Below are positions 1-64,000 of a DNA stretch of 64,000 bases, one piece after another. How positions within the stretch are numbered: position 1 is the first letter of the stretch; each line of letters starts with the position of its first letter. The stretch lies in assembly GCF_054482525.1 (NCBI RefSeq), contig NZ_CM137006.1; one strand, written 5' to 3'. Under the pieces are notes generated by a model. The model made no database searches. It was not told the origin of the DNA and was given only the letters and a program-made list of their open reading frames with translations. The position numbers and the translations under genes were made by a program.

Positions 1-306
1 CAATCATCGAACCGAGGAACATCGGCATATCTGCGCCGACGATAACGCCCATGGTGGTGATGGCACCGACTACACCGCCACGTTCGCCGCCTACCAGCTT
101 ACCACCGGTATAACCGATCAGCAGCGGCAGGAGATAAGTGATCATCGGCCCGACCAGCTTCGCCAGCGTTTCGTTCGGTAACCACCCTGTTGGAATAAAT
201 AACGCGGTGATGATACCCCACGCGATAAACGCGCCGATATTTGGCATCACCATGTTGCTGAGGAAACGACCAAAGCTTTGCACTTTGATCTTAATATCGG
301 ATGACA
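1..306 (-). CDS. mtlA: PTS mannitol-specific EIICBA permease, N-terminal 102 codons (partial, continues past window start)
   Basis: Reverse translation from 306 gives [33 protein letters not shown]..., the MtlA N-terminus; ATG at 306..304 on minus strand. Confidence 0.9.
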
Positions 307-450
307 TAAAAACACCCCTTCTTATGTTTGCTGTCGCGCAGGCTGGAAGCCCGAGGTTTTTTGTTAATGTGGCGGCAGAGGTAGCCGGACCTTGTAGATA
401 CTGCGAAATCTGGCACTGAATCGGTTAACTGTCCAGTCGACGGCCTTTTG

Positions 451-466
451 TGTGATATCGGTCACA
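451..466. promoter_or_regulatory. CRP-type palindrome TGTGAtatcggTCACA upstream of mtlA
   Basis: Perfect TGTGA-N6-TCACA read directly; the mtlA promoter is known to carry multiple CRP sites. Confidence 0.55.
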
Positions 467-567
467 TAAATATAGGGGGTAGAGAGGTAATTGACGTGAT
501 GCTCATCACAAAACGCTTGTGTAAAAAAGCAACAAGGCGGCGATTTTCGCTAAAAATGGCATTTAAA

Positions 568-583
568 TGTGAGTAATGTCACA
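568..583. promoter_or_regulatory. CRP-type palindrome TGTGAgtaatgTCACA upstream of mtlA
   Basis: Perfect TGTGA-N6-TCACA read directly. Confidence 0.55.
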
Positions 584-611
584 TTTTTGTTTTGTTGGTT
601 TGTTGAATCTT

Positions 612-627
612 TGTGATCTGAATCACA
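612..627. promoter_or_regulatory. CRP-type palindrome TGTGAtctgaaTCACA upstream of mtlA
   Basis: Perfect TGTGA-N6-TCACA read directly; a further TGTGA half-site follows at about 655. Confidence 0.55.
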
Positions 628-843
628 AGATATTTTCTTACGACGTTCACCTGATGTGATCTGCAGCATGTTATGCCCTCGTCATAAAATCGTTATGTAA
701 CTAAGCAACTCATCACCTCTAAAAATTATTCTTTGGTGTTATGGCGAGAATCGCGAACCCGAATTATTGTCAAAATATCAGCCTGACTCCCTTCTGGCTG
801 CCAGCCAAAAAACAACACTGATAAACGTGAATCCGAGGCAGAT

Positions 844-1206
844 ATGTTTCTAAACTATTTCGCGTTGGGAGTGCTGATCTTCGTCTTTCTGGTGATTTTT
901 TATGGAATCATCGCGATACATGACATCCCTTATCTGATTGCCAAAAAGCGCAACCATCCCCATGCCGACGCTATTCATACGGCGGGCTGGGTGAGCCTGT
1001 TTACTCTGCATGTTATCTGGCCGTTTCTGTGGATCTGGGCGACGCTCTATCAACCGGAGCGTGGCTGGGGTATGCAGTCACATGTTGCGTCGCAGGAGAA
1101 AGCGACTGACCCGGAAATCGCCGCACTTTCTGACCGAATTTCCCGGCTGGAGCATCAACTCGCCGCCGAGAAAAAGACTGACTATTCCACGTTCCCGGAG
1201 ATCTAA
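844..1206 (+). CDS. yibI: DUF3302 inner-membrane protein
   Basis: 120-aa ORF with N-terminal hydrophobic segments; ATG preceded by GAGG; matches recalled YibI length and position next to yibH. Confidence 0.88.
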
Positions 1207-1208
1207 TT

Positions 1209-2345
1209 ATGGATCTATTGATCGTTTTAACTTACGTGGCGCTGGCGTGGGCGGTCTTTAAAATCTTCCGCATTCCGGTGAATCAGTGGACGCTGGCGAC
1301 GGCGGCGCTGGGAGGCGTGTTTCTGGTGAGTGGTTTGATTTTGTTGATGAACTACAATCACCCTTACACTTTTACCGCGCAAAAGGCAGTGATAGCGATC
1401 CCCATCACGCCACAGGTGACGGGAATTGTTACTGAAGTCACTGACAAGAATAATCAGCTTATTCAAAAGGGCGAGGTGCTTTTTAAACTCGACCCGGTTC
1501 GTTACCAGGCGCGAGTTGACAGACTTCAGGCTGACCTGATGACGGCGACGCATAATATAAAGACGCTGCGCGCGCAGCTCACTGAAGCGCAGGCCAACAC
1601 CACCCAGGTTTCAGCGGAGCGCGACCGTCTATTTAAAAATTATCAACGTTATCTGAAAGGCAGCCAGGCGGCGGTGAATCCGTTCTCGGAACGTGACATC
1701 GACGATGCGCGGCAAAACTTCCTCGCGCAGGACGCGCTGGTGAAAGGCTCGGTGGCGGAGCAGGCGCAGATCCAGAGCCAGCTCGACAGTATGGTTAACG
1801 GCGAGCAATCGCAGATTGTGAGCTTAAGAGCGCAACTTACTGAAGCAAAATATAACCTTGAGCAGACTGTCATTCGCGCACCAAGCAATGGCTACGTTAC
1901 TCAGGTACTGATCCGCCCAGGTACATACGCAGCTGCCTTGCCGCTACGTCCGGTGATGGTTTTCATCCCCGAGCAAAAACGGCAAATTGTCGCCCAATTT
2001 CGGCAAAACTCGCTGTTACGTCTGAAACCCGGCGATGATGCGGAAGTGGTGTTTAACGCGCTACCTGGGCAGGTGTTCCACGGCAAACTGACCAGTATTT
2101 TACCTGTCGTGCCAGGCGGTTCGTATCAGGCGCAAGGGGTATTGCAATCATTAACGGTCGTGCCCGGCACGGACGGTGTGCTGGGAACCATTGAACTGGA
2201 CCCTAACGCTGATATCGATGCCTTACCCGACGGCATCTACGCCCAGGTGGCAGTTTACTCCGACCATTTCAGCCATGTTTCGGTGATGCGGAAGGTGCTG
2301 CTGAGAATGACCAGTTGGATGCATTATCTTTATTTGGATCATTGA
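1209..2345 (+). CDS. yibH: HlyD-family membrane fusion protein
   Basis: 378-aa ORF, N-terminal TM helix then coiled-coil-rich region typical of HlyD/EmrA family; starts 3 bp after yibI stop. Confidence 0.88.
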
Positions 2346-2442
2346 GTAGGGAAGGGGGAGATTATGGAACTTTGCTCCCTGTAAGGACTAATTATTTTTG
2401 CATATTACTTCATTGGCTGCGATGATTTTTCGTTAATATCCA

Positions 2443-2650
2443 TTATGTTAAGAAGTTCGGGATGAGTGTGAACTCATTGGATTTTTTATCCGTCTTGATC
2501 TGCCGAAGGATCAGACCATACATTGTCGAGATCGCAATGATGATATGAGTTGTTCCTCTGCCACGGCTCTAATCAAAAAAGAGCAGGAGTGCTTTTCCAT
2601 CTATTGCGATGATGGCTTTATTATCTGAAGGATGACAGTCACATTTAAAA
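2443..2650 (-). pseudogene. Remnant of H-repeat (ISAs1-family) transposase, truncated both sides and frame-disrupted
   Basis: Minus-strand translation gives DNKAIIAIDGKALLLFFD* and [33 protein letters not shown], resembling the conserved DKDVIAIDGKTLR...[32 protein letters not shown] core of H-rpt proteins (recalled, e.g. YhhI). Confidence 0.45.
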
Positions 2651-2923
2651 ATATTTAATTTATAGATCACAATGTAGGTTCATGTAATATATGTATACAA
2701 CTATTTTTCTCTTCACTTTTAATTATCGTATTCATTATAACACTAAGTTAAAAAACTCCTGGAGAGTGAGTCATTAATATATTTTTAAATATAATTAAGT
2801 TATTATTCATCGATGCATTTTATAGAATCATCAATGGCTACAATAGTACTATTAACTCTCCAATTTATATTTTTATTATCATTGCAAATATTAACTGAAT
2901 CTATATCAATGATTTTTTTATTT

Positions 2924-3319
2924 TTATCTTTTATTTACAGTTTCAATGCAATCAGCGACAAGTTGGTGTGGATTTAGATTCTTCAGATATGGTCTTATGA
3001 TCTTTCCCTTGCTTAATAAATAGCATGTATAGGATTCGGAAAGTCCAGCATCTATTTTGTACATCATTATTCTAGATAAGGATGTGAGAAATGCCTTGTT
3101 ATCATTAGCAGCCATATATGCCAGTCCGAGTTCAGCCTCTGCGGCTTTACATGAAAAATAGCTAAGTGAACACGCTTTTCGTCCCTCTTGGGTACTGGCT
3201 GATATTAGTGCCCATAATATTGCCTTGTCTGCCAAATCCAACTCTCTCTGAAATTGGTTTACAGTAACTGCATTCGCAGAAATAGAGAAAAAAAGCACAA
3301 TTGTTAATAACCTTGCCAT
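2924..3319 (-). CDS. Orphan immunity-like protein for the adjacent Rhs C-terminal tip; predicted signal peptide
   Basis: 131-aa ORF starting ATG 5 bp after the Rhs-fragment stop; N-terminus MARLLTIVLFFSISANA looks like a Sec signal peptide; AT-rich codon usage. Confidence 0.6.
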   Translation of the reverse strand: MARLLTIVLFFSISANAVTVNQFQRELDLADKAILWALISASTQEGRKACSLSYFSCKAAEAELGLAYMAANDNKAFLTSLSRIMMYKIDAGLSESYTCYLLSKGKIIRPYLKNLNPHQLVADCIETVNKR

Positions 3320-3323
3320 ATTT

Positions 3324-4133
3324 CTAGTCCGTCACTGTTAATGTGCTATCTGGCTCTGAAAATATTAGCTCATTTAATTTTTGCATGTCATTAGATGAAC
3401 CAGTTATACAACCCTCGGAACAGAATCGAGGTCCTAAAGATGGACCAAAAGCGTTTAAACAACTATGTGTTAAAAATCCATCACGATTATACGTTTCTGT
3501 ATTTGCTGACGGTACTAAACGTATACCATTAGGTTTTCTATTAGTTGCTCCAGGACCATTAACATTCCAGCTCCATACCCCTGGAGGTATTGGGCCTCTA
3601 TTTTGTAAGTGTGTACAACCAGGATTATTTTTACATTGCATATTATTACCATTATTACCAGAGGCGACTGAAATAGTAAGCACACCATAAGAATTATCAT
3701 CACTTGGCGTATCTGAAACGCATGAAAGCATACCTAAAGTTATGCTGTATAAACAGGTCGCTAATCCCAACGGGTCAATATCAGTTATCGGATTCAACGG
3801 ATACTGATAAAAATTCCATCCCCCCTTCAGTCCAATCGGATCCTGAGTGATATACCGCCCCTGCAGCTGGTGCGGGTTCTCTTCATTCAGCAGGTTGCCC
3901 CACTCATCGTATTCTGCGCACCATTCTGTTGCCCCTTCCGTGCTGATAAGCACCAGCGGCAGGCCGCGATGGTCGCAGTGGTACAGGTGGATTTTTCGCG
4001 CCGGCGTGTACACCGGGTCCATCTGGTTTTGCATCTGCGCCACCGTCAGGCCGCACGATGCCAGCCAGCGTCGGCTTTCCTCACTCACCCGGTCAGCCAG
4101 GATTTCACTTTCCAGCCGGTCGAGCATCTGCAC
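3324..4133 (-). CDS. Orphan Rhs C-terminal fragment (core end plus divergent toxin tip); no own ATG start
   Basis: Translation [29 protein letters not shown]...[18 protein letters not shown] is near-identical to the rhsA core end in this window, then diverges after the DPxGL motif into a unique Cys-rich tip; ORF-track start is a GTG that is an internal Val codon in rhsA. Confidence 0.7.
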
Positions 4134-4174
4134 CGTGCCGGCGGGAATACCTCACTGTGCATAGGCAACTCACG

Positions 4175-5017
4175 CTATGAACGCTTCAGCTTATCAATAA
4201 CGGAAGTTATAATTTCATTGTCATCAAACTTGTACAACATAGTATCTAAAACAGGAAGTAGCGTTTTATCACCTAATTCACCCGCAGCTTCAATGATATC
4301 ATCATAAACAGTATTTTTTTTTAACTCATCGCATAAAACAGATAAAACCCTTTTATCTTTTCTGTAGGAAAGTCCGATTATTGCTTCAATACGGACTTCC
4401 TCATTTTTATCCTGAAGCATCTCCACAAAATAATCCCTAATATCACTATTATCATATTTATTGATATTTATTGCAAATGCGGCCCAGTTTCTGACATCTC
4501 CATTTGGATCTTTTAACAGATTAATCAATAGTGGAATTGTTTCTTTATCATTGATAACAGAAATAGCAAATGCCGTAGCACGTCTGACATTAGCCGATTT
4601 ATCAAAAGCAGTAATTTGAGATTGTTCTACTATTTTAGGTGAATAAATTGGGTTTTTCTTGCATCGCTGAGCAGTTGACTCGATTGCTGTAGCTCGAACG
4701 CAAGCACTTTTATCATTCAGTGCCATCTTTTTTAAAATATTAAAAACGCTATCTTCGCATTTTTTGCAAACTTTTATTTGCCCGAGTATAAATGCTCCTA
4801 TATCTCTACGGATATAATTTTTGTCAGCGCAGAATTCAATTGCCAATCTAACAGCGTCTTGCCCACCTCTTAGCTGCAATACTCTGGCAGATGAAATCCT
4901 TTTCAATGAATTGCGATTATCAAGTAAGCGAAATAATTCATCATCATTTAGTTTCTTACATTGATTGTATAAACCATACTCTTTACTTGCCTTTCTTTTC
5001 TGGTATGTATTCGACAT
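4175..5017 (-). CDS. yibA: HEAT-repeat protein
   Basis: Translation MSNTYQKRKASKEYGLYNQCKKLNDDELFRLLDN... matches recalled YibA (280 aa); GGAGG RBS 8 nt upstream of ATG at 5017. ORF-track start at 5032 is a 5-codon extension. Confidence 0.85.
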   Translation of the reverse strand: MSNTYQKRKASKEYGLYNQCKKLNDDELFRLLDNRNSLKRISSARVLQLRGGQDAVRLAIEFCADKNYIRRDIGAFILGQIKVCKKCEDSVFNILKKMALNDKSACVRATAIESTAQRCKKNPIYSPKIVEQSQITAFDKSANVRRATAFAISVINDKETIPLLINLLKDPNGDVRNWAAFAININKYDNSDIRDYFVEMLQDKNEEVRIEAIIGLSYRKDKRVLSVLCDELKKNTVYDDIIEAAGELGDKTLLPVLDTMLYKFDDNEIITSVIDKLKRS

Positions 5018-5121
5018 TGCAGGAACCTCCATAAAGACTATCTTTTTCTATCGTTTGACTGTCTGGAGTCCTCCACCTACTCTGCCATCAGCACACACGA
5101 TGTTTGTTTATCCTTACATAC

Positions 5122-5391
5122 TTATTTTCCGTGGCCAAAATTTAGAATTCTCCCGTCATTTTTGCCTATTTCTATAATAAAAACCCTACCAGCAATTTGG
5201 TCTGATTCAATGGTGCCTTCAACAATCCAACTTGTTGGTAATTCCATGATTTTGTATGGTTTTTCTTCTTCTTCTTCGGCATCATGTCCATAACGATTTT
5301 TAACATACATCTCAGCTAATTCCAATGCTATAGCTTTATTTTTGACCAAATTTCTAACGGTGTATTTCCCCTCACTTTCATACTTGCGCAT
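5122..5391 (-). CDS. Small NTF2-like (YbbC/YhhH-family-like) immunity-type protein
   Basis: 89-aa ORF, ATG start; shares KxxAxxLAExYxKxxYG...KPY...W.xEG...DG pattern with the 115-aa ORF at 6994..7341 and with Rhs-linked YbbC/YhhH proteins as recalled; no clear RBS. Confidence 0.5.
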   Translation of the reverse strand: MRKYESEGKYTVRNLVKNKAIALELAEMYVKNRYGHDAEEEEEKPYKIMELPTSWIVEGTIESDQIAGRVFIIEIGKNDGRILNFGHGK

Positions 5392-5472
5392 TATAATAAT
5401 ATTATTACACTGCGCCCATGTGTTGTATGTAAAAATAAAGATACAATCACATAGGTTCTGAATAATATTTTC

Positions 5473-5838
5473 TTATACGTTGTCATGTATTTTGCAAACA
5501 TTAGGCAATCCTTTTCCATTTATTATATCTTTCCCATGATTATCTATTGCTTTAAAATTTTCACCTATTGACCTTGAATTACTACAATCACTTCCAGTGA
5601 AATCTGAGTTATTCAGAATAGCATTCATCAGAGCCGCATTGCGAAAGACAGCATTTCTAGTTGATGTATGTTGAATCATTACATTTCTTAAATGAGTTTT
5701 TTCAAATTTCGCCCCATCAAGACAATAACCATTGAGGGTGGCACGATGTAGATTCATCCCGCTAAAATCATATCCAGCAAGAGTGGTACTATCTATCTCA
5801 AGAAATTTATTGGTTATTAAAAATGCGATTCTTATCAT
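5473..5838 (-). CDS. Pentapeptide-repeat protein (orphan immunity-like)
   Basis: Translation shows consecutive pentapeptide-like units (ATLNGYCLDGAKFEKTHLRNVMIQHTSTRNAVFRNAALMNAILNNSDFTGSD); first ATG at 5838 preceded by GGAGGA RBS; ORF-track TTG start at 5850 is probably an extension. Confidence 0.6.
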   Translation of the reverse strand: MIRIAFLITNKFLEIDSTTLAGYDFSGMNLHRATLNGYCLDGAKFEKTHLRNVMIQHTSTRNAVFRNAALMNAILNNSDFTGSDCSNSRSIGENFKAIDNHGKDIINGKGLPNVCKIHDNV

Positions 5839-5931
5839 CTGTTCCTCCAATCATCTAACTCCCGAAAAATTTGAAAACCAGAACCTCGCTTAGGCCTGTG
5901 TCCATACTACGTGGGTAGGATTATTCTACGT

Positions 5932-5974
5932 ACTACGCTGTTGTCCCTTACGTGCTGATAAGCGCCAGCGGCAG
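5932..5974 (-). repeat. Isolated ~43-bp scar homologous to the Rhs core-end coding sequence
   Basis: ...gctgttgtcccttacgtgctgataagcgccagcggcagg aligns to rhsA at about 8775..8817 and to the orphan fragment at about 3935..3966, with mismatches; flanks are unrelated. Confidence 0.5.
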
Positions 5975-6090
5975 GTTATTCGGTTTGCGTCGTTGAGTTC
6001 ACTACACTAAAACTCCGTGCCCATATAACCCAAGTCGGAGGCATGCCTTCCTCTGGTTCGTTCCATCTAAAATGTCTATACATAACATGG

Positions 6091-6333
6091 TTATTCAATT
6101 ATTTTTTCTTTGAGTTTATTCTCAATCCAGCTGTCTTTATACCTGATGAAAATTTGACATTCACCAATATTATCAATGTCACCAACATTTGTGTTTCGAA
6201 TTTGACCAACAGCAACTATAGTTGATTCAAAATATTCAACATTGACATTATCTGTAATTATTGAAATTATATAATCATCTGGAATAGAGCCATTAGGAGT
6301 TATATTGAAGAAACTAACATCTGAAAATACCAA
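6091..6333 (-). CDS. Hypothetical small protein (80 aa), possible orphan immunity gene
   Basis: Open frame with only a TTG start and no internal Met; AT-rich; lies downstream of a decayed coding remnant. Weak call. Confidence 0.3.
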   Translation of the reverse strand: MVFSDVSFFNITPNGSIPDDYIISIITDNVNVEYFESTIVAVGQIRNTNVGDIDNIGECQIFIRYKDSWIENKLKEKIIE

Positions 6334-6559
6334 ATAACCATCTTCTAAGTCTTCATTATCATAAAAATTCCATTCTGTTGTACCATAGGCTATCCTTGAG
6401 ATTAAATTAACCTGAATTCTAATTTGTTTACTCCATAAATCAAATTCAATTTTTTATTGCTCGATCACCAAGATATATTCTATCAAACATATTACCCCCC
6501 TATTCTAAAAATACTCAGGCATTCCGCACATTATATCAGCCTCATCTTGATTGCTTCCC

Positions 6560-6840
6560 GTTTCCCAATACGGCGGCGCGGGGAGTCATAAAGGTAAGAA
6601 ATTTCCAGCAGTACGGCGTCCTATTGTTCACGGCGGTAATGCACCAGCCAGTATTGGCTATCGTAGTGATAACCGTGTAACCTGCCGCCGCATCGCGTAT
6701 CTAATGTTCATTCTTTTCCATAAACCGTCCGTACACATTGTGATAGTAAAAATACAATACATCTTCGCTGATGCGGTTATTCTGCTGCATGTGGGAAGCG
6801 CCGAATACTGCTCCCGGTATGGCCAGTAATTACTATTTAG
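6560..6840 (-). pseudogene. Decayed coding remnant (possible orphan toxin-tip fragment)
   Basis: GC-richer patch in AT-rich DNA; minus-strand frames give protein-like stretches (LAIPGAVFGASHMQQNNRISEDVLYFYYHNVYGRFMEKNEH*, AGYTVITTIANTGWCITAVNNRTPYCWKF...) broken by stops; ORF-track 67-aa and 92-aa ORFs overlap here. Confidence 0.3.
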
Positions 6841-6993
6841 TACGACGTTAGGGGGAGTCACTTAATCTCACAGATACTTCAAGTAACAGATGAAAATCGC
6901 TCCTGAAATGAAAAAGAAATTTTTTTGAATGTGTTCCTGTCAAATCAAGTGGTTTTTTCGTCGATATGTAGAGTCATATTGTACACAAAATAG

Positions 6994-7341
6994 TTACGAA
7001 ACACACCTTGGTAAAATATTTGAATCGTCTGAACAGTGGATTATTTTGTGTATTACATCCAACGCTTGCCCATCTTTTTTCGCTATTAGTATTGTAAAAT
7101 TTCCTCCTAACGTCTTCGGTTGTTTTCCCTCGATTTTCCAACAATTATTGTCATCTGTAATACTATATGGTTTCTGAAATTCTGCTTTTTCTTTCCCGTA
7201 TATATATTTAATATAAACATATGATAATTCCAAAGCCATTTCACGACTATTTACTAAAATTTCCGCTGAATTTTCTTTTCCAAATACTGAGTGTGATATT
7301 GTAAACAATATCATAATAAGTAATATTAGTGAGTTTCTCAT
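6994..7341 (-). CDS. Secreted NTF2-like (YbbC/YhhH-family-like) immunity-type protein
   Basis: 115-aa ORF, ATG with AGGTG RBS; N-terminal signal peptide MRNSLILLIMILFTISHSVFG; shares motif pattern with 5122..5391. Confidence 0.6.
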   Translation of the reverse strand: MRNSLILLIMILFTISHSVFGKENSAEILVNSREMALELSYVYIKYIYGKEKAEFQKPYSITDDNNCWKIEGKQPKTLGGNFTILIAKKDGQALDVIHKIIHCSDDSNILPRCVS

Positions 7342-7509
7342 GCTCTACACCTATCGAATCTCAAAAGTTGTGGGTAAAACATTACATTCAGAATATATGA
7401 TATTCTTACCATCGGAATCCATTTTTCCAAATCGACCTTCTGGTGTTCCTGGATACCCATTAAGAACATATTTTTTCGAATAGTTAATTTATTTTCTCAG
7501 GAAGAGATT

Positions 7510-8079
7510 TTATTTTTCTTCACTACGAAGTAGTTCATGCTGTACTTTTGTTAAACATTCGTAAGACTCATCTTTGTTCGGGAGATGTGCTGTCATTCGA
7601 GCATAAGTTGGCTTCTCATCTTTAAAATATTTAACCATGATTGAATTATCAAGGACTGCCAACAACTGAGCTGGATCACTGCTCTTTTTTTGATAGATAC
7701 CCGCTCTTATATAACTTCTAAACCGATCGCCGAGAAACGCCGTTTTTTCTGCTGTATTTAGCAACTCCTGCAACGTTCCTTTGGTTGCATGATTTTCATT
7801 AAGGCGTAGTGATCCGACGCGAATTAAGAGTCTCGCCCCGCTTGGTGTGAATTTGTTATTTTTACATATACCAAGCTCTGTTTGCCAATAATACTCACCT
7901 ATGTCCTCATTCTGATACCATCTCCACATGGTTTTATTATTTAAGACAGGAAACGCGGAAAAAATAGTACCCTTAGTGAAAATGGTAAAGCAATCTTGAT
8001 CTTTAGCTTGTGTTTCGCAATTAGCTATAACACCAAAACTAACGAATATCATCAGCAAAAAGAACAAAGCTCTTTTCAT
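7510..8079 (-). CDS. Putative cognate immunity protein of RhsA (secreted)
   Basis: 189-aa ORF whose ATG overlaps the rhsA stop by 4 bp (8076..8079); N-terminal signal peptide [19 protein letters not shown]; AT-rich relative to the rhsA core. Confidence 0.65.
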
Positions 8080-11000
8080 TTTCTTATTCCTCTCGATGTT
8101 CTCTGTTTCATTTTAGCTAAAATTTCACCCAAATCATCTATCCCTGCTGTTGCTGGCCCATCGGGTTTATTAATGTCTGGGAATAAATAGGGTTCTGCAC
8201 AAGTATATCCTGGTGGTAATTGAGTTGTTGGCCAAGTTGTCTGTGGCAGGTAATCACTTGCTGTCTTTGTCTCCATCCCTGGATACTGGGGATCATCCTG
8301 CGGCGTACAAGTCAGATTGGGTTTTACCCACTTCCTGCAATACAGTGTGTAATCGTAAGGACTTAATGCTCTGAAGAATGTTTTGAAAACATTAGGCGCA
8401 CTACTGGCCTGGTCAATAGGATATGGCAGTCTTAATTGTTTCGCTATGTCTGGCAACTTACTTGGATCGGGCGTAGGCGGTTTGTTGGGTCTCGCTCCAT
8501 ATCCGCCATTATTTAAGTGTCCATATTTAGATGCCAGTCCCATTGAATCTATATACTGAACCGGATTTAACGGATACTGATAAAAATTCCATCCCCCCTT
8601 CAGTCCAATCGGATCCTGAGTGATATACCGCCCCTGCAGCGGGTCATAATAGCGGTGGCGGTTGTAATACAGGCCTGACTCCTCATCATACTGCTGACCC
8701 GGCAGGCGGATGAGCTGCTGCAGCTGGTGCGGGTTATCCTCACTCAGCTGGTTACCCCATTCATCGTATTCTGCGTACCATTCTGTTGCCCCTTCCGTGC
8801 TGACAAGCGCCAGCGGCAGGCCGCGATGGTCGCAGTGGTACAGGTGGATTTTTCGCGCCGGCGTGTACACCGGGTCCATCTGGTTTTGCATCTGCTCCAC
8901 CGTCAGGCCGCACGATGCCAGCCAGCGGCGGCTTTCCTCACTCACCCGGTCAGTAAGGATTTCACTTTCCAGCCGGTCGAGCATCTGCACCAGCACCGGC
9001 GGGAACACCACATCACCACCGTCTTCACCGCCGGACTGCTGAAGCGCATCCGCCAGGCTGCGGCGCTGCGTTTTCGCCAGCTCACCGGTGGCAGTTTCAA
9101 CTCTGATGAGTGGCGTGAAGCTCCCCGGCTGATAAACCGTCTGGATGCGGGTTCTGTCGTTCTGTATCGTGGTCAGCCGGTCGCCGTCCCAGCCGTACCA
9201 GGTCACTTCCGGTTTCCGTGACAGCGACATCCAGCCCGTCAGGTCCCGTTCACGCCGCCACACCCGTTTTGCCACCCTGCGGCCCAGCGGGTCGTAAAGA
9301 TAGCGACTTTCGACCAGCGGCTCTGCATATTGTGTCCGCGTGTAGTGCACCAGCCGGTGCTGACTGTCGTAATGGTACTGGTGAGTCCGCTCATCATCCG
9401 TGCGGATAACCCCTTCCGGGATGAGGTCGGTTTTCTCTGTCAGCCTGCCGTGACGGTCATACCGGTAAAGATAGTGCGCGTCACGGGCGATACGGTTATC
9501 CGGCCACATGCTGAGGGTGCTGTCCGGGTGCAGCTCCGGGTCGGGCAGGCGGTTACCTGCCGGGTCTGTGGCATACGGGATGCGGATATCAAGGTTCGCT
9601 GCCGTGGTGTGAACGCCGGTCAGCCTGCCGGAGTCGCTGTAGCTGTAACTCCGGGTCTGGCGCGGGCTGCTGATGCGGATGAGTTCGCCGTTGTCGTTCC
9701 AGGTGTAATCGCGGTCATACTGCAGGCTGTTCAGATGCTGGCTCTGTAACTGCCCGGCAGGGGTGTAAGCGGTGGTGAGTTCATAACGGCCGAAGCTGCG
9801 CAGCGTTTCCCGGTGCAGGCGGTCGCGGGTGAAATCCACCAGCGGTGTGTCGCCGAGTTTCATGCCTGACAGCCAGCCGCTGCCGTAGGTCAGCCATTCC
9901 ACGGCGGGCAGGCTGTCCGGTATACAGCGGTTCGCCAGTCCCTGCGCGTTGTAAGCGTGTCTGGTTTCATGCTGCCAGAGCAGTGCTTCCGTCTGCGGGT
10001 GATGCACCGTCTGGCGCTCACCGGTCAGGCGGCCTTTCTCATCATACCCGTAATGCACCGTCACCCGGTGGCCTTCGCTGAGATGGCTGATTTGTGTCAG
10101 CCAGCCGCGTTCGTCATACTGCCACTGCTCTGCCGGTTCACCCTTCACGGTGCGGTGAGTGAGGCGGTCTGCTTCGTCATAGTGCCAGTGGGTGACCAGC
10201 CCCTCATCCTCGCTGCGGATAAGTTTGCCGGTCAGGTCGTGGTGATAACGCTGTGTGCGGCCGTCAAAGCCGGTTTCCTGTATCAGCCGGTCAAGTACAT
10301 CGTAACGGAAGGTGGTGTGGCTGCCGTTTTCACTGGTCAGGCGGATGACCCGTCCGGCAGCATCGTATTCCATACTGCGCGTCAGACCGCCCTGCGTGGT
10401 ACGGATGGCCTTTCCCCACGCATCGTACTGTGTCCCGTTTCTGCTGCCGTCCGGGGCAATGACGGCGGTCAGGTCACCGGCGGCGTTGTATTCATACCGC
10501 GTTTCATGGCCCTGCATGTCTTTCACCGCAATTAACTGTCCACGGCTGTCGTATGCGCGGTACTGGCTCAGGCCTTCCTCGCGGTGCACCGCCGTCACCT
10601 GACCAAAACGGTCATGGTCATAACGGGTTACATAACCGGAACAGTCAGTGACGGTCAGCAACTGACCGTAACGGCTCCATGTCATGGTTTTCCGGCTGCC
10701 GGTGGCATCCTCCGTTGCGCAGGGTAAGTCACTGTGTGGATTATCATAACGGTAGCGGGTGATATCGCCGTCAGGGGCAGTTTCCTGAATCAGACGGCCG
10801 GATTCATCATATTCCCGGCGTATTTCCAGCCCGTCAGTCCCGGTGGCTGACGTTAACTGGCTGTGGTGGTTATAGTAAAACGCCGATGCCCTGCCATCCG
10901 GCGTGGTGATGCGCGTGATGAGGCCCGTCACCACATCCGGGCTGTATTCTGTTGTCCGGCCTGCGGCATCCGTCTGTGCCTTAAGCCTGCCCACCGCATC

Positions 11001-12263
11001 AAACTGACTCTGCGTGACGCTGCCGTCCGCGTGTTCCTTTTTCACCACCCGCTTCAGCCCGCCTTCGCCCTGCGTGTGCAGCACTTCACGGCGGTCCAGA
11101 CTGTCGGTGATGGTGATGCGGTCTTTCTCATACTGATACGTGTAGCTTAAGCCTGCCGGGTTTAGCTGCTCTGTCACCCGCCCGTCGCTGTCGTAACGGT
11201 AACGGATTTCCGGCCGGCCCGTGTGACGGTGCGCCACCATCCGGCCCCGGTATTTATCATCGTAAGTAAAGCTGCGCACCTGTGTATTGCTGCGGTCATA
11301 CACCGCCGCCAGTTCGCCGCGCGGCGTCCAGCCATAGCGTACCAGCGGCGCGGCTGGCAGGTTATCCGGATATTCCGGGTCGTGCGTCAGCCACACGGCA
11401 GACAGACGGATGCCGTTGTCCCGGCCATATTCGGTGTAACCCGGCAGGGTATCAGGAAAAGCGGACGGTTCCGTCCCGCCGGAAATGGCCTGCTGCCGGG
11501 CTTCTTCTGCCCGCTGCGCCTGCGTGGTCAGTACCAGCCGGAAGTGACGCCCGGCACCATCCGTCACGCCGCTGAATTCGCCGCCAGCCTCACGGTGGAA
11601 CGTCTGTGTGCGCCCGAAGCGGTCCACCAGCCCGGTCAGTACCCGGTACGGCGGCAGCGGCGCAGGCAGCACCTCATCCGCCTCCGGCACCCGCTCACAC
11701 CAGCCGAGTACCCACCACGGCCCCTGCGGACTGTTCGTCGCCAGATAACGATGCGGACTCAGGCGAAGCTCTTCCGGCAGCGCCTGCCAGAGTGCGGCCA
11801 GCCGGTGACCTTCATCCAGTTTCGCCACGCCGCCACGCACCAGCCAGAGTGACTCGCTGCGGCTGTAACCGTCCTCACCGGGAAACAGGTGCTCAAAATA
11901 CAGGCTCCTGCCGCCGTTATCACTGAGTATCAGTGTGTTATCGCGCAGCTGTAAGCGGATATCCGCGGGCATTTTCCAGCCGGGGCCGAGGCTCCCCACC
12001 GGCGCGGGCGTTTTTGTCCGGTAACTGCTGTAGGTGCGGGAGAGGATGAACGGCAGCGGGCCGGGCAGGGCAAGGTCGGTTTCGCCGGGAAGGACCTTCG
12101 CGCCGAGCAGCGGATTGACCGGATGGCCGGACGTCACCCCGCCGGGGCACACCGAACAGGCCACGCCGGTGGGGGCACCGATGCGCACCCCGGCTGAACC
12201 CTGAACAATGCTACCGCCATACTGCGTCATGTCGCCCTGACGCGCCGCCGGTTTTCCGCTCAT
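8076..12263 (-). CDS. rhsA: Rhs-family polymorphic toxin: PAAR-like N-terminus, YD-repeat core, variant C-terminal tip
   Basis: 1395-aa ORF beginning [29 protein letters not shown], repeated YD/RY motifs, conserved [15 protein letters not shown] near the end followed by a ~170-aa proline-rich tip; sits beside yibF as rhsA does in K-12; GC-rich core. Confidence 0.95.
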
Positions 12264-12491
12264 CTGCTCATCCTTGTTTTATCGGGTTATTTGTCTGCTG
12301 ACAGGCGAAACCCTACAGATTTATAAGAAAGCCTTAAGTGAGATATCTGTCAGATAAGAACAATTAGGAAAATATTTATATCACCATGATAAATATCTGA
12401 TTTATTGGGAGGTAACAAACCATCAACATTTTCTGCCCTTTTTCCCATCACCAGGCCATACTGATATTTTTCCTCGCACAAAGGACTCGGC

Positions 12492-13100
12492 ATGAAACTC
12501 GTCGGTAGCTACACCAGCCCGTTTGTACGCAAACTTTCTATTCTGTTGTTAGAAAAGGGTATAACTTTCGAATTTATTAATGAACTGCCCTATAACGCGG
12601 ACAACGGCGTGGCGCAATTTAACCCGTTAGGGAAAGTGCCGGTGCTGGTGGCCGAAGAGGGCGAATGTTGGTTTGATTCGCCGATCATCGCTGAATATAT
12701 TGAATTAATGAATGTCGCTCCGGCGATGTTGCCGCGCGATCCGCTGGAGTCGTTGCGGGTGCGCAAAATTGAGGCGCTGGCGGATGGCATTATGGATGCC
12801 GGGCTGGTATCGGTACGTGAACAGGCGCGTCCGGCGGCGCAGCAGTCTGAAGATGAATTGTTACGCCAGCGGGAGAAAATCAACCGCAGTCTGGATGTGC
12901 TGGAAGGATATCTGGTCGATGGCACGCTCAAAACCGATACGGTCAATCTGGCGACTATCGCCATTGCCTGTGCCGTCGGATATCTCAATTTCCGCCGCGT
13001 TGCGCCAGGCTGGTGTGTCGACCGCCCACACTTAGTCAAACTGATCGAAAACCTGTTTAGCCGCGAAAGCTTTGCTCGCACCGAACCGCCAAAGGCTTGA
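12492..13100 (+). CDS. yibF: Glutathione S-transferase-family protein
   Basis: 202-aa [31 protein letters not shown]..., GST N-terminal thioredoxin-like motif; matches recalled YibF. Confidence 0.9.
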
Positions 13101-13197
13101 TGCGCGATATGTCCTCCTGACCCATCTCACGTTACAATCCGTGGTTATGTTAAACGCCCTTCTCCGTGTGAGAGGGCCTTGATCAGCCAGGTTTCCT

Positions 13198-14589
13198 ATG
13201 ACAACCGAAACGCGTTCCCTCTATAGTCAACTTCCGGCTATTGATCGCTTATTGCGCGATAGCTCCTTCCTTTCTTTGCGTGATACTTATGGCCACACCC
13301 GCGTAGTGGAATTGCTGCGTCAGATGCTTGACGAAGCGCGAGAAGTGATTCGTGATAGCCAGACGCTGCCCGCATGGTGTGAAAACTGGGCGCAAGAAGT
13401 CGATGCCCGACTGACAAAGGAGGCGCAGAGCGCGCTGCGTCCGGTGATCAACCTGACGGGAACCGTGCTGCATACCAATCTTGGGCGAGCTTTACAGGCG
13501 GAAGCCGCAGTGGAAGCCGTTGCGCAGGCTATGCGTTCGCCAGTGACCCTCGAGTACGATCTGGACGACGCCGGACGCGGACATCGCGATCGGGCGCTGG
13601 CGCAGCTGCTGTGCCGCATTACGGGGGCGGAAGATGCCTGTATCGTTAATAACAATGCGGCGGCGGTATTCTTGATGTTGGCGGCCACTGCCAGTGGGAA
13701 AGAGGTGGTGGTATCTCGCGGCGAACTGGTGGAGATTGGCGGCGCGTTTCGTATTCCTGATGTCATGCGTCAGGCAGGCTGCACCCTACACGAAGTGGGG
13801 ACCACCAACCGCACGCACGCTAATGATTATCGTCAGGCGGTGAATGAAAATACCGCGCTGTTGATGAAAGTACATACCAGTAACTACAGCATTCAGGGAT
13901 TCACCAAAGCGATAGATGAAGCGGAACTGGTGGCGCTCGGCAAAGAGCTGGATGTTCCCGTAGTGACTGATTTAGGCAGTGGCTCGCTGGTTGATCTTAG
14001 CCAGTACGGTTTGCCGAAAGAGCCAATGCCGCAGGAGTTGATTGCGGCGGGTGTCAGTCTGGTGAGCTTCTCCGGCGACAAGTTGTTAGGTGGGCCGCAG
14101 GCAGGAATTATTGTTGGTAAAAAAGAGATGATCGCCCGCCTGCAAAGCCACCCGCTGAAGCGTGCATTACGCGCGGATAAAATGACCCTCGCGGCGCTGG
14201 AAGCCACGTTGCGTCTTTATTTACACCCTGAAGCTCTGAGTGAAAAATTACCGACCCTGCGCCTGCTTACCCGCAGCGCAGAGGTCATTCAAATCCAGGC
14301 ACAACGTTTACAGGCTCCCCTTGCCGCACATTACGGCGCGGAGTTTGCGGTACAGGTTATGCCATGTCTTTCGCAGATTGGCAGTGGTTCGCTGCCGGTT
14401 GATCGCCTGCCGAGCGCGGCATTAACGTTTACACCCCATGATGGACGCGGTAGCCACCTTGAGTCATTAGCCGCCCGCTGGCGTGAATTGCCAGTGCCGG
14501 TGATTGGTCGTATTTATGACGGACGATTGTGGCTGGATTTACGCTGCCTTGAAGATGAGCAACGGTTTTTGGAGATGTTGTTGAAATGA
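13198..14589 (+). CDS. selA: L-seryl-tRNA(Sec) selenium transferase
   Basis: 463-aa [24 protein letters not shown]...; PLP-fold motifs; overlaps selB start by 4 bp. Confidence 0.95.
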
Positions 14590-16430
14590 TTATTGCGACT
14601 GCCGGACACGTTGACCACGGCAAAACAACCTTATTGCAGGCGATTACTGGCGTAAATGCCGACCGTCTGCCGGAAGAAAAAAAGCGCGGCATGACCATCG
14701 ATCTCGGTTATGCCTACTGGCCGCAGCCGGATGGCCGCGTGCCTGGTTTTATCGACGTACCCGGTCATGAAAAGTTTCTTTCCAACATGCTGGCGGGCGT
14801 TGGTGGTATCGATCACGCGCTGTTGGTGGTGGCGTGCGATGACGGCGTGATGGCACAGACCCGTGAGCATCTGGCGATTTTGCAGCTGACCGGTAACCCG
14901 ATGCTGACAGTGGCGCTGACCAAAGCCGATCGCGTGGACGAAGCGCGTGTTAATGAGGTTGAACGCCAGGTAAAGGAGGTGCTGCGGGAATACGGTTTTG
15001 CTGAGGCAAAACTGTTTATCACCGCAGCAACCGAAGGTCGGGGAATTGATGCCCTGCGCGAGCATTTGCTTCAGTTACCAGAACGTGAACACGCCAGCCA
15101 ACATAGTTTCCGCCTCGCGATCGACCGTGCATTTACCGTAAAAGGTGCCGGGCTGGTCGTCACCGGTACGGCGTTAAGCGGGGAAGTGAAGGTAGGCGAT
15201 TCACTCTGGCTGACTGGTGTAAATAAACCGATGCGCGTGCGTGCGCTACATGCGCAAAATCAGCCAACAGAAACTGCCCATGCCGGGCAGCGTATCGCGC
15301 TTAACATCGCGGGTGATGCGGAAAAAGAGCAGATTAACCGTGGCGACTGGCTGCTTGCCGATGCGCCGCCGGAGCCGTTCACACGGGTGATTGTCGAGCT
15401 TCAAACCCATACACCGCTGACCCAGTGGCAGCCGCTGCATATTCACCACGCCGCCAGCCACGTTACGGGACGCGTTTCGCTGCTGGAAGATAACCTTGCC
15501 GAGCTGGTGTTCGACACGCCGCTGTGGCTGGCGGATAACGATCGCTTAGTGCTGCGCGATATCTCGGCCCGCAACACGCTGGCGGGGGCGCGTGTGGTGA
15601 TGCTTAACCCGCCGCGTCGCGGTAAGCGTAAGCCGGAATATCTGCAATGGCTGGCGTCTCTTGCACGGGCGCAGAGCGATGCCGATGCGTTATCTGTTCA
15701 TCTGGAACGCGGCGCGGTTAACCTTGCGGATTTCGCCTGGGCACGGCAGCTCAACGGCGAAGGGATGCGCGAACTGCTGCAACAGCCTGGCTATATTCAG
15801 GCTGGTTACAGCTTGTTGAATGCGCCAGTTGCCGCCCGCTGGCAGCGGAAAATTCTCGACACATTAGCGACTTATCATGAGCAACATCGCGATGAACCTG
15901 GTCCTGGGCGCGAACGTCTGCGACGTATGGCGTTGCCAATGGAAGATGAAGCGCTGGTACTGTTGCTGATTGAAAAGATGCGCGAAAGCGGCGACATCCT
16001 CAGTCATCACGGCTGGCTGCATCTGCCGGATCACAAAGCGGGCTTCAGTGAAGAGCAGCAGGCCATCTGGCAAAAAGCAGAGCCGCTGTTTGGTGACGAG
16101 CCGTGGTGGGTGCGAGACCTGGCAAAAGAGACGGGAACCGACGAGCAGGCAATGCGTCTGACGCTACGTCAGGCGGCGCAGCAGGGGATAATTACCGCGA
16201 TCGTTAAAGATCGTTATTACCGTAACGATCGGATTGTCGAGTTTGCCAATATGATCCGCGATCTCGATCAGGAGTGTGGTTCAACCTGCGCGGCGGATTT
16301 CCGCGATCGCTTAGGCGTAGGCCGAAAGCTGGCAATTCAAATCCTGGAATATTTTGACCGCATTGGTTTTACGCGTCGTCGGGGAAATGATCATTTATTG
16401 CGCGACGCATTATTATTTCCGGAAAAATAA
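14586..16430 (+). CDS. selB: Selenocysteine-specific translation elongation factor
   Basis: 614-aa ORF with N-terminal GTPase motifs ([21 protein letters not shown]). Confidence 0.95.
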
Positions 16431-16489
16431 GGAAATGATTAATTAAGTTTTAAAATAAATTAATACAAAATTCTTATGAATTTAAAAAA

Positions 16490-16525
16490 AGCACATTGTT
16501 TAATGAATACAATGTGCTTTTTATT
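16490..16525 (+). terminator. Rho-independent terminator after selB
   Basis: Stem agcacattgt / acaatgtgct with 9-nt loop followed by ttttatt. Confidence 0.6.
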
Positions 16526-16619
16526 AGATTAATTTTGATAAACAATAATACTGATCATATTTTCGAATGAAAATCCTCAGTAAGCTGCCCGCCCTTTTTT
16601 ACACTTTCAGGAGTGTGTT

Positions 16620-17771
16620 ATGGCAGCTTCAACCTTTTTTATTCCTTCCGTGAATGTTATTGGTGCTGATTCATTGAATGATGCAATGAATATGATGGCA
16701 GATTATGGATTTACCCGTACCTTAATTGTCACTGACAATATGTTAACGAAATTGGGTATGGCGGGTGATGTGCAAAAAGCACTGGAAGAACGCAATATTT
16801 TTAGCGTTATTTATGATGGCACCCAACCTAACCCCACCACGGAAAACGTCGCTGCAGGTTTGAAATTACTTAAAGAAAATAATTGCGATAGCGTGATCTC
16901 CTTAGGCGGTGGTTCTCCGCACGACTGCGCAAAAGGTATTGCGCTGGTGGCAGCCAATGGCGGCGATATTCGCGATTACGAAGGCGTTGACCGCTCTGCA
17001 AAACCGCAGCTGCCGATGATCGCCATCAACACCACGGCGGGTACGGCCTCTGAAATGACCCGTTTCTGCATCATCACTGACGAAGCGCGTCATATCAAAA
17101 TGGCGATTGTTGATAAACATGTCACTCCGTTGCTTTCTGTCAATGACTCCTCTCTGATGATTGGTATGCCGCAGTCACTGACCGCCGCAACGGGTATGGA
17201 TGCCTTAACGCACGCTATCGAAGCGTATGTTTCTATTGCTGCCACGCCGATCACTGACGCTTGTGCATTGAAAGCGGTGACCATGATTGCCGAAAACCTG
17301 CCGTTAGCCGTTGAAAATGGCAGCAATGCTAAAGCGCGTGAAGCAATGGCTTATGCCCAGTTCCTCGCTGGCATGGCATTCAACAACGCTTCTCTGGGTT
17401 ATGTTCATGCGATGGCGCACCAGCTGGGCGGTTTCTACAATCTGCCGCACGGTGTATGTAACGCCGTTCTGCTGCCGCATGTTCAGGTATTCAACAGCAA
17501 AGTCGCCGCTGCGCGTCTGCGTGACTGTGCTGCTGCTATGGGCGTGAACGTGACAGGCAAAAATGACGCGGAAGGCGCAGAAGCGTGCATCAATGCCATC
17601 CGTGAACTGGCGAAGAAAGTGAATATCCCGGCAGGCCTGCGTGACCTGAACGTGAAAGAAGAGGATTTCGCGGTACTGGCCACCAATGCCCTGAAAGATG
17701 CGTGTGGGTTTACTAACCCGATTCAGGCAACTCACGAAGAAATTGTGGCGATTTATCGCGCTGCGATGTAA
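16620..17771 (+). CDS. yiaY: Iron-containing (group III) alcohol dehydrogenase
   Basis: 383-aa ORF with GGGSPHD and metal-binding His motifs typical of Fe-ADH; matches recalled YiaY. Confidence 0.92.
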
Positions 17772-17785
17772 TCATCATTCCCCCA

Positions 17786-17849
17786 ATGGCTGGCTAATTG
17801 TCAGCCATTTTTTAAACTCTCTCAAAATTTGCGATTTTTGAGAGAGTTT
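17786..17849 (+). terminator. Two tandem hairpins after yiaY (terminator plus 11-bp-stem inverted repeat)
   Basis: atggctg/cagccat stem followed by tttttt (17786..17813); then ctctctcaaaa / ttttgagagag perfect 11-bp inverted repeat (17817..17845) followed by tttt. Confidence 0.5.
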
Positions 17850-17971
17850 TAGTTATCTCTGTAATCCTTGCCCGTAAATTCGTGATAGCCGTCGTAAAGC
17901 TATCACCAGTTGGCGAAGATTTCGCCAGCCACGTCTACCCTTGTTATACCTCACACCGCAAGGAGACGATC

Positions 17972-19510
17972 ATGACCAATAATCCCCCTTCAGCACAGAT
18001 TAAGCCCGGCGAGTATGGTTTTCCTCTTAAGTTAAAAGCCCGTTATGACAACTTTATCGGCGGCGAGTGGGTAGCCCCTGCCGACGGCGAGTATTACCAG
18101 AACCTGACGCCGGTGACCGGGCAGCTGCTGTGCGAAGTGGCGTCTTCGGGCAAACGAGACATCGATCTGGCGCTGGATGCTGCGCACAAAGTGAAAGATA
18201 AATGGGCGCATACTTCGGTGCAGGATCGCGCGGCGATTCTGTTTAAGATCGCCGATCGGATGGAGCAGAACCTCGAACTGTTAGCGACCGCTGAAACCTG
18301 GGATAACGGCAAACCCATTCGCGAAACCAGTGCTGCCGATGTGCCGCTGGCGATTGACCATTTCCGCTATTTCGCCTCGTGTATTCGGGCGCAGGAAGGC
18401 GGTATTAGTGAAGTGGATAGCGAAACCGTGGCTTATCACTTCCACGAACCGTTAGGCGTGGTGGGGCAGATTATTCCGTGGAACTTCCCGCTGCTGATGG
18501 CGAGCTGGAAAATGGCCCCCGCGCTGGCGGCGGGCAACTGTGTGGTGCTGAAACCCGCACGTCTTACCCCGCTTTCTGTACTGCTGCTAATGGAAATCGT
18601 CGGTGATTTACTGCCGCCAGGCGTGGTGAACGTGGTCAACGGTGCAGGTGGGGAAATTGGCGAATATCTGGCGACCTCGAAACGCATCGCTAAAGTGGCG
18701 TTTACCGGCTCAACGGAAGTGGGCCAACAAATTATGCAATACGCTACGCAAAACATTATTCCGGTAACCCTGGAGCTGGGCGGCAAATCGCCAAATATCT
18801 TCTTTGCTGATGTGATGGATGAAGAAGATGCCTTTTTCGATAAAGCGCTGGAAGGCTTTGCACTGTTTGCCTTTAACCAGGGCGAAGTTTGCACCTGTCC
18901 AAGCCGTGCTTTAGTACAGGAGTCTATCTACGAACGCTTTATGGAACGCGCCATCCGCCGTGTCGAAAGCATTCGTAGCGGTAACCCACTCGACAGCGTG
19001 ACGCAAATGGGTGCGCAGGTATCTCACGGGCAACTGGAAACCATCCTCAATTACATTGATATCGGCAAAAAAGAGGGCGCAGACGTGCTCACCGGCGGGC
19101 GGCGCAAGCTGCTGGAAGGCGAACTGAAAGACGGCTACTACCTTGAACCGACTATTTTGTTTGGTCAGAACAATATGCGGGTGTTCCAGGAGGAGATATT
19201 TGGCCCGGTGCTGGCGGTGACCACCTTCAAAACGATGGAAGAAGCGCTGGAGCTGGCGAACGATACGCAATATGGCCTGGGCGCGGGCGTCTGGAGCCGC
19301 AACGGTAATCTGGCCTATAAGATGGGGCGCGGCATTCAGGCTGGGCGCGTGTGGACCAACTGTTATCACGCTTACCCGGCACATGCGGCGTTTGGCGGCT
19401 ACAAACAGTCGGGCATCGGACGCGAAACCCATAAGATGATGCTTGAGCATTACCAGCAAACCAAGTGCCTGCTGGTGAGCTACTCGGATAAACCGTTGGG
19501 GCTGTTCTGA
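17972..19510 (+). CDS. aldB: NAD(P)-dependent aldehyde dehydrogenase B
   Basis: Translation from ATG at 17972 ([33 protein letters not shown]...) gives 512 aa with ALDH motifs (ELGGKSP, catalytic Cys region); the 30 upstream codons of the ORF track are an extension. Confidence 0.93.
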
Positions 19511-19516
19511 TGTGAA

Positions 19517-19552
19517 AGGCAGGCAACGTTAATAGTTGTCTGCCTTTGTTTT
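19517..19552 (+). terminator. Rho-independent terminator after aldB, shared with the convergent gene
   Basis: Stem aggcaggcaac / gttgtctgcct (one mismatch) with gttaata loop followed by ttgtttt; the stop of the minus-strand 359-aa gene lies in the T-run. Confidence 0.6.
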
Positions 19553-20630
19553 AGTTGTATAAAGCGGCAGTCGCTTTTAACTCATCGCTGAAAGAATAAA
19601 TATCATCGAGAGATTCAATAGGATGGCGGGTTTCGTTTTTCTCTAAGTCAAATAAACCAATATATTTTTGATTTCGATTGAAATGTAATCTACAGAGTGG
19701 TTTTCGATTATTGTCATCTACAAGTATACCAAAATAGCTTTTTGTATCTCTGTGGACTATTCGTGGTGCATCAAGCACTACGCGGACTATAGCTTTAACA
19801 ATATGAAATCCTTCAAGTTCCTCCATAGTAGTGGCAATATCGGTTTCTTCTTTATTAATACATTCTACTTCCTCATTGTGTGAATTCGAATCAATTACAG
19901 ATAATGACCCACCACCTATTGCCGATTTCAATCTTTCGTTTATTTGAGAGCCAATATATTGATTGGCAGCTTTCTTTGTTAATTTTGCAAACGTATCTTT
20001 TACCTTTTGTGTTAACATACCTTCATAAATTCTTGCTGCAAAGAATTTTACAAAATCCTCTTCAGGATTATTCATTTGTGCATGGAGAACTTTTTTAATT
20101 AAACTAACATATTTTAATTCACCTGCAGCATTAATTATTGATTCCAAATCAAATGCTGATTTAGTAAGCTTTTTTATCTCGGGAACAACTGTTTCGTCTA
20201 AGTCAAGTAGATCTATCTCAAGAAATGGTTTTTCATCCATTTTATTAGGTGCTTCTAAATCAGTAAAAAATTTATAAACTTGTCCATTGGTTAGAATAGA
20301 TATTCTTGCATTTGTTACATGAAAGTATCGAAAAAGCTGTGAAGCATGATTTATATTTAGAGGATCACCAATTTTTTTGCATTCAATGAGAATCTGAACC
20401 TCGCTATTTTTTAAGATTGCATAGTCAATCTTTTCACCTTTCTTCGTTCCAATATCGCATACAAACTCTGGGATAACTTCGGTAGGATCAAAGACATCAT
20501 AACCTAACACATTGTTAATGAACGGCATTACGAAAGCATTTTTGGTAGCTTCCTCCGTTTCAATGACTCCGGCTTGTTGTTTTATTTTTGCGGATAATGA
20601 ATTCAGCTTATCTATAAACTCCATAGACAT
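19551..20630 (-). CDS. Uncharacterised 359-aa protein with N-terminal PD-(D/E)xK (HsdR-N-like) nuclease-fold domain; candidate defence gene
   Basis: ATG with AAGGAG RBS; N-terminal ~120 aa contain PEF...KIDYAIL...ILIECKK (E-D-ExK arrangement typical of HsdR N-terminal/Mrr-like nuclease domains); helical middle; unassigned C-terminal region VVLDAPRIVHRDTKSYFGILVDDNNRKPLCRLHFNRN; visibly AT-rich gene. Confidence 0.75.
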   Translation of the reverse strand: MSMEFIDKLNSLSAKIKQQAGVIETEEATKNAFVMPFINNVLGYDVFDPTEVIPEFVCDIGTKKGEKIDYAILKNSEVQILIECKKIGDPLNINHASQLFRYFHVTNARISILTNGQVYKFFTDLEAPNKMDEKPFLEIDLLDLDETVVPEIKKLTKSAFDLESIINAAGELKYVSLIKKVLHAQMNNPEEDFVKFFAARIYEGMLTQKVKDTFAKLTKKAANQYIGSQINERLKSAIGGGSLSVIDSNSHNEEVECINKEETDIATTMEELEGFHIVKAIVRVVLDAPRIVHRDTKSYFGILVDDNNRKPLCRLHFNRNQKYIGLFDLEKNETRHPIESLDDIYSFSDELKATAALYN

Positions 20631-21072
20631 TATAACTCCTTTTATATATATTTAATAAAAATGCGTTTGATAAAAATATAGAAAATATTTATATATTAAC
20701 GCCTTATCATTGGTCATAGTTAATGTATAACACACAAAAAATAATGTTTGCACATTGTAAATACAATGGTGAAACAAACTTGATATTTATCAAGAAAATA
20801 AAACAATGTCTTTTATTGGTTGTTTTAAACGTCCAATGAATACGAGTTGGAGCTATAGCAAGACTAGCTTCGATATCGCATGGATAATCTAATACAGATT
20901 TTTTAACACCTAATACTATGAGTTATATGTAAATTGCGAGCATCCTCGCATCTTTTCAACAAGTTACTGCACACCGTTATTCTCCTTCCGAGCGAGTCAA
21001 CTTTATCCCCCTGACGGCCCATATAAATCGCGCTATCGTGATTGTTATCGCTAATTGTGTGTGTATCGTGTG

Positions 21073-21078
21073 TATAAT
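21073..21078 (+). promoter_or_regulatory. Candidate -10 hexamer (TATAAT) for hicAB
   Basis: Perfect TATAAT 18 nt upstream of the hicA start, followed by GGAAGGG RBS-like sequence; no convincing -35 identified. Confidence 0.3.
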
Positions 21079-21095
21079 CATGGAAGGGCAGGGAT

Positions 21096-21281
21096 GTGAA
21101 AAGTGCAGACGTGATCGCTATCCTGAAGCAGCATGGCTGGGAACATATTCGAACCCGTGGCAGTCATCATCAGTTCCGCCACCCTGTTCATCCGGGTCTG
21201 GTGACGGTTCCGCACCCTAAAAAAGATATTAAGCCCGGTACGCTGGCGCAAATTGGGCGTCAGGCTGGTTTAACATTTTAA
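21096..21281 (+). CDS. hicA: HicA-family mRNA interferase toxin
   Basis: 61-aa ORF (GTG start) with GSHHQFRHP...HPKKDIKPGTLAQIGRQAGL, the HicA/YcfA-like signature; followed by hicB. Confidence 0.8.
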   Translation: MKSADVIAILKQHGWEHIRTRGSHHQFRHPVHPGLVTVPHPKKDIKPGTLAQIGRQAGLTF

Positions 21282-21297
21282 AATTTCAGGAGGCAAT

Positions 21298-21708
21298 ATG
21301 TTTTATCCCGCCTATATCCACAGTGATCCTGACGGCAGCGCCAGCGGTTTTTTCCCTGATGTTCCAGGCTGTTATTTTGCTGGTGATACGCTGGACAACG
21401 CTTTCCAGGATGCGCGAAGTGCACTTGTCGCGCACTTCGAAACCTTATGCGAGATGAATGAAGAGTTGCCGCTTCCAGGCTCTGTGGAAACACATCTGGT
21501 CCAGCGTGCGCAGGACTTTATTGGCGGGCAATGGTTGCTGGTGGATATCAATATGAATCAGTTCGAAGGTCGGGCTGAACGTATCAATATTACGATGCCG
21601 AAAAGATTACTGAACAAGATTGATACCTACGTGCGCAATAACCCAGACTACGCCAACAGAAGTGCGTTTCTGGCGGAAGCTGCCCGGCGTGTATTGCCGG
21701 GCGCTTAA
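21298..21708 (+). CDS. hicB: HicB-family antitoxin with C-terminal DNA-binding region
   Basis: 136-aa ORF 17 bp downstream of hicA; N-terminal HicB-like fold sequence and C-terminal RHH-like segment (ITMPKRLLNKIDTYV...AFLAEAARRVL). Confidence 0.8.
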   Translation: MFYPAYIHSDPDGSASGFFPDVPGCYFAGDTLDNAFQDARSALVAHFETLCEMNEELPLPGSVETHLVQRAQDFIGGQWLLVDINMNQFEGRAERINITMPKRLLNKIDTYVRNNPDYANRSAFLAEAARRVLPGA

Positions 21709-21779
21709 TCCCGCGTTTCGATGGTTGGCGGGCAACCGCACCGATATGTTGATACTGATAAGACGCGTTAAGCGTCGCA

Positions 21780-23744
21780 TCATGCGCTGGTTTCCTCATT
21801 CACCCAGATCCGCATTTCGCCTTCACCCCGGTTAGCCCAGCTAAACCACGGGATAAATGTCAGAGTTTGCGGCTGGCGTTTGGCTGGGGCATAGTCGTAA
21901 TGCCACAGCGGTTGCTGCTCTGGATTGCTCTGTTCATACCGGTAACCCGGTGCCTGGATTAAGATCTTATGGCGGAACAATCCTTTGCCTTCAAATGTCG
22001 TAAATGGCGCATCGGCGGGCAGCCACAGGTTATGCAGTGACTCGCCGTTGTCGGCCTGTTCCAGGCAATACACCAGCGGGCCGCGCTGAATCGCCACTTT
22101 TCCGGCGACGTGACGCACCAGCGGGTTACCGTAAACGCGACGTACCGGCATTGGCAAAGTCAGATTCAGCGTGTCACCCTCCTGCCATTCGCGGGTAATG
22201 TGCAAATACCCTTTACGAATATCCTGCTCGACCTCTTCCCCATTCAATATGATCTGCGGCTGTGTGCACCAGTCCGGCAGACGTAAAGCCAGCGTATGAC
22301 GTACCGGCTGGGGCGATTCGACCGCAATCGTCACCTGCTCCTGCCACGGATAGTTCCCGCTAACCCGCAGGCGCAACGTGCCATTTTCTACCGGCACTTC
22401 CATGCTGTTTCCTGCGTAGATGTTGATATACAACGCATCTTCACGCGGCGTGTAGAGATAATGACCAATCGAGGTCAGCACGCGGGCGATATTTGGCGGA
22501 CAACAAGCGCAGCCAAACCAACGCTGGCGGATCGGTTTAACGTGATCGTAGATATGGTTGAATTTCAGCGATTTTGGATGTACTTCCAGCGGATTCACAT
22601 AGAAGAAATGTTTGCCATCCAGTGCCATGCCGCCGAGCACAGTGTTGTACAGCGCGCGCTCCATCACATCGGCATATTGACTGTCGCCTTCCATTTCCAG
22701 CATTCGCCGGGCGAACATCATCAGGCCGATGGAAGCACAGCTTTCGGCGTATACCGTGTCATTCGGCAGATCGTAATCGCTGCTGAACGCTTCGCCGCTG
22801 CTTTGTGAGCCAATGCCGCCGGTAATATATAACTGACGCTGGGCCATATTGTTCCACAGCCGCAGGCAATCCTGACGCTTGCTTTCATCGTGACTTAAAC
22901 GCGCCAGATGTGCGACGCCAGTCATCAGATATACAAAGCGTACTGCATGTCCGATGGCGGTTTGTTGCTGTGCGATGGGCAAATGCGCCTGGCTGTAGGC
23001 TTTATCTTTCACCATCCACGCCGGGCCGTAGGTGTGCCAGTGCGAGGTCTGCCCGCGCTTTTCATATTCCTGGTCGTAATAGTGCGGTTGCGCACCACGC
23101 TGTTCGACAAAATAGTTCGTCAGCGCCAGGTAGCGCGGCTCTTCGGTCACTTCATACAGGCGCATTAGTGCCAGTTCAATTTCCGGGTGACCAGGATAAC
23201 CGTGTAACTTACTTTCACCTGGACCAAATACGCTGTCGATATGATCGGCCAGACGGCAAACCACTTCCAGCAAGCGCCGCTTGCCCGTGGCCTGGAAGAA
23301 GGCGACTCCGGCTTCAATCAGATGACCGGCGCAGTAAAGTTCATGACACTCTGCCAGATTGCTCCAGCGTTCTTCGGGTGCTTTTACCGTAAAGTAAGTA
23401 TTGAGATAGCCATCTTCGCACTGGGCGGAAGCGACCAGTTCGATTACCTCGTCGGCGGTTTTTTCCAGTTCGGCGTCCGGCTTCTGGCACAGCGACCAGG
23501 CTACCGCTTCCAGCCATTTGGCGACGTCGCTGTCCTGAAACACCATCCCGTAAAATTCACCCTCCTGAAGTCCGGCGGCAATGCGAAAGTTTTCAATCGC
23601 ATGGCTGGGTTCCGCTTCTGGGATACGATCGTTCAAGGCATCCCACTGATAAGGAATCACCACGTCGCGGACCAGTTGTTGGTACTGACCGAGGAACGGA
23701 TCGCTGACCGTCAGTTTATGCAGATCGACTTCCGAAATGTTCAT
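21780..23744 (-). CDS. Glycoside hydrolase family 127 (DUF1680, beta-L-arabinofuranosidase-like) protein
   Basis: 654-aa translation from ATG at 23744 (MNISEVDLHKL...) with perfect AAGGAG RBS; Cys-rich C-terminal CACCPPN motif and overall similarity pattern to HypBA1-type enzymes as recalled; ORF-track 670-aa version is an extension. Confidence 0.75.
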   Translation of the reverse strand: MNISEVDLHKLTVSDPFLGQYQQLVRDVVIPYQWDALNDRIPEAEPSHAIENFRIAAGLQEGEFYGMVFQDSDVAKWLEAVAWSLCQKPDAELEKTADEVIELVASAQCEDGYLNTYFTVKAPEERWSNLAECHELYCAGHLIEAGVAFFQATGKRRLLEVVCRLADHIDSVFGPGESKLHGYPGHPEIELALMRLYEVTEEPRYLALTNYFVEQRGAQPHYYDQEYEKRGQTSHWHTYGPAWMVKDKAYSQAHLPIAQQQTAIGHAVRFVYLMTGVAHLARLSHDESKRQDCLRLWNNMAQRQLYITGGIGSQSSGEAFSSDYDLPNDTVYAESCASIGLMMFARRMLEMEGDSQYADVMERALYNTVLGGMALDGKHFFYVNPLEVHPKSLKFNHIYDHVKPIRQRWFGCACCPPNIARVLTSIGHYLYTPREDALYINIYAGNSMEVPVENGTLRLRVSGNYPWQEQVTIAVESPQPVRHTLALRLPDWCTQPQIILNGEEVEQDIRKGYLHITREWQEGDTLNLTLPMPVRRVYGNPLVRHVAGKVAIQRGPLVYCLEQADNGESLHNLWLPADAPFTTFEGKGLFRHKILIQAPGYRYEQSNPEQQPLWHYDYAPAKRQPQTLTFIPWFSWANRGEGEMRIWVNEETSA

Positions 23745-23754
23745 CTTGTGCTCC

Positions 23755-25155
23755 TTAAGGCTGTACATGACGCTGACGCAGGTCGCTAGCAATGCGTGAC
23801 ATCATAGGGTTATTGAGTTTGCAAAAGCGGATCGCCCCTGCCAGCAGCAGGTGGAATAGCGCAGGCAGTAATGTTTCCATCGCCGCGATGCCGCCAAGCG
23901 AACTGGCGGTCTGGTTTTCCACGCCAGGCTGGTAGGCGACAAAAATAAACAGCAGGCTGATGATCCCGGCGCTGGAGGCCCAGGCCAGTTTGATGAAAAA
24001 CAGATTGAAGGCGAAGTTCATGCCGGAAGAACGTACGCGGGTTTTCCACTCGCCGTAGTCATCGGCAAAGGCCATCAATGAGAAGTGCAGTGGCAATGTG
24101 AAGCCAAGAATCACGCCATTACCGAGGATCACCGCCAGCCACAGCGTTTGATAAGCCGGGCCGGAGGGCAGGAACCACATCAACACCGCCAGTGAAGCGA
24201 GGAGCAGGTTGGTGTAGTAATAAATTTTGACGGTATCGAAACGTCGCGTTAACGGGCTGACAATCACCGAGCCGATAATGGAGGCGAAGGTGACCATAGT
24301 GAAGAACAGCGACGTGTAGCCCGTACTGCCTTGTAAGACGTAGGTAATAAAGTACATATACCCACCGCCGCGAATATTAAAGACGTTAATCAGCAGGAAA
24401 GACATGACCAGCATCAGCAGCAGTTGGTCGTTGTTCCGCAGCCCGGCAAGATGTTCGCGCAGGGTAAATTTCCCCATTGTGGAGAGCGGCACCCGTTCAC
24501 GAACCCAGAAGAAACAGCACAGTAACATCACCACGGCAATGGCGCACAATACGCCGACGCCCAGTTGATAGCCGCGCGCGGCATTACCCTGACCGAAGAG
24601 ATCTACCATCCACGGTAAGCCTACCGAAACCAGAAATCCCGCCACGCCGCAGAGAACGAATCGCCAGGACTGGCAGGAGATCACTTCATTGTGGCGGGTG
24701 GTCATGGTGTTGATCAGCGCGCAGTACGGCACGTTGATGGCGGTATAACCGACTGAAAGGAGCAGGTAAGTGCCGAACGCCCAGGCGATTTTTACTCCCA
24801 TGCTGGCATCTGGCACGGTGAACGTCAGGATGCCGATAATGCCGATGGGAATGGCAATCCACAACTGCCACGGACGAAAGCGCCCCCAGCGACTTTGCGT
24901 CCGGTCGGCAATGACGCCCATCACCGGGTCGGAGATGGCATCAAACACGCGCAGTGCAATAAACAGCGTGCCGACCAGCGCCGGAGTTAAGCCAAAAACG
25001 TCGGTGTAGAAAAAGGTGAGAAAGTTCATGATCAGGCAAGTTATTACGGTGCCGCCTGCGTCACCCAGGCCGTAGCCTATTTTTTCCCGTACAGATAACG
25101 CATCGTCAATTTTACCTTTAGCGATATCAGCGGTAGTAATCGGTGTAGAGGTCAT
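23755..25155 (-). CDS. GPH-family (glycoside-pentoside-hexuronide:cation) symporter
   Basis: 466-aa ORF with 12 predicted hydrophobic segments and MelB/YicJ-like N-terminus ([10 protein letters not shown]...[21 protein letters not shown]). Confidence 0.8.
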
Positions 25156-25380
25156 AGATATTCCTCGTGAATAGGGAGCAATTTTTAGTTTTATTGCAAT
25201 GACCTGATTAATTCTGCCGTGAACGGGAATATCAACAAGGCGAGAAAAGAGTAAAAAAAGGTGACGATTCCGACCTGAATTTAAAAGTGTGAAATGGATC
25301 AGGTGAAATTAATGTTTTTGATTAATAATCAAAAGGTAATGTGTTTAATCATTAATGAATAAGCGGGAAATTACATATCA

Positions 25381-26196
25381 ATGCTCGAATTATCCATGAC
25401 GTTACCGATTAAAGTGCAAAATGGTGGATTATTTATTTCCCGTGGCGTAGGGAGGCATCCGGCAAGGCGGCTGGAGTCATGGGAAATTATCTTTGTCGAA
25501 AAAGGTCGATTAGCGATTCAGGAAGAAGAGCGGATATTTCTGGTCGATGCGGGAGAGAGTTTATTACTCTGGCCGAACCGACAGCATGTTGGGGTAGAGG
25601 ATTTTCCCGCTGATCTCAAATTTTACTGGCTGCATTTTGAGGTTAAAGCGCCGGACAACGACCCGCGCTGGCTCACTCATCTTAGCGTGCCGCAACAAAC
25701 AAAGGTTGCCGATCCGCAGGCGTTGGTGGTCCTGTTTCGCCAGTTCTTAAGCGAACAGGAAAAGCATCAACGCACTCCGGCGCTGGAGTTTATTGTGCTG
25801 CTGATTTTGCAGCAACTCACCCGTGACGCGCGTCTTGATGAACAGGCCGATGCCGCAGGTACCACGCTTGCCTGGAAAGCGCAGAAACTGATCCGCACGC
25901 AATATCATCGCCCGCTTTCTACGGCGCTTTTAGCCCGCGAGCTGTACTGCAATGCCGATTATCTTGGGCGTGTCTATCGGCGGGTGTTTCATCTGACGTT
26001 AACAGAAGCAATTCATCGCCAGCGAGTGCGCGAAGCCGAAAAGCTGTTAATTAGCGAAGCGCGATCGCTCACTGAAGTGGCGGCGTTGTGCGGGTTTAAT
26101 GACGTTGGCTATTTCCGGCAGATTTTTCGCAAACACACCGGTTTAACGCCAGCTGCGTGGAAGCGACGTTACAGCAAGGAACATATCAATTCGTAG
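25381..26196 (+). CDS. AraC/XylS-family transcriptional regulator
   Basis: 271-aa ORF with C-terminal AraC-type HTH signature (LTEVAALCGFNDVGYFRQIFRKHTGLTPAAWKRR); divergent from the transporter gene. Confidence 0.8.
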   Translation: MLELSMTLPIKVQNGGLFISRGVGRHPARRLESWEIIFVEKGRLAIQEEERIFLVDAGESLLLWPNRQHVGVEDFPADLKFYWLHFEVKAPDNDPRWLTHLSVPQQTKVADPQALVVLFRQFLSEQEKHQRTPALEFIVLLILQQLTRDARLDEQADAAGTTLAWKAQKLIRTQYHRPLSTALLARELYCNADYLGRVYRRVFHLTLTEAIHRQRVREAEKLLISEARSLTEVAALCGFNDVGYFRQIFRKHTGLTPAAWKRRYSKEHINS

Positions 26197-26227
26197 TGCC
26201 GGGGCGATGAAGCCCCGGCGTGAGGGA

Positions 26228-26923
26228 TTACTGCCCGTAATAGGCATTGGCCCCATGTTTACGCAGGTAGTGCTTATCCAGCAGTTCGTTTTGCATGGCA
26301 GGGAGCTGCGGCGCAAGCTGGCGCGAGAACAGGCCCATATAGGCGCACTCTTCCAGCACCACGGCATTATGCACCGCATCGGCGGCGTTTTTACCCCAGG
26401 CGAACGGGCCGTGAGAATGCACCAGTACCGCCGGGATTTGCGCCGGACTCCTGCCGCGTTCTTCGAAAGTTTCAATGATCACTTCGCCGGTCTGGTATTC
26501 ATACTCGCCGTTGATCTCCTCTGCGGTCATCTGTCGCGTGCAGGGGATTGCGCCATAGAAATAATCGGCGTGCGTGGTGCCCCAGGCAGGGAGATCCAGC
26601 CCGGCCTGTGACCAGATGGTGGCGTGGCGCGAGTGGGTATGCACAATGCCACCGATTTCGGCATAGCGACGGTAAAGCGCCAGATGCGTTGGCGTATCGG
26701 ACGAGGGCTTTTTGCTACCTTCCACCACCTTGCCGCTGGCTATCTCAACCACCACCATATCGTCGGCGGTCATCACGTCGTACTCGACGCCGGAAGGTTT
26801 GATTACCATCCATTGCCGCGTTTCGTCTATCGCGCTGACATTGCCCCAGGTGAACGTCACCAGATGGTGAGCGGGAAGCGCCAGATTCGCCGCCAGCATG
26901 TCGGCTTTCAGTTGCTCTAACAT
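26228..26923 (-). CDS. sgbE: L-ribulose-5-phosphate 4-epimerase
   Basis: 231-aa ORF; class II aldolase/epimerase motifs; matches recalled SgbE. Confidence 0.92.
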
Positions 26924-27777
26924 ATAAATCCAGCCTCCTGCATACGCGCTTCAATCCAGCGCCGCGCCTGAATAATCTCCAGCACCGGCTCTTTGGCTTT
27001 TTCGGTCCACATCTCAATCAGGAAAGAACCGCGATAGTTCAGTTCATGCAGCGTTTTGAAGATGCCAACGAAATCGACGCAGCCTTCGCCAAACGGCACA
27101 TCACGGAACTGTCCGGGATTTTGCCCGGTGACTGGCAGGGTGTCTTTCAGATGGATTGCGGCAATACGGTCAATGCCCAGTTTCAGTTCGGCGGGAACAT
27201 CATTGCCCCAGGCGCTGAGGTTGCCGACGTCCGGGTAGACGGTGAACCACGGCGAGGCGAGCATCTCGTCCCACTTTTTCCATTTGCTGATGGAGTTCAT
27301 AAACGCGGTATCCATAATCTCCACCGCCAGCATTACTTGTGATGCCGCCGCCTGTTCGACCGCCCACGCCAGCCCTTCAGCAAAACGTTGCTGGGTGCCT
27401 TCGTCGTGGTCTTCGTAATAGACGTCATAACCCGCCAGTTGAATGGTGCGAATGCCGAGATCGCGCGCCAGGCGAATCGCTTTACTCATGATTTCCCGCG
27501 CCCGTTCGCGCACCGCCTTGTCCCGGCTGCCAAAGGGAAAGCGACGATGTGCGGACAGGCACATTGACGGAATGGCAACACCCGTTTCGATCATCGCGGC
27601 AACCAGCGAAGTCCTTTGTGCGGCGCTCCAGTCAAGACGTGAGAGCCGTTCGTCGGTTTCATCCACCGACATTTCGACAAAATCAAAGCCACAGCTTTTT
27701 GCCAGCACCAGCCGCTCCGGCCAGGAGAGATCTTTCGCCAGCGCTTTTTCATAAATCCCTAACGGATGATTACGCAC
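26917..27777 (-). CDS. sgbU: L-xylulose-5-phosphate 3-epimerase
   Basis: Translation from GTG at 27777 ([23 protein letters not shown]...) gives 286 aa as recalled for SgbU; start choice uncertain, ORF track extends to 27867. Confidence 0.88.
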
Positions 27778-28432
27778 GCGCGCCTCCCCAGATGGCATCA
27801 ATTTGCGCATGGAAATCGCCAGCCACCTGCGCCGGATTTGCTGCGCCTGCCAGCGCCCGCCCGGCAATAAACGCTTTCACGCGGATATCTTTAAACAGCG
27901 GCAGGTCAGCAGGGGTAATCCCGCCGGTAATGGAAAGCTCAAGGCCGATATCGGAAAGCGCCTTCATGCGTGCCAGATCGGCTTCGCCCCACTGTTGCCC
28001 GCTGGCCTGCGCGTCGCGACCGCGATGATAAATCGCCTGCCGCACGCCAATACGATGCCAGTCGCGGGCGTCGTCCAGCGTCCAGTTACCGAACAGCTCT
28101 ATCTGAATTTCACCACCGCAGCGTTGCGCCATGGCGTGGCCTTTTTCCACCGTCGCGAGCGGCGCGGCGCAGATGATGGTCATCCAGTTAGCGCCTGCGC
28201 CAAACGCCTGTTGCGCGAGCGTTTCACCAGCGTCGGCGACCTTCCAGTCAGCAACGATGATTTTGTCCGGGCACTGTTCGCGCAAGGCTTTCACCGCGCC
28301 AAGCCCTTCGTTTAAACAGAGAATGGTGCCCGCTTCGACGATATCGACGCTGTCTTTTAACAGCGTCACGTCGCGCTGCGCGGCTTCAAGTGATGAGTGG
28401 TCGAGGGCCAGTTGCAGAAGTGGTCGGCTCAT
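27770..28432 (-). CDS. sgbH: 3-keto-L-gulonate-6-phosphate decarboxylase
   Basis: 220-aa ORF, OMP-decarboxylase-like fold sequence; operon position between lyxK and sgbU. Confidence 0.92.
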
Positions 28433-29925
28433 AATGTGTGCTCCTTGATGCGGGCGTGATAACCCTGAAGTGCGGCAATGAGATGCTGATAGCGTTGGTA
28501 TTTTTGTTGGTAAAGCTGATGGGCGGTCATATCCGGCAGCAGGGTGCGTACCGGGTGCTGTAAATCACGTTGGGCTTCGCTGAAATCGCGATAAACTCCG
28601 GTGCCGACGCGGGCGGCAAGTGCCGCACCAAAGCAGCCGGTTTCTTCCACCTGCGGCAGTTCGATACGCAGCCCGCTGACGTCCGCCAGCATTTGCATCC
28701 AGACATCGGAATGCGCCGGACCGCCAGTGACGCGCAGGGTGTGCACATCAGTAAAACGTTCGCGCATCCGGTTGAGATGGGTCATATGGCTGAACACCAC
28801 GCCTTCATAAATTGCCTGCAACAGGTGTGCGCGGGTGTGAATGGCCTGCATCCCGTAGAAACCGCTGGTCATCTCGAGTCCGGCGTTGCTGCCGTACAGG
28901 AACGGCAGGAAAAAGAGATCGCCCCCGGCCTTTGGCAAGCTGGCAACGGCCTGGTTAATCTCATCAAACGAGATTTCTCCCCACTGTGCGGTAAACCATT
29001 CGAGGTTGCCGGAAGAGGTGGGGCTGGCTTCGTGAACGATAAATTGACCATCGTTAACGTAGCGACCATAGACATACGGATGCGCTTCACCGTCACGTAA
29101 ACCACGGGTTATGCCGCTGGTCACCGCCCAGGTGCCCATCACCGCATTAAGGGTAAATTCGTCTTCGATCCCGGCGCAGAGTGCGGTGGAAACCACATCA
29201 AACAGGCCGCCGACAACGGGCGTACCCGCTTTCAGACCGGTCAGTGCGGATGTCTGAGCGGTGATCTCCCCGCAGATTTCGGCAGATCCGACAACAGGCG
29301 GCAGGGCGTGGTTGATTTCAGCGATCCCAAGCCAGTCGGTGAGGCACGGGTCATATTCCCCAAGACTCATGTTGTAGAGATTGGACTCGGAAATATTGCT
29401 CTCTTCGCAGCCTTTGACGCCGGTTAAACACCAGCGCAGGTAGTCGTGCGTCATCATCACGCAGCCAATTTGCGCGTAGCGTTCCGGTTCGTGCTCTTTC
29501 AGCCAGCGTAACAGCGACACCGGATGCCCGGTCCACAAGGTTTGTCGCGTCAGCGGGTAGAGTTTTTCCGGGATGCCATCTTCCTGCCAGCGACGAACGA
29601 TTTCCATCGCCCGGCGATCCGAGGACAAAATGGCGTTACCGAGCGGCTTGTCGTTTTTATCCAGCAAAAACAAGCCCTTTCCCTGTGCGGAGATGCCGAT
29701 ACCGACTATTTGTTCCCCGCTAACACCAGAATGAGTAAGCAGGGGGCGAATGACAGCCATGCAGCATTGCCACAGTTCTGCCATATCGCGCTCTGCCCAG
29801 CCTGGCTGCGGGCTTAATGCGCACAGCGGCAGGCGTTGCACGCCTGCCTCCCGGCCTTCGCGGTCATACAGCCCGGCTTTCAGCCAGCTACCGCCACAAT
29901 CTAACCCCAGCCAGTATTGCGTCAT
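28429..29925 (-). CDS. lyxK: L-xylulose / 3-keto-L-gulonate kinase
   Basis: 498-aa FGGY-family sugar kinase ORF; overlaps sgbH start by 4 bp. Confidence 0.92.
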   Translation of the reverse strand: MTQYWLGLDCGGSWLKAGLYDREGREAGVQRLPLCALSPQPGWAERDMAELWQCCMAVIRPLLTHSGVSGEQIVGIGISAQGKGLFLLDKNDKPLGNAILSSDRRAMEIVRRWQEDGIPEKLYPLTRQTLWTGHPVSLLRWLKEHEPERYAQIGCVMMTHDYLRWCLTGVKGCEESNISESNLYNMSLGEYDPCLTDWLGIAEINHALPPVVGSAEICGEITAQTSALTGLKAGTPVVGGLFDVVSTALCAGIEDEFTLNAVMGTWAVTSGITRGLRDGEAHPYVYGRYVNDGQFIVHEASPTSSGNLEWFTAQWGEISFDEINQAVASLPKAGGDLFFLPFLYGSNAGLEMTSGFYGMQAIHTRAHLLQAIYEGVVFSHMTHLNRMRERFTDVHTLRVTGGPAHSDVWMQMLADVSGLRIELPQVEETGCFGAALAARVGTGVYRDFSEAQRDLQHPVRTLLPDMTAHQLYQQKYQRYQHLIAALQGYHARIKEHTL

Positions 29926-29928
29926 GGT

Positions 29929-30915
29929 TTATTGCACCTCATCCACGGCTTTCAGCAGATCAGCTCCCTGCGGCACATCTTTAACAAACATGTCGCGAAC
30001 CTGATTCCCCAGTGCGTCGCTAAAGGCTTTGCGGTCGAGATCGGTGATGACTTCCACGCCCGCTTCTTTCATGCCGTCGATGATTTTTTGCTGATCTTCG
30101 GCAACCAGTTTGCGCTGGTAGTTACCCGCTTCCTGCGCAGATGAGATCAGCGCCTGCTGGAACTCCGGGGTTAAGCCGTCAAACTTCGCTTTGTTGATCA
30201 CCACCAGAAGTGGCGAATAGGCGTGGTGCGTCAGAGAAAGGTACTTCTGTACTTCGAAAAATTTTGCTGACCAGACGACGTTGATCGGGTGTTCCTGAGC
30301 GTCGATAGTGCGCGTTTCCAGCCCGGTATAGACTTCGGCAAACGGCATCGGGATCGGGTTAGCGCCAAAGACTTTGAATGCGGCGATATTCATCGGGCTA
30401 TTGTTGGTGCGGATTTTCAACCCTTTCAGGTCTGCGGGGGTTTTAACTGGTGCGCGGGAGTTGGTGACATCGCGCCAGCCGTTTTCCCAGTAGGCAAGTA
30501 CTTTCAGTCCTTTACCTTCAAGTGAGGCTTTCAAATCATCACCGACTTTGCCGTCGAGCGTTTTATGCGCGTGGGCGGTATCGCGGAACAGGAAAGGGAC
30601 ATCAAGCAAGTTCATCACTGGTGATAACCCAGCAAAGTTATTCGAGCCGGACATTTCCATATCGATGGTGCCGCCACGTACGCCGCTGATCATCGCCTGC
30701 GCGTTACCGAGAGTGCTGTCCGGGAACAGTTTTAATTTCAGCTCGCCTTTGGTTCTCTCCTGCAATAAATCATTGAATTTTTTCGCCGCAATATGTTGCG
30801 AGTCGGTTTGTGAGGTTTCATAACCGAAACGTAAAGACTGCGCCGCCATTGAAGATGTACTAAATGCAGCCAGGCCAGCAATGAATAATGCGTAGGTTAC
30901 AGAGCGTAATTTCAT
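29929..30915 (-). CDS. yiaO: TRAP transporter periplasmic solute-binding protein (2,3-diketo-L-gulonate)
   Basis: 328-aa ORF with signal peptide and DctP-family sequence. Confidence 0.92.
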   Translation of the reverse strand: MKLRSVTYALFIAGLAAFSTSSMAAQSLRFGYETSQTDSQHIAAKKFNDLLQERTKGELKLKLFPDSTLGNAQAMISGVRGGTIDMEMSGSNNFAGLSPVMNLLDVPFLFRDTAHAHKTLDGKVGDDLKASLEGKGLKVLAYWENGWRDVTNSRAPVKTPADLKGLKIRTNNSPMNIAAFKVFGANPIPMPFAEVYTGLETRTIDAQEHPINVVWSAKFFEVQKYLSLTHHAYSPLLVVINKAKFDGLTPEFQQALISSAQEAGNYQRKLVAEDQQKIIDGMKEAGVEVITDLDRKAFSDALGNQVRDMFVKDVPQGADLLKAVDEVQ

Positions 30916-30927
30916 AATATTGTCCTT

Positions 30928-32205
30928 TTAATTAATCCATTTCAAAGGGAGGATGATGAGATCGGGAATAAAAACAAATACGACTAATAATGAATATAAA
31001 ACCAGGACGTAAGGGAAAACGCCTCTGACTGCATCATCGAATTTGAGTTTTGCCACCCCTGAAATAACGTTAAGCACATTACCGATAGGCGGTGTAATTA
31101 AGCCGATTGAGCAGTTAATGATAAACATGACACCGAAATAAATCGGATCGATTCCTGCCTCTTTAACTAAAGGCATTAATACCGGGGTAAGAATTAATAC
31201 CGTCGGCGTTAAATCCATGACCATGCCGACAATCAGGATAGCCACCATAATGACGATAAACAGCAGACGCGGTGAATCGACCAGCGGTTGCAGTAAATCA
31301 GAAACCATCATCGGCAGTTCAGCAATGGTGATCAGCCAGGCGGAAACTTGTGCCGAGGCCACCAGAAACATCACCACTGAGGTCGTTTTCGCTGCGCCAA
31401 TGAGCACATGCCAAAGTGTGGCGAAGGTCATTTCACGGTAAATAACTGTGGCGACAAACAGCGCATAGAAAGCAGCAACGGCCCCGGCTTCGGTAGGGGT
31501 AAACAGACCGGAGCGAAACCCGCCAATAATGATGACTGGAAGAAACAGCGCCCAGATACCGGAGACAAAAGAGTGCCAGATTTCCTGCATCGTTGCTTTT
31601 TGCTGGCGGGGTAAATTAAGGCGACTGGCCTGCCACCACCAGGTAAGCATCAGCGTTGCGCCCATCATCATGCCAGGGGCAATGCCCGCCATAAACAGCT
31701 TACTGATGGATAATCCGCTGGAAACGCCGAAAATAATAAACGGAATGGAAGGGGGAATAATTGGCGCGATAATGCCGCCAGAGGCAATCAGCCCCGCCGC
31801 CCGGTTGACCGGGTAGTTGGCGCTGCGCATCATCGGCACCAGTAGAGCGGCAACGGCGGCGGTATCCGCAACGGCAGAACCAGAAAGGCTTGCCATGATC
31901 ATAGCCGCCAGCACGCCGACGTAGCCCAGCCCGCCTGGTTTATGCCCCACCAGTTTCATCGGCAGGTCAACAATGCGTTTTGACAAGCCGCCCGCATTCA
32001 TGATTTCACCCGCCAGCACAAAGAACGGAATCGCCAGCAGGGAGAAGCTGTCGGCTCCGTTCACCAGCGTTTGTGCCATGATCTGGACATCAAACATGTC
32101 CAGCCAGAACATTAACGCCGCTCCGCACAACAACAGTGCCCAGGCAATAGGCAAACCGATAGCAATACCACCCAACAGACAGCCCAGAAAAATCAGCACA
32201 GCCAT
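30928..32205 (-). CDS. yiaN: TRAP transporter large permease subunit
   Basis: 425-aa polytopic membrane ORF, DctM family. Confidence 0.92.
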   Translation of the reverse strand: MAVLIFLGCLLGGIAIGLPIAWALLLCGAALMFWLDMFDVQIMAQTLVNGADSFSLLAIPFFVLAGEIMNAGGLSKRIVDLPMKLVGHKPGGLGYVGVLAAMIMASLSGSAVADTAAVAALLVPMMRSANYPVNRAAGLIASGGIIAPIIPPSIPFIIFGVSSGLSISKLFMAGIAPGMMMGATLMLTWWWQASRLNLPRQQKATMQEIWHSFVSGIWALFLPVIIIGGFRSGLFTPTEAGAVAAFYALFVATVIYREMTFATLWHVLIGAAKTTSVVMFLVASAQVSAWLITIAELPMMVSDLLQPLVDSPRLLFIVIMVAILIVGMVMDLTPTVLILTPVLMPLVKEAGIDPIYFGVMFIINCSIGLITPPIGNVLNVISGVAKLKFDDAVRGVFPYVLVLYSLLVVFVFIPDLIILPLKWIN

Positions 32206-32207
32206 GA

Positions 32208-32681
32208 TTAAGCTCCTTGCGGTGGCGACGTTAGAGAATTGCTACGCGTGATGAGTTGATATAAATGACGCAGTTCAAAGAATGCGATAACGAGGCTGGT
32301 GGGCAGACAAGCGGCATACATCAGGCCGATAGGCAAACCGAGGATCGGTGAATAATCGCTCCAGTCCTGAATTGTTTTTAGCGTTGCGCCCCAGGCCAGT
32401 GCGCCACAAATAAATAAGATTAAGGAATGGGTAACCAGAGCGACTCGTCGCTGCCATGCGGGGGAGAGTTTCTCCACCAGAAAGGTGACCTGAACGTGGG
32501 CGTTATCCATAAAAGCCACAATCGCGCCAATAAATGTTAACCAGACAAATAAATAACGTGACAATTCATCTACAGATAAAATGCTTGTCTGAAAACCATA
32601 TCTTAAAATAATGTTTATAAACACAATACAGGAAAGTACGGCGAGATTAATCGCCAGTATTGCTTCAAGTATTTTTTTCAT
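32208..32681 (-). CDS. yiaM: TRAP transporter small permease subunit
   Basis: 157-aa 4-TM ORF, DctQ family, directly upstream of yiaN. Confidence 0.9.
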
Positions 32682-32798
32682 AGCTATTCCTTGAGGCTAT
32701 GTCTGTCATAATTCAAGTTGCATGTGCAGCAACCTAAATTATTAATATAGTTAGAGCAATAACATTACCCAGGCGTTCTGGCGTAGACGATTATTCGA

Positions 32799-33269
<471 letters not shown>

Positions 33270-33277
33270 TTATCTCC

Positions 33278-34276
33278 TCATAACGCCTGGATTTTGGCCC
33301 ACACGCTGTCATCAACGGTGATGCCGTTACGGCGGTTTTCGGCCAGCAGGGTAGTAAATTCATGGCCGGGTAAGCGGATGGCCTGGTTTTCATCGGCGCG
33401 TTCAGCGGTGGTGATGTAATCCATGATGCGTTGCAGCTTGGCATCGCGGGTGGCACCGTCGATCAATTTATCCACTTCAATGGCGATAAAGATTTGCGAA
33501 ACACCATATTCGTCGCTGTTATCCTGGGTGACTTCGGCAACCGATGCGCCGTCGGAAAGCAGGGTGGCTATCATATCCAGCACGATCGACATACCGGAAC
33601 CTTTCCAGTAACCCATCGGCAAAATGCGGCGATTTTTCTCGATAACGCCAGGTTCTTTGGTCAAATTGCCCTCATCATCAAAGCCACCATCGACCGGGAG
33701 CTGACGACCTGCCAGGCGGTTAACTTCTAACATGCCGTAAGAGAACATCGACATCGACATATCGACCATGGTGATTGGGGTAGAAGGAATGGCGACGATC
33801 AGCGGGTTGGTGCCGATGCGACACTCTTTTGCGCCCCACGGCGGCATTACGGCGATGGAGTTGGTCCAGCAAATGCCAATATAGCCTTTTTCCGCCGCCT
33901 GCCAGCCGTAGCTGCCGCCGCGCATCCAGTGGTTGGCATTACGTAGTGCCACCAGACCAATACCATGATCGGCAGCCAGTTCGATGGCGCGATCCATCAT
34001 CTTTTTCGCTGTCAGGTTACCGATCGAACGCTGGGCGTCCCACTGTTCAATTGCGCCGAGGCTGGTTATACGTTTGGGTTGGGCATCGGGAATGATATCG
34101 CCGTTTTCCAGTTGTTGAATGAAACGAGGGAAACGATTAACGCCGTGAGAATAAACGCCGGATTCGGTGGTGCGGGCGAACATCTCGGCACAGGCATCAG
34201 CCGTTTCGCTGTCAACGCCGCGTGAAATTAAGACTCGATTAAAGGCTGCTTTTAACTGCTCAAATGTCACTTTCAT
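33278..34276 (-). CDS. yiaK: 2,3-diketo-L-gulonate reductase
   Basis: 332-aa ORF, Ldh_2 family; first gene of the operon, divergent from yiaJ. Confidence 0.92.
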
Positions 34277-34476
34277 CCCTGGCTTCCTTGTTTTTTTGAT
34301 CGCTTTTTTGGCTTAAAATTTCAATATGCGAAATATGATTTCAAATATATCGATCGCTTTTTAACAAAGCAATCTGATTGATGAATTTCAAAAAACTTAA
34401 AAATCAAGTGTTTATAAATTATCTGTCGAGATCGTGAACTACGACACACTTTGCGCTACCATCAGGACCCGACAAA

Positions 34477-35325
34477 ATGGGGAAAGAAGTGATGGGAAAA
34501 AAAGAGAACGAGATGGCGCAGGAAAAAGAGCGTCCAGCCGGAAGCCAGAGTCTGTTTCGCGGGTTGATGCTGATTGAGATTTTGAGCAACTATCCAAACG
34601 GTTGTCCGTTGGCGCATCTTTCGGAACTGGCTGGTTTAAATAAGAGTACCGTCCATCGCTTATTGCAGGGATTACAGTCCTGCGGCTATGTGACCACCGC
34701 GCCCGCCGCAGGGAGTTACCGCCTGACTACCAAATTTATTGCCGTCGGGCAGAAGGCGCTGTCTTCGCTGAATATCATTCATATCGCCGCTCCGCATCTT
34801 GAGGCACTGAACATCGCCACTGGTGAAACCATTAACTTCTCCAGCCGCGAAGACGATCACGCTATTTTGATTTATAAGCTGGAACCCACAACCGGGATGC
34901 TGCGAACCCGTGCCTATATAGGCCAGCATATGCCGCTCTACTGTTCCGCAATGGGCAAGATCTACATGGCGTTTGGTCACCCGGACTACGTGAAGTCATA
35001 CTGGGAAAGCCATCAGCATGAGATCCAGCCGTTAACCCGCAATACCATTACCGAGCTGCCCGCGATGTTCGACGAACTGGCGCACATTCGTGAAAGCGGA
35101 GCGGCGATGGACAGAGAAGAAAACGAACTCGGCGTCTCCTGTATTGCTGTTCCGGTGTTTGATATTCATGGGCGGGTGCCGTACGCCGTGTCGATTTCGC
35201 TTTCGACATCACGTCTGAAACAGGTGGGGGAGAAAAATCTCCTGAAACCACTGCGTGAAACCGCGCAGGCTATTTCTAATGAACTGGGATTTACTGTCAG
35301 GGACGACCAGGGCGCGATCACATAA
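34477..35325 (+). CDS. yiaJ: IclR-family transcriptional repressor of the yiaK-S operon
   Basis: 282-aa ORF with N-terminal HTH and C-terminal IclR effector domain; matches recalled YiaJ. Confidence 0.9.
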   Translation: MGKEVMGKKENEMAQEKERPAGSQSLFRGLMLIEILSNYPNGCPLAHLSELAGLNKSTVHRLLQGLQSCGYVTTAPAAGSYRLTTKFIAVGQKALSSLNIIHIAAPHLEALNIATGETINFSSREDDHAILIYKLEPTTGMLRTRAYIGQHMPLYCSAMGKIYMAFGHPDYVKSYWESHQHEIQPLTRNTITELPAMFDELAHIRESGAAMDREENELGVSCIAVPVFDIHGRVPYAVSISLSTSRLKQVGEKNLLKPLRETAQAISNELGFTVRDDQGAIT

Positions 35326-35426
35326 CGCTTTGGACAAGTGCCAAAACTTTAACATTTCCTTCGTTGGATCAAAGCAGTAGAGACGCGCTCTCTGGCACTC
35401 TGCTGTTTTAGTGCAAAGGAGTGATC

Positions 35427-35900
35427 ATGAACCGGTTTATTATTGCGGATGCGACGAAATGTATCGGTTGCCGTACCTGTGAAGTGGCTTGCGCAGTGTC
35501 GCATCAGGAGAATCAGGATTGCGCTGCGTTGTCACCAGACGAGTTTATTTCCCGTATTCGTGTCATTAAAGACCACACATGGACCACGGCTGTAGCCTGC
35601 CATCAGTGTGAAGATGCACCGTGCGCGAATGTCTGCCCTGTTGACGCGATAAGCCGCGAACATGGGCATATTTTCGTTGAACAATCACGTTGCATTGGCT
35701 GTAAAAGCTGTATGCTGGCTTGCCCGTTTGGTGCGATGGAGGTCGTTTCTTCGCGCAAAAAGGCGAGGGCGATTAAGTGCGATCTGTGCTGGCATCGGGA
35801 GACGGGGCCGGCCTGTGTTGAAGCCTGCCCGACAAAGGCGTTGCAGTGCATGGATGTCGAGAAAGTGCAGCGGCATCGGCTACGGCAGCAGCCTGTTTGA
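35427..35900 (+). CDS. ysaA: 4Fe-4S ferredoxin-type protein
   Basis: Translation from ATG at 35427 (MNRFIIADATKCIGCRTCEVAC...) with four CxxCxxC(xxx)CP clusters; ORF track adds 2 codons upstream. Confidence 0.88.
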   Translation: MNRFIIADATKCIGCRTCEVACAVSHQENQDCAALSPDEFISRIRVIKDHTWTTAVACHQCEDAPCANVCPVDAISREHGHIFVEQSRCIGCKSCMLACPFGAMEVVSSRKKARAIKCDLCWHRETGPACVEACPTKALQCMDVEKVQRHRLRQQPV

Positions 35901-35947
35901 AACGTTTTCCGGCGTTTCTCAACGCCGGAATAGTGCGCTTTGTTTAT

Positions 35948-36046
35948 GCCGGATGCGGCTAAAACGCCTTATCCGGCCTACAAATTCTACCAAATTCAAT
36001 ATATTGCAGAAATCATGTAGGCCTGATAAGCGTAGCGCATCAGGCA
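35948..36046. repeat. BIME: two REP palindromic units in inverse orientation between ysaA and avtA
   Basis: gccggatgcggctaaaacgccttatccggcctaca and tgtaggcctgataagcgtagcgcatcaggca are typical E. coli REP sequences. Confidence 0.75.
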
Positions 36047-36050
36047 ATTT

Positions 36051-37304
36051 TTAGTGACTTTCAGCCCAGGCTCTTTCTATCTCTTCTGCCAGAATCTTCA
36101 CACCCGCCTCAATTTTATCCGGCTCCGGCACGTAGTTCATGCGCATACATTGATGTGTATGTGGCCACGGTTTATCCAGCCCTGGGAAGAAGTTGTGCCC
36201 CGGCACCATCAGCACGCCGCGTGCTTTCAGGCGCTGATAGAGCTGCTCGGTCGTAATGGGCAAATCCTTAAACCATAGCCAGAGGAAAATGGCTCCTTCC
36301 GGTTTATGAATCAGGCAGCGATCTTCCGGTAAATAGCGGCGAATGATGGCGATAGTTTCCTGAACACGCTGGTAGTAAAACGGTTTGATGACTGTTTCAG
36401 ACAGGCGCAGCAGATCGTTACGCTTAATCATTTCACACATCATCGCCGGACCAATACCGCCAGGTGCCAGGCTGATAATGCCGTTCATATTGGTGATGGC
36501 GGTGATGATTTTTTCATTGGCGATGATAATGCCGCAGCGGGAGCCAGGTAGACCCAGCTTGGAAAGACTCATGCACAGTACGATATTCGGATTCCACAGC
36601 GGGCGCGCTTCGCTGAAGATGATACCCGGGAACGGGACGCCATAAGCGTTATCAATCACCAGCGGAATGCCGTGTTGATTCGCCAGCGCGTCAAGCTTCA
36701 GCAACTCTTCGTCAGTAATCACATTGCCTGTTGGATTCGTCGGCCGGGAGACGCAAATCATCCCGGTTTCTTCGCCAATATGCAGATGCTCAAAATCGAC
36801 GTGGTATTTAAACTGGCCTTCCGGCAGCAGTTCAATATTCGGACGCGCAGAGACAAACAGATCTTCTTCCAGTCCGGCGTCAGCGTAGCCAATATATTCA
36901 GGTGCCAGCGGGAACAGCACTTTTTTGACCCGACCATCGGCACGGCGTCCGGCAAACAGATTAAATAAGTAGAAAAACGCGCTCTGGCTGCCGTTTGTTA
37001 GTGCAATATTCTGTGGTTCGATATCCCAACCCAACTTCTCGCGCAGCATTCCGGCAAGCAGTGTGAGTAGCTCCGTTTTCCCCTGTGGACCGTCGTAATT
37101 GCACAGTGCATCAGTCGCTTTGCCACTTTCCAGCATGTCGGTCAGTAGCGTCTGGAAGTAGTCCTGCATTTCCGGGATCTGCGCTGGATTACCGCCGCCG
37201 AGCATAATCGCGCCAGGCGTGCGTAAACCGTCGTTCAGATCTTCCATCAGCAGCGTAATGCCGGAGTGGCGGGTAAATTTGTCACCAAAAAGGGAGAATG
37301 TCAT
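36051..37304 (-). CDS. avtA: Valine-pyruvate aminotransferase
   Basis: Translation from ATG at 37304 (MTFSLFGDKFTRHSGITLLMEDL...) gives 417 aa; ORF-track start at 37409 is a 35-codon extension. Confidence 0.92.
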   Translation of the reverse strand: MTFSLFGDKFTRHSGITLLMEDLNDGLRTPGAIMLGGGNPAQIPEMQDYFQTLLTDMLESGKATDALCNYDGPQGKTELLTLLAGMLREKLGWDIEPQNIALTNGSQSAFFYLFNLFAGRRADGRVKKVLFPLAPEYIGYADAGLEEDLFVSARPNIELLPEGQFKYHVDFEHLHIGEETGMICVSRPTNPTGNVITDEELLKLDALANQHGIPLVIDNAYGVPFPGIIFSEARPLWNPNIVLCMSLSKLGLPGSRCGIIIANEKIITAITNMNGIISLAPGGIGPAMMCEMIKRNDLLRLSETVIKPFYYQRVQETIAIIRRYLPEDRCLIHKPEGAIFLWLWFKDLPITTEQLYQRLKARGVLMVPGHNFFPGLDKPWPHTHQCMRMNYVPEPDKIEAGVKILAEEIERAWAESH

Positions 37305-37481
37305 AGCGGGATATCTGTCGAACTCTGTAGCAAGGAAGGTAACAATAACGCTACATTTGCTGGGGTGCAAATCGCTCTGTTGAAGAGGGAGCGGTGCTTT
37401 ATCCTGCAACGCTGATTAGAGCTGACATTTTATCCTGGTTGGCGGCTTCCCGAGGTACTGACGAACGGGAAGCCGGAAAAG

Positions 37482-39512
37482 TCACTGTTGCCCAGCCCAG
37501 ATGACCAGCACTTTATCGTCGCCATGCTCACGAACAAAGCCGTAGCCCTGCTTCAGCGAAAGTGTCGTTTGTTTGCCCTCGCCAATTGCGGGATGGCGGG
37601 CGCGGAACTGGCTGATTTTCTGCCAGTGCGCGACGCTGGCGGCAGATTTACCGCTAACATCCTGCCAGTTCATATCCGAACGCGTACCTTGCAGCGGATC
37701 CGAACCGGTGGGGCCGAACGGACGCGAGGATTCATCACCATAAAAGATTTGTACCGCGCCTGGCGCTAATAATAATAACTCTGCTGCTTTGTCGCCCCCT
37801 TCACGGAACAGGCGGGTATCATGCGACGAGAGGTAGCTCAACACGTTGAAATCCTGCAATTTCTCCGCCATTTTCTGCCAGGTAGTATCCATCTGCGCCA
37901 GACAATCGACTGCTTTAGCCGCCTGCTCCTGATAATCGAAATTGATCATCGCATCGAAGCCGTGGCGATAGTAGTCACTTTGCATCACGCCGTGGCCCCA
38001 GGCTTCACCGGTCATCCAGAACGGTTTGTCATCTAATGTTTTGTCGGGGTTAGCTTTTTTCCATTCGCGAAGTGCGGCGCTGGCTTCGGTTTTCAGTTGC
38101 TGCCAGGCGGGCAACTCAACATGTTTGGCGGTATCGACCCGAAAACCATCAATCCCATAGTCGCGAACCCACTGACTTAACCAGTGGGTTAAGTAATCGC
38201 GAGGGGTAAAACCGTCGATGACTTTAGCGTGGGTATTCGTTTTGTTTTTATAGAACACCGGCAGACCTGAAGCGGTAGTTGATTCGGTTTTGATATCCGG
38301 CAAAAAGGCCAGCGACATAGTGAGATCGTCAAATCCCGGATTGTCGTAATCGCCGATATCGGTTCTGATCCAGTTTTTTCCCCACCATTTATCCCAGCCT
38401 GTTTTGTCGCTGAAATTAATGTAATCGTTAAAGCTATGCCAGGTTTGCCCGGCGGCAGGTTTCCAGTCGCTCCAGCGTTCACCCAACGTTTTTTTCACTT
38501 CGTCACCAGAAAGATATAACGCGCCAAACTGATACTCCTGCATATCCGCCAGCGTGGCATAGCCAGTGTGGTTCATCACGACATCAAAGAGAATACGAAT
38601 ACCGCGCTGATGCGCGCTATCAACCAGTGTCCGTAGAGCGGCTTCACTGCCCATATTGGCATCAAGATTCGTCCAGTCCTGTGTGTAATAACCGTGGTAG
38701 GCATAATGCGGGAAATCGCCTTTTGTACCGCCGCCGACCCAGCCGTGAATTTGCTCAAATGGGGCGCTTATCCACAAAGCATTGACGCCCAGCTGCTGGA
38801 GGTAATCCAGTTTGTTGGTCAGGCCGCGTAAATCGCCGCCGTGAAAAGTGCCAATTTCTGCCATACCGTCTTTATGACGTCCGTAACTCTGGTCATTACT
38901 GGGATCGCCGTTTTCGAAACGATCTGTCAGCACAAAGTAAACCGTGGCGTTATGCCAGTCGAAAGGGGCAGGGGCGTCAGTTTCTGCCCGTTCCAGCAGG
39001 AGTAAACCGTTGCTGGTGGCAGCGGGTTGTAACGTTATTTGACCGTTCTTCACGATCGCAATTTGCTGGCTGTAATAATCCCGGACTGCGGCTCCCTCCG
39101 GAAAAGTGGCGCTGACATCCAGTGTGAGCGGTAATCCATCCCATTTCGGGCATTCACGGACCAGGCTTGCTACCGGTTCGACGGCGTTCTGGATGGAAAT
39201 CATCAATGTTGGTGTACCGGAGCGGGTGTCTAGTTGCAGCGTATATTCGCCGTCCCTGAACAATCGCCATTGAGGTGGCGTGTTGCTACAAGGTTGCAGG
39301 GAAAGCATCTGATTGAGTTTTATCGCATCCGCAGGCTGCCAGCACTGTTGGTCAAAATTTAGCGTTAGTGGACGCGTACCTTTGGGCAACTGCGCGTGGC
39401 TGACAAATGTTCCCGTCCCCTGTTCGCTAAAGGCGGGAAACCCCGGAGAAGTCCAGCTGGCGGCAACGGCGAAGCTAGGAAGGAGTGTCAGAAAACAGGC
39501 GGCGAGTTTCAT
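37482..39512 (-). CDS. malS: Periplasmic alpha-amylase
   Basis: 676-aa ORF with signal peptide (MKLAACFLTLLPSFAVA) and GH13 catalytic motifs. Confidence 0.93.
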   Translation of the reverse strand: MKLAACFLTLLPSFAVAASWTSPGFPAFSEQGTGTFVSHAQLPKGTRPLTLNFDQQCWQPADAIKLNQMLSLQPCSNTPPQWRLFRDGEYTLQLDTRSGTPTLMISIQNAVEPVASLVRECPKWDGLPLTLDVSATFPEGAAVRDYYSQQIAIVKNGQITLQPAATSNGLLLLERAETDAPAPFDWHNATVYFVLTDRFENGDPSNDQSYGRHKDGMAEIGTFHGGDLRGLTNKLDYLQQLGVNALWISAPFEQIHGWVGGGTKGDFPHYAYHGYYTQDWTNLDANMGSEAALRTLVDSAHQRGIRILFDVVMNHTGYATLADMQEYQFGALYLSGDEVKKTLGERWSDWKPAAGQTWHSFNDYINFSDKTGWDKWWGKNWIRTDIGDYDNPGFDDLTMSLAFLPDIKTESTTASGLPVFYKNKTNTHAKVIDGFTPRDYLTHWLSQWVRDYGIDGFRVDTAKHVELPAWQQLKTEASAALREWKKANPDKTLDDKPFWMTGEAWGHGVMQSDYYRHGFDAMINFDYQEQAAKAVDCLAQMDTTWQKMAEKLQDFNVLSYLSSHDTRLFREGGDKAAELLLLAPGAVQIFYGDESSRPFGPTGSDPLQGTRSDMNWQDVSGKSAASVAHWQKISQFRARHPAIGEGKQTTLSLKQGYGFVREHGDDKVLVIWAGQQ

Positions 39513-39831
39513 GGCGGATGAGTCCTTATTGCTGCGATTTCAGACAGTTTGCCAGCGATAAGCCAGACAAAACTCATCCCTGAGCGGTAAGTCCACAGGA
39601 TGAGAAGCAAGGGTGAGCGATCGCGCACAAAAAACGGCTGAATTTTGCGATAAACCCCACATTTTCTGCGATTTAGCGCCAATCTGAATCGTTAACTCGT
39701 GACATAGTTTCAGATTTGGACTATTCCTTGGGGTGCTCTTGACAGCTATTTTTGATATGATTTGAGATTCAACTCTCAAATTTGTGAAAAATATAAGGTG
39801 TTGGAATGATTAAATCCGACCAGGAGACCTG

Positions 39832-40656
39832 ATGATTTTGACTCCCATACGACGATATGGGGCGATGATTCTTATGTTACTCACTCTGGTGTTTTCGAGT
39901 GAGGTGTTAGCGAAGACGCACACAACAACAGCGAGTCAAAAGTCCCACTTAACTAAAGCTAGTAATAAACAGGTAAGCAGTAAACAAGAGTATTCTCGCA
40001 ATAGTGCAAAGAGTAGTTCACTTCCTGATTTGCGAAAATACCCTTCCGGAACACCAAGGAAAAAGGCGTTTCTCCGGACTGTAATGCCTTACATTACCAG
40101 CCAAAATGCGGCCATTACTGCGGAACGTAACTGGCTGATTTCAAAACAGTATCAGGGCCAATGGTCACCTGCTGAGCGTGCGCGTCTGAAAGACATCGCC
40201 AAACGCTACAAGGTGAAGTGGTCTGGTAATACGCGAAAAATCCCGTGGAATACCTTGCTTGAACGCGTAGACATTATCCCTACCAGTATGGTGGCGACGA
40301 TGGCTGCAGCAGAAAGCGGTTGGGGAACGTCAAAGCTGGCGCGCAACAACAACAATCTGTTCGGCATGAAATGCATGAAAGGACGTTGTACCAATGCGCC
40401 GGGTAAAGTGAAAGGGTACTCACAGTTTAGTTCTGTCAAAGAATCGGTGAGCGCCTATGTCACTAACCTGAATACTCATCCGGCTTACTCTTCGTTCCGT
40501 AAATCGCGTGCACAGCTGCGTAAAGCGGATCAGGAAGTGACTGCCACAGCGATGATTCACAAGCTGAAGGGCTACTCGACTAAAGGGAAGAGTTATAACA
40601 ACTACCTGTTCGCAATGTACCAGGATAACCAACGGTTAATCGCGGCGCATATGTAA
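39832..40656 (+). CDS. bax: Putative glucosaminidase (Bax protein)
   Basis: 274-aa ORF with N-terminal hydrophobic anchor and C-terminal glucosaminidase-like domain; matches recalled Bax. Confidence 0.9.
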   Translation: MILTPIRRYGAMILMLLTLVFSSEVLAKTHTTTASQKSHLTKASNKQVSSKQEYSRNSAKSSSLPDLRKYPSGTPRKKAFLRTVMPYITSQNAAITAERNWLISKQYQGQWSPAERARLKDIAKRYKVKWSGNTRKIPWNTLLERVDIIPTSMVATMAAAESGWGTSKLARNNNNLFGMKCMKGRCTNAPGKVKGYSQFSSVKESVSAYVTNLNTHPAYSSFRKSRAQLRKADQEVTATAMIHKLKGYSTKGKSYNNYLFAMYQDNQRLIAAHM

Positions 40657-40670
40657 TTGCATTTCCTCGA

Positions 40671-40707
40671 GCCTTATCCGACTTGTCAGTCGGATAAGGC
40701 TTTTGCT
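40671..40707 (+). terminator. Rho-independent terminator after bax
   Basis: Stem gccttatccgac / gtcggataaggc (12 bp) with ttgtca loop followed by ttttgct. Confidence 0.65.
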
Positions 40708-40763
40708 CGCATCAGGTGGTTGTGCTGAGTTACCTGAAGCGACGCCGACAATTCTCATCATCG

Positions 40764-41942
40764 CTACAACATGACCTCGCTATTTACATCGCGATACTCT
40801 TTTGGCGTCGTGTCATATGCTTTTTTAAAAACAGAGTAGAAATATTGCAGCGATGGATAACCGCACATTTGCGATATCTCATTGATCGACAAGGTGGTTG
40901 AAATCAGCAGACTGCGCGCTTTCTCCAACTTCTCGGCATGAATCATGGCATGGATGGTTTCACCCACCTCTTCTTTAAAACGCTTCTCAAGATTGGAGCG
41001 CGAGATCCCGACCGCATCGAGTACCTGATCCACTTTAATCCCTTTACAGGCGTGATTACGAATGTAATGCATGGCCTGAATAACGGCGGGATCGGTCAGC
41101 GAGCGGTAATCTGTTGAGCGCCGTTCAATGACGCGAACTGGTGGGACCAAAATCCGCTGTAGCGGCATTTCTTCTTTATCTAATAATCGATGCAACAGTT
41201 TTGCCGCCTGATAGCCCATTTGCCGTGCGCCCTGAGCGACCGAAGAAAGGGCGACACGCGACAGATAGCGGGTCAGTTCTTCGTTATCGATGCCAATCAC
41301 GCATAATTTTTCCGGTACGGGAATGTGTAGATGTTCACATACTTGCAGAATATGCCGTGCCCGGGCGTCAGTAACGGCAATAATCCCGGTTTGCGGTGGC
41401 AGCGTTTGTAGCCAGTCTGCCAGCCGATTTTGCGCGTGTTGCCAGTTCTCTGGCGCGGTTTCTAACCCCTGATAAACCACTCCGCGATACTTTTCTTCGG
41501 CGACAAGCTGACGAAATGCATATTCGCGTTCAGTGGCCCAACGTTTGCCGCTTGATTCCGGAAGACCATAAAAAGCAAAGCGGTTAACGCCTTTCTCTTT
41601 TAAATGCAAAAATGCGCTTTCAACCAGCGCATAGTTATCGGTGGCAATGTAATGAACGGGTGGGTAACTTTCGGCAAGGTGATACGAGCCACCAACCCCA
41701 ACAATGGGGACGTCGACATCAGCCAGCGCTTGCTCGATTTGTTTGTCGTCGAAGTCGGCAATGACGCCATCTCCTAACCAGTCCTTGATTTTATCAATGC
41801 GGGCGCGGAAATCTTCTTCAATGAAAATATCCCATTCCGATTGTGACGCCTGTAAATATTCCCCTACGCCTTCTACTACCTGCCGGTCATAGGCTTTATT
41901 GGCATTGAACAGTAATGTGATGCGGTGACGTTTAGTAAACAT
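40764..41942 (-). CDS. xylR: Xylose operon transcriptional activator (AraC-family with periplasmic-binding-protein-like domain)
   Basis: 392-aa ORF; C-terminal AraC HTH (INEISQMCGYPSLQYFYSVFKKAYDTTPKEYR). Confidence 0.93.
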   Translation of the reverse strand: MFTKRHRITLLFNANKAYDRQVVEGVGEYLQASQSEWDIFIEEDFRARIDKIKDWLGDGVIADFDDKQIEQALADVDVPIVGVGGSYHLAESYPPVHYIATDNYALVESAFLHLKEKGVNRFAFYGLPESSGKRWATEREYAFRQLVAEEKYRGVVYQGLETAPENWQHAQNRLADWLQTLPPQTGIIAVTDARARHILQVCEHLHIPVPEKLCVIGIDNEELTRYLSRVALSSVAQGARQMGYQAAKLLHRLLDKEEMPLQRILVPPVRVIERRSTDYRSLTDPAVIQAMHYIRNHACKGIKVDQVLDAVGISRSNLEKRFKEEVGETIHAMIHAEKLEKARSLLISTTLSINEISQMCGYPSLQYFYSVFKKAYDTTPKEYRDVNSEVML

Positions 41943-42019
41943 GGTTCTTTTCCTGCTGAATCATGCAAAAACTCAAAACCGGTAATACATTACCGGCTTT
42001 GAGAAAATTTTTATCAAAA

Positions 42020-43201
42020 TCAAGAACGGCGTTTGGTTGCGGAGTCCATCCATACTGCCAGCAACAGAATCGCACCTTTAACGATATACTGCCAGAAGGT
42101 CGGTACATCCATCATACTCATGCCGTTATCCAGTGAAGCCATGATGAATGCCCCCATTACCGCTCCGGCAACGCTTCCCACACCGCCAGCCAGACTGGTG
42201 CCGCCAATCACGCATGCGGCAATTGCGTCCAGTTCGGCGATATTTCCCGCAGAAGGTGAACCAGCGCCAAGTCGAGAACTGAGGATTAATCCGGCGATAG
42301 CGACCATTAATCCGTTAATAGCGAATACGGCAAGTTTGGTGCGTTCAACGTTAATCCCGGAGAGACGTGCTGCTTCCAGATTGCCGCCGATGGCATAAAT
42401 GCGTCGTCCAAATGCCGTCCGCGTTGCCATAAACATTCCGCCGAGTAACAGCAACGTCAGCAGCAGAACGGGAGTGGGAACGCCACGGTAATCGTTCAAC
42501 AGCCAGATTGCGCCTAAGACGATAATCGCCGTTAATGACTGGCGACCGACAACTGCGGTAGAGGCCGGAGACTGCAAACCCAAAGCCTGACGGCGCATTC
42601 TTCCGCGCCATTGCCAGCCAACAAAAGCCATTAAGCCAAGCGCGCCAATGATGAAGCCGGTGCTGGCGGGTAGATAGCTTTGCCCAATTTGTGACATCGC
42701 GGCGCTGGTGGGAGATACAGTCGTGCCGTTGGTGATGCCAATGAGTATGCCGCGAAATGCCAACATGCCCGCGAGGGTGACAATAAATGAAGGGACTTTG
42801 CGGTACGCTACCCACCATCCGTTCCAGGCACCGAGAAGCAGTCCCAGAACCAAAGTCACAATGATGGTAAGTGGCAAAGGCCAGCCTAGCCAGACGTCAC
42901 AAATCGCCGCGACGCCACCTAATAGCCCCATCATTGAGCCGACGGAAAGGTCGATTTCAGCAGAAATTATGACGAACACCATTCCTACCGCGAGGATGCC
43001 GGTAATCGCGGTCTGGCGTAACAGGTTGGAGACGTTACGGGCGCTTAAGTAGGCACCATCGGTGGTCCAGGTAAAGAACAGCATGATTGCGATGATAGCT
43101 GCAATCATCACGAAGACCTGCAAATTCAGTGACTTCAGCCCGGAAAAGCCACCGGATGTCGGTACGGCCAATTTCACTTCAGACGGATTGCTTTTCGACA
43201 T
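42020..43201 (-). CDS. xylH: Xylose ABC transporter permease
   Basis: 393-aa polytopic membrane ORF; overlaps xylG end. Confidence 0.93.
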
Positions 43202-44720
43202 GATGTTCGCTCCTCAATGCGGCTTCCATCACCTGCTCCTGAGTCAGGTTATGATTTATCAGGTTGGCTTTTAGTTTCCCTTCATGCATCACCAGTACAC
43301 GATCGCTAAGGCCGAGCACTTCTGGTAATTCGGAAGAGATGACAATAACGGCAATACCCTGCTGGACGAGTTGGTTAATTAATTTGTAGATCTCGTATTT
43401 CGCGCCAATATCGATACCCCTGGTGGGTTCATCAAGAATGAGAATGCGCGGGTTGAGTAACAGACATCGAGCGAGGATCGCTTTTTGCTGATTGCCGCCG
43501 CTCAAACGTCCAATAGCAAGGTCGGGGGACGACGTTTTAACTTTGAGTTGCTGGATTGATTCCAGAATACATTTTTGCTCTGCCGCGTCATCAAGCTGGC
43601 TAATACCGCCGGTAAATTTATTGAGTGCGGCGAGGGTAATATTTTTACCAACCGCCATTACCGGAACGATGCCGTCGCGCTTTCTGTCTTCGGGTACCAT
43701 CGCAATCCCCTGGGCGATGGCTTGCTGACAGTTACGAATATCTACCTGTTTGCCATCAATATAAATTTTTCCTTCCCATTGTCCGGGCCACACGCCAAAC
43801 AGGCACTGAATGGTCTCGGTACGTCCGGCACCAACGAGTCCGGCAATACCCAGTATTTCGCCACGTTTCAGGGAAAACGAGACATCATTAACTCGTTTAA
43901 TATGACGATTGACCGGATGCCATGCCGTCAGATGTTCAATACGTAATATTTCATCTCCGGTGGTATGTGGTTCATTAGGGTAAAGCGCGGTTAACTCTCG
44001 CCCGACCATCATGGTGATAATATCGTCTTCACTCATTCCGGCAGCATCACGCGTACCAATGTGCTGACCGTCGCGAATAACGCAAATCGTATCGGAAATC
44101 GCTTTGACTTCGTTGAGTTTGTGCGAAATATAAATACAGGCGATACCGTGCTGTTGTAGATCGCGAATAATATCCAGTAAAACCGACGTTTCCTGCTCAG
44201 TTAATGAGGCTGTCGGTTCATCGAGAATTAACAAGCGCACCTGTTTATTAAGTGCCTTGGCAATTTCAACCAGTTGTTGTTGCCCAAGCCCTAAATCGCC
44301 AACGCGGGTATCAGGTGAAATGGATAAACTGACCTGTGCGAGCAGCTTCTGACAGCGTAGCGTCATCAGGTCATAATCCATAATGCCATTGTGGGTTATT
44401 TCGTTACCCAGGAAGATATTTTCCAGCACGGTCAATTCTTTCACCAGGGCCAATTCCTGGTGAATGATGGCGATACCTTTGCGTTCGGTATCGCGGATGT
44501 GACTCGCCTGAATCTCTTCTCCCGCAAAAATAATTTCGCCTTCGTAGGAGCCATGGGGATAAATACCACACAGCACTTTCATCAGCGTTGATTTACCAGA
44601 CCCATTTTCCCCACAGAGTGAGACGATTTCGCCAGCATTCAACCGCAAGCTGACGTTATCAATCGCCTTCACACTGCCGAAGGTTTTGGTAATGTTCTTC
44701 ATTTCAAGTAGATAAGGCAT
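43179..44720 (-). CDS. xylG: Xylose ABC transporter ATP-binding protein
   Basis: 513-aa ORF with two ABC ATPase cassettes (GENGSGKST / LSGGNQQK motifs). Confidence 0.93.
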
Positions 44721-44797
44721 AACGACTCCACCTAAGCCAATTCATTCACGCGGCATGGAGAGAAATCACGCCCCCGCTCTGCGCCGGGGCGTAACGC

Positions 44798-45790
44798 TTA
44801 CAGCTCGCTCTCTTTGTGGAATCCGTCTTTAACTACCGTGTCTTTGATGTTGTTTTTATTCACATCGATCGGTATCAGCAGGCGGGAGGGAACATCTTTC
44901 AGGCCATTATTCAGTGTGGTATCTGCTTTTGGTTCCTGACCATTGCCCAACTCAACGGCAATTTCTGCGGCAGTATTTGCCAACAATGTAATAGGTTTAT
45001 ACACCGTCATAGTTTGCGTACCGGCAGCAATACGTTTAATACCTGCGAGATCCGCATCCTGGCCGGAAATTGCTACTTTCCCTGATAAACCTTGCGCGCT
45101 TAATGCCTGAATTGCCCCACCTGCGGTGGCATCGTTTGAGGCAACTACAGCATCAATTTTGTTGTTATTGGCGGTTAGCGCGTTTTCCATAATTTTTAAT
45201 GCGTTTTCCGGTAACCAGCCATCAACCCATTGGTCACCAACGACTTTAATTTTTCCGGAATCAACGTAAGGTTTTAACACTTTCATTTGCCCGGCGCGGA
45301 ACAGCTTGGCGTTGTTATCTACCGGCGAGCCGCCCATCAGGAAGTAATTACCTTGCGGGACAATATCGACCAGGGCTTTTGCCTGCAACTCACCGACTTT
45401 TTCGTTATCAAAAGAAATATAAAAATCGATATCCGCATCGTTAATCATACGGTCGTAAGCTAATACTTTAATACCTTCTTGTTTGGCTTCTTTTACAACG
45501 TTACTTAATACCTGACCGTTATACGGAATAATGACAAGAACATCGACACCCCGGTTAATCATGTTTTCAATCTGCGACATTTGTGTTTCTTCATTGCCAT
45601 TTGCAGACTGTACAAATACTTTCGCGCCGAGAGATTCTGCCTTTTTCACAAAAATATCTCGATCTTTTTGCCAGCGTTCAAGACGGAGATCATCAATCGC
45701 CATACCTATTTTGACTTCTTTGGCGTGTGCCGCAACGTTGGTAAGCAGAAGTGAGGTGCAAAGGGTGAGTAGAATGTTCTTTATTTTCAT
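44798..45790 (-). CDS. xylF: D-xylose ABC transporter periplasmic binding protein
   Basis: Translation from ATG at 45790 (MKIKNILLTLCTSLLLTNVAAHA...) gives 330 aa with signal peptide; ORF-track start is a 26-codon extension. Confidence 0.92.
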   Translation of the reverse strand: MKIKNILLTLCTSLLLTNVAAHAKEVKIGMAIDDLRLERWQKDRDIFVKKAESLGAKVFVQSANGNEETQMSQIENMINRGVDVLVIIPYNGQVLSNVVKEAKQEGIKVLAYDRMINDADIDFYISFDNEKVGELQAKALVDIVPQGNYFLMGGSPVDNNAKLFRAGQMKVLKPYVDSGKIKVVGDQWVDGWLPENALKIMENALTANNNKIDAVVASNDATAGGAIQALSAQGLSGKVAISGQDADLAGIKRIAAGTQTMTVYKPITLLANTAAEIAVELGNGQEPKADTTLNNGLKDVPSRLLIPIDVNKNNIKDTVVKDGFHKESEL

Positions 45791-46155
45791 GGTGTAGGGC
45801 CTTCTGTAGGTAGAGGACAGCTTTAATAAGTAACAATCACCGCGATAAACGTAACCAATTTTTAGCAACTAAACAGGGGAAAACAATTACAGATTTTTAT
45901 CTTTCGATTACGATTTTTGGTTTATTTCTTGATTTATGACAGAGATCTTACTTTTGTTGCGCAATTGTACTTATTGCATTTTTCTCTTCGAGGAATTACC
46001 CAGTTTCATCATTCCATTTTATTTTGCGAGCGAGCGCACACTTGTGAATTATCTCAATAGCAGTGTGAAATAACATAATTGAGCAACTGAAAGGGAGTGC
46101 CCAATATTACGACATCATCCATCACCCGCGGCATTACCTGATTATGGAGTTCAAT
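45791..46155. promoter_or_regulatory. Divergent xylAB / xylFGH promoter region with XylR and CRP control elements
   Basis: Intergenic region between divergent xylF and xylA; contains TGTGA-containing repeats (ttgtgaattatctcaatagcagtgtgaaata, about 46041..46071); exact operators not resolved by eye. Confidence 0.6.
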
Positions 46156-47478
46156 ATGCAAGCCTATTTTGACCAGCTCGATCGCGTTCGTTATGAAGGC
46201 TCAAAATCCTCTAACCCGTTAGCATTCCATCACTATAATCCCGACGAACTGGTGTTGGGCAAGCGTATGGAAGAACACTTGCGTTTTGCCGCCTGCTACT
46301 GGCACACCTTCTGCTGGAACGGGGCGGACATGTTTGGTGTGGGGGCGTTTAATCGTCCGTGGCAGCAGCCTGGTGAGGCACTGGCGTTGGCGAAGCGTAA
46401 AGCAGATGTCGCATTTGAGTTTTTCCACAAGTTACATGTGCCATTTTATTGCTTCCACGATGTGGATGTTTCCCCTGAGGGCGCGTCGTTAAAAGAGTAC
46501 ATCAATAATTTTGCGCAAATGGTTGATGTCCTGGCAGGCAAGCAAGAAGAGAGCGGCGTGAAGCTGCTGTGGGGAACCGCTAACTGCTTTACAAACCCTC
46601 GCTACGGCGCGGGTGCGGCGACGAACCCAGATCCTGAAGTCTTCAGCTGGGCGGCATCGCAAGTTGTTACAGCGATGGAAGCAACCCATAAATTGGGCGG
46701 TGAAAACTATGTCCTGTGGGGCGGTCGTGAAGGTTACGAAACGTTGTTAAATACCGACTTGCGTCAGGAGCGTGAACAGCTGGGCCGCTTTATGCAAATG
46801 GTGGTTGAGCATAAACATAAAATCGGCTTCCAGGGTACGTTGCTTATCGAACCGAAACCGCAAGAACCGACCAAACATCAATATGATTACGATGCTGCGA
46901 CAGTCTATGGCTTCCTGAAACAGTTTGGTCTGGAAAAAGAGATTAAACTGAACATTGAAGCTAACCACGCGACGCTGGCAGGTCACTCTTTCCATCATGA
47001 AATAGCCACCGCCATTGCGCTTGGCCTGTTCGGTTCTGTCGACGCTAACCGTGGCGATGCACAACTGGGCTGGGACACCGACCAGTTCCCGAACAGTGTG
47101 GAAGAGAATGCGTTGGTGATGTATGAAATTCTCAAAGCAGGCGGTTTCACCACCGGCGGTCTGAACTTCGATGCCAAAGTACGTCGTCAAAGTACTGATA
47201 AATATGATCTGTTTTACGGTCATATCGGCGCGATGGATACGATGGCGTTGGCGCTGAAAATTGCAGCACGCATGATTGAAGATGGCGAGCTGGATAAACG
47301 CATCGCGCAGCGTTATTCCGGCTGGAATAGCGAATTAGGCCAGCAAATCCTGAAAGGCCAAATGTCACTGGCAGATTTAGCCAAATATGCTCAGGAACAC
47401 AATTTGTCTCCGGTGCATCAGAGTGGTCGCCAGGAGCAACTGGAAAATCTGGTAAACCATTATCTGTTCGACAAATAA
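46156..47478 (+). CDS. xylA: Xylose isomerase
   Basis: Translation from ATG at 46156 ([24 protein letters not shown]...) gives 440 aa; ORF track adds 4 codons. Confidence 0.95.
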
Positions 47479-47549
47479 CGGCTAACTGTGCAGTCCGTTG
47501 GCCCGGTTATCGGTAGCGATACCGGGCATTTTTTTAAGGAACGATCGAT

Positions 47550-49004
47550 ATGTATATCGGGATAGATCTTGGCACCTCGGGCGTAAAAGTTATTTTGCTC
47601 AACGAGCAGGGCGAGGTGGTTGCTTCGCAAACGGAAAAGCTGACCGTTTCGCGCCCGCATCCACTCTGGTCGGAACAAGACCCGGAACAGTGGTGGCAGG
47701 CAACTGATCGCGCAATGAAAGCCCTGGGCGATCAGCATTCTCTGCAGGACGTTAAAGCATTGGGTATTGCCGGCCAGATGCACGGTGCAACCTTACTGGA
47801 TGCCCAGCAACGGTTATTACGCCCTGCCATTTTGTGGAACGACGGGCGCTGTGCGCAAGAGTGCACTTTGCTGGAAGCGCGAGTTCCGCAATCACGGGTG
47901 ATTACCGGTAACCTGATGATGCCCGGATTTACTGCGCCTAAATTGCTATGGGTTCAGCGGCATGAGCCGGAGATATTCCGTCAAATCGACAAAGTATTAT
48001 TACCGAAAGATTACTTGCGTCTGCGTATGACGGGGGAGTTTGCCAGCGATATGTCTGACGCAGCTGGCACCATGTGGCTGGATGTCGCAAAGCGTGACTG
48101 GAGTGACGACATGCTGCAGGCTTGCCACTTATCTCGTGACCAGATGCCCACATTATACGAAGGCAGCGAAATTACTGGGGCTTTGCTACCTGAAGTTGCG
48201 AAAGCGTGGGGTATGGCGGCGGTGCCAGTTGTCGCAGGCGGTGGTGATAATGCAGCTGGTGCGGTTGGTGTAGGAATGGTTGATGCTAATCAGGCAATGT
48301 TATCGCTGGGGACGTCGGGGGTCTATTTTGCTGTCAGCGAAGGGTTCTTAAGCAAGCCAGAAAGCGCCGTACACAGCTTTTGCCATGCGCTACCGCAGCG
48401 TTGGCATTTAATGTCTGTGATGCTGAGTGCAGCGTCGTGTCTGGATTGGGCTGCGAAATTAACGGGCCTGAACAATGTCCCAGCTTTAATCGCGGCTGCT
48501 CAACAGGCTGATGAAAGTGCCGAGCCAGTTTGGTTTCTGCCTTATCTTTCCGGCGAGCGTACACCACACAATAATCCCCAGGCGAAGGGGGTTTTCTTTG
48601 GTTTGACTCATCAACATGGCCCCAATGAACTGGCGCGAGCAGTGCTGGAAGGCGTGGGTTATGCGCTGGCAGATGGCATGGATGTCGTGCATGCCTGCGG
48701 CATTAAACCGCAAAGTGTTACGTTGATTGGTGGCGGGGCGCGTAGTGAGTACTGGCGTCAGATGCTGGCGGATATCAGCGGTCAGCAACTCGATTACCGT
48801 ACGGGGGGGGATGTGGGGCCAGCACTGGGCGCAGCAAGGCTGGCGCAGATTGCGGCGAATCCAGAGAAATCGCTCATTGAGTTGTTGCCGCAGTTACCGT
48901 TAGAACAGTCGCATCTACCAGATGCGCAGCGTTATGCCGCTTATCAGCCACGACGAGAAACGTTCCGTCGCCTCTATCAGCAACTTCTGCCATTAATGGC
49001 GTAA
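47550..49004 (+). CDS. xylB: Xylulokinase
   Basis: 484-aa FGGY-family kinase ORF (MYIGIDLGTSGVKVILLNEQGEV...). Confidence 0.95.
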   Translation: MYIGIDLGTSGVKVILLNEQGEVVASQTEKLTVSRPHPLWSEQDPEQWWQATDRAMKALGDQHSLQDVKALGIAGQMHGATLLDAQQRLLRPAILWNDGRCAQECTLLEARVPQSRVITGNLMMPGFTAPKLLWVQRHEPEIFRQIDKVLLPKDYLRLRMTGEFASDMSDAAGTMWLDVAKRDWSDDMLQACHLSRDQMPTLYEGSEITGALLPEVAKAWGMAAVPVVAGGGDNAAGAVGVGMVDANQAMLSLGTSGVYFAVSEGFLSKPESAVHSFCHALPQRWHLMSVMLSAASCLDWAAKLTGLNNVPALIAAAQQADESAEPVWFLPYLSGERTPHNNPQAKGVFFGLTHQHGPNELARAVLEGVGYALADGMDVVHACGIKPQSVTLIGGGARSEYWRQMLADISGQQLDYRTGGDVGPALGAARLAQIAANPEKSLIELLPQLPLEQSHLPDAQRYAAYQPRRETFRRLYQQLLPLMA

Positions 49005-49172
49005 ACGTTATCCCCTGCCTGACCGGGTGGGGGATAATTCACATCTATATATCTCAGTAATTAATTAATATTTAGTATGAATTTATTCTGAAAATCATTT
49101 GTTAATGGCATTTTTCAGTTTTGTCTTTCGTTGGTTACTCGTAATGTATCGCTGGTAGATATGGAGATCGTT

Positions 49173-49514
49173 ATGAAAACCTCAAAGACTGTGGCAAAAC
49201 TATTATTTGTTGTCGGGGCGCTGGTTTATCTGGTTGGGCTATGGATCTCATGCCCATTGTTAAGTGGAAAAGGCTATTTTCTTGGCGTATTAATGACAGC
49301 AACTTTTGGCAACTATGCATATCTTCGCGCAGAAAAACTCGGGCAACTGGATAATTTTTTTACCCATATCTGCCAGTTAGTTGCGTTAATCACTATCGGT
49401 CTCTTGTTTATCGGTGTTTTAAATGCACCTATCAATGCTTATGAAATGGTGATCTACCCCATCGCCTTTTTTGTCTGCTTGTTTGGTCAAATGCGTTTGT
49501 TTCGCCCGGCATGA
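49173..49514 (+). CDS. yiaB: Inner membrane protein
   Basis: Translation from ATG at 49173 (MKTSKTVAKLLFVVGALVYLVGLW...) gives 113 aa; paralogous in pattern to yiaA. Confidence 0.85.
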   Translation: MKTSKTVAKLLFVVGALVYLVGLWISCPLLSGKGYFLGVLMTATFGNYAYLRAEKLGQLDNFFTHICQLVALITIGLLFIGVLNAPINAYEMVIYPIAFFVCLFGQMRLFRPA

Positions 49515-49559
49515 GCAACATAAAGCTCTTACACATTCAGGAATGAAAGGAATACTGTG

Positions 49560-49997
49560 ATGGACAACAAAATATCAACCTATTCTCCGGCATTCAGTAT
49601 TGTGTCATGGATAGCTCTCGTTGGTGGTATCGTTACCTATCTGTTAGGGCTATGGAATGCAGAGATGCAGTTAAATGAAAAAGGATATTATTTTGCCGTA
49701 CTGGTATTAGGACTGTTTTCTGCGGCGTCTTATCAAAAGACCGTTCGGGACAAGTATGAAGGAATACCGACCACCTCCATTTATTATATGACCTGCCTGA
49801 CTGTCTTTATTATCTCTGTTGCATTACTGATGGTAGGTCTGTGGAATGCGACGTTATTACTCAGCGAGAAAGGTTTTTATGGACTGGCTTTCTTCTTAAG
49901 CTTGTTTGGTGCAGTAGCGGTGCAGAAGAATATTCGTGATGCCGGAATAAACCCACCAAAAGAAACACAGGTTACCCAGGAAGAATACAGCGAATAA
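49560..49997 (+). CDS. yiaA: Inner membrane protein
   Basis: 145-aa translation [23 protein letters not shown]..., tandem repeat of the YiaB-like membrane module. Confidence 0.85.
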
Positions 49998-50004
49998 TTC
50001 ACAT

Positions 50005-50040
50005 AAGCCCGGTCAGTCCAATGTGACCGGGCTTTTATTT
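50005..50040. terminator. Bidirectional terminator between convergent yiaA and wecH
   Basis: Stem aagcccggtca / tgaccgggctt flanked by A-run and T-run (gcttttattt). Confidence 0.6.
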
Positions 50041-51034
50041 AACTCACTAGTCTGTTTCTGTCGATTCGTTGTACCAGCATAGAAAGTAACAAACTCGCTG
50101 CCAACGTCGCGCAAAAGATCCAAATAATATCGAGTATTGGCCAGTTTTTAAGCTCAATCCCCCGGGTGCGCAGTGCATGGATAATCAAGGCGTGGAATCC
50201 GTATATACCCAACGAATGGCGGGAGATTAAGCCAAGTCCGCGAACGGTACGCGTATCCAGCGTGTTTTTAACCAGAGTCAATAGCGTGATTGCGCAGATA
50301 AAAACCATCGGCCCACAGTAAAGATACCAGGTATCGGCAAAATTTCCGCGCCACTGCAATTCATATAATGTCCCGCGAGAGATAATAAAAACCCCCGTCG
50401 CAAACAGTGCGGCGCACACCCACGACAGTGCTTTATGCTGTGTGTCCATCATCCCTATAGCGCGGCCCAACATGCCATACAGGATGTAGTAAAAAGTATC
50501 GCCATTGATATATAAGTTAATTGGCAGCCATTCAAAACCGTCAATTTTCTGCGGCACTGTGTTTGGGTTAGCGATAATGCCAATCACCACCATTAGCACC
50601 AGCAACATTTTTCCGCCGACGTTCTTCACCTGAATCAGCGGTGAAACCAGATAAATCACCGCAATCGCGAAGAAAAACCACAAGTGGTAAAACACTGGCT
50701 TTTGCAGCAGGTTTTTCAGCGCTAACTCCATATTGATGGAGGTAAACAGCGCAATGTAGAGCAGTGCGATTGCGCTATAAAAAAGCAGACATAAGCCGAT
50801 ACGTAAAAAATGGCGCGGCTGGGCGCTGCGTTCGCCAAAAAAGAGATAGCCGGAAATCATGAAAAATAGCGGCACGCTGACACGAGAGGCAGAATTCAGA
50901 ACATTGGCGATATCCCAGGTGACGGGGCTAACACTATGAGCATTGGTCACATACCAGGTAGTGGTGTGAATCATCACCACCATTAAACACGCTATCCCTC
51001 GCAGGTTATCAATCCAGTAAATTTTGGGCTGCAT
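50039..51034 (-). CDS. wecH: O-acetyltransferase (acyltransferase-3 family)
   Basis: 331-aa polytopic membrane [26 protein letters not shown]...; matches recalled WecH/YiaH. Confidence 0.9.
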
Positions 51035-51208
51035 CTGTGTCTCTGTATCTGGTTAAAAAAAGTCTGACCGATAAATCATTCGGTTGGCGCACTGGAATAA
51101 TCTGAGTTTTATCACTACAGCTTATAGAGGCTTAAGGAAATTCGTAAGATATCAGCCACTATACCGATATAAATAATAAGACTCACCTGCAAACCAGACG
51201 GTAATTTA

Positions 51209-51517
51209 ATGATGATGAACTCTTTCTTTCCGGCAATGGCGCTTATGGTGCTTATGGCGCTAGTGGGTTGTTCTACACCGCCACCCGTGCAGAAAGCACA
51301 ACGGGTAAAGGTTGATCCTCTGCGTTCGTTGAATATGGAAGGGCTATGCAAAGATCAGGCGGCAAAACGCTATAATACAGGTGCGCAAAAAATCGACGTC
51401 ACCGCATTTGAACAGTTCCAGGGGAGCTACGAAATGCGCGGTTATACCTTCCGTAAAGAGCAGTTTGTCTGTTCTTTTGACGCAGATGGCCATTTTTTGC
51501 ATCTTTCCATGCGTTAA
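51209..51517 (+). CDS. ysaB: Small lipoprotein
   Basis: About 100-aa ORF with lipoprotein signal (LMALVGCSTP); exact start among three consecutive Met codons uncertain. Confidence 0.8.
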   Translation: MMMNSFFPAMALMVLMALVGCSTPPPVQKAQRVKVDPLRSLNMEGLCKDQAAKRYNTGAQKIDVTAFEQFQGSYEMRGYTFRKEQFVCSFDADGHFLHLSMR

Positions 51518-51611
51518 GCCCTGCTTTTTCCCGTTTCGTACTGTATATCTTCCATCCAGCGGGTATACTGATCCCTTCCTTTAAATCCACACGTATCCAG
51601 CACGAAATAAT

Positions 51612-52523
51612 ATGCAAAAGTTTGATACCAGGACCTTCCAGGGCTTGATCCTGACCTTACAGGATTACTGGGCTCGCCAGGGCTGCACCATTGTTCAACC
51701 ATTGGACATGGAAGTCGGCGCGGGAACCTCTCACCCAATGACCTGTCTGCGCGCGCTGGGGCCAGAACCGATGGCGGCTGCTTATGTTCAGCCTTCTCGT
51801 CGCCCGACCGATGGTCGCTACGGCGAAAACCCCAACCGTTTACAGCACTACTATCAGTTCCAGGTGGTCATTAAGCCATCGCCGGACAATATTCAGGAGC
51901 TGTACCTCGGTTCTCTGAAAGAGCTGGGCATGGACCCGACCATCCACGACATCCGTTTCGTGGAAGATAACTGGGAAAACCCGACGCTGGGTGCCTGGGG
52001 ACTGGGCTGGGAAGTGTGGCTGAACGGCATGGAAGTGACGCAGTTCACTTACTTCCAGCAGGTTGGTGGTCTGGAGTGTAAACCGGTTACCGGCGAGATC
52101 ACCTACGGTCTGGAACGTCTGGCAATGTACATTCAGGGCGTAGACAGCGTTTACGACCTGGTCTGGAGCGACGGCCCGCTGGGTAAAACCACCTACGGCG
52201 ACGTGTTCCATCAGAACGAAGTGGAGCAGTCCACTTACAACTTCGAATACGCGGATGTGGACTTCCTGTTCACCTGCTTTGAGCAGTACGAGAAAGAAGC
52301 GCAGCAGCTGCTGGCGCTGGAAAATCCGCTGCCGCTGCCAGCCTACGAGCGTATTCTGAAAGCCGCCCACAGCTTCAACCTGCTGGATGCGCGTAAAGCC
52401 ATCTCCGTCACCGAGCGTCAGCGCTACATTCTGCGAATTCGCACCCTGACCAAAGCAGTGGCTGAAGCATACTACGCTTCCCGTGAAGCCCTCGGCTTCC
52501 CGATGTGCAACAAAGATAAGTAA
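51612..52523 (+). CDS. glyQ: Glycine--tRNA ligase alpha subunit
   Basis: 303-aa [28 protein letters not shown]..., highly conserved. Confidence 0.96.
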
Positions 52524-52532
52524 GAGGCGGCT

Positions 52533-54602
52533 ATGTCTGAGAAAACTTTTCTGGTGGAAATCGGCACTGAAGAGCTGCCACCAAAAGCACTGCGCAGCCT
52601 GGCTGAGTCCTTTGCTGCGAACTTTACTGCGGAGCTGGATAACGCTGGCCTCGCATACGGCACCGTTCAATGGTTTGCTGCTCCGCGTCGTCTGGCGCTG
52701 AAAGTAGCTAACCTGGCGGAAGCGCAACCGGATCGTGAAATCGAAAAACGCGGCCCGGCGATTGCTCAGGCGTTCGACGCTGAAGGCAAACCGAGCAAAG
52801 CGGCAGAAGGTTGGGCGCGTGGTTGCGGTATTACCGTAGACCAAGCTGAGCGTCTGACTACCGATAAAGGCGAATGGCTGCTGTATCGCGCCCACGTGAA
52901 GGGCGAAAGCACCGAAGCTCTGCTGCCGAATATGGTTGCGACTTCGCTGGCGAAACTGCCGATCCCGAAACTGATGCGTTGGGGTGCAAGCGACGTGCAC
53001 TTCGTGCGTCCGGTGCACACCGTGACTCTGTTGCTGGGCGACAAAGTTATTCCGGCTACCATTCTGGGCATTCAGTCCGATCGCGTAATTCGCGGCCATC
53101 GCTTTATGGGCGAGCCGGAATTCACTATCGACAATGCCGATCAGTATCCGGAAATTCTGCGTGAGCGCGGGAAAGTCATCGCCGATTACGAAGAACGTAA
53201 GGCGAAGATTAAAGCCGATGCCGAAGAAGCGGCGCGTAAGATTGGCGGTAACGCTGACTTAAGCGAAAGCCTGCTGGAAGAAGTGGCTTCGCTGGTGGAG
53301 TGGCCGGTCGTTCTGACCGCGAAATTTGAAGAGAAATTCCTCGCTGTGCCGTCTGAAGCGCTGGTTTACACCATGAAAGGTGACCAGAAGTACTTCCCGG
53401 TGTACGCGAACGACGGCAAACTGCTGCCGAACTTTATCTTCGTTGCCAACATCGAATCGAAAGATCCGCAGCAAATTATCTCTGGTAACGAGAAAGTCGT
53501 TCGTCCACGTCTGGCGGATGCCGAGTTCTTCTTCAACACCGACCGTAAAAAACGTCTGGAAGATAATCTGCCGCGTCTGCAAACCGTGCTGTTCCAGCAA
53601 CAGCTTGGCACACTGCGTGACAAAACTGACCGCATCCAGGCACTGGCTGGCTGGATTGCTGAACAGATTGGCGCTGACGTTAACCACGCAACCCGTGCGG
53701 GCCTGCTGTCCAAGTGCGATCTGATGACCAACATGGTCTTCGAGTTCACCGACACCCAGGGCGTTATGGGGATGCACTACGCGCGTCACGATGGCGAAGC
53801 GGAAGATGTTGCCGTGGCGCTGAACGAGCAGTATCAGCCGCGCTTTGCCGGTGATGACCTGCCGTCTAATCCGGTAGCCTGTGCGCTGGCGATTGCTGAC
53901 AAGATGGATACTCTGGCGGGTATCTTCGGTATCGGTCAGCATCCGAAAGGCGACAAAGACCCGTTTGCGTTGCGTCGTGCCGCACTTGGCGTGCTGCGTA
54001 TTATCGTTGAGAAGAACCTCAACCTTGATCTGCAAACGCTGACCGAAGAAGCGGTGCGTCTGTATGGCGATAAGCTGACTAATGCCAACGTGGTTGATGA
54101 TGTTATCGACTTTATGCTCGGTCGCTTCCGCGCCTGGTATCAGGACGAAGGTTACACCGTTGACACCATCCAGGCGGTACTGGCGCGTCGTCCGACTCGT
54201 CCGGCTGATTTCGATGCCCGAATGAAAGCGGTATCGCACTTCCGTACCCTGGATGCAGCTGCAGCACTGGCGGCGGCGAACAAGCGTGTATCTAACATTC
54301 TGGCGAAATCTGACGAAGTGCTGAGCGACCGCGTGAATGCCTCTACTCTGAAAGAGCCGGAAGAAATTAAACTGGCGATGCAGGTTGTGGTGCTACGTGA
54401 CAAGCTAGAGCCGTACTTTGCTGAAGGTCGTTACCAGGATGCGCTGGTCGAACTGGCTGAGCTGCGTGAACCGGTTGATGCCTTCTTCGATAAAGTGATG
54501 GTCATGGTTGATGACAAAGAATTGCGTATCAACCGTTTGACCATGCTGGAGAAACTGCGCGAATTATTCCTGCGCGTTGCGGATATTTCGCTGTTACAGT
54601 AA
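52533..54602 (+). CDS. glyS: Glycine--tRNA ligase beta subunit
   Basis: 689-aa ORF 9 bp after glyQ; [20 protein letters not shown]... Confidence 0.96.
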
Positions 54603-54616
54603 TAACGCCGTTATTA

Positions 54617-54647
54617 AAAAGCCTGCCATCTGGCAGGCTTTTTTTAT
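54617..54647 (+). terminator. Rho-independent terminator after glyS
   Basis: Stem agcctgcca / tggcaggct with 2-nt loop followed by ttttttt. Confidence 0.75.
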
Positions 54648-54864
54648 CGCTAAATAATACAGCAACCTTTAATAATCTTCTGATGAATAAAGATTATCTC
54701 ATATATTAATTTTATGAGATTTTTTTAGGATTATATCAAGGAGAAGAAACGAACTTATTAAGCTAGAATAGCCACGGGTGCTTGAGACTGTTTGTCTCAG
54801 GTATTCACCGAAAGGCAGACAGAGAAAAGCCCCACCTGACTATAAATCAAAGTGAGGCCCCTCT

Positions 54865-55077
54865 ATGCATAGACACCATAAGGTTAGCCTCTTACTCGTT
54901 GGAAATCAACATAGGGGGCTGGGAATGCCGCAGAAATATAGATTACTTTCTTTAATAGTGATTTGTTTCACGCTTTTATTTTTCACCTGGATGATAAGAG
55001 ATTCACTGTGTGAATTGCATATTAAACAGGAGAGTTATGAGCTGGCGGCGTTTTTAGCCTGCAAATTGAAAGAGTAA
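54865..55077 (+). CDS. mokA: Mok-type reading frame overlapping hokA (same frame, upstream start)
   Basis: ATG at 54865 preceded by GTGAGG; 70-codon frame ending at the hokA stop, as recalled for mok/hok pairs. Confidence 0.45.
   Translation: MHRHHKVSLLLVGNQHRGLGMPQKYRLLSLIVICFTLLFFTWMIRDSLCELHIKQESYELAAFLACKLKE
54925..55077 (+). CDS. hokA: Hok-family type I toxin (small membrane peptide)
   Basis: Translation MPQKYRLLSLIVICFTLLFFTWMIRDSLCELHIKQESYELAAFLACKLKE, the Hok/Gef family signature. Confidence 0.8.
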   Translation: MPQKYRLLSLIVICFTLLFFTWMIRDSLCELHIKQESYELAAFLACKLKE

Positions 55078-55200
55078 GCGTCTTCGGCGGGAAATTATTC
55101 CCGCCTTTCTTACGGTGTTGCGCATTCTCATTGCACCCAAATTTATTCTTCACAAAAATAACACTAGATTCTATTACGCGATCGATTATTTATTTCCTGA

Positions 55201-55236
55201 AAAAAAATAAAAAAATCCCCGCCAAATGGCAGGGAT
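55201..55236 (-). terminator. Rho-independent terminator after cspA
   Basis: On minus strand: stem tccctgcc / ggcgggga (one mismatch) followed by a long T-run (complement of aaaaaaataaaaaaa). Confidence 0.65.
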
Positions 55237-55263
55237 CTTAGATTCTGTGCTTTTAAGCAGAGA

Positions 55264-55476
55264 TTACAGGCTGGTTACGTTACCAGCTGCCGGGCCTTTA
55301 GCGCCGCTTTCGATGGTGAAGGACACTTTCTGACCTTCGTCCAGAGATTTGTAACCATCGTTCTGGATAGCAGAGAAGTGTACGAACACGTCTTTAGAGC
55401 CATCGTCAGGAGTGATGAAGCCGAAGCCTTTGTCAGCGTTGAACCATTTTACGATACCAGTCATTTTACCGGACAT
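55264..55476 (-). CDS. cspA: Major cold-shock protein
   Basis: 70-aa [41 protein letters not shown]..., exact CspA sequence as recalled; its long 5' UTR lies upstream at about 55477..55640. Confidence 0.96.
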
Positions 55477-55756
55477 AGTGTATTACCTTTAATAATTAAG
55501 TGTGCCTTTCGGCGATATGGCGTGCTTTACAGATTTTGAAGCGTTAAAGGAATGTGCACTACGAGGGGTATCAACGATAACTCTTGAAGGGACTTGCCTT
55601 ACTACACTGCTTTAATGGTCTGTACGTCAAACCGTTGATGTGCATTAAGCCACGCATTGGCGGGTGATGCAACAATTATTTTTCATATTTATGATTAATC
55701 GGTTGGAAAACGGTCCTGTCATCAGGACCGTAAACAGCAATAAAGTGGATAAAAGT

Positions 55757-56047
55757 CTATTCCATCAACTGCTTACTTAATGCCGGGTTGGCTTGAATCA
55801 AACGCATCAATTTTAGTTCGGCACTTGAAGGCTTCACGCGTCTGGATTCCCATTCCTTTACCATGGCGACTGATACGCCCAAAACCCGGGCGAAATCATC
55901 GATTTTTAATCCTGTCCCTTTTCGTAACTGCTCAATTTCGGTACAGGATGTTGTTCTGTGCGTCAGGGTAATTTTCTGCGTTTCATCTTTAAAAACAATC
56001 TGTTCCAGGCTGCTCAACAGCTCATGCATTGGATCTTTATATTCCAT
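55757..56047 (-). CDS. yiaG: HTH-type (XRE-like) transcriptional regulator
   Basis: 96-aa ORF with HTH segment (LRKGTGLKIDDFARVLGVSVAMVKEWES). Confidence 0.88.
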   Translation of the reverse strand: MEYKDPMHELLSSLEQIVFKDETQKITLTHRTTSCTEIEQLRKGTGLKIDDFARVLGVSVAMVKEWESRRVKPSSAELKLMRLIQANPALSKQLME

Positions 56048-56480
56048 TGAAAACTCCTCAAATCACACTGCGGGATCGTGAATTGCATCGAAGCTCATTA
56101 AGAATAGTCGGGAAAAACAGACACAGCGGGGTGTAGTCAGGGCATGCTCTGGCTATGATTCGATTCAGCCAGTCATTTAGCGTGACTTATAGCCACCTAA
56201 CGATCTGATAAATGCCGATATATCTCTTACCACTCCCGGTTTGTAAAGATTTCGAAAATCTAACGTTCTGAGAAGGCGTAAATCTCTGGCTACAAAAAAA
56301 GCAACGGCACTATCATTTTTTAACAATGAAACAACAAATTAACCTTGTTTCATTTTCTCCATGATTTTACCAGGAAGATTACGTAGAAAGGGTATCCTGC
56401 AAGCCTGTCCTGGACTATCCTTGTCACGTCAGACACGCGTGTGTCGTTGTGCGCTTTTTTTGGGTGAAAGGAGTAAGAAA

Positions 56481-57191
56481 ATGGCGACAGGAAAGTCCTG
56501 CTCTCGCTGGTTTGCGCCTCTTGCGGCGTTATTAATGGTAGTTAGCCTGAGTGGGTGTTTTGATAAAGAAGGCGATCAGCGTAAAGCGTTTATCGACTTC
56601 CTGCAGAATACAGTGATGCGTAGCGGTGAACGTCTACCAACCCTGACTGCCGATCAGAAAAAACAGTTTGGTCCTTTTGTCTCTGATTACGCGATTCTGT
56701 ATGGTTATTCTCAGCAGGTGAATCAGGCGATGGATTCCGGTCTGCGCCCGGTCGTAGACAGCGTTAACGCAATTCGCGTACCGCAGGATTACGTTACGCA
56801 AAGCGGCCCACTGCGTGAAATGAACGGTTCTCTGGGTGTACTGGCGCAACAGCTGCAAAATGCGAAGTTGCAGGCCGATGCTGCGCACTCTGCGCTAAAA
56901 CAGAGCGATGACCTGAAACCAGTCTTCGATCAGGCATTCACCAAAGTGGTAACGACGCCAGCTGATGCGTTGCAACCGTTGATTCCGGCGGCACAAACTT
57001 TCACGCAACAACTGGTGATGGTTGGAGACTACATTGCTCAGCAAGGTACTCAGGTGAGCTTTGTAGCAAATGGCATCCAGTTCCCGACGTCACAGCAGGC
57101 AAGTGAATATAACAAACTGATTGCGCCATTACCGGCACAGCATCAGGCGTTTAATCAGGCCTGGACTACAGCAGTTACTGCAACCCAATAA
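56481..57191 (+). CDS. yiaF: DUF3053 lipoprotein
   Basis: Translation from ATG at 56481 (MATGKSCSRWFAPLAALLMVVSLSGCFDK...) gives 236 aa with lipoprotein signal; ORF track adds 40 codons. Confidence 0.88.
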   Translation: MATGKSCSRWFAPLAALLMVVSLSGCFDKEGDQRKAFIDFLQNTVMRSGERLPTLTADQKKQFGPFVSDYAILYGYSQQVNQAMDSGLRPVVDSVNAIRVPQDYVTQSGPLREMNGSLGVLAQQLQNAKLQADAAHSALKQSDDLKPVFDQAFTKVVTTPADALQPLIPAAQTFTQQLVMVGDYIAQQGTQVSFVANGIQFPTSQQASEYNKLIAPLPAQHQAFNQAWTTAVTATQ

Positions 57192-57197
57192 AGAATA

Positions 57198-57222
57198 AAA
57201 GCCCGGGCGATTATCGGGCTTT
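57198..57222. terminator. Hairpin between convergent yiaF and ghrB (likely ghrB terminator)
   Basis: Stem aaagcccg / cgggcttt with 9-nt loop; T-run is on the minus-strand side. Confidence 0.5.
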
Positions 57223-57240
57223 ACTCCACGCAGTCGCGGC

Positions 57241-58215
57241 TTAGTCCGCGACGTGCGGATTCACACAGTTCTTCTCAACCTTTCCTTGTAACGCATCAAT
57301 CAAATTATCCACGGCACAGGCGGCCATGCCATAACGCGTCTCATGGGTGGCAGATCCAATATGCGGTACTGCGACGACGTTGGCCATTGAGAGCAACGGC
57401 GAATCTACGGATAGTGGCTCTTGTTCGAAGACATCCAGCCCGGCAGCGTGAATTTCCCCTTTCTGCAATGCAGCAATCAGTGCATTTTCATCAACCACCG
57501 GGCCACGTCCGGCATTAATGAAAATGGCGGAGGATTTCATTTTGGCGAATTGTTCTGCGCCAAACAGATGATGCGTTTCATCAGTTAACGGCAGGATCAG
57601 GCAAACGAAATCTGACTCTTGTAACAGTGTATCCAAATCGCAGTAGCGGGCGTTGAAGCGTTCTTCTGCTTCTTTATGGTGGCGGCGCGCGTTATAGAGG
57701 ATGGGCATGTTGAAGCCAAAGTGCGCACGTTGTGCCAGCGCCATGCCGATCCGTCCCATCCCGACAATGCCCAGTGTTTTATGGTGAACGTCAGTGCCAT
57801 ACCAGTCCGGGCCTATGCTCGCGGTCCATTCGCCTGCTTTTACTCGTTCTGCTACCTCCACAACCCGACGAGCGGTAGACAACACCAGCGCCATCAGCGT
57901 ATCGGCGACGGTTTCTGTTAATACGGTTGGCGTGTGCATCAGCAGAATTTTTCGGGCGGTAAGCGCATCGACATCAAAATTGTCATAGCCTACGGAGATC
58001 GTTGATGTGGCACGCAGTTTCGGCATTTTTTCCAGCAATGCGGCATCAACATTCTCGTTTGAACCCAGTAAACCTTCAGCTTCGGCAAAAATTGCTGCAT
58101 TTTGTTCGACGGTTTGTGGGCTGAGGTTTGCCACCTGGTGAACGGTGAAATGCTCTTGCAGGCGTTGCAGTAAATCATCAGGTAAGGCTTTGTAGAGGAT
58201 AACGGACGGCTTCAT
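57241..58215 (-). CDS. ghrB: Glyoxylate/hydroxypyruvate reductase B
   Basis: Translation from ATG at 58215 ([23 protein letters not shown]...) gives 324 aa; D-2-hydroxyacid dehydrogenase NAD-binding motif GIVGMGRIG. Confidence 0.93.
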
Positions 58216-58280
58216 TCTTCTCTCCATTCACTGATAAGGCGATCACCTTAGCCTGAAATATGATGAAGGAAAACTGAAGA

Positions 58281-58310
58281 ATGCCAGGTGATTTTTGCAT
58301 CACCTGGCAT
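58281..58310 (-). terminator. Hairpin after yiaD
   Basis: Perfect 12-bp stem atgccaggtgat / atcacctggcat with 6-nt loop immediately downstream of yiaD stop. Confidence 0.55.
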
Positions 58311-58318
58311 GAAAGGGA

Positions 58319-58978
58319 TTACAGCGGGCTTAAGGTAATTTCTACACGGCGGTTTTGCGCCTTACCTTCTGCGGTGCTGTTGCTGGCGATTGGGTTAGCC
58401 GGGCCAAGGCCCTGAGTACGGATGCGGCTGGCGTCCACGCCCTGGGTGATCAACGCGCTGGCAACGGAATCCGCACGCTGCTGGGAGAGACGCATGTTCA
58501 GGTCGTGACCACCCGTGCTGTCGGTATAACCAATCACGTTAACCGCCGTTTTCGGATACTCTTTCAGCACCATTGCCACGCCGGTTAGGGTGTTAGCGCC
58601 TGCCGGTTTCAGGGTCGCGCTGCTGCTGTCGAAGGTCACATTGTTCGGCATATTGAGGATAATGTTATCCCCGCTGCGGGTTACGCTAACACCAGTGCCA
58701 CGCATTTTGTCACGCAGCTTCGCTTCCTGCACATCCATGTAATAACCAACGCCGCCGCCCAGAGCTGCACCCGCTGCTGCGCCAATCAGCGCGCCTTTAC
58801 CGCGATCTTTCTTCGAAGAAGAGAGCGCACCAATACCCGCGCCAACGAGAGAGCCCAGACCTGCGCCGATAGCAGATTTACCTGCTTCGCGTTCGCCGGT
58901 GTAAGGGTTAGTTGTGCAGCCAGATACCGCCAGAGCGCCACTCACTACGGCGGCAATAAGATAAACACGTTTCTTCAT
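58319..58978 (-). CDS. yiaD: OmpA-family outer-membrane lipoprotein
   Basis: 219-aa ORF with lipoprotein signal (ALAVSGCTT), Gly-rich segment and C-terminal OmpA-like peptidoglycan-binding domain. Confidence 0.92.
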   Translation of the reverse strand: MKKRVYLIAAVVSGALAVSGCTTNPYTGEREAGKSAIGAGLGSLVGAGIGALSSSKKDRGKGALIGAAAGAALGGGVGYYMDVQEAKLRDKMRGTGVSVTRSGDNIILNMPNNVTFDSSSATLKPAGANTLTGVAMVLKEYPKTAVNVIGYTDSTGGHDLNMRLSQQRADSVASALITQGVDASRIRTQGLGPANPIASNSTAEGKAQNRRVEITLSPL

Positions 58979-59130
58979 TGTTAATCCTTAATAACCTTTT
59001 TATTCTTTGCCACGGGTTCCGTGGCGGGAGATTATGCCGCGTGAACATGAAGATTATTCCTGGGAATACTCGGAAATTTGTAAGTAATATTTAACTGCTC
59101 AATACATCTAACCTTTCAGGAGCCTTCGGT

Positions 59131-61464
59131 TTGGCCAACTCATCCTCACGATATTCCGTTCTGACTGCCGCCCACTGGGGGCCCATGCTGGTTGAAACCG
59201 ACGGCGAAACCGTGCTTAGCTCGCGTGGCGCGTTAGCCACAGGAATGGAAAACTCCTTGCAGAGTGCGGTTCGCGACCAGGTTCACAGCAATACGCGGGT
59301 ACGATTTCCAATGGTGCGCAAAGGCTTTCTTGCGTCACCGGAAAACCCGCAAGGCATTCGCGGGCAGGATGAATTTGTTCGTGTGAGTTGGGATGAGGCG
59401 CTGGAGCTTATTCACCAACAACATAAACGTATTCGTGAGGCTTATGGTCCGGCATCGATTTTTGCTGGTTCCTACGGCTGGCGTTCAAACGGCGTGCTGC
59501 ATAAGGCCTCGACATTATTACAACGCTATATGGCGCTTGCAGGCGGTTATACCGGGCATCTGGGGGATTATTCGACCGGTGCAGCACAGGCGATCATGCC
59601 GTATGTCGTGGGGGGCAGCGAAGTTTATCAACAGCAAACCAGTTGGCCGTTGGTGCTGGAACATAGCGATGTCGTGGTGCTGTGGAGTGCTAACCCACTC
59701 AATACGCTGAAAATTGCGTGGAATGCATCCGATGAGCAGGGGCTTTCTTACTATTCTGCACTGCGTGACAGTGGGAAAAAGCTGATCTGTATTGATCCAA
59801 TGCGATCGGAAACCGTCGATTTCTTTGGCAATAAAATGGAGTGGGTGGCACCGCACATGGGCACCGATGTTGCGCTGATGTTGGGGATCGCCCATACGCT
59901 GGTGGAAAATGGCTGGCACGACGAAGCGTTTCTGGCACGTTGCACCACAGGTTATGCCGTCTTCGCCTCTTATTTGCTGGGCGAGAGCGACGGAATAGCG
60001 AAAACCGCCGAATGGGCGGCAGAGATTTGTGGGGTTAACGCAGAGAAAATCCGCGAACTGGCGGCTATTTTCCACCAAAACACCACCATGCTGATGGCTG
60101 GCTGGGGAATGCAGCGCCAACAGTTTGGTGAACAAAAACACTGGATGATCGTCACGTTGGCGGCAATGTTGGGGCAAATCGGCACACCCGGCGGCGGTTT
60201 TGGTCTTTCTTACCATTTTGCCAATGGTGGTAACCCCACGCGCCGCGCTGCGGTGCTCTCTTCCATGCAGGGCAGCTTGCCGGGTGGCTGCGATGCGGTA
60301 GATAAAATCCCTGTTGCCCGCATTGTTGAAGCACTGGAAAACCCTGGTGGCGCATATCAACATAACGGTATGGACCGACATTTCCCGGATATTCGTTTTA
60401 TCTGGTGGGCGGGCGGTGCCAACTTTACTCATCATCAGGATACCAATCGCCTGATCCGTGCCTGGCAAAAACCTGAACTGGTGGTTATCTCTGAATGTTT
60501 CTGGACGGCGGCGGCGAAACACGCGGATATCGTTCTGCCTGCGACCACCTCGTTTGAGCGTAATGATCTCACCATGACCGGCGATTACAGTAATCAGCAT
60601 CTGGTGCCGATGAAGCAAGTGGTGCCTCCATGTTATGAAGCGCGTAATGATTTTGATGTCTTTGCCGAGTTGAGTGAACGTTGGGAGAAGGGCGGCTATG
60701 CGCGGTTTACGGAAGGAAAAAGTGAGCTGCAATGGCTGGAAACGTTTTATAACGTTGCCCGGCAGCGCGGGGCAAGCCAGCAGGTTGAATTGCCGCCATT
60801 TGCTGAGTTCTGGGAAGCCAACCAGTTAATTGAGATGCCGGAAAACCCGGACAGCGAGCGGTTTATTCGCTTCGCCGATTTTCGCCGCGATCCGCAGGCG
60901 CATCCATTAAAAACTGCCAGTGGTAAGATTGAAATCTTCTCGCAGCGTATTGCTGATTACGCTTATCCGGATTGCCCTGGGCATCCAATATGGCTGGAGC
61001 CGGACGAATGGCTGGGCAATGCCGAACCGGAACAGTTGCAGGTACTTTCTGCTCATCCGGCACATCGTCTGCACAGCCAGCTGAATTACAGTTCTCTGCG
61101 CGAATTGTACGCGGTGGCAAACCGTGAGCCTGTCACCATTCATCCTGACGATGCTCAGGCGCGCGGCATACAAGATGGCGATACTGTTCGGCTGTGGAAC
61201 GCACGCGGGCAAATTCTTGCCGGAGCGGTCATTAGCGAGGGAATTAAACCTGGCGTGATTTGCATTCACGAAGGCGCATGGCCGGATCTGGATTTAACCG
61301 CTGACGGTATTTGTAAAAACGGCGCGGTGAATGTATTGACTAAAGACCTCCCCAGCTCGCGGCTGGGGAATGGTTGTGCAGGCAACACGGCTTTGGCATG
61401 GCTGGAAAAATACAACGGTCCGGAACTGACACTTACAGCGTTTGAACCACCGGCCAGCTCATAA
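59131..61464 (+). CDS. bisC: Biotin sulfoxide reductase (molybdopterin oxidoreductase)
   Basis: 777-aa frame, [25 protein letters not shown]...; first codon at 59131 is TTG; molybdopterin-binding family sequence throughout. Confidence 0.9.
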
Positions 61465-61873
61465 TCCAGGTGGGTAGTTGGGTTTCATCCTGCCATGCGC
61501 AGTCGACAATGTGAAAACCCTGCGCATGGTAAAAATCTATCGCCGGTTGATTTTTTTGATAAACCTCCAGCATCAGATGGGGATGGCGCTGCTGCACATA
61601 CTGCATCAGCGCCTTACCAATACCGCGTCTGACGGCCTTCGGTGCGACAAACATTGCAGCCAGAAATCGGCCTTCCATAATGCTGACAAAACCGAGAAGC
61701 TTACCGTCTTCTTCCCAGACCCAGTTTTGCGCGTTGGCAAGATAGGCATCCCGCACCAGCGGAATGCAATCACGCCAGTAATTCGCTTTTATAAAGGGAT
61801 GCCCCCAGGTTGTACTTTCCAGCCACAGTTCGAGGATCGCGGGGAGTTCTGAACGTTGCGCTTCCCGAATCAT
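61433..61873 (-). CDS. yiaC: GNAT-family N-acetyltransferase
   Basis: 146-aa ORF with GNAT motif ([12 protein letters not shown]); 3' end overlaps the bisC 3' end by 32 bp (convergent). Confidence 0.9.
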
Positions 61874-62433
61874 GGTTTATTTCCCGGATAGCAACAGCAG
61901 CCAACCACATGATCATTTACCAGCCCACATGCCTGCATAAAGGAGTAACAGATTGTGGTACCGACAAACTTAAAACCACGCTTTTTCAGGGCTTTAGATA
62001 GAGCGTCGGAGGCGGGCGTAGATGTGGGGATTTCGCTCAATGTTGTGGCTTGTGTCACCTGTGGCTGATGATTTACGAACGACCAAACAAAGTCGGCAAA
62101 CGGTTCGCCGTTCCGTTCCATTTGCAGGTACGCCCGCGCATTACCAATAATTGCCTGAATTTTCCCGCGATGGCGGATAATCCCGGCGTCCTGTACCAGT
62201 CTTTCAACATCCTCTTCCTGCATTGCAGCCACCTTCACCGGATCGAACTGATGAAAGCTGGCGCGATAGTTTTCACGTTTTTTGAGGACGGTGATCCACG
62301 ATAATCCAGCCTGCTGCCCTTCAAGGCAGATCATTTCGAACAGTTTTTTACTGTCAGTTTCAGGCACGCCCCATTCATTATCATGGTAGGCAATATAAAG
62401 CGGGTCCTGACTCACCCAGCCGCAACGTTCCAT
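61870..62433 (-). CDS. tag: 3-methyladenine DNA glycosylase I
   Basis: Translation from ATG at 62433 (MERCGWVSQDPLYIAYHDNEWGVP...) gives 187 aa; ORF track extends 79 codons upstream. Confidence 0.93.
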   Translation of the reverse strand: MERCGWVSQDPLYIAYHDNEWGVPETDSKKLFEMICLEGQQAGLSWITVLKKRENYRASFHQFDPVKVAAMQEEDVERLVQDAGIIRHRGKIQAIIGNARAYLQMERNGEPFADFVWSFVNHQPQVTQATTLSEIPTSTPASDALSKALKKRGFKFVGTTICYSFMQACGLVNDHVVGCCCYPGNKP

Positions 62434-62590
62434 ACTTTCCCTCGCTATGTACCCGATCGTAAAAATTTCAGCCGCTTTTCTTGACGCATCGGTGAAAAAG
62501 TCAATATTTAATACAGGGCTACTATGCCCGATATCCTTCATACAATGACAATAATATTGCCGAATTCGGCTCTTCCCTGGAGTCGTGTTA

Positions 62591-63289
62591 ATGATCATAA
62601 AAAAAAGCGGTGGTCGCTGGCAGCTAAGCCTGCTGGTGAGCGTGGTAATCAGTGCCTTTTTTCTCAACACAGCTTACGCCTGGCAACAAGAATATATCGT
62701 TTATACGCAACCCGGACATTCCACAGAGCGTTACACCTGGGATAGCGATCATCAACCTGATTACAACGATATTTTGTCGCAACGTATTCAAAGTAGCCAA
62801 AGGGCGCTGGGACTGGAAGTCAATCTGGCAGAAGAAACCCCTGTGGATGTGACCAGCAGTATGAGTATGGGCTGGAATTTTCCTTTATATGAACAGGTTA
62901 CAACTGGCCCGGTCGCGGCATTACATTACGATGGCACAACCACCTCGATGTATAACGAGTTTGGCGACAGTACTACCACGCTGACCGATCCGTTATGGCA
63001 TGCCAGCGTGAGTACTTTAGGCTGGCGTGTTGACTCCCGGCTTGGCGATCTCCGACCCTGGGCGCAAATCAGCTATAACCAGCAATTTGGCGAGAATATC
63101 TGGAAGGCGCAATCAGGCCTGAGCCGGATGACGGCGACAAACCAGAACGGCAACTGGCTGGATGTCACCGTAGGCGCTGATATGTTGCTCAATCAAAATA
63201 TTGCCGCCTATGCGGCGCTATCTCAGGCAGAAAATACCACTAACAATAGCGACTATCTGTATACGATGGGGGTTAGCGCCAGATTTTAA
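62591..63289 (+). CDS. yhjY: Putative outer-membrane protein
   Basis: About 232-aa ORF with signal peptide (LLVSVVISAFFLNTAYA) and C-terminal Phe typical of beta-barrel proteins; position matches K-12 yhjY as recalled. Confidence 0.85.
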   Translation: MIIKKSGGRWQLSLLVSVVISAFFLNTAYAWQQEYIVYTQPGHSTERYTWDSDHQPDYNDILSQRIQSSQRALGLEVNLAEETPVDVTSSMSMGWNFPLYEQVTTGPVAALHYDGTTTSMYNEFGDSTTTLTDPLWHASVSTLGWRVDSRLGDLRPWAQISYNQQFGENIWKAQSGLSRMTATNQNGNWLDVTVGADMLLNQNIAAYAALSQAENTTNNSDYLYTMGVSARF

Positions 63290-63403
63290 CGTAACAGTCA
63301 CAATTGAAACCATTGAATAACAACGCTTGTGGTGATAGTGGGTGCTAACTCACCAAATAATAAATTTGGTGAATAATTGTCACGTCATTCATTCCTGAAC
63401 TAA

Positions 63404-63434
63404 GGCATTTCATTCCGTTCTGATGGCATTTCAT
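63404..63434 (+). promoter_or_regulatory. Direct repeats GGCATTTCAT-N11-GGCATTTCAT in the yhjX promoter (YpdB-type response-regulator site)
   Basis: Two exact 10-bp direct repeats at 63404..63413 and 63425..63434, about 85-115 bp upstream of the yhjX start; matches the recalled YpdB binding motif. Confidence 0.6.
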
Positions 63435-63517
63435 GCCGTTTTTCCCCAGGCATAAAGTGCACTTCGTTATGGTTGTCGGCAGAGATTTTTCCTTTTTATT
63501 ACTGCAGGAATACTGCC

Positions 63518-64000
63518 ATGACACCTTCAAATTATCAGCGTACCCGCTGGCTGACACTCATCGGTACTATCATTACCCAGTTTGCCCTTGGGTCGGTTTA
63601 TACCTGGAGCCTGTTTAACGGCGCGCTTTCTGCCAAGCTGGATGCGCCGGTAAGCCAGGTCGCTTTCTCTTTCGGCTTGTTAAGTCTGGGGCTGGCAATT
63701 TCATCTTCTGTTGCGGGGAAATTACAGGAACGTTTTGGCGTTAAACGCGTCACTATGGCTTCCGGCATTTTGCTGGGATTAGGCTTCTTCCTGACAGCGC
63801 ATTCTGACAACCTGATGATGCTGTGGTTAAGCGCCGGTGTGCTGGTCGGTCTGGCGGATGGCGCGGGTTACCTGCTGACGCTCTCTAACTGCGTGAAGTG
63901 GTTCCCGGAGCGTAAAGGTCTGATCTCCGCGTTCGCTATCGGTTCTTATGGTCTGGGTAGCCTGGGTTTCAAATTTATCGACACGCAGCTGCTGGAAACG
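63518..64000 (+). CDS. yhjX: MFS transporter (oxalate/formate antiporter family), N-terminal part; continues past window end
   Basis: ATG at 63518; translation MTPSNYQRTRWLTLIGTIITQFALGSVYTWSLFNG... with successive TM helices. Confidence 0.88.
   Translation, partial: MTPSNYQRTRWLTLIGTIITQFALGSVYTWSLFNGALSAKLDAPVSQVAFSFGLLSLGLAISSSVAGKLQERFGVKRVTMASGILLGLGFFLTAHSDNLMMLWLSAGVLVGLADGAGYLLTLSNCVKWFPERKGLISAFAIGSYGLGSLGFKFIDTQLLET

Follow-up and report, generated by a model that had tools for sequence, protein, structure and literature searches.

A probable chimeric relic of a pentapeptide-repeat immunity gene in a decaying Rhs orphan array of Escherichia coli

The 64,000-nucleotide stretch analyzed here (the window; NZ_CM137006.1 of GCF_054482525.1) covers the E. 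coli rhsA region. Between yibI/yibH and a full-length rhs gene, an array of small AT-rich genes is found, with a GC-rich Rhs core set against AT-rich C-terminal (CT) toxin and immunity cassettes, all on one strand. The immunity families named by PGAP in this array are NTF2, HEAT, Imm57 and DUF6258; the surroundings form an Rhs orphan toxin/immunity array, in agreement with the first-pass annotation, which had placed the ORF of interest (5473-5838) inside an Rhs immunity array. The relevant features are the following:

844-2345: yibI and yibH
5122-5501, minus strand: yhhH-like NTF2-fold immunity gene, partner of a deleted DUF4329 toxin (89% identity to K-12 yhhH, with gaps of 4 nt and 3 nt)
5473-5553, minus strand: last 26 codons and stop of an RhsB-type DUF4329 toxin, in the native frame (~84% nucleotide identity to the rhsB 3' end)
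5554-5559, minus strand: AATTTT microhomology, codons N94-F95, the deletion crossover (three-way DNA comparison)
5560-5838, minus strand: codons 1-93 of a pentapeptide-repeat protein (PRP) immunity gene, encoding the N-terminal cap and ~4 of ~6.25 coils (Pfam and alignments; 94.5% nucleotide identity to the intact allele)
5839-5873, minus strand: last 35 nt of the cognate Rhs C-terminal toxin, ending in QIFRELDDWRNR and stop and holding the GGAGGA motif (46/49 to L031 6444-6492)
5868-5921, minus strand: 54-bp remnant of an IS3 terminus, the remainder of the element being deleted (53/54 to one end of the IS3 copy annotated in L035)
5922-5975, minus strand: decayed 54-bp Rhs core scar, core residues ~1148-1166 (LPLALISTEGA...), with stop codons inside (47/54 to the rhs gene of the window; 48/54 to K-12 rhsB)
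8076-12263, minus strand: full-length rhs, an uninterrupted 1,395-codon ORF in the window

Over 6091-8079 (minus strand), the CT of the main rhs, the genes for a 189-aa ybfC-like protein, an NTF2 protein and DUF6258, and the core scar are in collinear order with the orphan array at rhsC of K-12/BL21 (L024); at the rhsC locus of BL21, the same scar comes after the gene for DUF6258. Because of this collinearity, we regard the window array as a mosaic of rhsC-, rhsE-, rhsB- and rhsA-type cassettes. Further along, an orphan Rhs fragment (3324-4133, minus strand, with core homology to 4154) carries a C-terminal domain for which the PGAP name in the identical genome PCN033 is 'tlde1 domain-containing'. 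Next comes a gene of the Imm57 family (2924-3319, minus strand), which is frameshifted in the PCN033 annotation. The PCN033 counterpart of the main rhs gene (L001 9677-13864) is annotated with an internal stop. TUM14759, 19KM1831 and GPEC874 are identical to the window over 5400-6050, and the whole architecture is common to about 272 genomes, which we take as a sign of a single origin.

The ORF itself has 121 codons plus stop and runs on the minus strand from an ATG at 5838 to a stop codon at 5473-5475. As first annotated, it is preceded by a GGAGGA ribosome-binding site (5848-5843, four nucleotides ahead of the ATG). It had also been described as being built from consecutive pentapeptide-like units; this applies to residues ~16-95, which form 16 consecutive units in register, but not to residues 94-121, which constitute an RhsB-type tail. 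In Pfam, the ORF matches Pentapeptide_4 (E = 3.7e-7, residues 18-83) and Pentapeptide (E = 4.7e-4). PRPs (PF00805/PF13599) are recognized by at least eight five-residue repeats in a row that conform to A(D/N)LXX, and we count 16 such units in the ORF and 25 in its intact parent (see below). A chance ORF was considered and ruled out by the clear homology and the Pfam support. A word-index protein search with the ORF returned near-identical copies and nothing else, and a scan for promoters and terminators around it found no signals above chance level.

In genomes identical to the window, PGAP annotates no 121-aa protein, but two pseudogene pieces, 'pentapeptide repeat-containing, missing C-terminus' and 'missing N-terminus'. 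By blastn, the whole ORF is found in 273 of 5,426 complete E. coli genomes. It varies hardly at all across about 270 genomes; the divergence among its carriers is too low for this near-identity to be a sign of selection. One variant, P0003, is frameshifted. Another, P0002, has D14, I34, N47 and S48 as in the intact allele at the rhsE locus (L031 6479-6964), a pattern of residues that suggests gene conversion between the locus of the truncated copy and the rhsE locus.

In sequence, the ORF is chimeric, with 95 PRP codons joined to the tail of an RhsB-type DUF4329 toxin. The window was compared with the intact PRP gene and with K-12 rhsB. Over residues 94-121 (NFKAIDNHGKDIINGKGLPNVCKIHDNV), 21 of 28 positions agree with the C-terminal end of K-12 RhsB, in the same frame. 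At the DNA level, the window from 5559 downward shares 89% identity with the final 87 nt of K-12 rhsB, and the K-12 homology continues through yhhH and a subsequent yibA-like HEAT gene. The yhhH-like gene is given by PGAP as 'NTF2 fold immunity protein, frameshifted', and an 89-aa internal ORF is all that remains of it. Likewise, nucleotides 280-355 of the ORF are ~84% identical to the rhsB/yhhH junction in ~2,700 of the 5,426 complete E. coli genomes (blastn). The hexanucleotide AATTTT (5559-5554) encodes N-F in both parents, where the surrounding residues read ...IGANFEG... (PRP) and ...SGNFKAI... (RhsB). On the other side of this junction, codons 1-93 are 72-75% identical in nucleotide sequence to genes from Enterobacter and Salmonella. 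The PRP relatives have 150-171 residues and align to about residue 95 of the ORF and no further, which identifies the gene as 3'-truncated. Missing from it are T144, F150 and P152, three positions that are invariant in the family and fall within its W-P-x-G-F-D-P motif.

The upstream side is equally composite. The first-pass annotation had placed the gene immediately next to a 43-bp Rhs core scar. A scar is indeed present, but it measures 54 bp and lies 83 bp away from the gene. The intervening 83 bp consist of the 54-bp IS3 terminus and the final 35 nt of another Rhs toxin, which are joined via a shared CAAATT; the IS3 stretch (5868-5921) is matched at 93-95% by thousands of IS3 copies. The counterpart of the toxin stub in an intact E. 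coli module (L031 6444-6492) reads ...SQIFPELDDWGNR and stop, with an ATGA overlap, and homology to the intact module begins 35 nt ahead of the ATG of the ORF. Since the stub (5873-5839) is the end of that toxin, the seemingly good ribosome-binding site sits within the last codons of the toxin gene (...LDDWRNR and stop).

The intact parent was reached through P0164, a 91-aa E. coli protein whose N-terminus corresponds to residues 71-95 of the ORF and which led to loci of the rhsE-type site. In CFSAN061763, the full-length Rhs protein WP_001563834.1 ends with ...PLYPFSQIFPELDDWGNR and stop and is followed by WP_000618048.1, a 161-aa PRP whose start overlaps the Rhs stop by 4 nt (ATGA). The same overlap is found in L031, L025 and L026. 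The intact allele thus lies directly downstream of an Rhs CT, as an Rhs immunity gene does, whereas the window retains the 35-nt toxin stub alone. The intact module occurs in 144 of the 5,426 complete genomes (~2.7%) with 99.9% identity, and nearly all of these genomes have the truncated copy, too; a further 129 have the truncated copy only, TUM14759, 19KM1831 and GPEC874 among them. The truncated copy shares 94.5% of its nucleotides and 88 of 95 residues with the intact allele, with a dN/dS of 0.30; given this distance, including seven changes in 95 residues, it is an older diverged allele and not a recent duplicate. The dN/dS value could reflect constraint or could equally predate the truncation. 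In metagenomes, all seven hits to a degenerate pattern of the toxin motif were the E. coli module with its PRP, complete in five cases and cut by the contig end in two; this pattern scan returned no other module.

As the first-pass annotation had expected of the ORF, its intact parent (93% identical over residues 1-95) is predicted to be a quadrilateral β-helix. An AF2 model of the intact E. coli PRP, computed from a nine-sequence alignment, reached a pLDDT of 94.8 and a pTM of 0.89 and shows β-bridges at five-residue intervals between about residues 24 and 144. In a Foldseek search against the PDB, the top matches were all PRPs, namely designed solenoids, Np275/276, Rfr32, Alr5209 (TM-score 0.81, rmsd 0.9 Å), QnrB1, HetL, NleL, MfpA, AlbG and EfsQnr. 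With both the model and the top matches being PRP β-helices, the prediction argues for the original fold assignment. The intact protein has 25 units in ~6.25 coils, compared to 16 units in four coils in the window ORF.

Relatives were collected with HMMER from 1.8 billion representative sequences. While the output was dominated by giant repeat proteins, it included the true relatives P0016 (161 aa), P0059 (160 aa) and P0074 (108 aa), and a profile search added P0153-P0156, P0158 and P0160, all with 150-171 residues. A search for related loci with a five-sequence PRP alignment returned two loci and no more. The first-pass annotation had suggested looking for Rhs tips upstream of homologs; homologous toxin-PRP pairs were found in three lineages in addition to the E. 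coli pair. In an enterobacterial locus (L032), the end of an Rhs core leads into a toxin with 56-65% identity to the E. coli toxin and an internal stop, followed by a PRP with 66% identity (P0153). In a GC-rich locus (L045), an Rhs core with the RYYDPxxGRF motif precedes a toxin with 32-37% identity that carries the motif KVDGNVIVDGHHRFVAG and is separated by a 1-nt spacer from a PRP with 34% identity (P0160). Finally, in Pseudomonas aeruginosa pHPA0008-4 (L046), a toxin with 38% identity is attached to a non-Rhs N-terminal region, has an in-frame stop and ends with ...DQVDWGNK and stop; the PRP downstream of it shows ~35% identity and has lost its start codon. The L046 record has 2,630 bp, is deposited as a plasmid and consists mostly of the decayed toxin and the PRP gene; it may represent an assembly artefact or an excised circle.

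Over these four pairs (E. coli, L032, L045 and L046), a small sample, the identities of toxin and PRP drop in parallel. Co-inheritance and co-divergence with one specific toxin domain, across lineages and delivery scaffolds, is a criterion by which RhsI immunity proteins are judged, and it is seen in these few pairs. In Salmonella salamae and in L043, moreover, orphan PRP genes are immediately preceded by relics of toxin tails with the ending ...DWGN(R/K) and stop. The orphan in S. salamae comes after Rhs-DUF4329, Imm-NTF2 and an IS630 element, and an Enterobacter orphan lies within an Rhs orphan array. The presence of toxin-PRP pairs in E. coli and three further lineages, together with relics in two more, supports an immunity reading of the family, which on these sequence patterns is very probably an Rhs/polymorphic-toxin immunity family. 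The first-pass description of the gene as an Rhs immunity gene therefore applies to the family with its toxin pairing, but not to the window copy, which is truncated and has no cognate toxin.

Homologs lying consistently outside toxin/immunity contexts had been named as a point that would speak against an immunity function. Some do exist at 34-57% identity, at sites without toxins, but the closest ones, with at least 66% identity, are all found in Rhs contexts. In cryptic Escherichia, for instance, PRP homologs with 44-55% identity lie between yoaH and yoaC (sp. E4742; L013-L015 8001-8453; L011 and L012), and truncated versions of 97-108 residues are found in assemblies labelled as E. coli. 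In Intestinirhabdus alba, a stand-alone PRP gene sits between a methyltransferase gene and azlD, and one distant homolog lies in an uninformative island. As a further observation, the 3,877-bp contig L033 of the metagenome-assembled genome 'Sphingobacterium sp. UBA6711' holds an Rhs orphan array of the Enterobacter type with CTs of glycine-rich membrane toxins, transmembrane immunity genes, together with a near-identical counterpart of the PRP P0155; it is probably a bin contamination.

The cognate toxin is an Rhs C-terminal domain of ~145 residues (~1261-1403 in WP_001563834.1) with the motif DGNVIVxG(N/H)HR and the ending ...DWGN(R/K). The core shared by four toxin sequences reads VS(V/L)P..V..L..G..AP...DGNVIVxG(N/H)HR..A...PG...DWGN(R/K). 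Sequence and profile searches of Pfam, NCBIfam, PADLOC, PHROGs and the PDB gave no family match; the one Pfam alignment was to ddrB-ParB (PF18763) at E = 0.3, and a word-index search found two fragments only. The motif recalls DGxHR of ParB and sulfiredoxin (Srx), a likeness we treat as a lead. In hhalign comparisons, the motifs came out in register, but the probability was only 1.3% for the Spo0J N-domain and 0.2% for human Srx, neither being significant. An AF2 model of the toxin from a two-sequence alignment was unusable (pLDDT 43).

The first-pass annotation had suggested that the cognate toxin targets a DNA-binding enzyme such as gyrase, or is a nuclease blocked by a DNA mimic. Given a toxin with neither a family match nor a usable model, both a gyrase-targeting or nuclease activity and DNA mimicry by the PRP are conjecture. 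The charges lend this idea no support, because the toxin is acidic (pI 4.8) and the intact PRP mildly acidic (net charge -5, pI 5.2); the chimera has a net charge of +2 and a pI of 8.5. A more elaborate proposal, which we consider doubtful, is that the parent module represents an undescribed pair, in which a small ParB/Srx-like toxin would act on DNA or nucleotides and the PRP would occupy its substrate groove as a DNA mimic, with an Rhs carrier in enterobacteria and another scaffold in Pseudomonas; the four-coil stub in the window may then keep partial binding. If true, this would extend the mimicry of Qnr and MfpA from target protection to the direct inhibition of a toxin.

Taken together, we consider the ORF a chimeric relic of a decaying Rhs orphan array and most likely a non-functional pseudogene (probability roughly 0.8). 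Its history may be reconstructed as follows. In its intact 161-aa form, the PRP gene comes directly after a full-length Rhs gene, with an ATGA overlap; its product would be co-translated with the toxin, bind and block it, and thereby protect the producer. One deletion, at CAAATT, removed the toxin save for its last 35 nt and joined this stub to an IS3 end that had inserted into an Rhs core fragment. A second one, at AATTTT, removed the last ~66 PRP codons and left the remainder fused, in frame, to the 26 terminal codons of a DUF4329 toxin of the RhsB type; the yhhH-like immunity gene of that toxin comes next and is frameshifted, too. From the window copy, some 40% of the helix is gone, together with the conserved C-terminus. 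With two to three coils, the W-P-x-G-F-D-P cap and a cognate toxin in cis all missing, this copy most likely has no function. Some toxin binding may nevertheless persist, as its four coils exceed the eight-repeat minimum of PRPs.

This bears on the alternative that the truncated chimera still works as an orphan immunity protein, directed against rhsE-type toxins delivered by neighbors. The ORF is intact and has a GGAGGA site, its product retains 16 repeats and, over 95 residues, 93% identity to the intact protein, and its dN/dS of 0.30 fits such a role. Moreover, exposure to the toxin is plausible, since 144 E. coli genomes carry it, compared to 129 with the truncated copy only. However, two to three coils and the family-invariant C-terminal cap are lost, and the uncapped end of a β-solenoid is expected to be unstable. 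In addition, the neighboring genes are decaying as well, as seen in the frameshifted yhhH-like gene, the IS3 stub and the stop codons in the scar; frameshifted variants such as P0003 exist, and the near-identity of the carriers is no evidence of selection. We therefore regard a working orphan as unlikely and prefer the pseudogene reading.

Three further alternatives concern the family as a whole, and we consider each of them far less probable still. One holds that the PRP is a mere housekeeping protein, caught in Rhs arrays by chance recombination without any link to toxins. The core-genome sites of the 34-57% homologs (yoaH-PRP-yoaC and methyltransferase-PRP-azlD) would fit this idea, but four independent toxin-PRP pairs and the relics upstream of orphans are very hard to attribute to chance, and all homologs with at least 66% identity are in Rhs contexts, which makes it highly improbable. 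Much the same applies to a role as a type VI secretion (T6SS) accessory protein or adaptor that loads the Rhs effector rather than conferring immunity, comparable to the PRPs with DUF2169. Such accessory functions of PRPs have been reported in work cited in PMC10933656. In our case, however, the PRP gene comes directly after the toxin domain and co-diverges with it, orphans persist in arrays along with toxin-tail relics, P. aeruginosa pairs the PRP with a non-Rhs toxin carrier, and no DUF2169 gene is adjacent to the module of CFSAN061763; an adaptor is thus very unlikely. The least credible option is a PRP of the Qnr/MfpA/AlbG/McbG type, protecting gyrase or topoisomerase IV as a DNA mimic. 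The fold is the same, and the NCBIfam models for MfpA and Qnr show weak similarity to the ORF (E = 1e-3) and the intact protein (E = 1e-8 to 1e-9). Yet the scores stay far below the curated cut-offs, with 19.4 bits (ORF) and 37 bits (intact) against 360 for MfpA, and 19 and 33 bits against 460 for QnrB, so that membership in these families was rejected; the Alr5209 and HetL models, too, match the ORF weakly and below threshold. The intact protein also has 161 residues rather than ~180-220 and a net charge of only -5, and its closest relatives are tied by ATGA to an Rhs toxin, not to topoisomerase or antibiotic-biosynthesis genes.

The window feature is ordinary decay of an Rhs array, and it draws attention to an immunity family that is poorly described. 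It is a textbook case, in which one IS insertion and two microhomology deletions yielded an in-frame chimera of immunity protein and toxin tail. This chimera is relevant to annotation, since a 121-aa protein is called there by many pipelines. As for the parent, literature searches for the E. coli toxin/PRP pair found no paper describing it, and the intact Rhs toxin/PRP pair appears uncharacterized; it is small, occurs in a tractable organism and could serve to test β-helix immunity by DNA mimicry.

PRPs are barely documented as immunity factors against delivered protein toxins. YjbI-like PRP genes have been noted to adjoin GH-E Rhs nucleases, with no immunity role ascribed to them by the authors (Jablonska et al. 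2017, PMC5714182). For Tsi6a/Tse6 of Stenotrophomonas rhizophila, PRP-like immunity to an Rhs-CT has been predicted, as has a PRP antitoxin for a T7SS toxin of M. chelonae (bioRxiv 10.64898/2026.07.13.738213). In these systems, which are mostly predictions, a PRP gene likewise lies directly downstream of an Rhs CT toxin, and the likeness rests on gene position; the toxin domain described here differs from theirs and matches neither GH-E nor any other Pfam family. With the PRPs of the Rfr fold, such as Alr5209 (6omx), Np275/276 (2j8k) and Rfr32 (2f3l), the family shares the five-residue repeats and the predicted right-handed quadrilateral β-helix. Those proteins, however, have no known toxin partner, and the window copy differs from them in being a truncated chimera.

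Qnr, MfpA, AlbG and McbG have the same fold and are conceptually alike in their self-protection role, AlbG and McbG being PRPs that protect their producers from a toxic product (PMC7897471, PMC7980463). These proteins act on gyrase as mimics of T-segment DNA, against quinolones, albicidin or microcin B17. For the PRP described here, direct toxin binding would seem more likely, since its partner is a delivered protein toxin; it is also shorter and gives no evidence of the Qnr loops. Finally, a close comparison is with the Rhs modules and orphan arrays of E. coli at rhsA, rhsB and rhsC (RhsB-YhhH, ybfO-ybfC and yibA). The PRP β-helix stands apart from the immunity families annotated in the window array (NTF2, HEAT, Imm57 and DUF6258), and its toxin domain matches no described family. 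The locus type, however, is the same, with a GC-rich core and AT-rich CT/immunity cassettes. The immunity gene likewise directly follows and overlaps the toxin gene, and displaced, decaying orphans are present along with scars of the core and fragments of IS elements. In part, the window array is homologous to the rhsB and rhsC arrays of K-12 and BL21.

What the first reader, a model, noticed from the sequence alone, without database searches (positions are those of the whole stretch)
5932..5974. Isolated 43-bp Rhs core-end scar with no adjoining Rhs sequence
A short stretch matching the rhsA codons for ...LALVSTEG... (with several mismatches) sits alone about 90 bp upstream of the pentapeptide-repeat gene, with unrelated sequence on both sides. 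It looks like the eroded stump of a former orphan module and supports repeated recombination at this locus.
Basis: seen in the sequence. Interest (0 to 1): 0.35.

Follow-up and report, generated by a model that had tools for sequence, protein, structure and literature searches.

The report
IS3-truncated stump of orphan Rhs module
The short Rhs-like stretch is real: it is the first 18 codons of a silent spare toxin cassette that other E. coli strains still carry whole, cut off here by an insertion sequence, and it is an ordinary, non-functional relic.

Summary
Observation confirmed and widened. Window 5922..5975 (54 bp, minus strand) matches the main rhs gene at 8767..8820 (47/54) and the downstream orphan at 3910..3963. 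The score is 15-24 SD above shuffles and the BLAST E-value is 3e-9. It encodes LPLALIST*, with an in-frame TAA, and lies in the middle of the Pfam RHS motif, about 83 codons before the core end rather than at it.

The flanks are identifiable. The left flank, about 5854..5923, is the last 64-70 bp of IS3 (orfB tail plus right inverted repeat). The right flank, 5976..6090, is the conserved 3' flank of a DUF6258 immunity gene.

The same right-hand junction (GGCAGG|TTATTC) occurs in three forms among 5426 complete E. coli genomes:
- An intact orphan module (core fragment, toxin tip, yibG) in 34 genomes.
- A 74-bp stump cut by an ISAs1/H-rpt end in 213 genomes.
- This 54-bp IS3-cut stump in 272 genomes.

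The stump is therefore the 5' start of a former yibJ-like orphan module, truncated by IS3 and then by a deletion that removed most of IS3. Its longest exact match to a live core is 16 bp, so it is probably inert. I found no RNA family, terminator or significant promoter. This is a known kind of relic of low interest.

The parts
5922..5975 (-). Rhs core stump: the first 18 codons (LPLALIST*GTTA*YVE) of a former orphan rhs core fragment, with an in-frame TAA. The TA at 5922-5923 could belong to either the IS3 terminus or Rhs.
   Evidence: orthologous to L002 7001..7054, where it continues into an intact orphan
5854..5923 (+). IS3 right-end remnant: the last ~12 codons of orfB (stop TAG at 5891..5893) plus IRR. 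The terminus is GGATTA, against GGATCA in intact IS3. Homology clearly begins at 5860 and is weaker over 5854-5859.
   Evidence: 62-63/70 identical to the IS3 copies in L005/L006; the IS3 end at L006 2064 corresponds to window 5923
5976..6090 (-). Conserved spacer downstream of the DUF6258 gene. Its lower-coordinate end, at 5976, is the native junction (GGCAGG|TTATTC) with the start of the orphan core.
   Evidence: 115/117 identical to L002, 114/117 to L003
6091..6490 (-). DUF6258-family orphan immunity gene. Its native ATG is at 6490. A 2-bp deletion in an A-run near 6455 shifts the frame, and RefSeq calls a 119-aa ORF at 6091..6450.
6505..6562 (-). 3' stump (last ~18 codons plus stop, ...TGSNQDEADIMCGMPEYF*) of the Rhs toxin tip that is cognate to DUF6258 in L002
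5565..5838 (-). Truncated pentapeptide-repeat gene: the first ~91 of ~160 codons. It keeps its own RBS at 5845..5849, about 15 bp from the IS3 remnant.
5473..5564 (-). Last 29 codons of a K-12 RhsB-type toxin tip, fused in frame to the pentapeptide fragment. The chimeric ORF spans 5473..5838.
5122..5501 (-). yhhH-like NTF2-fold immunity pseudogene (frameshifted). It is the cognate partner of the RhsB-type tip remnant.
8767..8820 (-). The matching segment in the main rhs gene (8076..12263), used as the reference copy for the stump
3910..3963 (-). The matching segment in the surviving downstream orphan rhs fragment (3756..4156), which precedes the tlde1-domain gene

Best explanation
The 54-bp element is a dead relic. 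It is the 5' beginning of a yibJ-like orphan rhs module (core fragment, toxin tip, immunity gene) that once lay directly downstream of a DUF6258 immunity cassette in an E. coli clade-I rhs element. Shown: the right-hand junction is the native start of the orphan, and the left-hand junction is the right terminus of IS3. Inferred history: (1) C-terminal displacement left an orphan whose core homology started at codon LPLAL. (2) IS3 transposed into that core fragment 52-54 bp from its start, or made an IS3-mediated adjacent deletion ending there, with its right inverted repeat facing the stump. (3) A later deletion removed about 1.19 kb of IS3 and everything beyond it. This joined the last 64-70 bp of IS3 to a point 15 bp upstream of a truncated pentapeptide gene, which is itself fused to the tail of an RhsB-type toxin. 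(4) Point mutations followed, including GAA to TAA. The stump has no start codon, no toxin tip and no cognate immunity gene. Its longest perfect match to a live core is 16 bp, so it probably no longer takes part in the core-core recombination that reactivates orphans. It does nothing, and it only records how a silent toxin cassette was lost while neighbouring immunity genes stayed.
For: Homology and statistics.
Locus identity: the window is the rhsA site between yibF and yibH, 100% identical to NZ_CP151009.
Allelic series at one junction: an intact orphan in L002 and 34 genomes; a 74-bp stump abutting an ISAs1/H-rpt end in L003 and 213 genomes; and the 54-bp stump with the IS3 remnant in 272 genomes, including rhsB-locus copies L004 and L010.
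IS3 identity and orientation: window 5860..5921 hits the 3' end of annotated IS3 in thousands of records. The transposase CDS ends 30 bp before the IS end in L005/L006. The IRL and IRR sequences and a 3-bp ATT target duplication were read in L006. Identity is 62-63/70.
Living analogue: strain YZLc4-1 has an intact 1258-bp IS3, in the same orientation and with an ATA duplication, inside a yibJ-like orphan core fragment 146 bp further along.
Decay: an in-frame TAA, and 7/54 differences from L002 against 2/117 in the adjacent flank (Fisher p = 0.005).
Longest exact matches are 16 and 13 bp.
No Rfam hit and no terminator, and promoter-like sites are not above the shuffle expectation. The RNA fold is no better than shuffles (z = +1.3).
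Dissociated tips, including core fragments with no associated tip, are described for rhs loci in PMC2935791.
Against: No genome in the collection has a complete IS3 at exactly this site (0 of 5426 cover 80% or more of a synthetic IS3-plus-stump query), so the insertion step is inferred from the junction alone. The IS3 terminus reads TA rather than CA and overlaps two bases that also fit Rhs. A deletion endpoint 2 bp inside IS3 therefore cannot be excluded. The left end of IS3 is gone, so no target-site duplication can be checked. The identity of the lost tip (yibJ-like, as in L002) is assumed from the shared junction, not seen. The claim of recombinational inertness rests on the published minimum homology of about 23-27 bp for RecA-dependent exchange in E. 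coli (my own knowledge, not tested here). Against it, the window and L004 haplotypes differ by a divergent patch whose left breakpoint (~5962) lies inside the stump. That shows the stump can be crossed by an exchange when it is part of a longer homologous tract.
Confidence: 0.87

Rival explanations
1. Chance resemblance: a random 40-50-mer that happens to look like an rhs core segment.
For: The segment is short and has 7 mismatches in 54 bp.
Against: E = 3e-9 within the window. z = 15-24 against dinucleotide shuffles. The orthologous position in other strains continues into a full orphan rhs frame.
Confidence: 0.01
2. The stump was made by plain illegitimate deletions with no IS3 transposition at this point. 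IS3 sat elsewhere in the array, and a deletion happened to end at or 2 bp inside its right terminus.
For: The terminal dinucleotide is TA, not CA, and is shared with the Rhs sequence, so the junction could be GGAT|TATTCT. No full-IS3 intermediate was found. The inner IS3 break at ~5854-5860 is certainly a plain deletion.
Against: A random endpoint falling within 2 bp of a 1258-bp element's terminus is unlikely. IS3 does insert into orphan core fragments in the same orientation in living strains. A second IS family (ISAs1) cuts the same fragment 20 bp further along in another lineage.
Confidence: 0.08
3. The stump, or the stump/IS3 junction, is retained because it functions. It could act as a hybrid promoter for the chimeric pentapeptide ORF, or as a short homology pad that guides incoming rhs tips.
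For: A weak sigma-70-like site, GGGACA-16-AATAAT, spans 5947->5920 on the minus strand and points at the pentapeptide ORF. That ORF keeps its RBS and is open in 272 genomes. A haplotype breakpoint lies inside the stump.
Against: Promoter-like sites number 8 against 5.6 +/- 2.1 expected, and this one matches only 9 of 12. There is no Rfam family, terminator or stable fold. The stump accumulates substitutions faster than its flank, and the L004 type has a 4-bp deletion in it, which argues against constraint. The longest perfect match to live cores is 16 bp.
Confidence: 0.03

Closest known systems
Dissociated rhs tips and tip-less core fragments downstream of rhs genes (C-terminal displacement model, Jackson et al. 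2009, PMC2935791)
   Same: It is a partial core repeat lying in the AT-rich array downstream of a full rhs gene. It belongs to the same clade as the upstream core, is non-coding and degenerate, and has lost its tip. [quoted passage not shown]
   Different: It is far shorter, at 54 bp. Its truncation can be assigned to a specific agent, an IS3 end, rather than to the recombination breakpoint that the model proposes.
yibJ(rhsJ)-yibG type orphan module of the E. coli rhsA locus, as in FDAARGOS_946 (L002)
   Same: The upstream junction with the DUF6258 flank is identical, and the first 18 codons are the same (47/54 nt).
   Different: L002 keeps the remaining 78 core codons, the PVINVDPQGL boundary, a ~160-aa tip and the yibG immunity gene. 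The window keeps none of these.
ISAs1/H-rpt-truncated 74-bp core stump in the rhsC locus (ETEC1749, L003; 213 genomes)
   Same: It has the same DUF6258 cassette, the same junction and the same kind of relic. RefSeq annotates it as an incomplete 'RHS domain-containing protein' pseudogene.
   Different: It is cut 20 bp further into the core and by a different IS family, so it is an independent event.
IS3-interrupted orphan core fragment in strain YZLc4-1 (L017)
   Same: IS3 is in the same orientation inside the 3' core region of an rhsA-locus orphan.
   Different: There IS3 is complete (1258 bp, ATA duplication) and both halves of the orphan survive. The insertion site is 146 bp further downstream, at main-gene position ~8623-8626.

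Membership tests
Rhs core, 3' region (Pfam PF03527 'RHS protein' motif; E. coli clade-I core) | Nucleotide or protein homology to the conserved core of the adjacent full-length rhs gene | tested here: met
   47/54 nt identical to main 8767..8820. PF03527 maps to main 8739..8849.
Rhs core, 3' region (Pfam PF03527 'RHS protein' motif; E. coli clade-I core) | An open reading frame continuing to the DPxGL core boundary | tested here: not met
   There is an in-frame TAA at codon 9, and homology ends after 18 codons at the IS3 terminus.
Orphan rhs-CT/immunity module (core fragment + toxin tip + immunity gene) | A core fragment homologous to the upstream main core, lacking the N-terminal part and a start codon | tested here: met
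   The stump starts at the same nucleotide as the L002 orphan, which has no ATG at its start.
Orphan rhs-CT/immunity module (core fragment + toxin tip + immunity gene) | A variable toxin tip following the core boundary | tested here: not met
   An IS3 remnant follows the stump directly. The RhsB-type tip tail at 5473..5564 is separated from it by the pentapeptide fragment and belongs to another module.
Orphan rhs-CT/immunity module (core fragment + toxin tip + immunity gene) | A cognate immunity gene immediately downstream of the tip | tested here: not met
   There is no yibG-like gene downstream. The next genes are the pentapeptide chimera, a yhhH-like pseudogene and yibA.
IS3 (IS3 family insertion sequence), for the left flank | A terminal inverted repeat and adjacent orfB 3' end matching IS3 | tested here: met
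   62-63/70 identical to the right ends of IS3 in L005/L006. The terminus aligns to within 0-2 bp.
IS3 (IS3 family insertion sequence), for the left flank | orfA/orfB transposase genes and a left inverted repeat | tested here: not met
   Only about 12 codons of orfB remain. Sequence to the left of ~5854 is the pentapeptide RBS and gene.
IS3 (IS3 family insertion sequence), for the left flank | A 3-bp target-site duplication flanking the element | not testable with these tools
   The left end has been deleted. Duplications were seen only in the intact copies L006 (ATT) and L017 (ATA).

The most novel reading that the evidence does not exclude
The 3' core region of silent orphan rhs modules might be a preferred or selected target for IS-mediated disarmament. 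The same orphan start is cut independently by IS3 at 54 bp and by ISAs1 at 74 bp, and another orphan carries a live IS3 146 bp on. Together with the two toxin 3' stumps in this array, that would mean lineages repeatedly lose spare toxins while keeping immunity genes. It could also mean the stump/IS3 junction now supplies a promoter for the conserved chimeric pentapeptide-RhsB-tail ORF.
Probability: 0.07. Interest if true: 0.35.

Novelty: already known. Interest (0 to 1): 0.1.

Why it matters
It matters very little beyond annotation. It gives a clean worked example of how rhs arrays decay, with one junction captured in three states across 519 complete genomes. It shows that insertion sequences, and not only core-core recombination, prune orphan toxin cassettes and leave orphan immunity genes behind. 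RefSeq leaves this 54-bp stump unannotated, although it annotates the 76-bp sister stump as a pseudogene. The stump/IS3 junction could serve as a lineage marker.

Tried and rejected
- Searched for a full-IS3 intermediate with a synthetic query made of the IS3 tail, the stump and the flank. No genome covered 80% or more of it.
- Scanned one genome per species for the native junction 22-mer GCGGCAGGTTATTCGGTTTGCG and got no hits. No evidence for the junction outside E. coli was obtained.
- Looked for closer full-length relatives of the pentapeptide fragment to find its native upstream context. The word-based search found only the E. coli chimeras. The exhaustive HMMER search found ~160-aa standalone relatives at 44-56% identity, in contexts unrelated to Rhs. 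The donor remains unknown.
- Tested for a functional RNA, terminator or promoter and found nothing above background.
- An early coordinate slip of 10 bp made the stump look like 62 bp. It was corrected to 54 bp by recounting against (notes 1-2).
- Considered hypermutation as the cause of the stump's excess divergence. Mosaic ancestry explains it better: all 7 differences lie in 5924..5961, while 5962 onwards belongs to an L002-like DUF6258 patch.

Full report
**Where we are.** The window is the rhsA site of an E. coli chromosome, between yibF/selA and yibH/mtlA. Window 2800..8200 is 100% identical to NZ_CP151009.1. All rhs-related genes read on the minus strand. In transcriptional order they are:
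- the main rhs gene (8076..12263, 1395 aa);
- a ybfC-like 189-aa gene (7510..8079);
- an NTF2-fold immunity gene (6994..7341);
- a DUF6258 gene (6091..6450/6490);
- the finding (5922..5975);
- a pentapeptide ORF (5473..5838);
- a frameshifted yhhH-like NTF2 gene (5122..5501);
- yibA (4175..5017);
- an orphan rhs fragment (3756..4156) with a tlde1-domain tip (3324..3731) and an Imm57 pseudogene.

**Observation.** The similarity is real.
- blastn-short finds 5938..5975 matching 8783..8820 and 3926..3963 at 35/38, E = 3.3e-9. Everything else is 11-15 bp noise at E = 3.
- Local alignment extends the match to 5922..5975 against 8767..8820 (47/54) and 3910..3963 (46/54).
- In the core frame the stump reads LPLALIST*GTTA*YVE. 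The main gene reads [18 protein letters not shown] at about aa 1149-1166.
- This lies inside the Pfam RHS motif PF03527 (main 8739..8849). It is about 83 codons upstream of the DPIGL core-boundary motif, so 'core-end' is imprecise.

**The flanks.** A distant-mode search of 5839..6095 against 5426 complete E. coli genomes split the query into two parts.
- Bases 5860..5921 hit the 3' end of annotated IS3 in thousands of records.
- Bases 5922..6095 hit loci annotated 'RHS ... | DUF6258 family protein'.

In the intact IS3 copies L005 and L006, the transposase CDS ends 30 bp before the element's end. I read the IS3 termini (TGATCTTACCCAGC... and ...CGTGGGTAGGATCA) and a 3-bp ATT duplication in L006. 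The window aligns to the last 70 bp of IS3 at 62-63/70. The orfB stop falls at 5891..5893 and the terminus at 5923, reading GGATTA where IS3 has GGATCA. The Rhs homology begins at 5922-5924, so the two elements abut with a 2-bp ambiguity. IS3 reads forward on the plus strand. Its body would therefore have lain to the left, where the pentapeptide gene now begins only about 15 bp from the break.

**The right junction is native.** In FDAARGOS_946 (L002, also the rhsA site), a main rhs is followed directly by DUF6258. The same 116-bp spacer follows, and then, at the same nucleotide (GGCAGG|TTATTC), an orphan begins. Its frame is open from [14 protein letters not shown] through DPIGL and PVINVDPQGL into a ~160-aa tip, and yibG follows. 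Window 5922..6562 matches L002 at 96.7%.

The junction exists in three states:

| State | Example loci | Genomes |
|---|---|---|
| Intact orphan | L002 | 34 |
| 74-bp stump abutting an ISAs1/H-rpt end, in rhsC-locus arrays | L003 | 213 |
| 54-bp stump with the IS3 remnant, at both the rhsA site (window type) and the rhsB site next to nikR | window, L004, L010 | 272 |

**How it arose.** The junction states are observed, and the order of events below is inferred.
1. C-terminal displacement left a yibJ-like orphan behind a DUF6258 cassette. This is the model of PMC2935791, which also notes core fragments without tips.
2. IS3 entered the orphan core fragment 52-54 bp from its start, or made an adjacent deletion ending there.
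3. A later deletion took out all but 64-70 bp of IS3, together with the rest of the orphan.
4. Point mutations followed.

No genome holds a complete IS3 at this exact site. However, strain YZLc4-1 has an intact 1258-bp IS3 in a yibJ-like orphan core fragment 146 bp further on. It has the same orientation and an ATA duplication. The process is therefore observed in living strains.

**Is it doing anything?** Probably not.
- There is no Rfam match at E <= 1 and no terminator-like site.
- Promoter-like sites number 8 against 5.6 +/- 2.1 expected. The one spanning the junction (5947->5920) matches only 9 of 12 positions.
- The RNA fold is no better than shuffles (z = +1.3).
- The longest perfect matches to the live cores are 16 and 13 bp. 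That is below the ~23-27 bp usually needed for RecA-dependent exchange in E. coli (my own knowledge, not tested here).
- The stump differs from L002 at 7 of 54 positions, against 2 of 117 in the adjacent spacer (Fisher p = 0.005). All 7 differences lie in 5924..5961.
- Window-type and L004-type haplotypes are nearly identical outside 5962..6560 but differ by about 9% inside it. One of them has therefore exchanged the DUF6258 cassette, with a left breakpoint inside the stump.
- The L004 type also has a 4-bp deletion in the stump.

None of this suggests constraint.

**The surrounding graveyard.**
- The 'pentapeptide gene' is a chimera. About 91 codons of a ~160-aa pentapeptide protein (relatives P0021 and P0062) are fused in frame to the last 29 codons of a K-12 RhsB-type tip, which is followed by its yhhH-like immunity pseudogene.
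- Window 6505..6562 keeps the last ~18 codons of the toxin that is cognate to DUF6258 in L002.
- DUF6258 itself has a 2-bp deletion near 6455.

Toxin genes have thus been lost three times in 1.1 kb, each leaving a short stump, while immunity genes remain.

**Comparison and verdict.** This is a known kind of object: a dissociated, tip-less rhs core fragment. It fails the defining tests for a functional orphan module because it has no tip, no immunity gene and no open frame. The left flank passes only the terminal-repeat test for IS3. The finding is ordinary, so interest is low.

Noticed in passing
window 5473..5838 (-): The 121-aa 'pentapeptide' ORF is a chimera. Its N-terminal ~91 codons come from a ~160-aa pentapeptide-repeat protein and are fused in frame to the last 29 codons of a K-12 RhsB-type toxin tip (GENFKAIDNHGKDIINGKGLPNVCKIHDNV*). 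The ORF is open and keeps its RBS in ~272 genomes. The donor of the pentapeptide part was not found (nearest full-length relative 56% identical, in a context unrelated to Rhs).
   Followed up: partly
window 6505..6562 (-): This is the last ~18 codons plus stop of the Rhs toxin tip that directly precedes DUF6258 in L002. It is a second toxin 3' stump, left beside its orphan immunity gene.
   Followed up: yes
window ~6450..6456 (DUF6258 gene, native ATG at 6490): A 2-bp deletion in an A-run, relative to L002, shifts the frame after about 13 codons (MFDRIYLGDRAIKN*). RefSeq annotates a shorter 119-aa ORF from an internal start. The Pfam match begins at profile position 22 of 136, which is consistent with N-terminal loss.
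   Followed up: partly
window 5962..6560 versus L004/L010: Window-type (rhsA site) and L004-type (rhsB site, next to nikR) arrays are about 99% identical on both sides but about 9% divergent across the DUF6258 cassette. The left breakpoint lies inside the Rhs stump. The same 8.4-kb composite (window 3861..12264, 97.4% identical) sits at two different chromosomal rhs sites in different strains.
   Followed up: partly
window 4671..5559 versus L008 (K-12-like rhsB locus) 1142..2034: The yhhH-like gene followed by the yibA/HEAT gene is syntenic (91%) with the K-12 rhsB-yhhH-HEAT-pseudogene arrangement. This links the window's rhsA-site array to rhsB-locus history.
   Followed up: no
L003 6914..6981: A perfect 34-bp tandem duplication (TACAAAAAGTGAACTTCTGATGATCTTTCCCTGG x2) lies at the ISAs1/H-rpt end that abuts the 74-bp Rhs stump in the rhsC locus of ETEC1749.
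   Followed up: no
L017 6008..7265 (strain YZLc4-1, rhsA locus): An intact 1258-bp IS3 with an ATA target duplication splits a yibJ-like orphan core fragment. It is a present-day example of IS3 insertion into the 3' core region of an orphan rhs.
   Followed up: yes
window 5947..5920 (-): A weak sigma-70-like site (GGGACA-16-AATAAT, 9 of 12) spans the stump/IS3 junction and points towards the chimeric ORF. It is not above the chance expectation.
   Followed up: partly

Follow-up and report, generated by a model that had tools for sequence, protein, structure and literature searches.

Start-less frames downstream of an Escherichia coli rhsA gene as probable relics of Rhs tip replacement

The window, which is the whole 64,000-nucleotide stretch of contig NZ_CM137006.1 (RefSeq assembly GCF_054482525.1) analysed here, represents the E. 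coli rhsA locus, with yibI and yibH (844-2345) on one side and yibF and selA (from 12492) on the other. Its main Rhs gene (8076-12263, minus strand) is full-length in the list of open reading frames, encodes 1,395 residues, is named 'RHS element core protein' by PGAP and has a GC content of about 0.6. Homology to K-12 ybfO showed that the tip of this Rhs is of the YbfO type, and the adjoining gene (7510-8079, minus strand, 189 aa) is its YbfC-type immunity gene, whose product shares 176 of 189 residues with K-12 YbfC. The array located 3' of the main gene has a low GC content and consists of immunity genes and rhs debris on the minus strand. The YbfO-type tip on the main Rhs is an incomer which displaced older modules.

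The RefSeq annotation of strain PCN033 (L001), whose stretch is identical to the window, was employed as the reference. In order, it gives a 189-aa hypothetical gene at 7510-8079, the 'NTF2 fold immunity protein' at 6994-7341, the 'DUF6258 family protein' at 6091-6393, pentapeptide-repeat pseudogenes, a second NTF2 immunity gene with a frameshift, yibA, a Tlde1-tipped orphan Rhs fragment and a frameshifted Imm57 gene. It contains no feature at 7351-7488 or 6558-6840. Over 5900-8100, PCN033 and the window are 100% identical. The window has an uninterrupted main Rhs ORF (1,395 aa), and its PCN033 counterpart was flagged by PGAP as a pseudogene with an internal stop; the window therefore probably derives from another strain, or else the two differ upstream of 8100. 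A preliminary description of this DNA had pointed to protein-like frames without starts in these two places, and had suggested that both could be C-terminal stumps of displaced toxin tips whose immunity genes survive.

The frame between the 189-aa and 115-aa genes is present on the minus strand as 45 codons, INYSKKYVLNGYPGTPEGRFGKMDSDGKNIIYSECNVLPTTFEIR, at 7354-7488 with its stop at 7351-7353, so the upper end given previously was 2 nt short. No ATG, GTG or TTG stands at its head, and an in-frame TAA lies directly before it. The stop codon overlaps AGGTG, a Shine-Dalgarno-like motif located 6 nt ahead of the 115-aa gene's ATG (7341). The last 45 residues of an intact Rhs protein from the E. 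coli assembly L002 were identical to the frame at 42 of 45 positions (blastp, E=5e-28). This intact Rhs carries the Pfam domain DUF4329 (PF14220) at residues 631-741 (E=6e-32), and the 45-codon peptide alone gave a sub-threshold match to positions 86-111 of the same profile (E=0.18). The frame was thus correctly described as the C-terminal stump of a displaced toxin tip, namely a DUF4329/Tox-JAB-2 Rhs tip. An intact tip-plus-immunity pair, which the preliminary description had proposed to look for in other genomes, was found for this frame in three E. coli assemblies (L002, L003 and L005), where an Rhs with the DUF4329 tip is followed 9 nt later by the gene for P0007. The intact toxin was located through its neighbour, the immunity-gene homologue P0007; a word-indexed protein search with the 45-aa peptide returned two short ORFs (P0001 and P0002, 38-39 aa) and missed it.

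At the DNA level, positions 6922-7488 of the window aligned to positions 2134-2702 of L002 with 515 of 569 positions identical (91%) and with sharp ends on both sides. This minus-strand block is what survives of the old module, and comprises the stump, the immunity gene and about 70 bp of 3' flank. The homology starts at 7488, which is codon 1 of the 45-codon frame and corresponds to residue 712 of the intact relative. In the intact toxin, the segment AYHTHGAYNRHYENEEFSPAD is directly followed by INYSKK, the beginning of the stump, and both the HTH and the SxxD (here SPAD) elements are located just upstream of residue 712. Zhang et al. 2012 (PMC3482391) defined DUF4329 as Tox-JAB-2, with the conserved motif E, H[ST]H, S, D and with Imm-NTF2-2 as its partner. 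No residue of this motif is retained in the 45-codon stump. Because the homology begins only one residue past the HTH...SxxD motif, the stump is catalytically dead. It has neither an attached Rhs core nor a PxxxxDPxGL boundary; upstream of it lies the 3' flank of the YbfC-type gene (7489-7509), which forms the junction with the stump.

The truncated copy was detected in 847 of 5,426 complete E. coli genomes, in all of which it starts at the same query position. The frame is still open in most strains, and a multi-strain alignment revealed a 1-bp deletion inside the stump in one strain. DNA searches of the same 5,426 genomes found relic copies only, and no intact DUF4329 tip of the stump's allele. 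The frame and the GC-richer patch described below are together kept at 95-100% in about 845 of these genomes, and no annotated feature lies under either among the matches listed. The genes flanking the intact pair in L002 (yafV, ivy and fadE) are up to 98.4% identical to those of complete E. coli genomes; therefore the intact toxin-immunity pair occurs in E. coli proper, though rarely. The relic differs from the intact module at 9% of DNA positions, compared with about 1.6% between the L002 flanking housekeeping genes and complete E. coli genomes. This result suggested that the intact copy is a diverged cousin of the ancestor rather than the ancestor itself.

The 115-aa gene following the stump (6994-7341, minus strand) was annotated by PGAP as 'NTF2 fold immunity protein' and matched Pfam PF15631 (E=7e-18) over profile positions 1-67 of 68, which makes it an orphan Imm-NTF2-2 immunity gene. 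Its product is 84% identical to P0007, the 100-aa product of the gene after the intact toxin in L002, and the 9-nt spacing between stump and PF15631 gene is the same as in the intact pair. By homology and position, the gene is the putative immunity gene cognate to the lost Tox-JAB-2 tip. The survival of immunity genes that had been proposed holds only in part. The 115-aa gene keeps nearly its whole domain, its start and the Shine-Dalgarno-like motif in the window, but compared with all other copies it carries a 2-bp deletion near the 3' end, by which the last three residues (HTK) are replaced with an 18-residue tail; the DUF6258 gene farther along is frameshifted, and the Imm-NTF2-2 gene is inactivated elsewhere. 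Its ATG is changed to ACG in B-type strains and UMNK88, and it has a premature TAA in O157:H7 EDL933; accordingly, PGAP calls remnants of 66-75 aa in those strains. In the window lineage, the gene may have kept some residual function, judging from what is left of it.

The junction between ybfC and the stump was identical in 7 of 7 aligned copies. The K-12 ybfO-ybfC block is 96% identical in DNA to positions 7468-9000 of the window, and K-12 therefore shares this junction and retains about 21 nt of the stump ahead of H-repeat sequences. Since the junction is the same in the aligned copies and in K-12, the truncation looks like a single old event that preceded the split of K-12, B, O157 and the window lineage. 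The shared junction would also place the swap from a Tox-JAB-2 to a YbfO-type tip before the separation of the O157:H7, B, C, K-12 and window lineages.

The position of this block differs among strains. In O157:H7 EDL933 (L012), the YbfO-type tip, ybfC, the Tox-JAB-2 stump, Imm-NTF2-2, the core fragment and DUF6258 are found at the rhsC locus (ybfA...ybgA), and the gene order was the same in the shorter stretches fetched from NEBExpress (L013, B-derived) and UMNK88 (L015). The window and PCN033 carry it at rhsA (yibF...yibH). The array as a whole has therefore been relocated between rhs loci, presumably through recombination in the conserved core.

The second feature is a patch whose GC content (0.44-0.45) is higher than that of its flanks (0.28-0.34). 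It reads in two minus-strand frames (6677-6790 and 6558-6689) and contains one frameshift and two in-frame stops within 78 codons, the stops standing where relatives have Q; the reading frame is not intact. When the window's own Rhs was compared with 5000-8100 by tblastn, two colinear hits in two frames were obtained (E=1e-11), which placed residues 919-946 at 6708-6791 and residues 959-1000 at 6559-6684. An exhaustive phmmer search of 1.84 billion representatives with an 83-aa reconstruction of the patch returned 48 Rhs-type proteins at E<=0.001. Pfam domains of the Rhs, VgrG or DUF6531 type were present in all six of the full-length hits that were scanned, and the nearest clusters, from Salmonella enterica, S. 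bongori and Citrobacter, bear the name Rhs. With Salmonella and Citrobacter Rhs proteins as tblastn queries, the homology was bounded to 6558-6790, and the best match was an S. houtenae Rhs (E=1.6e-22). The RHS_repeat model was not hit in a Pfam scan of the reconstruction, because the fragment is too decayed, and the homology was established by tblastn and phmmer instead. The patch is a decayed fragment of the Rhs core (YD-repeat shell) on the minus strand. The ~130 bp between the two relic blocks (6791-6921) matched neither the L002 downstream sequence nor Rhs proteins.

In a multiple alignment, the patch shares 64.5% of its residues with the S. houtenae core, compared with 47-49% for E. coli RhsA, RhsC, RhsD and the L002 Rhs. 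The patch has the 4-residue deletion of the Salmonella/Citrobacter type (no 'IPEG') as well as the motifs IRD..GGY, HYRREQ and RRIGKR of that type, and no DNA-level match to the main Rhs core was obtained. The main Rhs as the source of this piece was ruled out by the amino-acid identity of 47%, the absence of a DNA hit and the clade-specific indel, and an L002-type or RhsD-type core was rejected on the same grounds. A toxin-tip C-terminus was also rejected, since the residues matched by the patch, 919-1000 of about 1,395, are in the core, far upstream of the PxxxxDPxGL boundary at about residue 1240. Together, homology and alignment indicate that the patch is an old, decayed internal core piece from a non-resident clade, which by its sequence is of a Salmonella/Citrobacter-like type and not of the resident RhsA clade. 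The preliminary description was right in seeing rhs debris with protein-like, stop-interrupted frames upstream of an orphan immunity gene, but the debris is core (residues 919-1000) rather than tip, and its homologous part, 6558-6790, is shorter than the span of 6560-6840 given for it.

The true stump of the tip that belonged to the next gene is not the patch, as had been supposed, but adjoins it below the coordinate that had been claimed. It consists of the last 18 codons of a second toxin, TGSNQDEADIMCGMPEYF, at 6508-6561 on the minus strand with its stop at 6505-6507, and was identified by homology to L008 and L009. Positions 6380-6562 of the window are 98.9% identical to the 3' end of an Rhs tip and the start of a DUF6258 gene in these two sequences; in L008 (strain OkiPb01700) the tip sits on a full-length, frameshifted Rhs, and in L009 (strain EC581) it belongs to a 300-aa orphan. 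Both tips end with YVEMSTGSNQDEADIMCGMPEYF and a stop, of which the window retains TGSNQDEADIMCGMPEYF and the stop, and the homology ceases at 6562. Therefore, the core fragment is fused directly to the last 18 codons of the tip, at about 6562/6563. The simplest reading would be a deletion with one end within the core of one orphan and the other close to where the tip of the following orphan ends.

The DUF6258 gene (6091-6490, minus strand) matched Pfam PF19772 with E=1.9e-12, covering only profile positions 44-104. Its ATG is at 6488-6490, 14 nt after the stop of the tip, and PGAP calls only 6091-6393 (100 aa). DUF6258 also directly follows the Rhs tips in L008 and L009, and this arrangement makes it the presumed immunity partner of the second tip that was lost. 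Within the gene, 35 nt from its start, a poly-A tract (6450-6455) is A6 in the window, which leaves the gene frameshifted. The site was compared in L001, L007-L009, L012, L013 and L015; the tract is A8 in UMNK88 and L007 and A7 in O157, B, L008 and L009, and only A8 gives a continuous 133-aa DUF6258 ORF. The tract is A7, and thus out of frame, even in L008 and L009, where the cognate tip persists. The variation could be slippage-prone phase variation, homopolymer assembly error or plain decay.

Arrays of this kind have been described before. In C-terminal displacement, incoming tips displace resident tips (Jackson et al. 2009, PMC2935791), and orphan toxin/immunity modules were described by Poole et al. 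2011 (PMC3150448); displacement leaves a series of tip fragments without starts, pieces of core and immunity genes (PMC2935791, PMC3150448). Like the dissociated or orphan Rhs tips of these two papers, the window shows a full rhs gene followed by a low-GC array of core and tip fragments and immunity genes, the tip is on the full gene in some strains and detached in others, and related strains share the arrangement. Typical orphans consist of a 3' core fragment, the PxxxxDPxGL boundary and a complete tip, whereas the tips considered here are reduced to 45 and 18 codons and are coreless; the pieces are more eroded than typical orphans. Jackson et al. (PMC2935791) reported core fragments of the resident clade only at each locus, and noted that downstream dissociated tips are generally missing from E. 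coli clade I loci (rhsABCF). The window departs from both descriptions, since its internal core piece is of a non-resident clade and its clade-I locus is followed by a long debris array.

The stump and the 115-aa gene resemble the known Tox-JAB-2/Imm-NTF2-2 pair, because the intact relative of the stump is a DUF4329 protein with HTH...SxxD which is followed by an Imm-NTF2-2 gene. K-12 RhsD and YbbC are organized likewise: RhsD ends with ...HTH...SSSD..., and YbbC, which comes after it, is annotated to the PF15631 family. Unlike that pair, the window retains only what follows the motif in the domain. It also represents a different allele, as the stump can be aligned with RhsD only over a stretch of 19 residues, 8 of which match, and the 115-aa protein and YbbC share 41% identity. 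The K-12 rhsC orphan ybfO-ybfC shares the tip, the immunity gene and the post-ybfC junction with the window. In K-12, ybfO-ybfC is orphaned at rhsC, with H-repeat (ISAs1) genes after it, whereas in the window the module is loaded on the full-length rhsA gene and followed by the stump, Imm-NTF2-2, the core fragment and DUF6258.

We consider it very probable that the two frames without starts are inert pseudogene remnants, which date from the repeated exchange of toxic Rhs tips (C-terminal displacement) and from subsequent deletions. An ancestral rhs gene carried a DUF4329/Tox-JAB-2 tip followed by an Imm-NTF2-2 gene, and the last 45 codons of that toxin and the immunity gene are what now lies directly after the YbfO-type tip and ybfC. 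The newer tip would have come in by homologous recombination on one side, within the conserved core, and by an illegitimate join inside the old tip on the other, probably once and long ago. Further downstream, a deletion would have joined the foreign-clade core piece (6558-6790) to the tip codons at 6508-6561, before DUF6258. The immunity genes were at first probably kept against kin with the old toxins, and are now drifting. We infer the order and mechanism of the recombination events from their end products only.

The chance-frame explanation, under which the frames are random open frames in AT-rich intergenic DNA or small independent genes, would fit the 38-39 aa ORFs that gene callers predicted here (P0001 and P0002) and the fact that AT-rich spacers can hold short frames. 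It is refuted by strong homology, with E=5e-28 for the C-terminus of an Rhs toxin and with E=1e-11 and 1.6e-22 for Rhs cores. The missing start at the head of the 45-codon frame and the stops and frameshift of the patch also speak against it, and we give it practically no weight. Both features are real and lie at about the coordinates first reported. Another explanation gives the selected role to the DNA of the stump rather than its peptide, as a carrier of signals through which the orphan immunity gene is expressed (the Shine-Dalgarno-like site, perhaps a promoter within the stump, or coupled translation). The AGGTG motif 6 nt before the immunity ATG does overlap the stump's stop codon, an arrangement shared by the intact pair, and in CDI systems orphan immunity genes are expressed and orphan toxins are not (PMC3150448). 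However, a Shine-Dalgarno site needs only the last 10-15 nt of the stump. A promoter and terminator scan of 6000-8200 found fewer promoter-like sites than shuffled sequences (7 versus 9.0), none of them inside the stump, and no terminators, so a regulatory role of the stump is unsupported. The inactivation of the immunity gene in O157 and B-type strains and the 1-bp deletion in the stump of one strain argue for drift. We therefore regard such a role as quite unlikely.

The fragments might also form a functional reserve that can be recombined onto the main rhs gene for toxin switching. Reloading of orphan toxins has been proposed or documented for CDI and Rhs arrays (PMC3150448), and the window does contain a fuller orphan (core end and Tlde1 tip, 3324-4133). 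The 45-codon stump, however, has neither core sequence nor catalytic motif, and the core piece is internal, stop-ridden, of another clade, without DNA homology to the main core and attached to only 18 tip codons. We judge a reserve role of these fragments to be very improbable. Koskiniemi et al. (2014, PLoS Genet) reportedly described Salmonella orphan Rhs recombining onto the main rhs gene with a switch of toxin. Neither relic here can make a toxin, because a start and catalytic residues are absent and the core piece is broken by stops and a frameshift, and neither can reload the main gene, because the core piece lacks DNA-level homology to it.

Under the pseudogene-relic interpretation, the two frames are ordinary, that is, unannotated rhs pseudogene fragments of a well-described kind. 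A bolder claim would be that the foreign-clade core in an E. coli clade-I (rhsA/rhsC) array constitutes an exception to the resident-clade-only rule and that, separately, the A6/A7/A8 tract acts as a slippage switch of the orphan DUF6258 gene, which we consider unlikely. If the foreign-clade core does form such an exception, rhs cassettes from other clades or genera would be able to enter through illegitimate recombination. The current understanding of Rhs biology is unchanged by these results, which are in line with the erosion of orphan immunity genes once the matching toxin becomes rare. In practice, the pieces can now be labelled as rhs pseudogene fragments in ~845 complete E. coli genomes, with Tox-JAB-2 tip remnant, core remnant and second tip remnant as the available labels.

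Other debris was observed farther along the array. A third scrap of Rhs core, LPLALIST*GTTA*YVE, lies at 5922-5975 on the minus strand, just upstream of the pentapeptide-repeat pseudogene. It contains two stops and corresponds to main-Rhs residues 1148-1166. Its DNA is 87% identical to that of the main gene, and so it belongs to the resident clade. Positions 5122-5850 (minus strand) hold a pentapeptide-repeat ORF of 125 aa, given by PGAP as two partial pseudogenes, followed by a second Imm-NTF2-2 gene, an 89-aa ORF that is frameshifted according to PGAP and whose product is 56% identical to K-12 YbbC, the partner of RhsD. A more typical orphan, a 269-aa Rhs fragment composed of a core end and a Tlde1-domain tip, is located at 3324-4133 (minus strand), and its core end shows 94-98% DNA identity to the main core. 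It is followed by a frameshifted Imm57 gene at 2800-3320 on the minus strand.

Follow-up and report, generated by a model that had tools for sequence, protein, structure and literature searches.

A YbfO/YbfC-type Rhs toxin–immunity module with a predicted periplasmic immunity protein and a probable site of action outside the cytoplasm

The closest described counterparts of the module analysed here are two Escherichia coli gene pairs. In K-12, ybfO, an rhs fragment at the rhsC locus that is annotated as a pseudogene, is followed by ybfC; in O157:H7, the RhsC/YbfC pair (z0847–z0853), also at the rhsC locus, has been named RhsC/RhsCI (PMC7216683). We found no functional study of ybfC, ybfO or the toxin in the literature. 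One survey lists 18 of 24 E. coli Rhs toxins without an assigned activity (PMC10761095). Rhs scaffolds usually bear toxins that act in the cytoplasm (PMC12994826). Scaffolds with envelope-directed rather than nucleic-acid-directed toxins include Tse5 of Pseudomonas aeruginosa, a pore-forming toxin of the Rhs type (PMC9637101), and Rhs-CT1 of E. coli, which a review gives as the metallopeptidase MPTase4 (PMC6730261, citing Ma et al. 2017b). [quoted passage not shown]

We analysed a stretch of 64,000 nucleotides from contig NZ_CM137006.1 of assembly GCF_054482525.1, referred to below as the window. The open reading frame list contains an rhs gene (8076..12263, minus strand) that encodes 1395 residues in an intact frame. 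It sits at the rhsA locus, downstream of yibF, as placed via the annotation of the closely related strain PCN033; yibF and selAB lie on one side of it and an array of immunity genes on the other. Residues 1–1243 match the NCBIfam RHS_core model NF041261 with 2622.5 bits (cut-off 2000), and a match to Rhs_assc_core (TIGR03696; 79.8 bits, cut-off 32.5) also ends at residue 1243. YD repeats were detected with an E value of 6e-42, and DUF6531 gave a clear match at the N-terminus (E = 3.7e-18). The end of the core, located from the sequence and the end of the TIGR03696 match (8535..8615, minus strand), reads DPIGL...(18 aa)...DSMGL. Its motif [15 protein letters not shown] begins at residue 1217 (codon 8615-8613), and the second motif copy is DSMGL as against the usual DPxGL. 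Motifs of the DPxGL type are the self-cleavage sites of Rhs/Tc-type toxins, at which the tip is freed. The protein is a Rhs/YD-repeat polymorphic toxin, with a YD shell and an RHS-associated core that ends in the DPxGL motif. At this locus, we found no vgrG, eagR or T6SS cluster adjoining rhs, and the Pfam PAAR_motif model matched the N-terminus weakly and over residues 2–20 only (E = 0.21). Because of these two observations, T6SS delivery of the toxin is proposed by analogy. A functional T6SS is encoded at another site in the PCN033 genome (PMC6363058).

The tip that follows ...MGLA has 151 residues (8079-8531, minus strand). G+C content drops from 62.1% in the core to 43.7% in the tip, and then to 37.5% in the gene that follows. 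As the first-pass annotation had reported, the tip differs from K-12 RhsA, departing from it directly after YPLNPV, and from the orphan rhs fragment at 3324..4133 in the same window. It had also been described as proline-rich. Proline does account for 14.6% of the tip, compared with 5.4% of the core, but alignments show the proline-rich stretch ([32 protein letters not shown], residues 1245–1276; 8436..8531, minus strand) to be a variable linker: it is shared only by close enterobacterial relatives, and unrelated sequence takes its place in distant members. The conserved toxin part is the last ~115 residues of the tip. The K-12 RhsA tip likewise opens with a proline-rich run.

Family alignments delimit a toxin domain of 119 residues (LRLPYPID...RGIRK; 8079..8435, minus strand) belonging to an unnamed family; a set of 1.84 billion representative proteins contains only 27 relatives. 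P26, Y29, W36, D61, P74, C79, A97 and D101 are invariant in these alignments, and S25, Y27, D28, C33, C43, R118 and K119 are nearly so. The domain is basic (pI 9.1) and has many conserved Tyr, Trp and Asp residues, as well as three conserved cysteines, an odd number; the family alignment has no conserved His or Glu. There is no membrane-spanning segment, the peak 19-residue hydropathy being 0.14. Pfam searches with the tip and 13 toxin family members gave zero matches, as did searches of NCBIfam, PHROGs, PADLOC and the PDB by sequence and profile. The toxin showed no nuclease, deaminase or ART motif, and comparison with described toxin families (Pfam Tox-/Ntox-, Tae, Tge, Tle, Tlde1, colicin M and others) gave no significant profile or structure match. 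An AlphaFold2 (AF2) model of the domain reached medium confidence (mean pLDDT 68.8, with 82–89 in the core) and matched no known fold; an earlier model built from eight close sequences was uninformative (pLDDT 43). The initial view that the tip lies outside the known toxin families is therefore borne out by the Pfam, NCBIfam, PDB and fold searches, and structure prediction assigned no family. A colicin M-like lipid II phosphatase, suggested by the pattern Y-D-[YF], was rejected; the colicin M motif includes a flanking D and H-R, both missing here, and there is no fold match. A Cys-His hydrolase (amidase, NlpC/P60 or Tlde1) was ruled out by the missing conserved His, and a pore-former was judged unlikely given the missing hydrophobic segment. 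We also set aside a VipE-like similarity guessed in silico (PMC7216683), which rests on an uninformative TM-score of 0.57.

The downstream gene, identified from the open reading frame list and homology, encodes a 189-residue protein of the YbfC family (7510..8079, minus strand). It overlaps rhs by 4 bp, as first annotated: the sequence ATGA (8076..8079, minus strand) holds both the rhs stop and the start of the immunity gene, and a Shine–Dalgarno-like site, GAGAGGA, lies at 8088-8094 on the minus strand. Through this overlap the two genes are translationally coupled. Promoter and terminator scans round the junction gave counts not above those of shuffled sequence, and a Pfam search with seven immunity family members gave zero matches. 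The N-terminus, MKR followed by [15 protein letters not shown] and V-I-A|N, has the n-, h- and c-region features of a Sec signal peptide, predicted to span residues 1–19 (8023-8079, minus strand). Its h-region is a 15-residue hydrophobic stretch (best 10-mer Kyte–Doolittle score 3.2), after which V-I-A precedes residue 20. In 23 of 23 homologues the n-region is positively charged, the h-region is hydrophobic and positions −3 and −1 are occupied by small residues, although the sequence itself varies. Because all the homologues examined share this layout, it is not a chance feature. The signal peptide noticed in the first-pass annotation is thus retained as a prediction, and the protein, there called secreted, is better described as exported to the periplasm. 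The predicted cleavage would leave a mature protein of 170 residues with four cysteines (7513-8022, minus strand). C30 and C175 are invariant among the 23 homologues, C21 and C72 are both present or both missing in each, and every homologue has either four or two cysteines beyond the predicted signal peptide. Such paired cysteines suggest that the YbfC-type protein resides in an oxidising compartment.

We considered whether the immunity protein might instead be a membrane-anchored lipoprotein, acylated on Cys21 and guarding a membrane-located target. Cys21 comes directly after the signal sequence in most homologues, and 4 of the 23 have a strict lipobox ([LVI][ASTVI][GAS]C), with a loose one at this cysteine in 5 more. 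However, the strict pattern is absent from the 189-residue protein: position −1 is N or D in the E. coli alleles (VIANC here, VIADC in K-12), and N, D, T or Y in most other homologues. The Delftia and L007 homologues do without Cys21, and the joint presence or absence of Cys21 and Cys72 is what would be expected of a disulfide pair. We regard acylation as improbable, and favour a soluble periplasmic immunity protein.

Homologues of the toxin that are 34–46% identical occur in Delftia, Acidovorax and metagenomes, each with a YbfC homologue directly after it; the Delftia homologue is 28% identical to the 189-residue protein (E = 4e-23). The toxin-plus-immunity pairing is also present in Phytobacter. 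The 4-bp overlap is kept in K-12, O157:H7, Phytobacter, Acidovorax and the metagenome locus L004. The pairing of toxin and immunity protein is conserved across two bacterial families, from Enterobacteriaceae to Comamonadaceae. Two of these loci have secretion genes at hand: in Delftia (L003) vgrG immediately precedes the Rhs gene, and L004 has vgrG, DUF2169 and PAAR genes as neighbours.

These relatives bear on a different proposal, that the toxin has a cytoplasmic target such as nucleic acid, and that the 189-residue protein either intercepts it in the periplasm or is not the immunity protein. In the latter case that role would fall to a 115-residue NTF2-fold immunity protein (6994..7341), encoded by the next gene after ybfC both here and in O157:H7. 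The basic pI of the toxin would suit a cytoplasmic target, and Rhs-fused toxins mostly act in the cytoplasm (PMC12994826). Yet it is the YbfC homologue, and not the NTF2-fold gene, that stays beside the toxin domain in Delftia, Acidovorax, Phytobacter and the metagenomes, where the genes further on vary. The lack of nuclease, deaminase and ART motifs and of Pfam matches also speaks against a cytoplasmic target, and such an arrangement would leave the producer's own cytoplasm unguarded should the toxin escape its shell. This proposal is quite unlikely, and an envelope-acting toxin fits these observations better.

Within E. coli the module is common. Identity to K-12 ybfO/ybfC is 99% for the tip and 93% for the immunity protein; taken together, the K-12 and O157:H7 copies match the present pair at 98–99% in the tip and 93% in the 189-residue signal-peptide partner, and have the same gene order and 4-bp overlap. 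On this evidence the tip and immunity gene belong to the YbfO-CT/YbfC orthologous group of E. coli. The difference from K-12 RhsA noted at first does not extend to the K-12 genome, since the tip is already present there as ybfO/ybfC, and in O157:H7 RhsC. Judged by these matches, the module is not a new sequence. Its location does differ: here a full-length Rhs protein is encoded at the rhsA locus, on the yibF side, whereas the K-12 and O157:H7 modules are at the rhsC locus. In O157:H7, the tip is carried on full-length RhsC, with NTF2-immunity and DUF6258 genes downstream, as here. Of 5426 complete E. coli genomes, 3613 carry the module, with one copy each, and only 283 of the 5426 have the present allele (at least 99% identity). 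With two-thirds of complete genomes carrying it, K-12, O157:H7 and ExPEC included, the toxin is among the commonest E. coli Rhs toxins. In thousands of genomes PGAP annotates the partner as 'protein YbfC'. With dN/dS between alleles at 0.10 (tip) and 0.26 (immunity gene), both genes are under purifying selection. That the module is an evolutionary relic without present activity, as the ybfO pseudogene annotation, the placement of roughly three in four of the sampled E. coli copies on rhs fragments and a premature stop at codon 1172 of the PCN033 copy might indicate, is very improbable given this selection, the intact 1395-residue frame here, the full-length RhsC of O157:H7, and a toxin family kept down to 34% identity with its invariant residues.

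The genome architecture is that of a textbook Rhs toxin–immunity module. Our best reading is that this is a Rhs toxin of the T6SS type with a periplasmic or envelope site of action, and that a periplasmic immunity protein neutralises it; the pair is likely to be a standard Rhs polymorphic toxin–immunity module whose toxin, of an undescribed family, works outside the cytoplasm. We infer the periplasm or envelope as the site of action, in agreement with the first-pass annotation, and conservation of the toxin–immunity pairing, of the signal peptide and of the cysteine pairs from Enterobacteriaceae to Comamonadaceae strengthens the case. Such a target would be unusual for a Rhs tip. In the mechanism we propose, the shell-enclosed tip would be cut off at the aspartyl-protease motif and delivered on a type VI secretion spike to the periplasm of Gram-negative neighbours. 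After folding there, which might involve oxidation of its conserved cysteines by DsbA of the victim, the toxin would damage an envelope target, while sibling cells would survive through the exported YbfC-type protein, which would bind the toxin in their periplasm.

More tentatively, the ~115-residue domain might found a new structural and mechanistic class: a periplasm-acting antibacterial toxin with no His/Glu catalytic set, activated by oxidation in the victim, and with an envelope target new to T6SS effectors. We consider this possible but doubtful. If true, the new class would be easy to study because E. coli K-12 carries a silent toxin copy with its immunity gene (ybfO/ybfC). As to the activity, our guess, which is shakier still, is that the toxin works by binding or cleaving some cell-wall or lipid-linked component of the envelope, and falls outside the classical amidases, lipases, nucleases and pore-formers. 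Finding the activity would give a function to the long-standing K-12 'y-genes' ybfO and ybfC and might expose a new envelope vulnerability.

Known envelope-directed systems resemble this module in part. Like the present toxin, Ssp2 and Ssp4 are small, have conserved cysteines and are paired with periplasmic immunity proteins; unlike it, they are cargo effectors and not Rhs tips, and they share no homology with it. They offer a plausible model in which a toxin from the reducing cytoplasm is activated after delivery, and DsbA dependence is on this analogy a hypothesis for the present toxin. The C-terminal part of Tse5 has hydrophobic helices, whereas the present toxin has none (maximum hydropathy 0.14), and MPTase4 has an HExxH-type site and a Pfam model, neither of which applies here. 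A further parallel lies within the window. Tlde1, which Sibinelli-Sousa et al. reportedly described in 2020 as an L,D-transpeptidase-like, periplasm-acting enzyme, has a Cys-His active site, whereas the present toxin lacks a conserved His and shows no sequence or profile similarity to it. Rhs tips that bear Tlde1 are, like this one, Rhs-borne toxins with a signal-peptide partner. The orphan tip at 3324..4133 is an example: a Tlde1 domain was detected in it (E = 5e-7), and the 131-residue open reading frame that comes next has a signal-like N-terminus.

The rhs gene and the gene that follows it form a textbook Rhs toxin–immunity module. The rhs gene is an uninterrupted ORF on the minus strand (8076..12263, 1395 aa) that overlaps a 189-aa ORF on the same strand (7510..8079) in the ATGA at 8076-8079, and a Shine–Dalgarno-like GAGAGGA lies 8 nt upstream of the ATG of this partner. 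The NCBIfam model NF041261 matches residues 1-1243 of the 1395-aa protein at 2622 bits (cut-off 2000 bits), and YD repeats and an RHS-associated core domain are also present; these signatures identify the protein as a genuine 'RHS element core protein'. DUF6531 lies at its N terminus together with a PAAR motif that matches only very weakly (E 0.21). The 151 residues beyond the core end (8531-8079) constitute the tip. Proline content is 14.6% in the tip versus 5.4% in the core, and G+C falls from 62.1% in the core to 43.7% in the tip and 37.5% in the downstream gene, the change in composition classically seen where an Rhs core meets its tip. The first-pass annotation had thus placed and described the overlapping pair, with its proline-rich tip, correctly. 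The second aspartyl-protease motif at the core end (8535..8552) reads IDSMGL rather than the usual DPxGL; K-12 RhsA and an orphan rhs fragment in the window have DPLGL at this position. Because the divergence point lies 10 residues upstream of the motif, the IDSMGL variant travels with the tip.

Comparison with the near-identical strain PCN033 places the gene at the rhsA locus, which in PCN033 is flanked by yibF/selAB upstream and by yibA, an rhs fragment, yibH, yibI and mtlA downstream. The tip had been described as distinct from that of K-12 RhsA and from the orphan fragment (3324..4133). Sequence comparison bears this out for both, the K-12 RhsA sequence parting directly after YPLNPV. The tip is instead 99% identical to the C terminus of K-12 ybfO, an rhs fragment in the rhsC locus that is annotated as a pseudogene, and the 189-aa protein shares 93% identity with K-12 YbfC. 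In O157:H7, the same tip sits on a full-length RhsC; behind it come ybfC and then NTF2-fold immunity and DUF6258 genes, a downstream gene order that matches that of the window. To judge from these sequences, recombination through the conserved core has evidently carried the whole tip–immunity block from one rhs locus to another.

The tip–immunity DNA (7510-8500) was found in 3613 of 5426 complete E. coli genomes, nearly always in one copy (median 1 place per genome, maximum 2). The allele of the window (at least 99% identity) occurs in 283 genomes and the K-12/O157 type (95-99% identity) in 3326; strain SCU-102 is 100% identical to the window across 7450-8640. Among 39 copies sampled at even spacing from the match ranking, about 10 lie on a full-length 'RHS element core protein' and the remainder on rhs fragments. 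The rhs frame is intact in the window, and the PCN033 copy (L002 5378..9565), which differs by only 6 nucleotides, has a premature stop at codon 1172; the window thus derives from a strain closely related to PCN033 but distinct from it. A comparison of the window allele with K-12 gives a dN/dS of 0.10 (tip) and 0.26 (immunity gene), with similar values against O157:H7. These ratios indicate that both genes are under purifying selection, although the K-12 copy is an orphan only.

Word-indexed searches identified close relatives of the tip (68-76% identity) in Salmonella enterica, including subsp. salamae, in Phytobacter ursingii and in unlabelled metagenome sequences. Searched exhaustively with a profile, 1.84 billion representative proteins yielded only 27 at E ≤ 0.001; the toxin family is small. 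The more distant members (34-46% identity), whether Rhs tips or orphan ones, come from Delftia, Acidovorax/Paracidovorax and metagenomes. Family alignments place the conserved unit in the final ~115 residues, which begin near YPID and end at the C-terminal RK. The proline-rich stretch that had been taken to characterize the tip is present but is a variable linker, and the unrelated tip of K-12 RhsA likewise opens with a proline-rich run, VFPRPFPLPIPWPKSP. Within the toxin domain, P26, Y29, W36, D61, P74, C79, A97 and D101 are invariant, and S25, Y27, D28, C33, C43, P64, G76, P82, F85, R118 and K119 are nearly so. Delftia tsuruhatensis (L003 5630..6348) has the toxin domain as an orphan. There, what remains of a degraded rhs core (5630..6004) leads into a 115-aa tip ORF called as a gene of its own, the 'orphan behind the main gene' layout of K-12. 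A genome-contig scan also found E. coli-type tips (70-97% identity) on short contigs in metagenome-assembled genomes labelled Flavobacterium psychrophilum, Candidatus Nanosynbacter and Erysipelotrichia (L010, L011 and L013), which are almost certainly enterobacterial contamination.

Each distant toxin homologue is followed directly by a gene for a YbfC relative. This is the case in Delftia (28% identity to the YbfC-type protein, E 4e-23), in the metagenome loci L004 and L007 and, with a 4-bp overlap, in Acidovorax; Phytobacter has the same arrangement and overlap. Genes further downstream differ from locus to locus, so the conserved partner is the YbfC-type protein and not the NTF2-fold immunity gene that comes next in E. 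coli. Homologues of YbfC (58-99% identity), found in Escherichia, Salmonella, Citrobacter, Kluyvera and Pseudocitrobacter, have no match in Pfam or the PDB. The signal peptide initially proposed for the 189-aa protein has its predicted features in all 23 homologues: positions 2-5 contain one or two basic residues, a 10-mer is strongly hydrophobic (Kyte–Doolittle 2.35-3.49), and the -3 and -1 residues ahead of position 20 are small. The mature part is less variable than the signal sequence. After the predicted signal peptide, each of the 23 has four or two cysteines, with C30 and C175 invariant and C21 and C72 either both present or both absent, a pattern expected for two disulfides in what would be an exported protein. 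Lipoprotein processing is the poorer reading, since a strict lipobox occurs in only 4 of 23 homologues and position -1 in the E. coli alleles is N or D; cleavage by signal peptidase I, predicted after Ala19 of the E. coli protein, is preferred.

The tip could not at first be assigned to a known toxin family, and searches of NCBIfam, PHROGs, PADLOC and the PDB (sequence and profile) gave no match, nor did Pfam even at E ≤ 10. Thirteen family members had no Pfam match at E ≤ 0.001 (best 0.043). AlphaFold reached a pLDDT of 43 from 8 close sequences and a mean of 68.8 from 23 diverse ones, with residues 30-90 at 82-89. The latter model, of medium confidence, shows a small arrangement of helix, three-stranded sheet and helix with a long C-terminal helix; it may represent a new fold. 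The domain is basic (pI 8.5; 9.1 including the linker), its top 19-residue hydropathy window is just 0.14 and the alignments contain no conserved His or Glu. The lack of these residues and of a hydrophobic helix argues against amidase, NlpC/P60, Tlde1, metallopeptidase, lysozyme-like and pore-forming mechanisms. Our guess, held with low confidence, is that the toxin binds or cleaves a cell-wall or lipid-linked envelope component.

In Delftia, vgrG lies directly upstream of the Rhs gene, and vgrG/DUF2169/PAAR genes adjoin at L004. We found no T6SS gene at the rhs locus of the window; rhs genes in this situation are termed 'neighbourless' Rhs (PMC6730261), and PCN033 has a functional T6SS elsewhere in its genome (PMC6363058). 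From established Rhs/T6SS knowledge, autoproteolysis at the DPxGL-type motif would free the tip, a T6SS spike would carry it and leave it in the periplasm of the target, and the exported immunity protein would neutralize it there by direct binding. Activation by target-cell DsbA has been shown for Ssp2 and Ssp4 (PMC5792426), which suggests a model for the conserved cysteines of the toxin domain. The target's DsbA might activate this toxin through them.

The module, with its uncharacterized toxin, is new in neither architecture nor sequence: databases have contained the sequence ever since the K-12 genome. An EHEC in silico study had already entered the pair, without function, as RhsC/RhsCI (PMC7216683), and a transcriptome study listed ybfC as a 'putative secreted protein' (PMC6033998). 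Cytoplasm-acting toxins are usual on Rhs scaffolds, as a recent Salmonella-wide survey notes (PMC12994826), so a periplasm-directed tip is a minority case. Precedents for such a tip are MPTase4, Tse5 and Tlde1 tips, the last including the orphan in the window.

On the minus strand, 4175..7341 is occupied by orphan immunity-type genes without toxins, arrayed between the YbfC-type gene and the next rhs fragment. The array comprises a 115-aa NTF2-fold immunity protein with a signal-like N terminus (6994..7341), DUF6258 (about 6091..6393), a pentapeptide-repeat protein (5473..5850), a second NTF2-fold gene (5122..5391) and yibA (4175..5032), which in K-12 directly follows the RhsA tip that is absent here. 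The array looks like the debris of successive tip displacements. Beyond it, on the same strand, the orphan rhs fragment (269 aa from a GTG start) and a 131-aa ORF span 2924..4133. The fragment has a Tlde1 domain (Pfam E 5e-7), and the ORF, annotated in PCN033 as a frameshifted Imm57 family protein, has a signal-like N terminus, MARLLTIVLFFSISANA. Together they would give the locus a second toxin module directed at the periplasm.

Follow-up and report, generated by a model that had tools for sequence, protein, structure and literature searches.

Does a lone nuclease gene in an AT-rich, strain-variable stretch of an Escherichia coli chromosome make up a defence system by itself? The question was raised by a sequence-only reading of a window of 64,000 nucleotides (the whole stretch of DNA that was analysed), which put forward one gene beside hicAB as a candidate. 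We examined the gene, its chromosomal slot, its relatives in other genomes and the known systems that it resembles.

The gene and the layout of its product

The gene is listed as an ORF of 359 aa on the minus strand (19551-20630). Its GC content is 33.0% and its GC3 23.9% in a window of 50% GC, and the GC fraction is 0.29-0.34 over positions 19600-20999 versus about 0.5-0.57 on either side. The ORF had been described as preceded by a strong ribosome-binding site in AT-rich DNA, and both points hold. Its product is 100% identical with WP_000061476.1 of E. coli PCN033, a strain that the window as a whole also matches. This protein carries the PGAP name "type I restriction endonuclease", so that the gene does have an annotation, and its family is very common. 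The features of the locus are as follows.

19515-20932, no strand: presence/absence segment of 1.42 kb with 31.5% GC (alignment with the empty allele, genome survey)
19515-19547, no strand: hairpin with a 13-bp stem between the convergent aldB and nuclease genes (terminator scan, LSC52 alignment)
19551-20630, minus strand: coding sequence of the standalone nuclease, WP_000061476.1 (ORF listing, PCN033 match, phrog_4225 match, selection)
19554-19844, minus strand: C-terminal alpha-beta5-alpha domain, residues 263-359 (97 aa)
19845-19910, minus strand: acidic disordered linker, residues 241-262 (pLDDT <50)
19911-20204, minus strand: helical region, residues 143-240 (AlphaFold2 model)
20205-20630, minus strand: predicted HsdR/RecB-type PD-(D/E)xK nuclease domain, residues 1-142 (Pfam, conserved columns, Foldseek)
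20631-20932, minus strand: AT-rich upstream region, part of the variable segment, GC about 0.29
20636-20641, minus strand: Shine-Dalgarno sequence AAGGAG, 5 nt before the ATG at 20630 (read from the sequence)

Translation may start at M3 instead of M1, because most homologues begin at the MEF/MDF position. The promoter is presumed to lie within 20631-20932; a simple scan for sigma-70 sites gave none on the minus strand ahead of the gene, and DNA as AT-rich as this may be subject to silencing. The hairpin at 19515-19547 probably terminates transcription in both directions and marks where the variable segment begins on its left. An Rfam search of that segment for RNA elements and repeats found nothing meaningful. 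Chance does not account for an ORF of 1,080 nt in DNA of 33% GC that has thousands of homologues matching over the full length. Comparison with the Citrobacter and Enterobacter orthologues shows purifying selection on the gene (pN 0.10-0.14, pS saturated).

The motifs PEF, KIDYAIL and ILIECKK, which had been taken as signs of a nuclease fold of the HsdR N-terminal type, were confirmed in the 359-aa ORF, and profile searches agree with that assignment. In Pfam, HSDR_N_2 matches residues 26-123 (E = 1.8e-7) and HSDR_N also matches (E = 1.9e-7), and the top Foldseek match is the HsdR fragment 3h1t. The landmarks of the domain are a TEEATK helix, E55, D69, E83-x-K85, Q98-x3-Y102 and LTNG. In 41 relatives with 37-84% identity, E55, D69 and E83 do not vary at all, and K85, Q98 and Y102 hardly vary. 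By sequence, the N-terminal domain is thus an HsdR/RecB-type PD-(D/E)xK nuclease domain in which the predicted catalytic residues are conserved and their constellation is intact.

A four-helix region, the acidic disordered linker and the C-terminal alpha-beta5-alpha domain follow the nuclease. The helical segment, put at about 140 aa in the sequence-only reading, is shorter in the AlphaFold2 model, about 95 aa (146-238), with helices at 146-153, 162-187, 191-201 and 208-238 (pLDDT >90), and it gives way to the 22-aa linker. Its length is conserved across the family (97-99 aa), no Pfam or PDB match was found for it, and it is probably a spacer or dimerisation element. The linker varies from 10 to 32 aa in the family, with a mean net charge of -5. 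As for the C-terminal region, expected to be about 90 aa without a known family, its size is 97 aa and Pfam indeed gave no match to it even at E<=10. Its mean charge across the family is -1.2, which makes the domain slightly acidic. No domain that reads modified bases (SRA, EVE/YTH/ASCH, wH, RAMA or SeqA-like) was recognised in the E. coli protein, and the C-terminal domain is a candidate specificity or sensor module.

The PGAP name is wrong for WP_000061476.1, because the protein lacks motor domains and the locus lacks hsdM and hsdS: SF2 ATP-dependent translocase (ResIII/helicase) domains are absent from the 359-aa protein in Pfam, and hsdM and hsdS are absent beside the gene in PCN033 and are not conserved neighbours in 80 viral loci. 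HsdR itself (e.g., EcoR124I HsdR, with HSDR_N/HSDR_N_2) shares the PD-(D/E)xK fold, the D...ExK motif and the RecB-type QxxxY; in contrast, the E. coli protein has only 359 aa, neither an SF2 translocase nor HsdM/HsdS, and its own helical region and C-terminal alpha/beta domain. The same name, together with the detection of only the HsdR N-terminal domain, might be read as the mark of a type I hsdR gene that has been disrupted, or of an ORF without function. There is next to no chance of this: thousands of relatives share the length of about 360 aa and align end to end, the specific C-terminal domain is conserved, purifying selection is strong, and the gene has its own ribosome-binding site and terminator with no hsdM or hsdS nearby. 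Because relatives throughout the family keep the full-length architecture, the reading as an hsdR fragment is refuted, and no housekeeping protein was matched.

A variable slot beside aldB

The neighbours of the gene in PCN033 are aldB and hicAB; it is divergent from hicAB and does not lie in a prophage. That the slot is strain-variable was borne out by a survey of complete E. coli genomes, in which the segment is found in 191 of 5,426 (3.5%), always on the chromosome and at 192 places in all, one per genome except in one genome. In other E. coli an empty allele has a REP-like spacer of about 115 bp in place of the segment, and alignment with strain LSC52, where the gene is absent, places the right boundary at about 20932.

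The AT-rich DNA had been called an insertion, which is doubtful: the Citrobacter freundii orthologue lies at the same junction convergent with aldB, E. coli alleles of the segment differ by up to 5%, and H109 carries a deletion remnant of it. The same three observations argue against a recent strain-specific insertion, and the slot is more likely an old presence/absence polymorphism than a fresh insertion, because Citrobacter carries the gene at the same aldB junction. In Enterobacteriaceae the gene occupies one conserved chromosomal neighbourhood beside aldB and not a defence island of the classic kind. In Escherichia, Citrobacter and Enterobacter alike it is rich in AT and looks foreign. It seems to have been retained over long periods in Enterobacteriaceae.

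We also considered a functional unit with hicAB and rejected it, since complete hicAB is found in 505 genomes versus 191 for the nuclease segment. Strain LSC52 has hicAB without the nuclease gene, and the Citrobacter and Enterobacter orthologues occur without hicAB.

The family and its place in temperate phages

At E<=1e-30 the family comprises 1,209 clusters (50% identity), mostly of 340-390 aa and aligned end to end. The profile phrog_4225 matches residues 3-356 over its positions 2-352 of 357 (E = 9.6e-130); its label "endonuclease" is an annotation and not a function shown by experiment. The spread of the family is patchy and horizontal, over plasmids, phages, archaea and multiple phyla, and the identity is 55-56% to actinobacterial plasmid genes versus 45-49% to rhizobial ones. 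A search of the literature found no experimental work on any member; the one mention is correlative and concerns a phage-resistant Campylobacter jejuni strain (PMC8713573). The family is very large, cross-phylum and previously uncharacterised, and its three-part layout is conserved under purifying selection without a conserved partner.

Some members add domains to the same core: among 150 representatives, RAMA occurs once, a SeqA_C-like domain three times and TerD three times. RAMA and SeqA domains have been proposed to be adenine-methylation readers fused to restriction nucleases (PMC4738411). The neighbours across the family include restriction, toxin-antitoxin and defence-like genes, such as DUF4041, RES, Fic, hicAB and an EcoRI-type methylase with GmrSD/HNH. 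No partner gene is conserved, as the commonest neighbour family is present in 13 of 80 loci, and a methyltransferase does not recur beside the gene in the 80 viral loci, nor in about 20 contexts that are annotated.

The architecture had not been recognised as a named system, and neither the E. coli protein nor ten diverse relatives gave a significant full-length match in PADLOC-DB v2.0.0, and NCBIfam gave nothing significant for the protein. The weak PADLOC matches of the nuclease domain fall on the nuclease portions at the N-termini of type IIG enzymes and type I fusions (REase_MTase_IIG, E = 3.7e-7 over residues 50-181, and the MTase_I and MTase_II N-termini), besides PDC-S26 (E = 0.046). 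Type IIG enzymes of the MmeI kind and HsdR_N-HsdM fusions likewise have this kind of nuclease domain tethered to a recognition module, whereas the E. coli protein has neither a methyltransferase nor a target-recognition domain, fused or adjacent. For type II or IIG systems a methyltransferase was sought in the protein, at the locus and as a recurrent neighbour, and none was found; as in type IV systems, the protein is a nuclease without a cognate methyltransferase. Mrr, DpnI-like wH fusions, PD-T4-3, HEC-06 and MdgA/MdgB share the combination of a nuclease with an accessory domain and no methylase, and this class of single-chain type IV or standalone nucleases has been shown experimentally to defend E. 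coli (PMC9519451, PMC12366544, PMC11037411). However, our protein does not match their PADLOC models and its accessory domain has a different fold.

The closest approach to a methyltransferase is found in Borreliella plasmid proteins (HSDR_N_2 plus DUF5655), distant homologues with 28-30% identity over the nuclease and helical region. Like the E. coli protein they end in an alpha/beta domain, but theirs is Pfam DUF5655, for which homology to the E. coli C-terminal domain was not demonstrable (hhalign probability 0.15%). This distant subfamily alone has an adjacent methyltransferase, its gene lying directly after one for a DNA methyltransferase of about 1,280 aa. Such an arrangement, and the closeness of the nuclease domain to type I and type IIG enzymes, would suit the restriction subunit of a split restriction-modification system, cutting unmodified DNA site-specifically and restrained by an unlinked methyltransferase. 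We consider this highly improbable, given that the methyltransferase is not a conserved neighbour in either set of contexts and that a restriction gene carried on phages or plasmids would kill each new host if it moved without its methylase.

It is also evident that the phage relatives keep a particular place. In nine of ten annotated temperate phages the homologue lies just downstream of a CI/XRE repressor gene in the same orientation, with or without ImmA, and in five of these phages an annotated integrase comes after it. Relatives are present on at least 568 IMG/VR contigs. In at least 43 of 73 loci the gene has a co-oriented repressor or ImmA gene upstream, and its 3' end is within 4 kb of a contig end in 24 of 53 long contigs versus 6.3 expected, both counts coming from viral loci that are not phylogenetically independent. 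Phage recombination and replication genes are nearby on the opposite strand, and adjacency to hicAB recurs only in Porphyromonas phages. The phage homologues belong to the repressor transcription unit, the part of a prophage that is expressed in lysogens.

The classic exclusion genes of lysogeny modules are those of lambda cI-rexA-rexB, which take the same position as the phage homologues, downstream of the repressor and co-oriented with it. The proteins are unrelated, the mechanisms presumably so, and the PCN033 copy is outside a prophage. The shared position would also suit an abortive-infection effector, whose nuclease is held inactive, for instance by the linker or C-terminal domain blocking the DNA cleft, until the C-terminal domain senses a phage protein or phage-induced state; host and phage DNA would then be degraded indiscriminately and the cell would die. 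Several features are consistent with this: the gene stands alone, with neither a methyltransferase nor an antitoxin as partner, the disordered acidic linker is conserved, and the TerD fusions of some relatives suggest that these sense stress or ions. A C-terminal domain that is not basic suits a sensor of proteins or ligands no less than a reader of DNA. We nevertheless think such an effector unlikely, as the RAMA and SeqA-like additions point to the reading of DNA marks and not of proteins, no trigger is known, and immunity was direct, not abortive, in 7 of the 11 nuclease-like systems of Vassallo et al. (PMC9519451).

Another possibility is a role outside immunity, namely DNA processing for the host or the element, such as the cutting of particular DNA structures during repair or recombination, or the maintenance or addiction of a prophage or plasmid. 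PD-(D/E)xK/RecB-type nucleases with QxxxY also work in repair and recombination, the syntenic chromosomal orthologues in Escherichia, Citrobacter and Enterobacter are under purifying selection, and PADLOC had no match. A role of this kind is decidedly unlikely for a gene that is present in so few E. coli genomes, is foreign-looking in all three enterobacterial genera and has a patchy distribution over phyla and plasmids; moreover, the phage copies sit with the repressor and not with the recombination and replication genes.

A candidate single-protein defence nuclease

The best explanation at present, to which we give nearly an even chance, is that the gene product is a restriction-like DNA endonuclease that works by itself and guards the bacterium or lysogen carrying it against incoming phage or other foreign DNA. 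The protein would be made constitutively and at a low level. Its C-terminal alpha-beta5-alpha domain, with the helical spacer and the flexible acidic linker as a tether, would tell foreign from self DNA, and the most likely cue would be a base modification or another mark missing from host DNA, as in type IV restriction. Upon recognition the nuclease domains would cut the DNA, probably as a dimer. A mark- or cue-dependent mode of this kind would be necessary because no methyltransferase is linked to the gene. Standalone nucleases without a methylase are frequent among defences found by experiment, and many of them are modification-dependent (PMC9519451, PMC12366544).

In assessing the defence reading, we counted for it the catalytic core, the integrity of the family, the phage context, the absence of a conserved partner, the neighbours, the RAMA, SeqA-like and TerD additions, the patchy spread and the precedent of other standalone nucleases. 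Counted against it were the lack of a PADLOC match past the nuclease domain, the slightly acidic C-terminal domain, the conserved site on the aldB side in Enterobacteriaceae with its long retention, and the blank promoter scan. The candidacy proposed from the sequence thus stands in part: placement in lysogeny modules, defence-like neighbours and the domain fusions suggest it, and the link to hicAB that had been invoked is not functional. A larger claim, that the E. coli protein belongs to a cross-phylum group of single-protein immunity nucleases whose phage copies are expressed with the repressor, and that its C-terminal domain is a new module for self/foreign (or infection-cue) recognition, making this a new defence system, is possible but doubtful.

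Even if the family does not serve in defence, its steady placement beside phage repressors still needs explaining. If it does, it would be a compact one-gene nuclease system of unusually wide distribution (about 1,200 clusters, at least 568 viral contigs, plasmids and archaea), and a C-terminal domain without a Pfam family would gain a function. A systematic misannotation, "type I restriction endonuclease" for proteins without a type I motor or partners, would be corrected. The nuclease would then be routine cargo of prophage lysogeny modules, with a bearing on phage-phage exclusion, the host range of therapeutic phages and barriers to DNA transfer.

The gene and its position beside aldB

The E. 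coli PCN033 chromosome is 100% identical to the window over the stretch tested, and the 359-aa ORF picked out in the sequence-only reading is present in the ORF listing where it had been placed. The features at this locus are as follows.

Features around the nuclease gene (window coordinates)
19515-19547: hairpin with a 13-bp stem, between the nuclease gene and the convergent aldB
19551-20630, minus strand: nuclease CDS, 359 aa, RefSeq WP_000061476.1, "type I restriction endonuclease"
21096-21708: hicA (61 aa) and hicB (136 aa), a toxin-antitoxin pair

Direct reading of the sequence places a Shine-Dalgarno AAGGAG 5 nt 5' of the nuclease ATG. The start codon is ambiguous (window 20622-20630): the annotated protein begins MSMEF, the majority of homologues start at the M3 position (MEF/MDF), and the spacing from AAGGAG is 5 nt to M1 but 11 nt to M3. 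GC content is 0.29-0.34 over window 19600-20999 versus 0.50-0.57 in the flanking DNA, and the gene itself has 33.0% GC (GC3 23.9%). The mechanical ORF of aldB (window 17882-19510) uses a GTG start 30 codons upstream of the annotated one (542 versus 512 aa), and this longer form is probably just an ORF-calling artefact. Upstream of yibF-selAB, an RHS element core protein gene (window about 10400-12263; positions 1-1864 of L001, the matching PCN033 stretch) contains an internal stop and carries a pseudogene annotation.

Comparison of aldB-side occupancy across E. coli confirmed that the slot is strain-variable. The 1.38-kb segment comprising the gene and its upstream DNA was found in 191 of 5,426 complete genomes, always on the chromosome and with 95-100% identity, at 192 places (a single place in all genomes but one). 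In strains such as LSC52, which lack window 19515-20932, a REP-like spacer of some 115 bp lies between aldB and the hicA end of hicAB, where other strains have the 1.42-kb AT-rich segment (positions 6112-6379 of L002, a stretch from a strain without the gene). Only window 20604-20930 is left in ETEC4075, as a deletion remnant.

Two other elements of the sequence-only reading, a link with hicAB and an origin by insertion, did not hold. The hicAB pair is complete in 505 of the 5,426 genomes, as against 191 for the nuclease segment, and LSC52 carries it without the nuclease gene; hicAB is therefore inherited independently, and is itself a variable element at the aldB-side site (3,902 genomes match some part of the query). 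In Citrobacter freundii the orthologue lies at the same aldB-convergent junction, with nucleotide similarity continuous over window 19301-20660, and in Enterobacter it is two genes further from aldB; all three enterobacterial copies have 33-35% GC in host genomes of 50-53% GC. The Citrobacter synteny, the deletion remnant and the low GC in three genera thus indicate that the gene is an old, foreign-looking resident of the aldB neighbourhood, absent from most E. coli lineages, rather than a demonstrably recent insertion. Gene content throughout the aldB-sgbE interval varies as a mosaic across the Enterobacteriaceae. In PCN033 the stretch from hicAB to the sgb genes (window 21780-26200) encodes a GH127 glycosidase, an MFS transporter and an AraC regulator; Citrobacter has genes for MipA, LysR, BSH_RND and DUF3302 products, presumably K-12 yiaT-yiaW, between GH127 and the nuclease gene, and these have no matching PCN033 genes (comparison locus L013).

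Protein architecture and family integrity

The only Pfam matches of the protein are HSDR_N_2 (residues 26-123, E = 1.8e-7) and HSDR_N, the HsdR N-terminal nuclease domain. Among 41 aligned relatives of 37-84% identity, K30, E55, D69, E83, L99, F103, G116, P135 and E271 are invariant, and the TEEATK helix, K85, Q98, R101, Y102 and LTN are nearly so. This pattern shows that the E...D...ExK assignment proposed from the sequence (E55, D69, E83, K85) was correct. The domain also contains Q98-x3-Y102, probably the QxxxY motif that HsdR nucleases share with the RecB family, as described in published work on EcoR124I. The full-length AlphaFold2 model (mean pLDDT 90) has four parts.

Parts of the AlphaFold2 model
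Up to about residue 142: nuclease domain
Residues 146-238: helical region
Residues 241-262: disordered segment
Residues 263-359: compact C-terminal domain

The linker is acidic (mean charge -5) and varies from 10 to 32 aa across the family. Modelled separately, the C-terminal domain has a pLDDT of 94 and an alpha-beta5-alpha topology; it is detectable in relatives down to 30% identity. As had been anticipated for this region, it found no match in Pfam, even at E<=10, or among PDB sequences, and PDB matches of the full-length model were to HsdR-type nuclease domains only.

A phmmer search of 1.84 billion representatives returned 5,263 proteins at E<=1e-3, of which 1,209 reached E<=1e-30; most of the best 150 measure 340-390 aa and align end to end. 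Coverage in the 90%-identity collection is dense at 77-85% identity in Enterobacter, Citrobacter and Salmonella, and phrog_4225 ("endonuclease") covers residues 3-356 (E = 9.6e-130). The orthologues of E. coli, Citrobacter and Enterobacter differ by 0.10-0.14 per non-synonymous site, with synonymous differences saturated (0.77-0.85), so the protein is under purifying selection. Pfam detected no helicase domains in it, and the PCN033 annotation has no hsdM or hsdS nearby. On these grounds, namely end-to-end relatives of about 360 aa, selection and the missing helicase and hsd genes, we rejected the reading as an hsdR fragment; a gene remnant of any kind is extremely improbable, and the RefSeq name is a misnomer.

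Ten of the 150 best representatives are clearly longer than the core. Three (P0123, P0215 and P0241) carry an N-terminal TerD domain, which ties the family to the Ter stress/phage-inhibition domain set; in these, a long Pro/Ala/Ser-rich linker joins TerD to the N-terminus of a complete nuclease core. One has a C-terminal RAMA domain, one a cysteine-rich tail, and three share a C-terminal extension matching the SeqA C-terminal domain (best Pfam E = 9.4e-5), for which three SeqA structures were among six weak PDB matches. A tRNA_m1G_MT-fused representative, with part of its N-terminus missing, looks like a chimera or fragment. Iyer, Zhang and Aravind (PMC4738411) proposed that RAMA and SeqA domains joined to restriction nucleases discriminate adenine methylation.

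Distribution and phage context

A tblastn search found full-length homologues on plasmids from Actinomycetota (55-56% identity), from Rhizobium (45-48%) and other Proteobacteria (49-68%), and from Cyanobacteria and Borreliaceae. Another 19 records with a homologue are phages of Firmicutes, Actinomycetota, Bacteroidota, Fusobacteriota and Proteobacteria; AFDB matches include an archaeon. Identities do not track taxonomy, which indicates horizontal transfer. Plasmid copies lie near DUF4041, RES and Fic genes.

In nine temperate phages (Streptococcus IPP25, Corynebacterium Juicebox, Fusobacterium FNU_1P, Enterococcus EG-TP1, Acetoanaerobium ANDSL2_ph1, Terrisporobacter TPELB_ph1, Clostridium CWou-2020a, Klebsiella KpF5 and the unannotated Lacticaseibacillus P7.1), the homologue lies directly downstream of, and co-oriented with, a CI/XRE repressor, sometimes accompanied by an ImmA metalloprotease, and an annotated integrase follows in five. 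Temperate phages put the gene in a transcription unit active in lysogens. A group of Porphyromonas phages is the exception: there the gene lies among morphogenesis genes, after a hicA-hicB pair. In P. gingivalis phages such as phage019b_ATCC49417 (L004 4247-6074) hicA-hicB is directly upstream, a pair that also neighbours the gene in E. coli, and the adjacency may be chance shared accessory cargo or a recurrent association.

At least 568 IMG/VR viral contigs contain a relative. Repressors, ImmA and integrases are the commonest neighbour families in the best 80 of these loci; at least 43 of the 73 with sufficient upstream sequence have a co-oriented repressor or ImmA gene within 2 kb upstream, and the 3' end of the gene falls within 4 kb of the contig end in 24 of 53 contigs of at least 20 kb (6.3 expected), although the loci are mutually related and these counts are descriptive, not independent. 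Even the most frequent neighbour family is present in just 13 of the 80, so the nuclease gene works alone.

One metagenomic prophage homologue adjoins genes for an EcoRI-type methylase and for GmrSD/HNH. In a distant Borreliella subfamily, HSDR_N_2 is combined with Pfam DUF5655 at the position equivalent to the C-terminal domain of the E. coli protein, with which homology was not demonstrable; on B. valaisiana lp36 (L106 1-4143) such a homologue directly follows a class I SAM-dependent DNA methyltransferase of about 1,280 aa. The Borreliaceae subfamily may be half of a restriction-modification pair. For the E. coli protein, a restriction subunit served by an unlinked methylase is quite improbable.

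Candidate role in defence

The gene encodes an intact HsdR/RecB-type nuclease, a conserved three-part protein that has no partner gene and is horizontally mobile. It matched no named system in PADLOC-DB v2 over its full length: the E. coli protein gave a nuclease-domain-level match to a type IIG model, a non-significant PDC-S26 match and nothing else, and for ten diverse relatives, too, no model matched significantly from end to end; an NCBIfam search with the protein also gave no significant match. A full-text literature search found no experimental study of the family. A 347-aa HsdR_N protein was present only in the phage-resistant strain in a comparison of Campylobacter jejuni (PMC8713573). 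In functional screens, nuclease-like genes that stand alone, with no methylase, are common among the defences (PMC9519451), and many such nucleases are modification-dependent (PMC12366544).

The defence idea of the sequence-only reading, shorn of hicAB and the insertion, is strengthened by the phage context. Our leading, still tentative, interpretation is a defence nuclease whose C-terminal domain would tell self from non-self DNA. The cue would most plausibly be a DNA mark missing from the host, because a nuclease travelling without a methylase must somehow spare its host. Weighing against this interpretation, the C-terminal domain is not basic and has no resemblance to a known reader, and the location in Enterobacteriaceae is conserved and non-island. 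An abortive-infection variant, in which a phage cue would set free a latent nuclease, is unlikely but comes next; a role outside defence, in DNA processing or element maintenance, is somewhat less likely again. As a defence nuclease, the protein would be a new variant within an established class, the single-protein restriction-like defence nucleases. Another standalone nuclease will not surprise the specialist, but given the size of this family and its regular adjacency to prophage repressors, the candidate is worth pursuing and easy to test.
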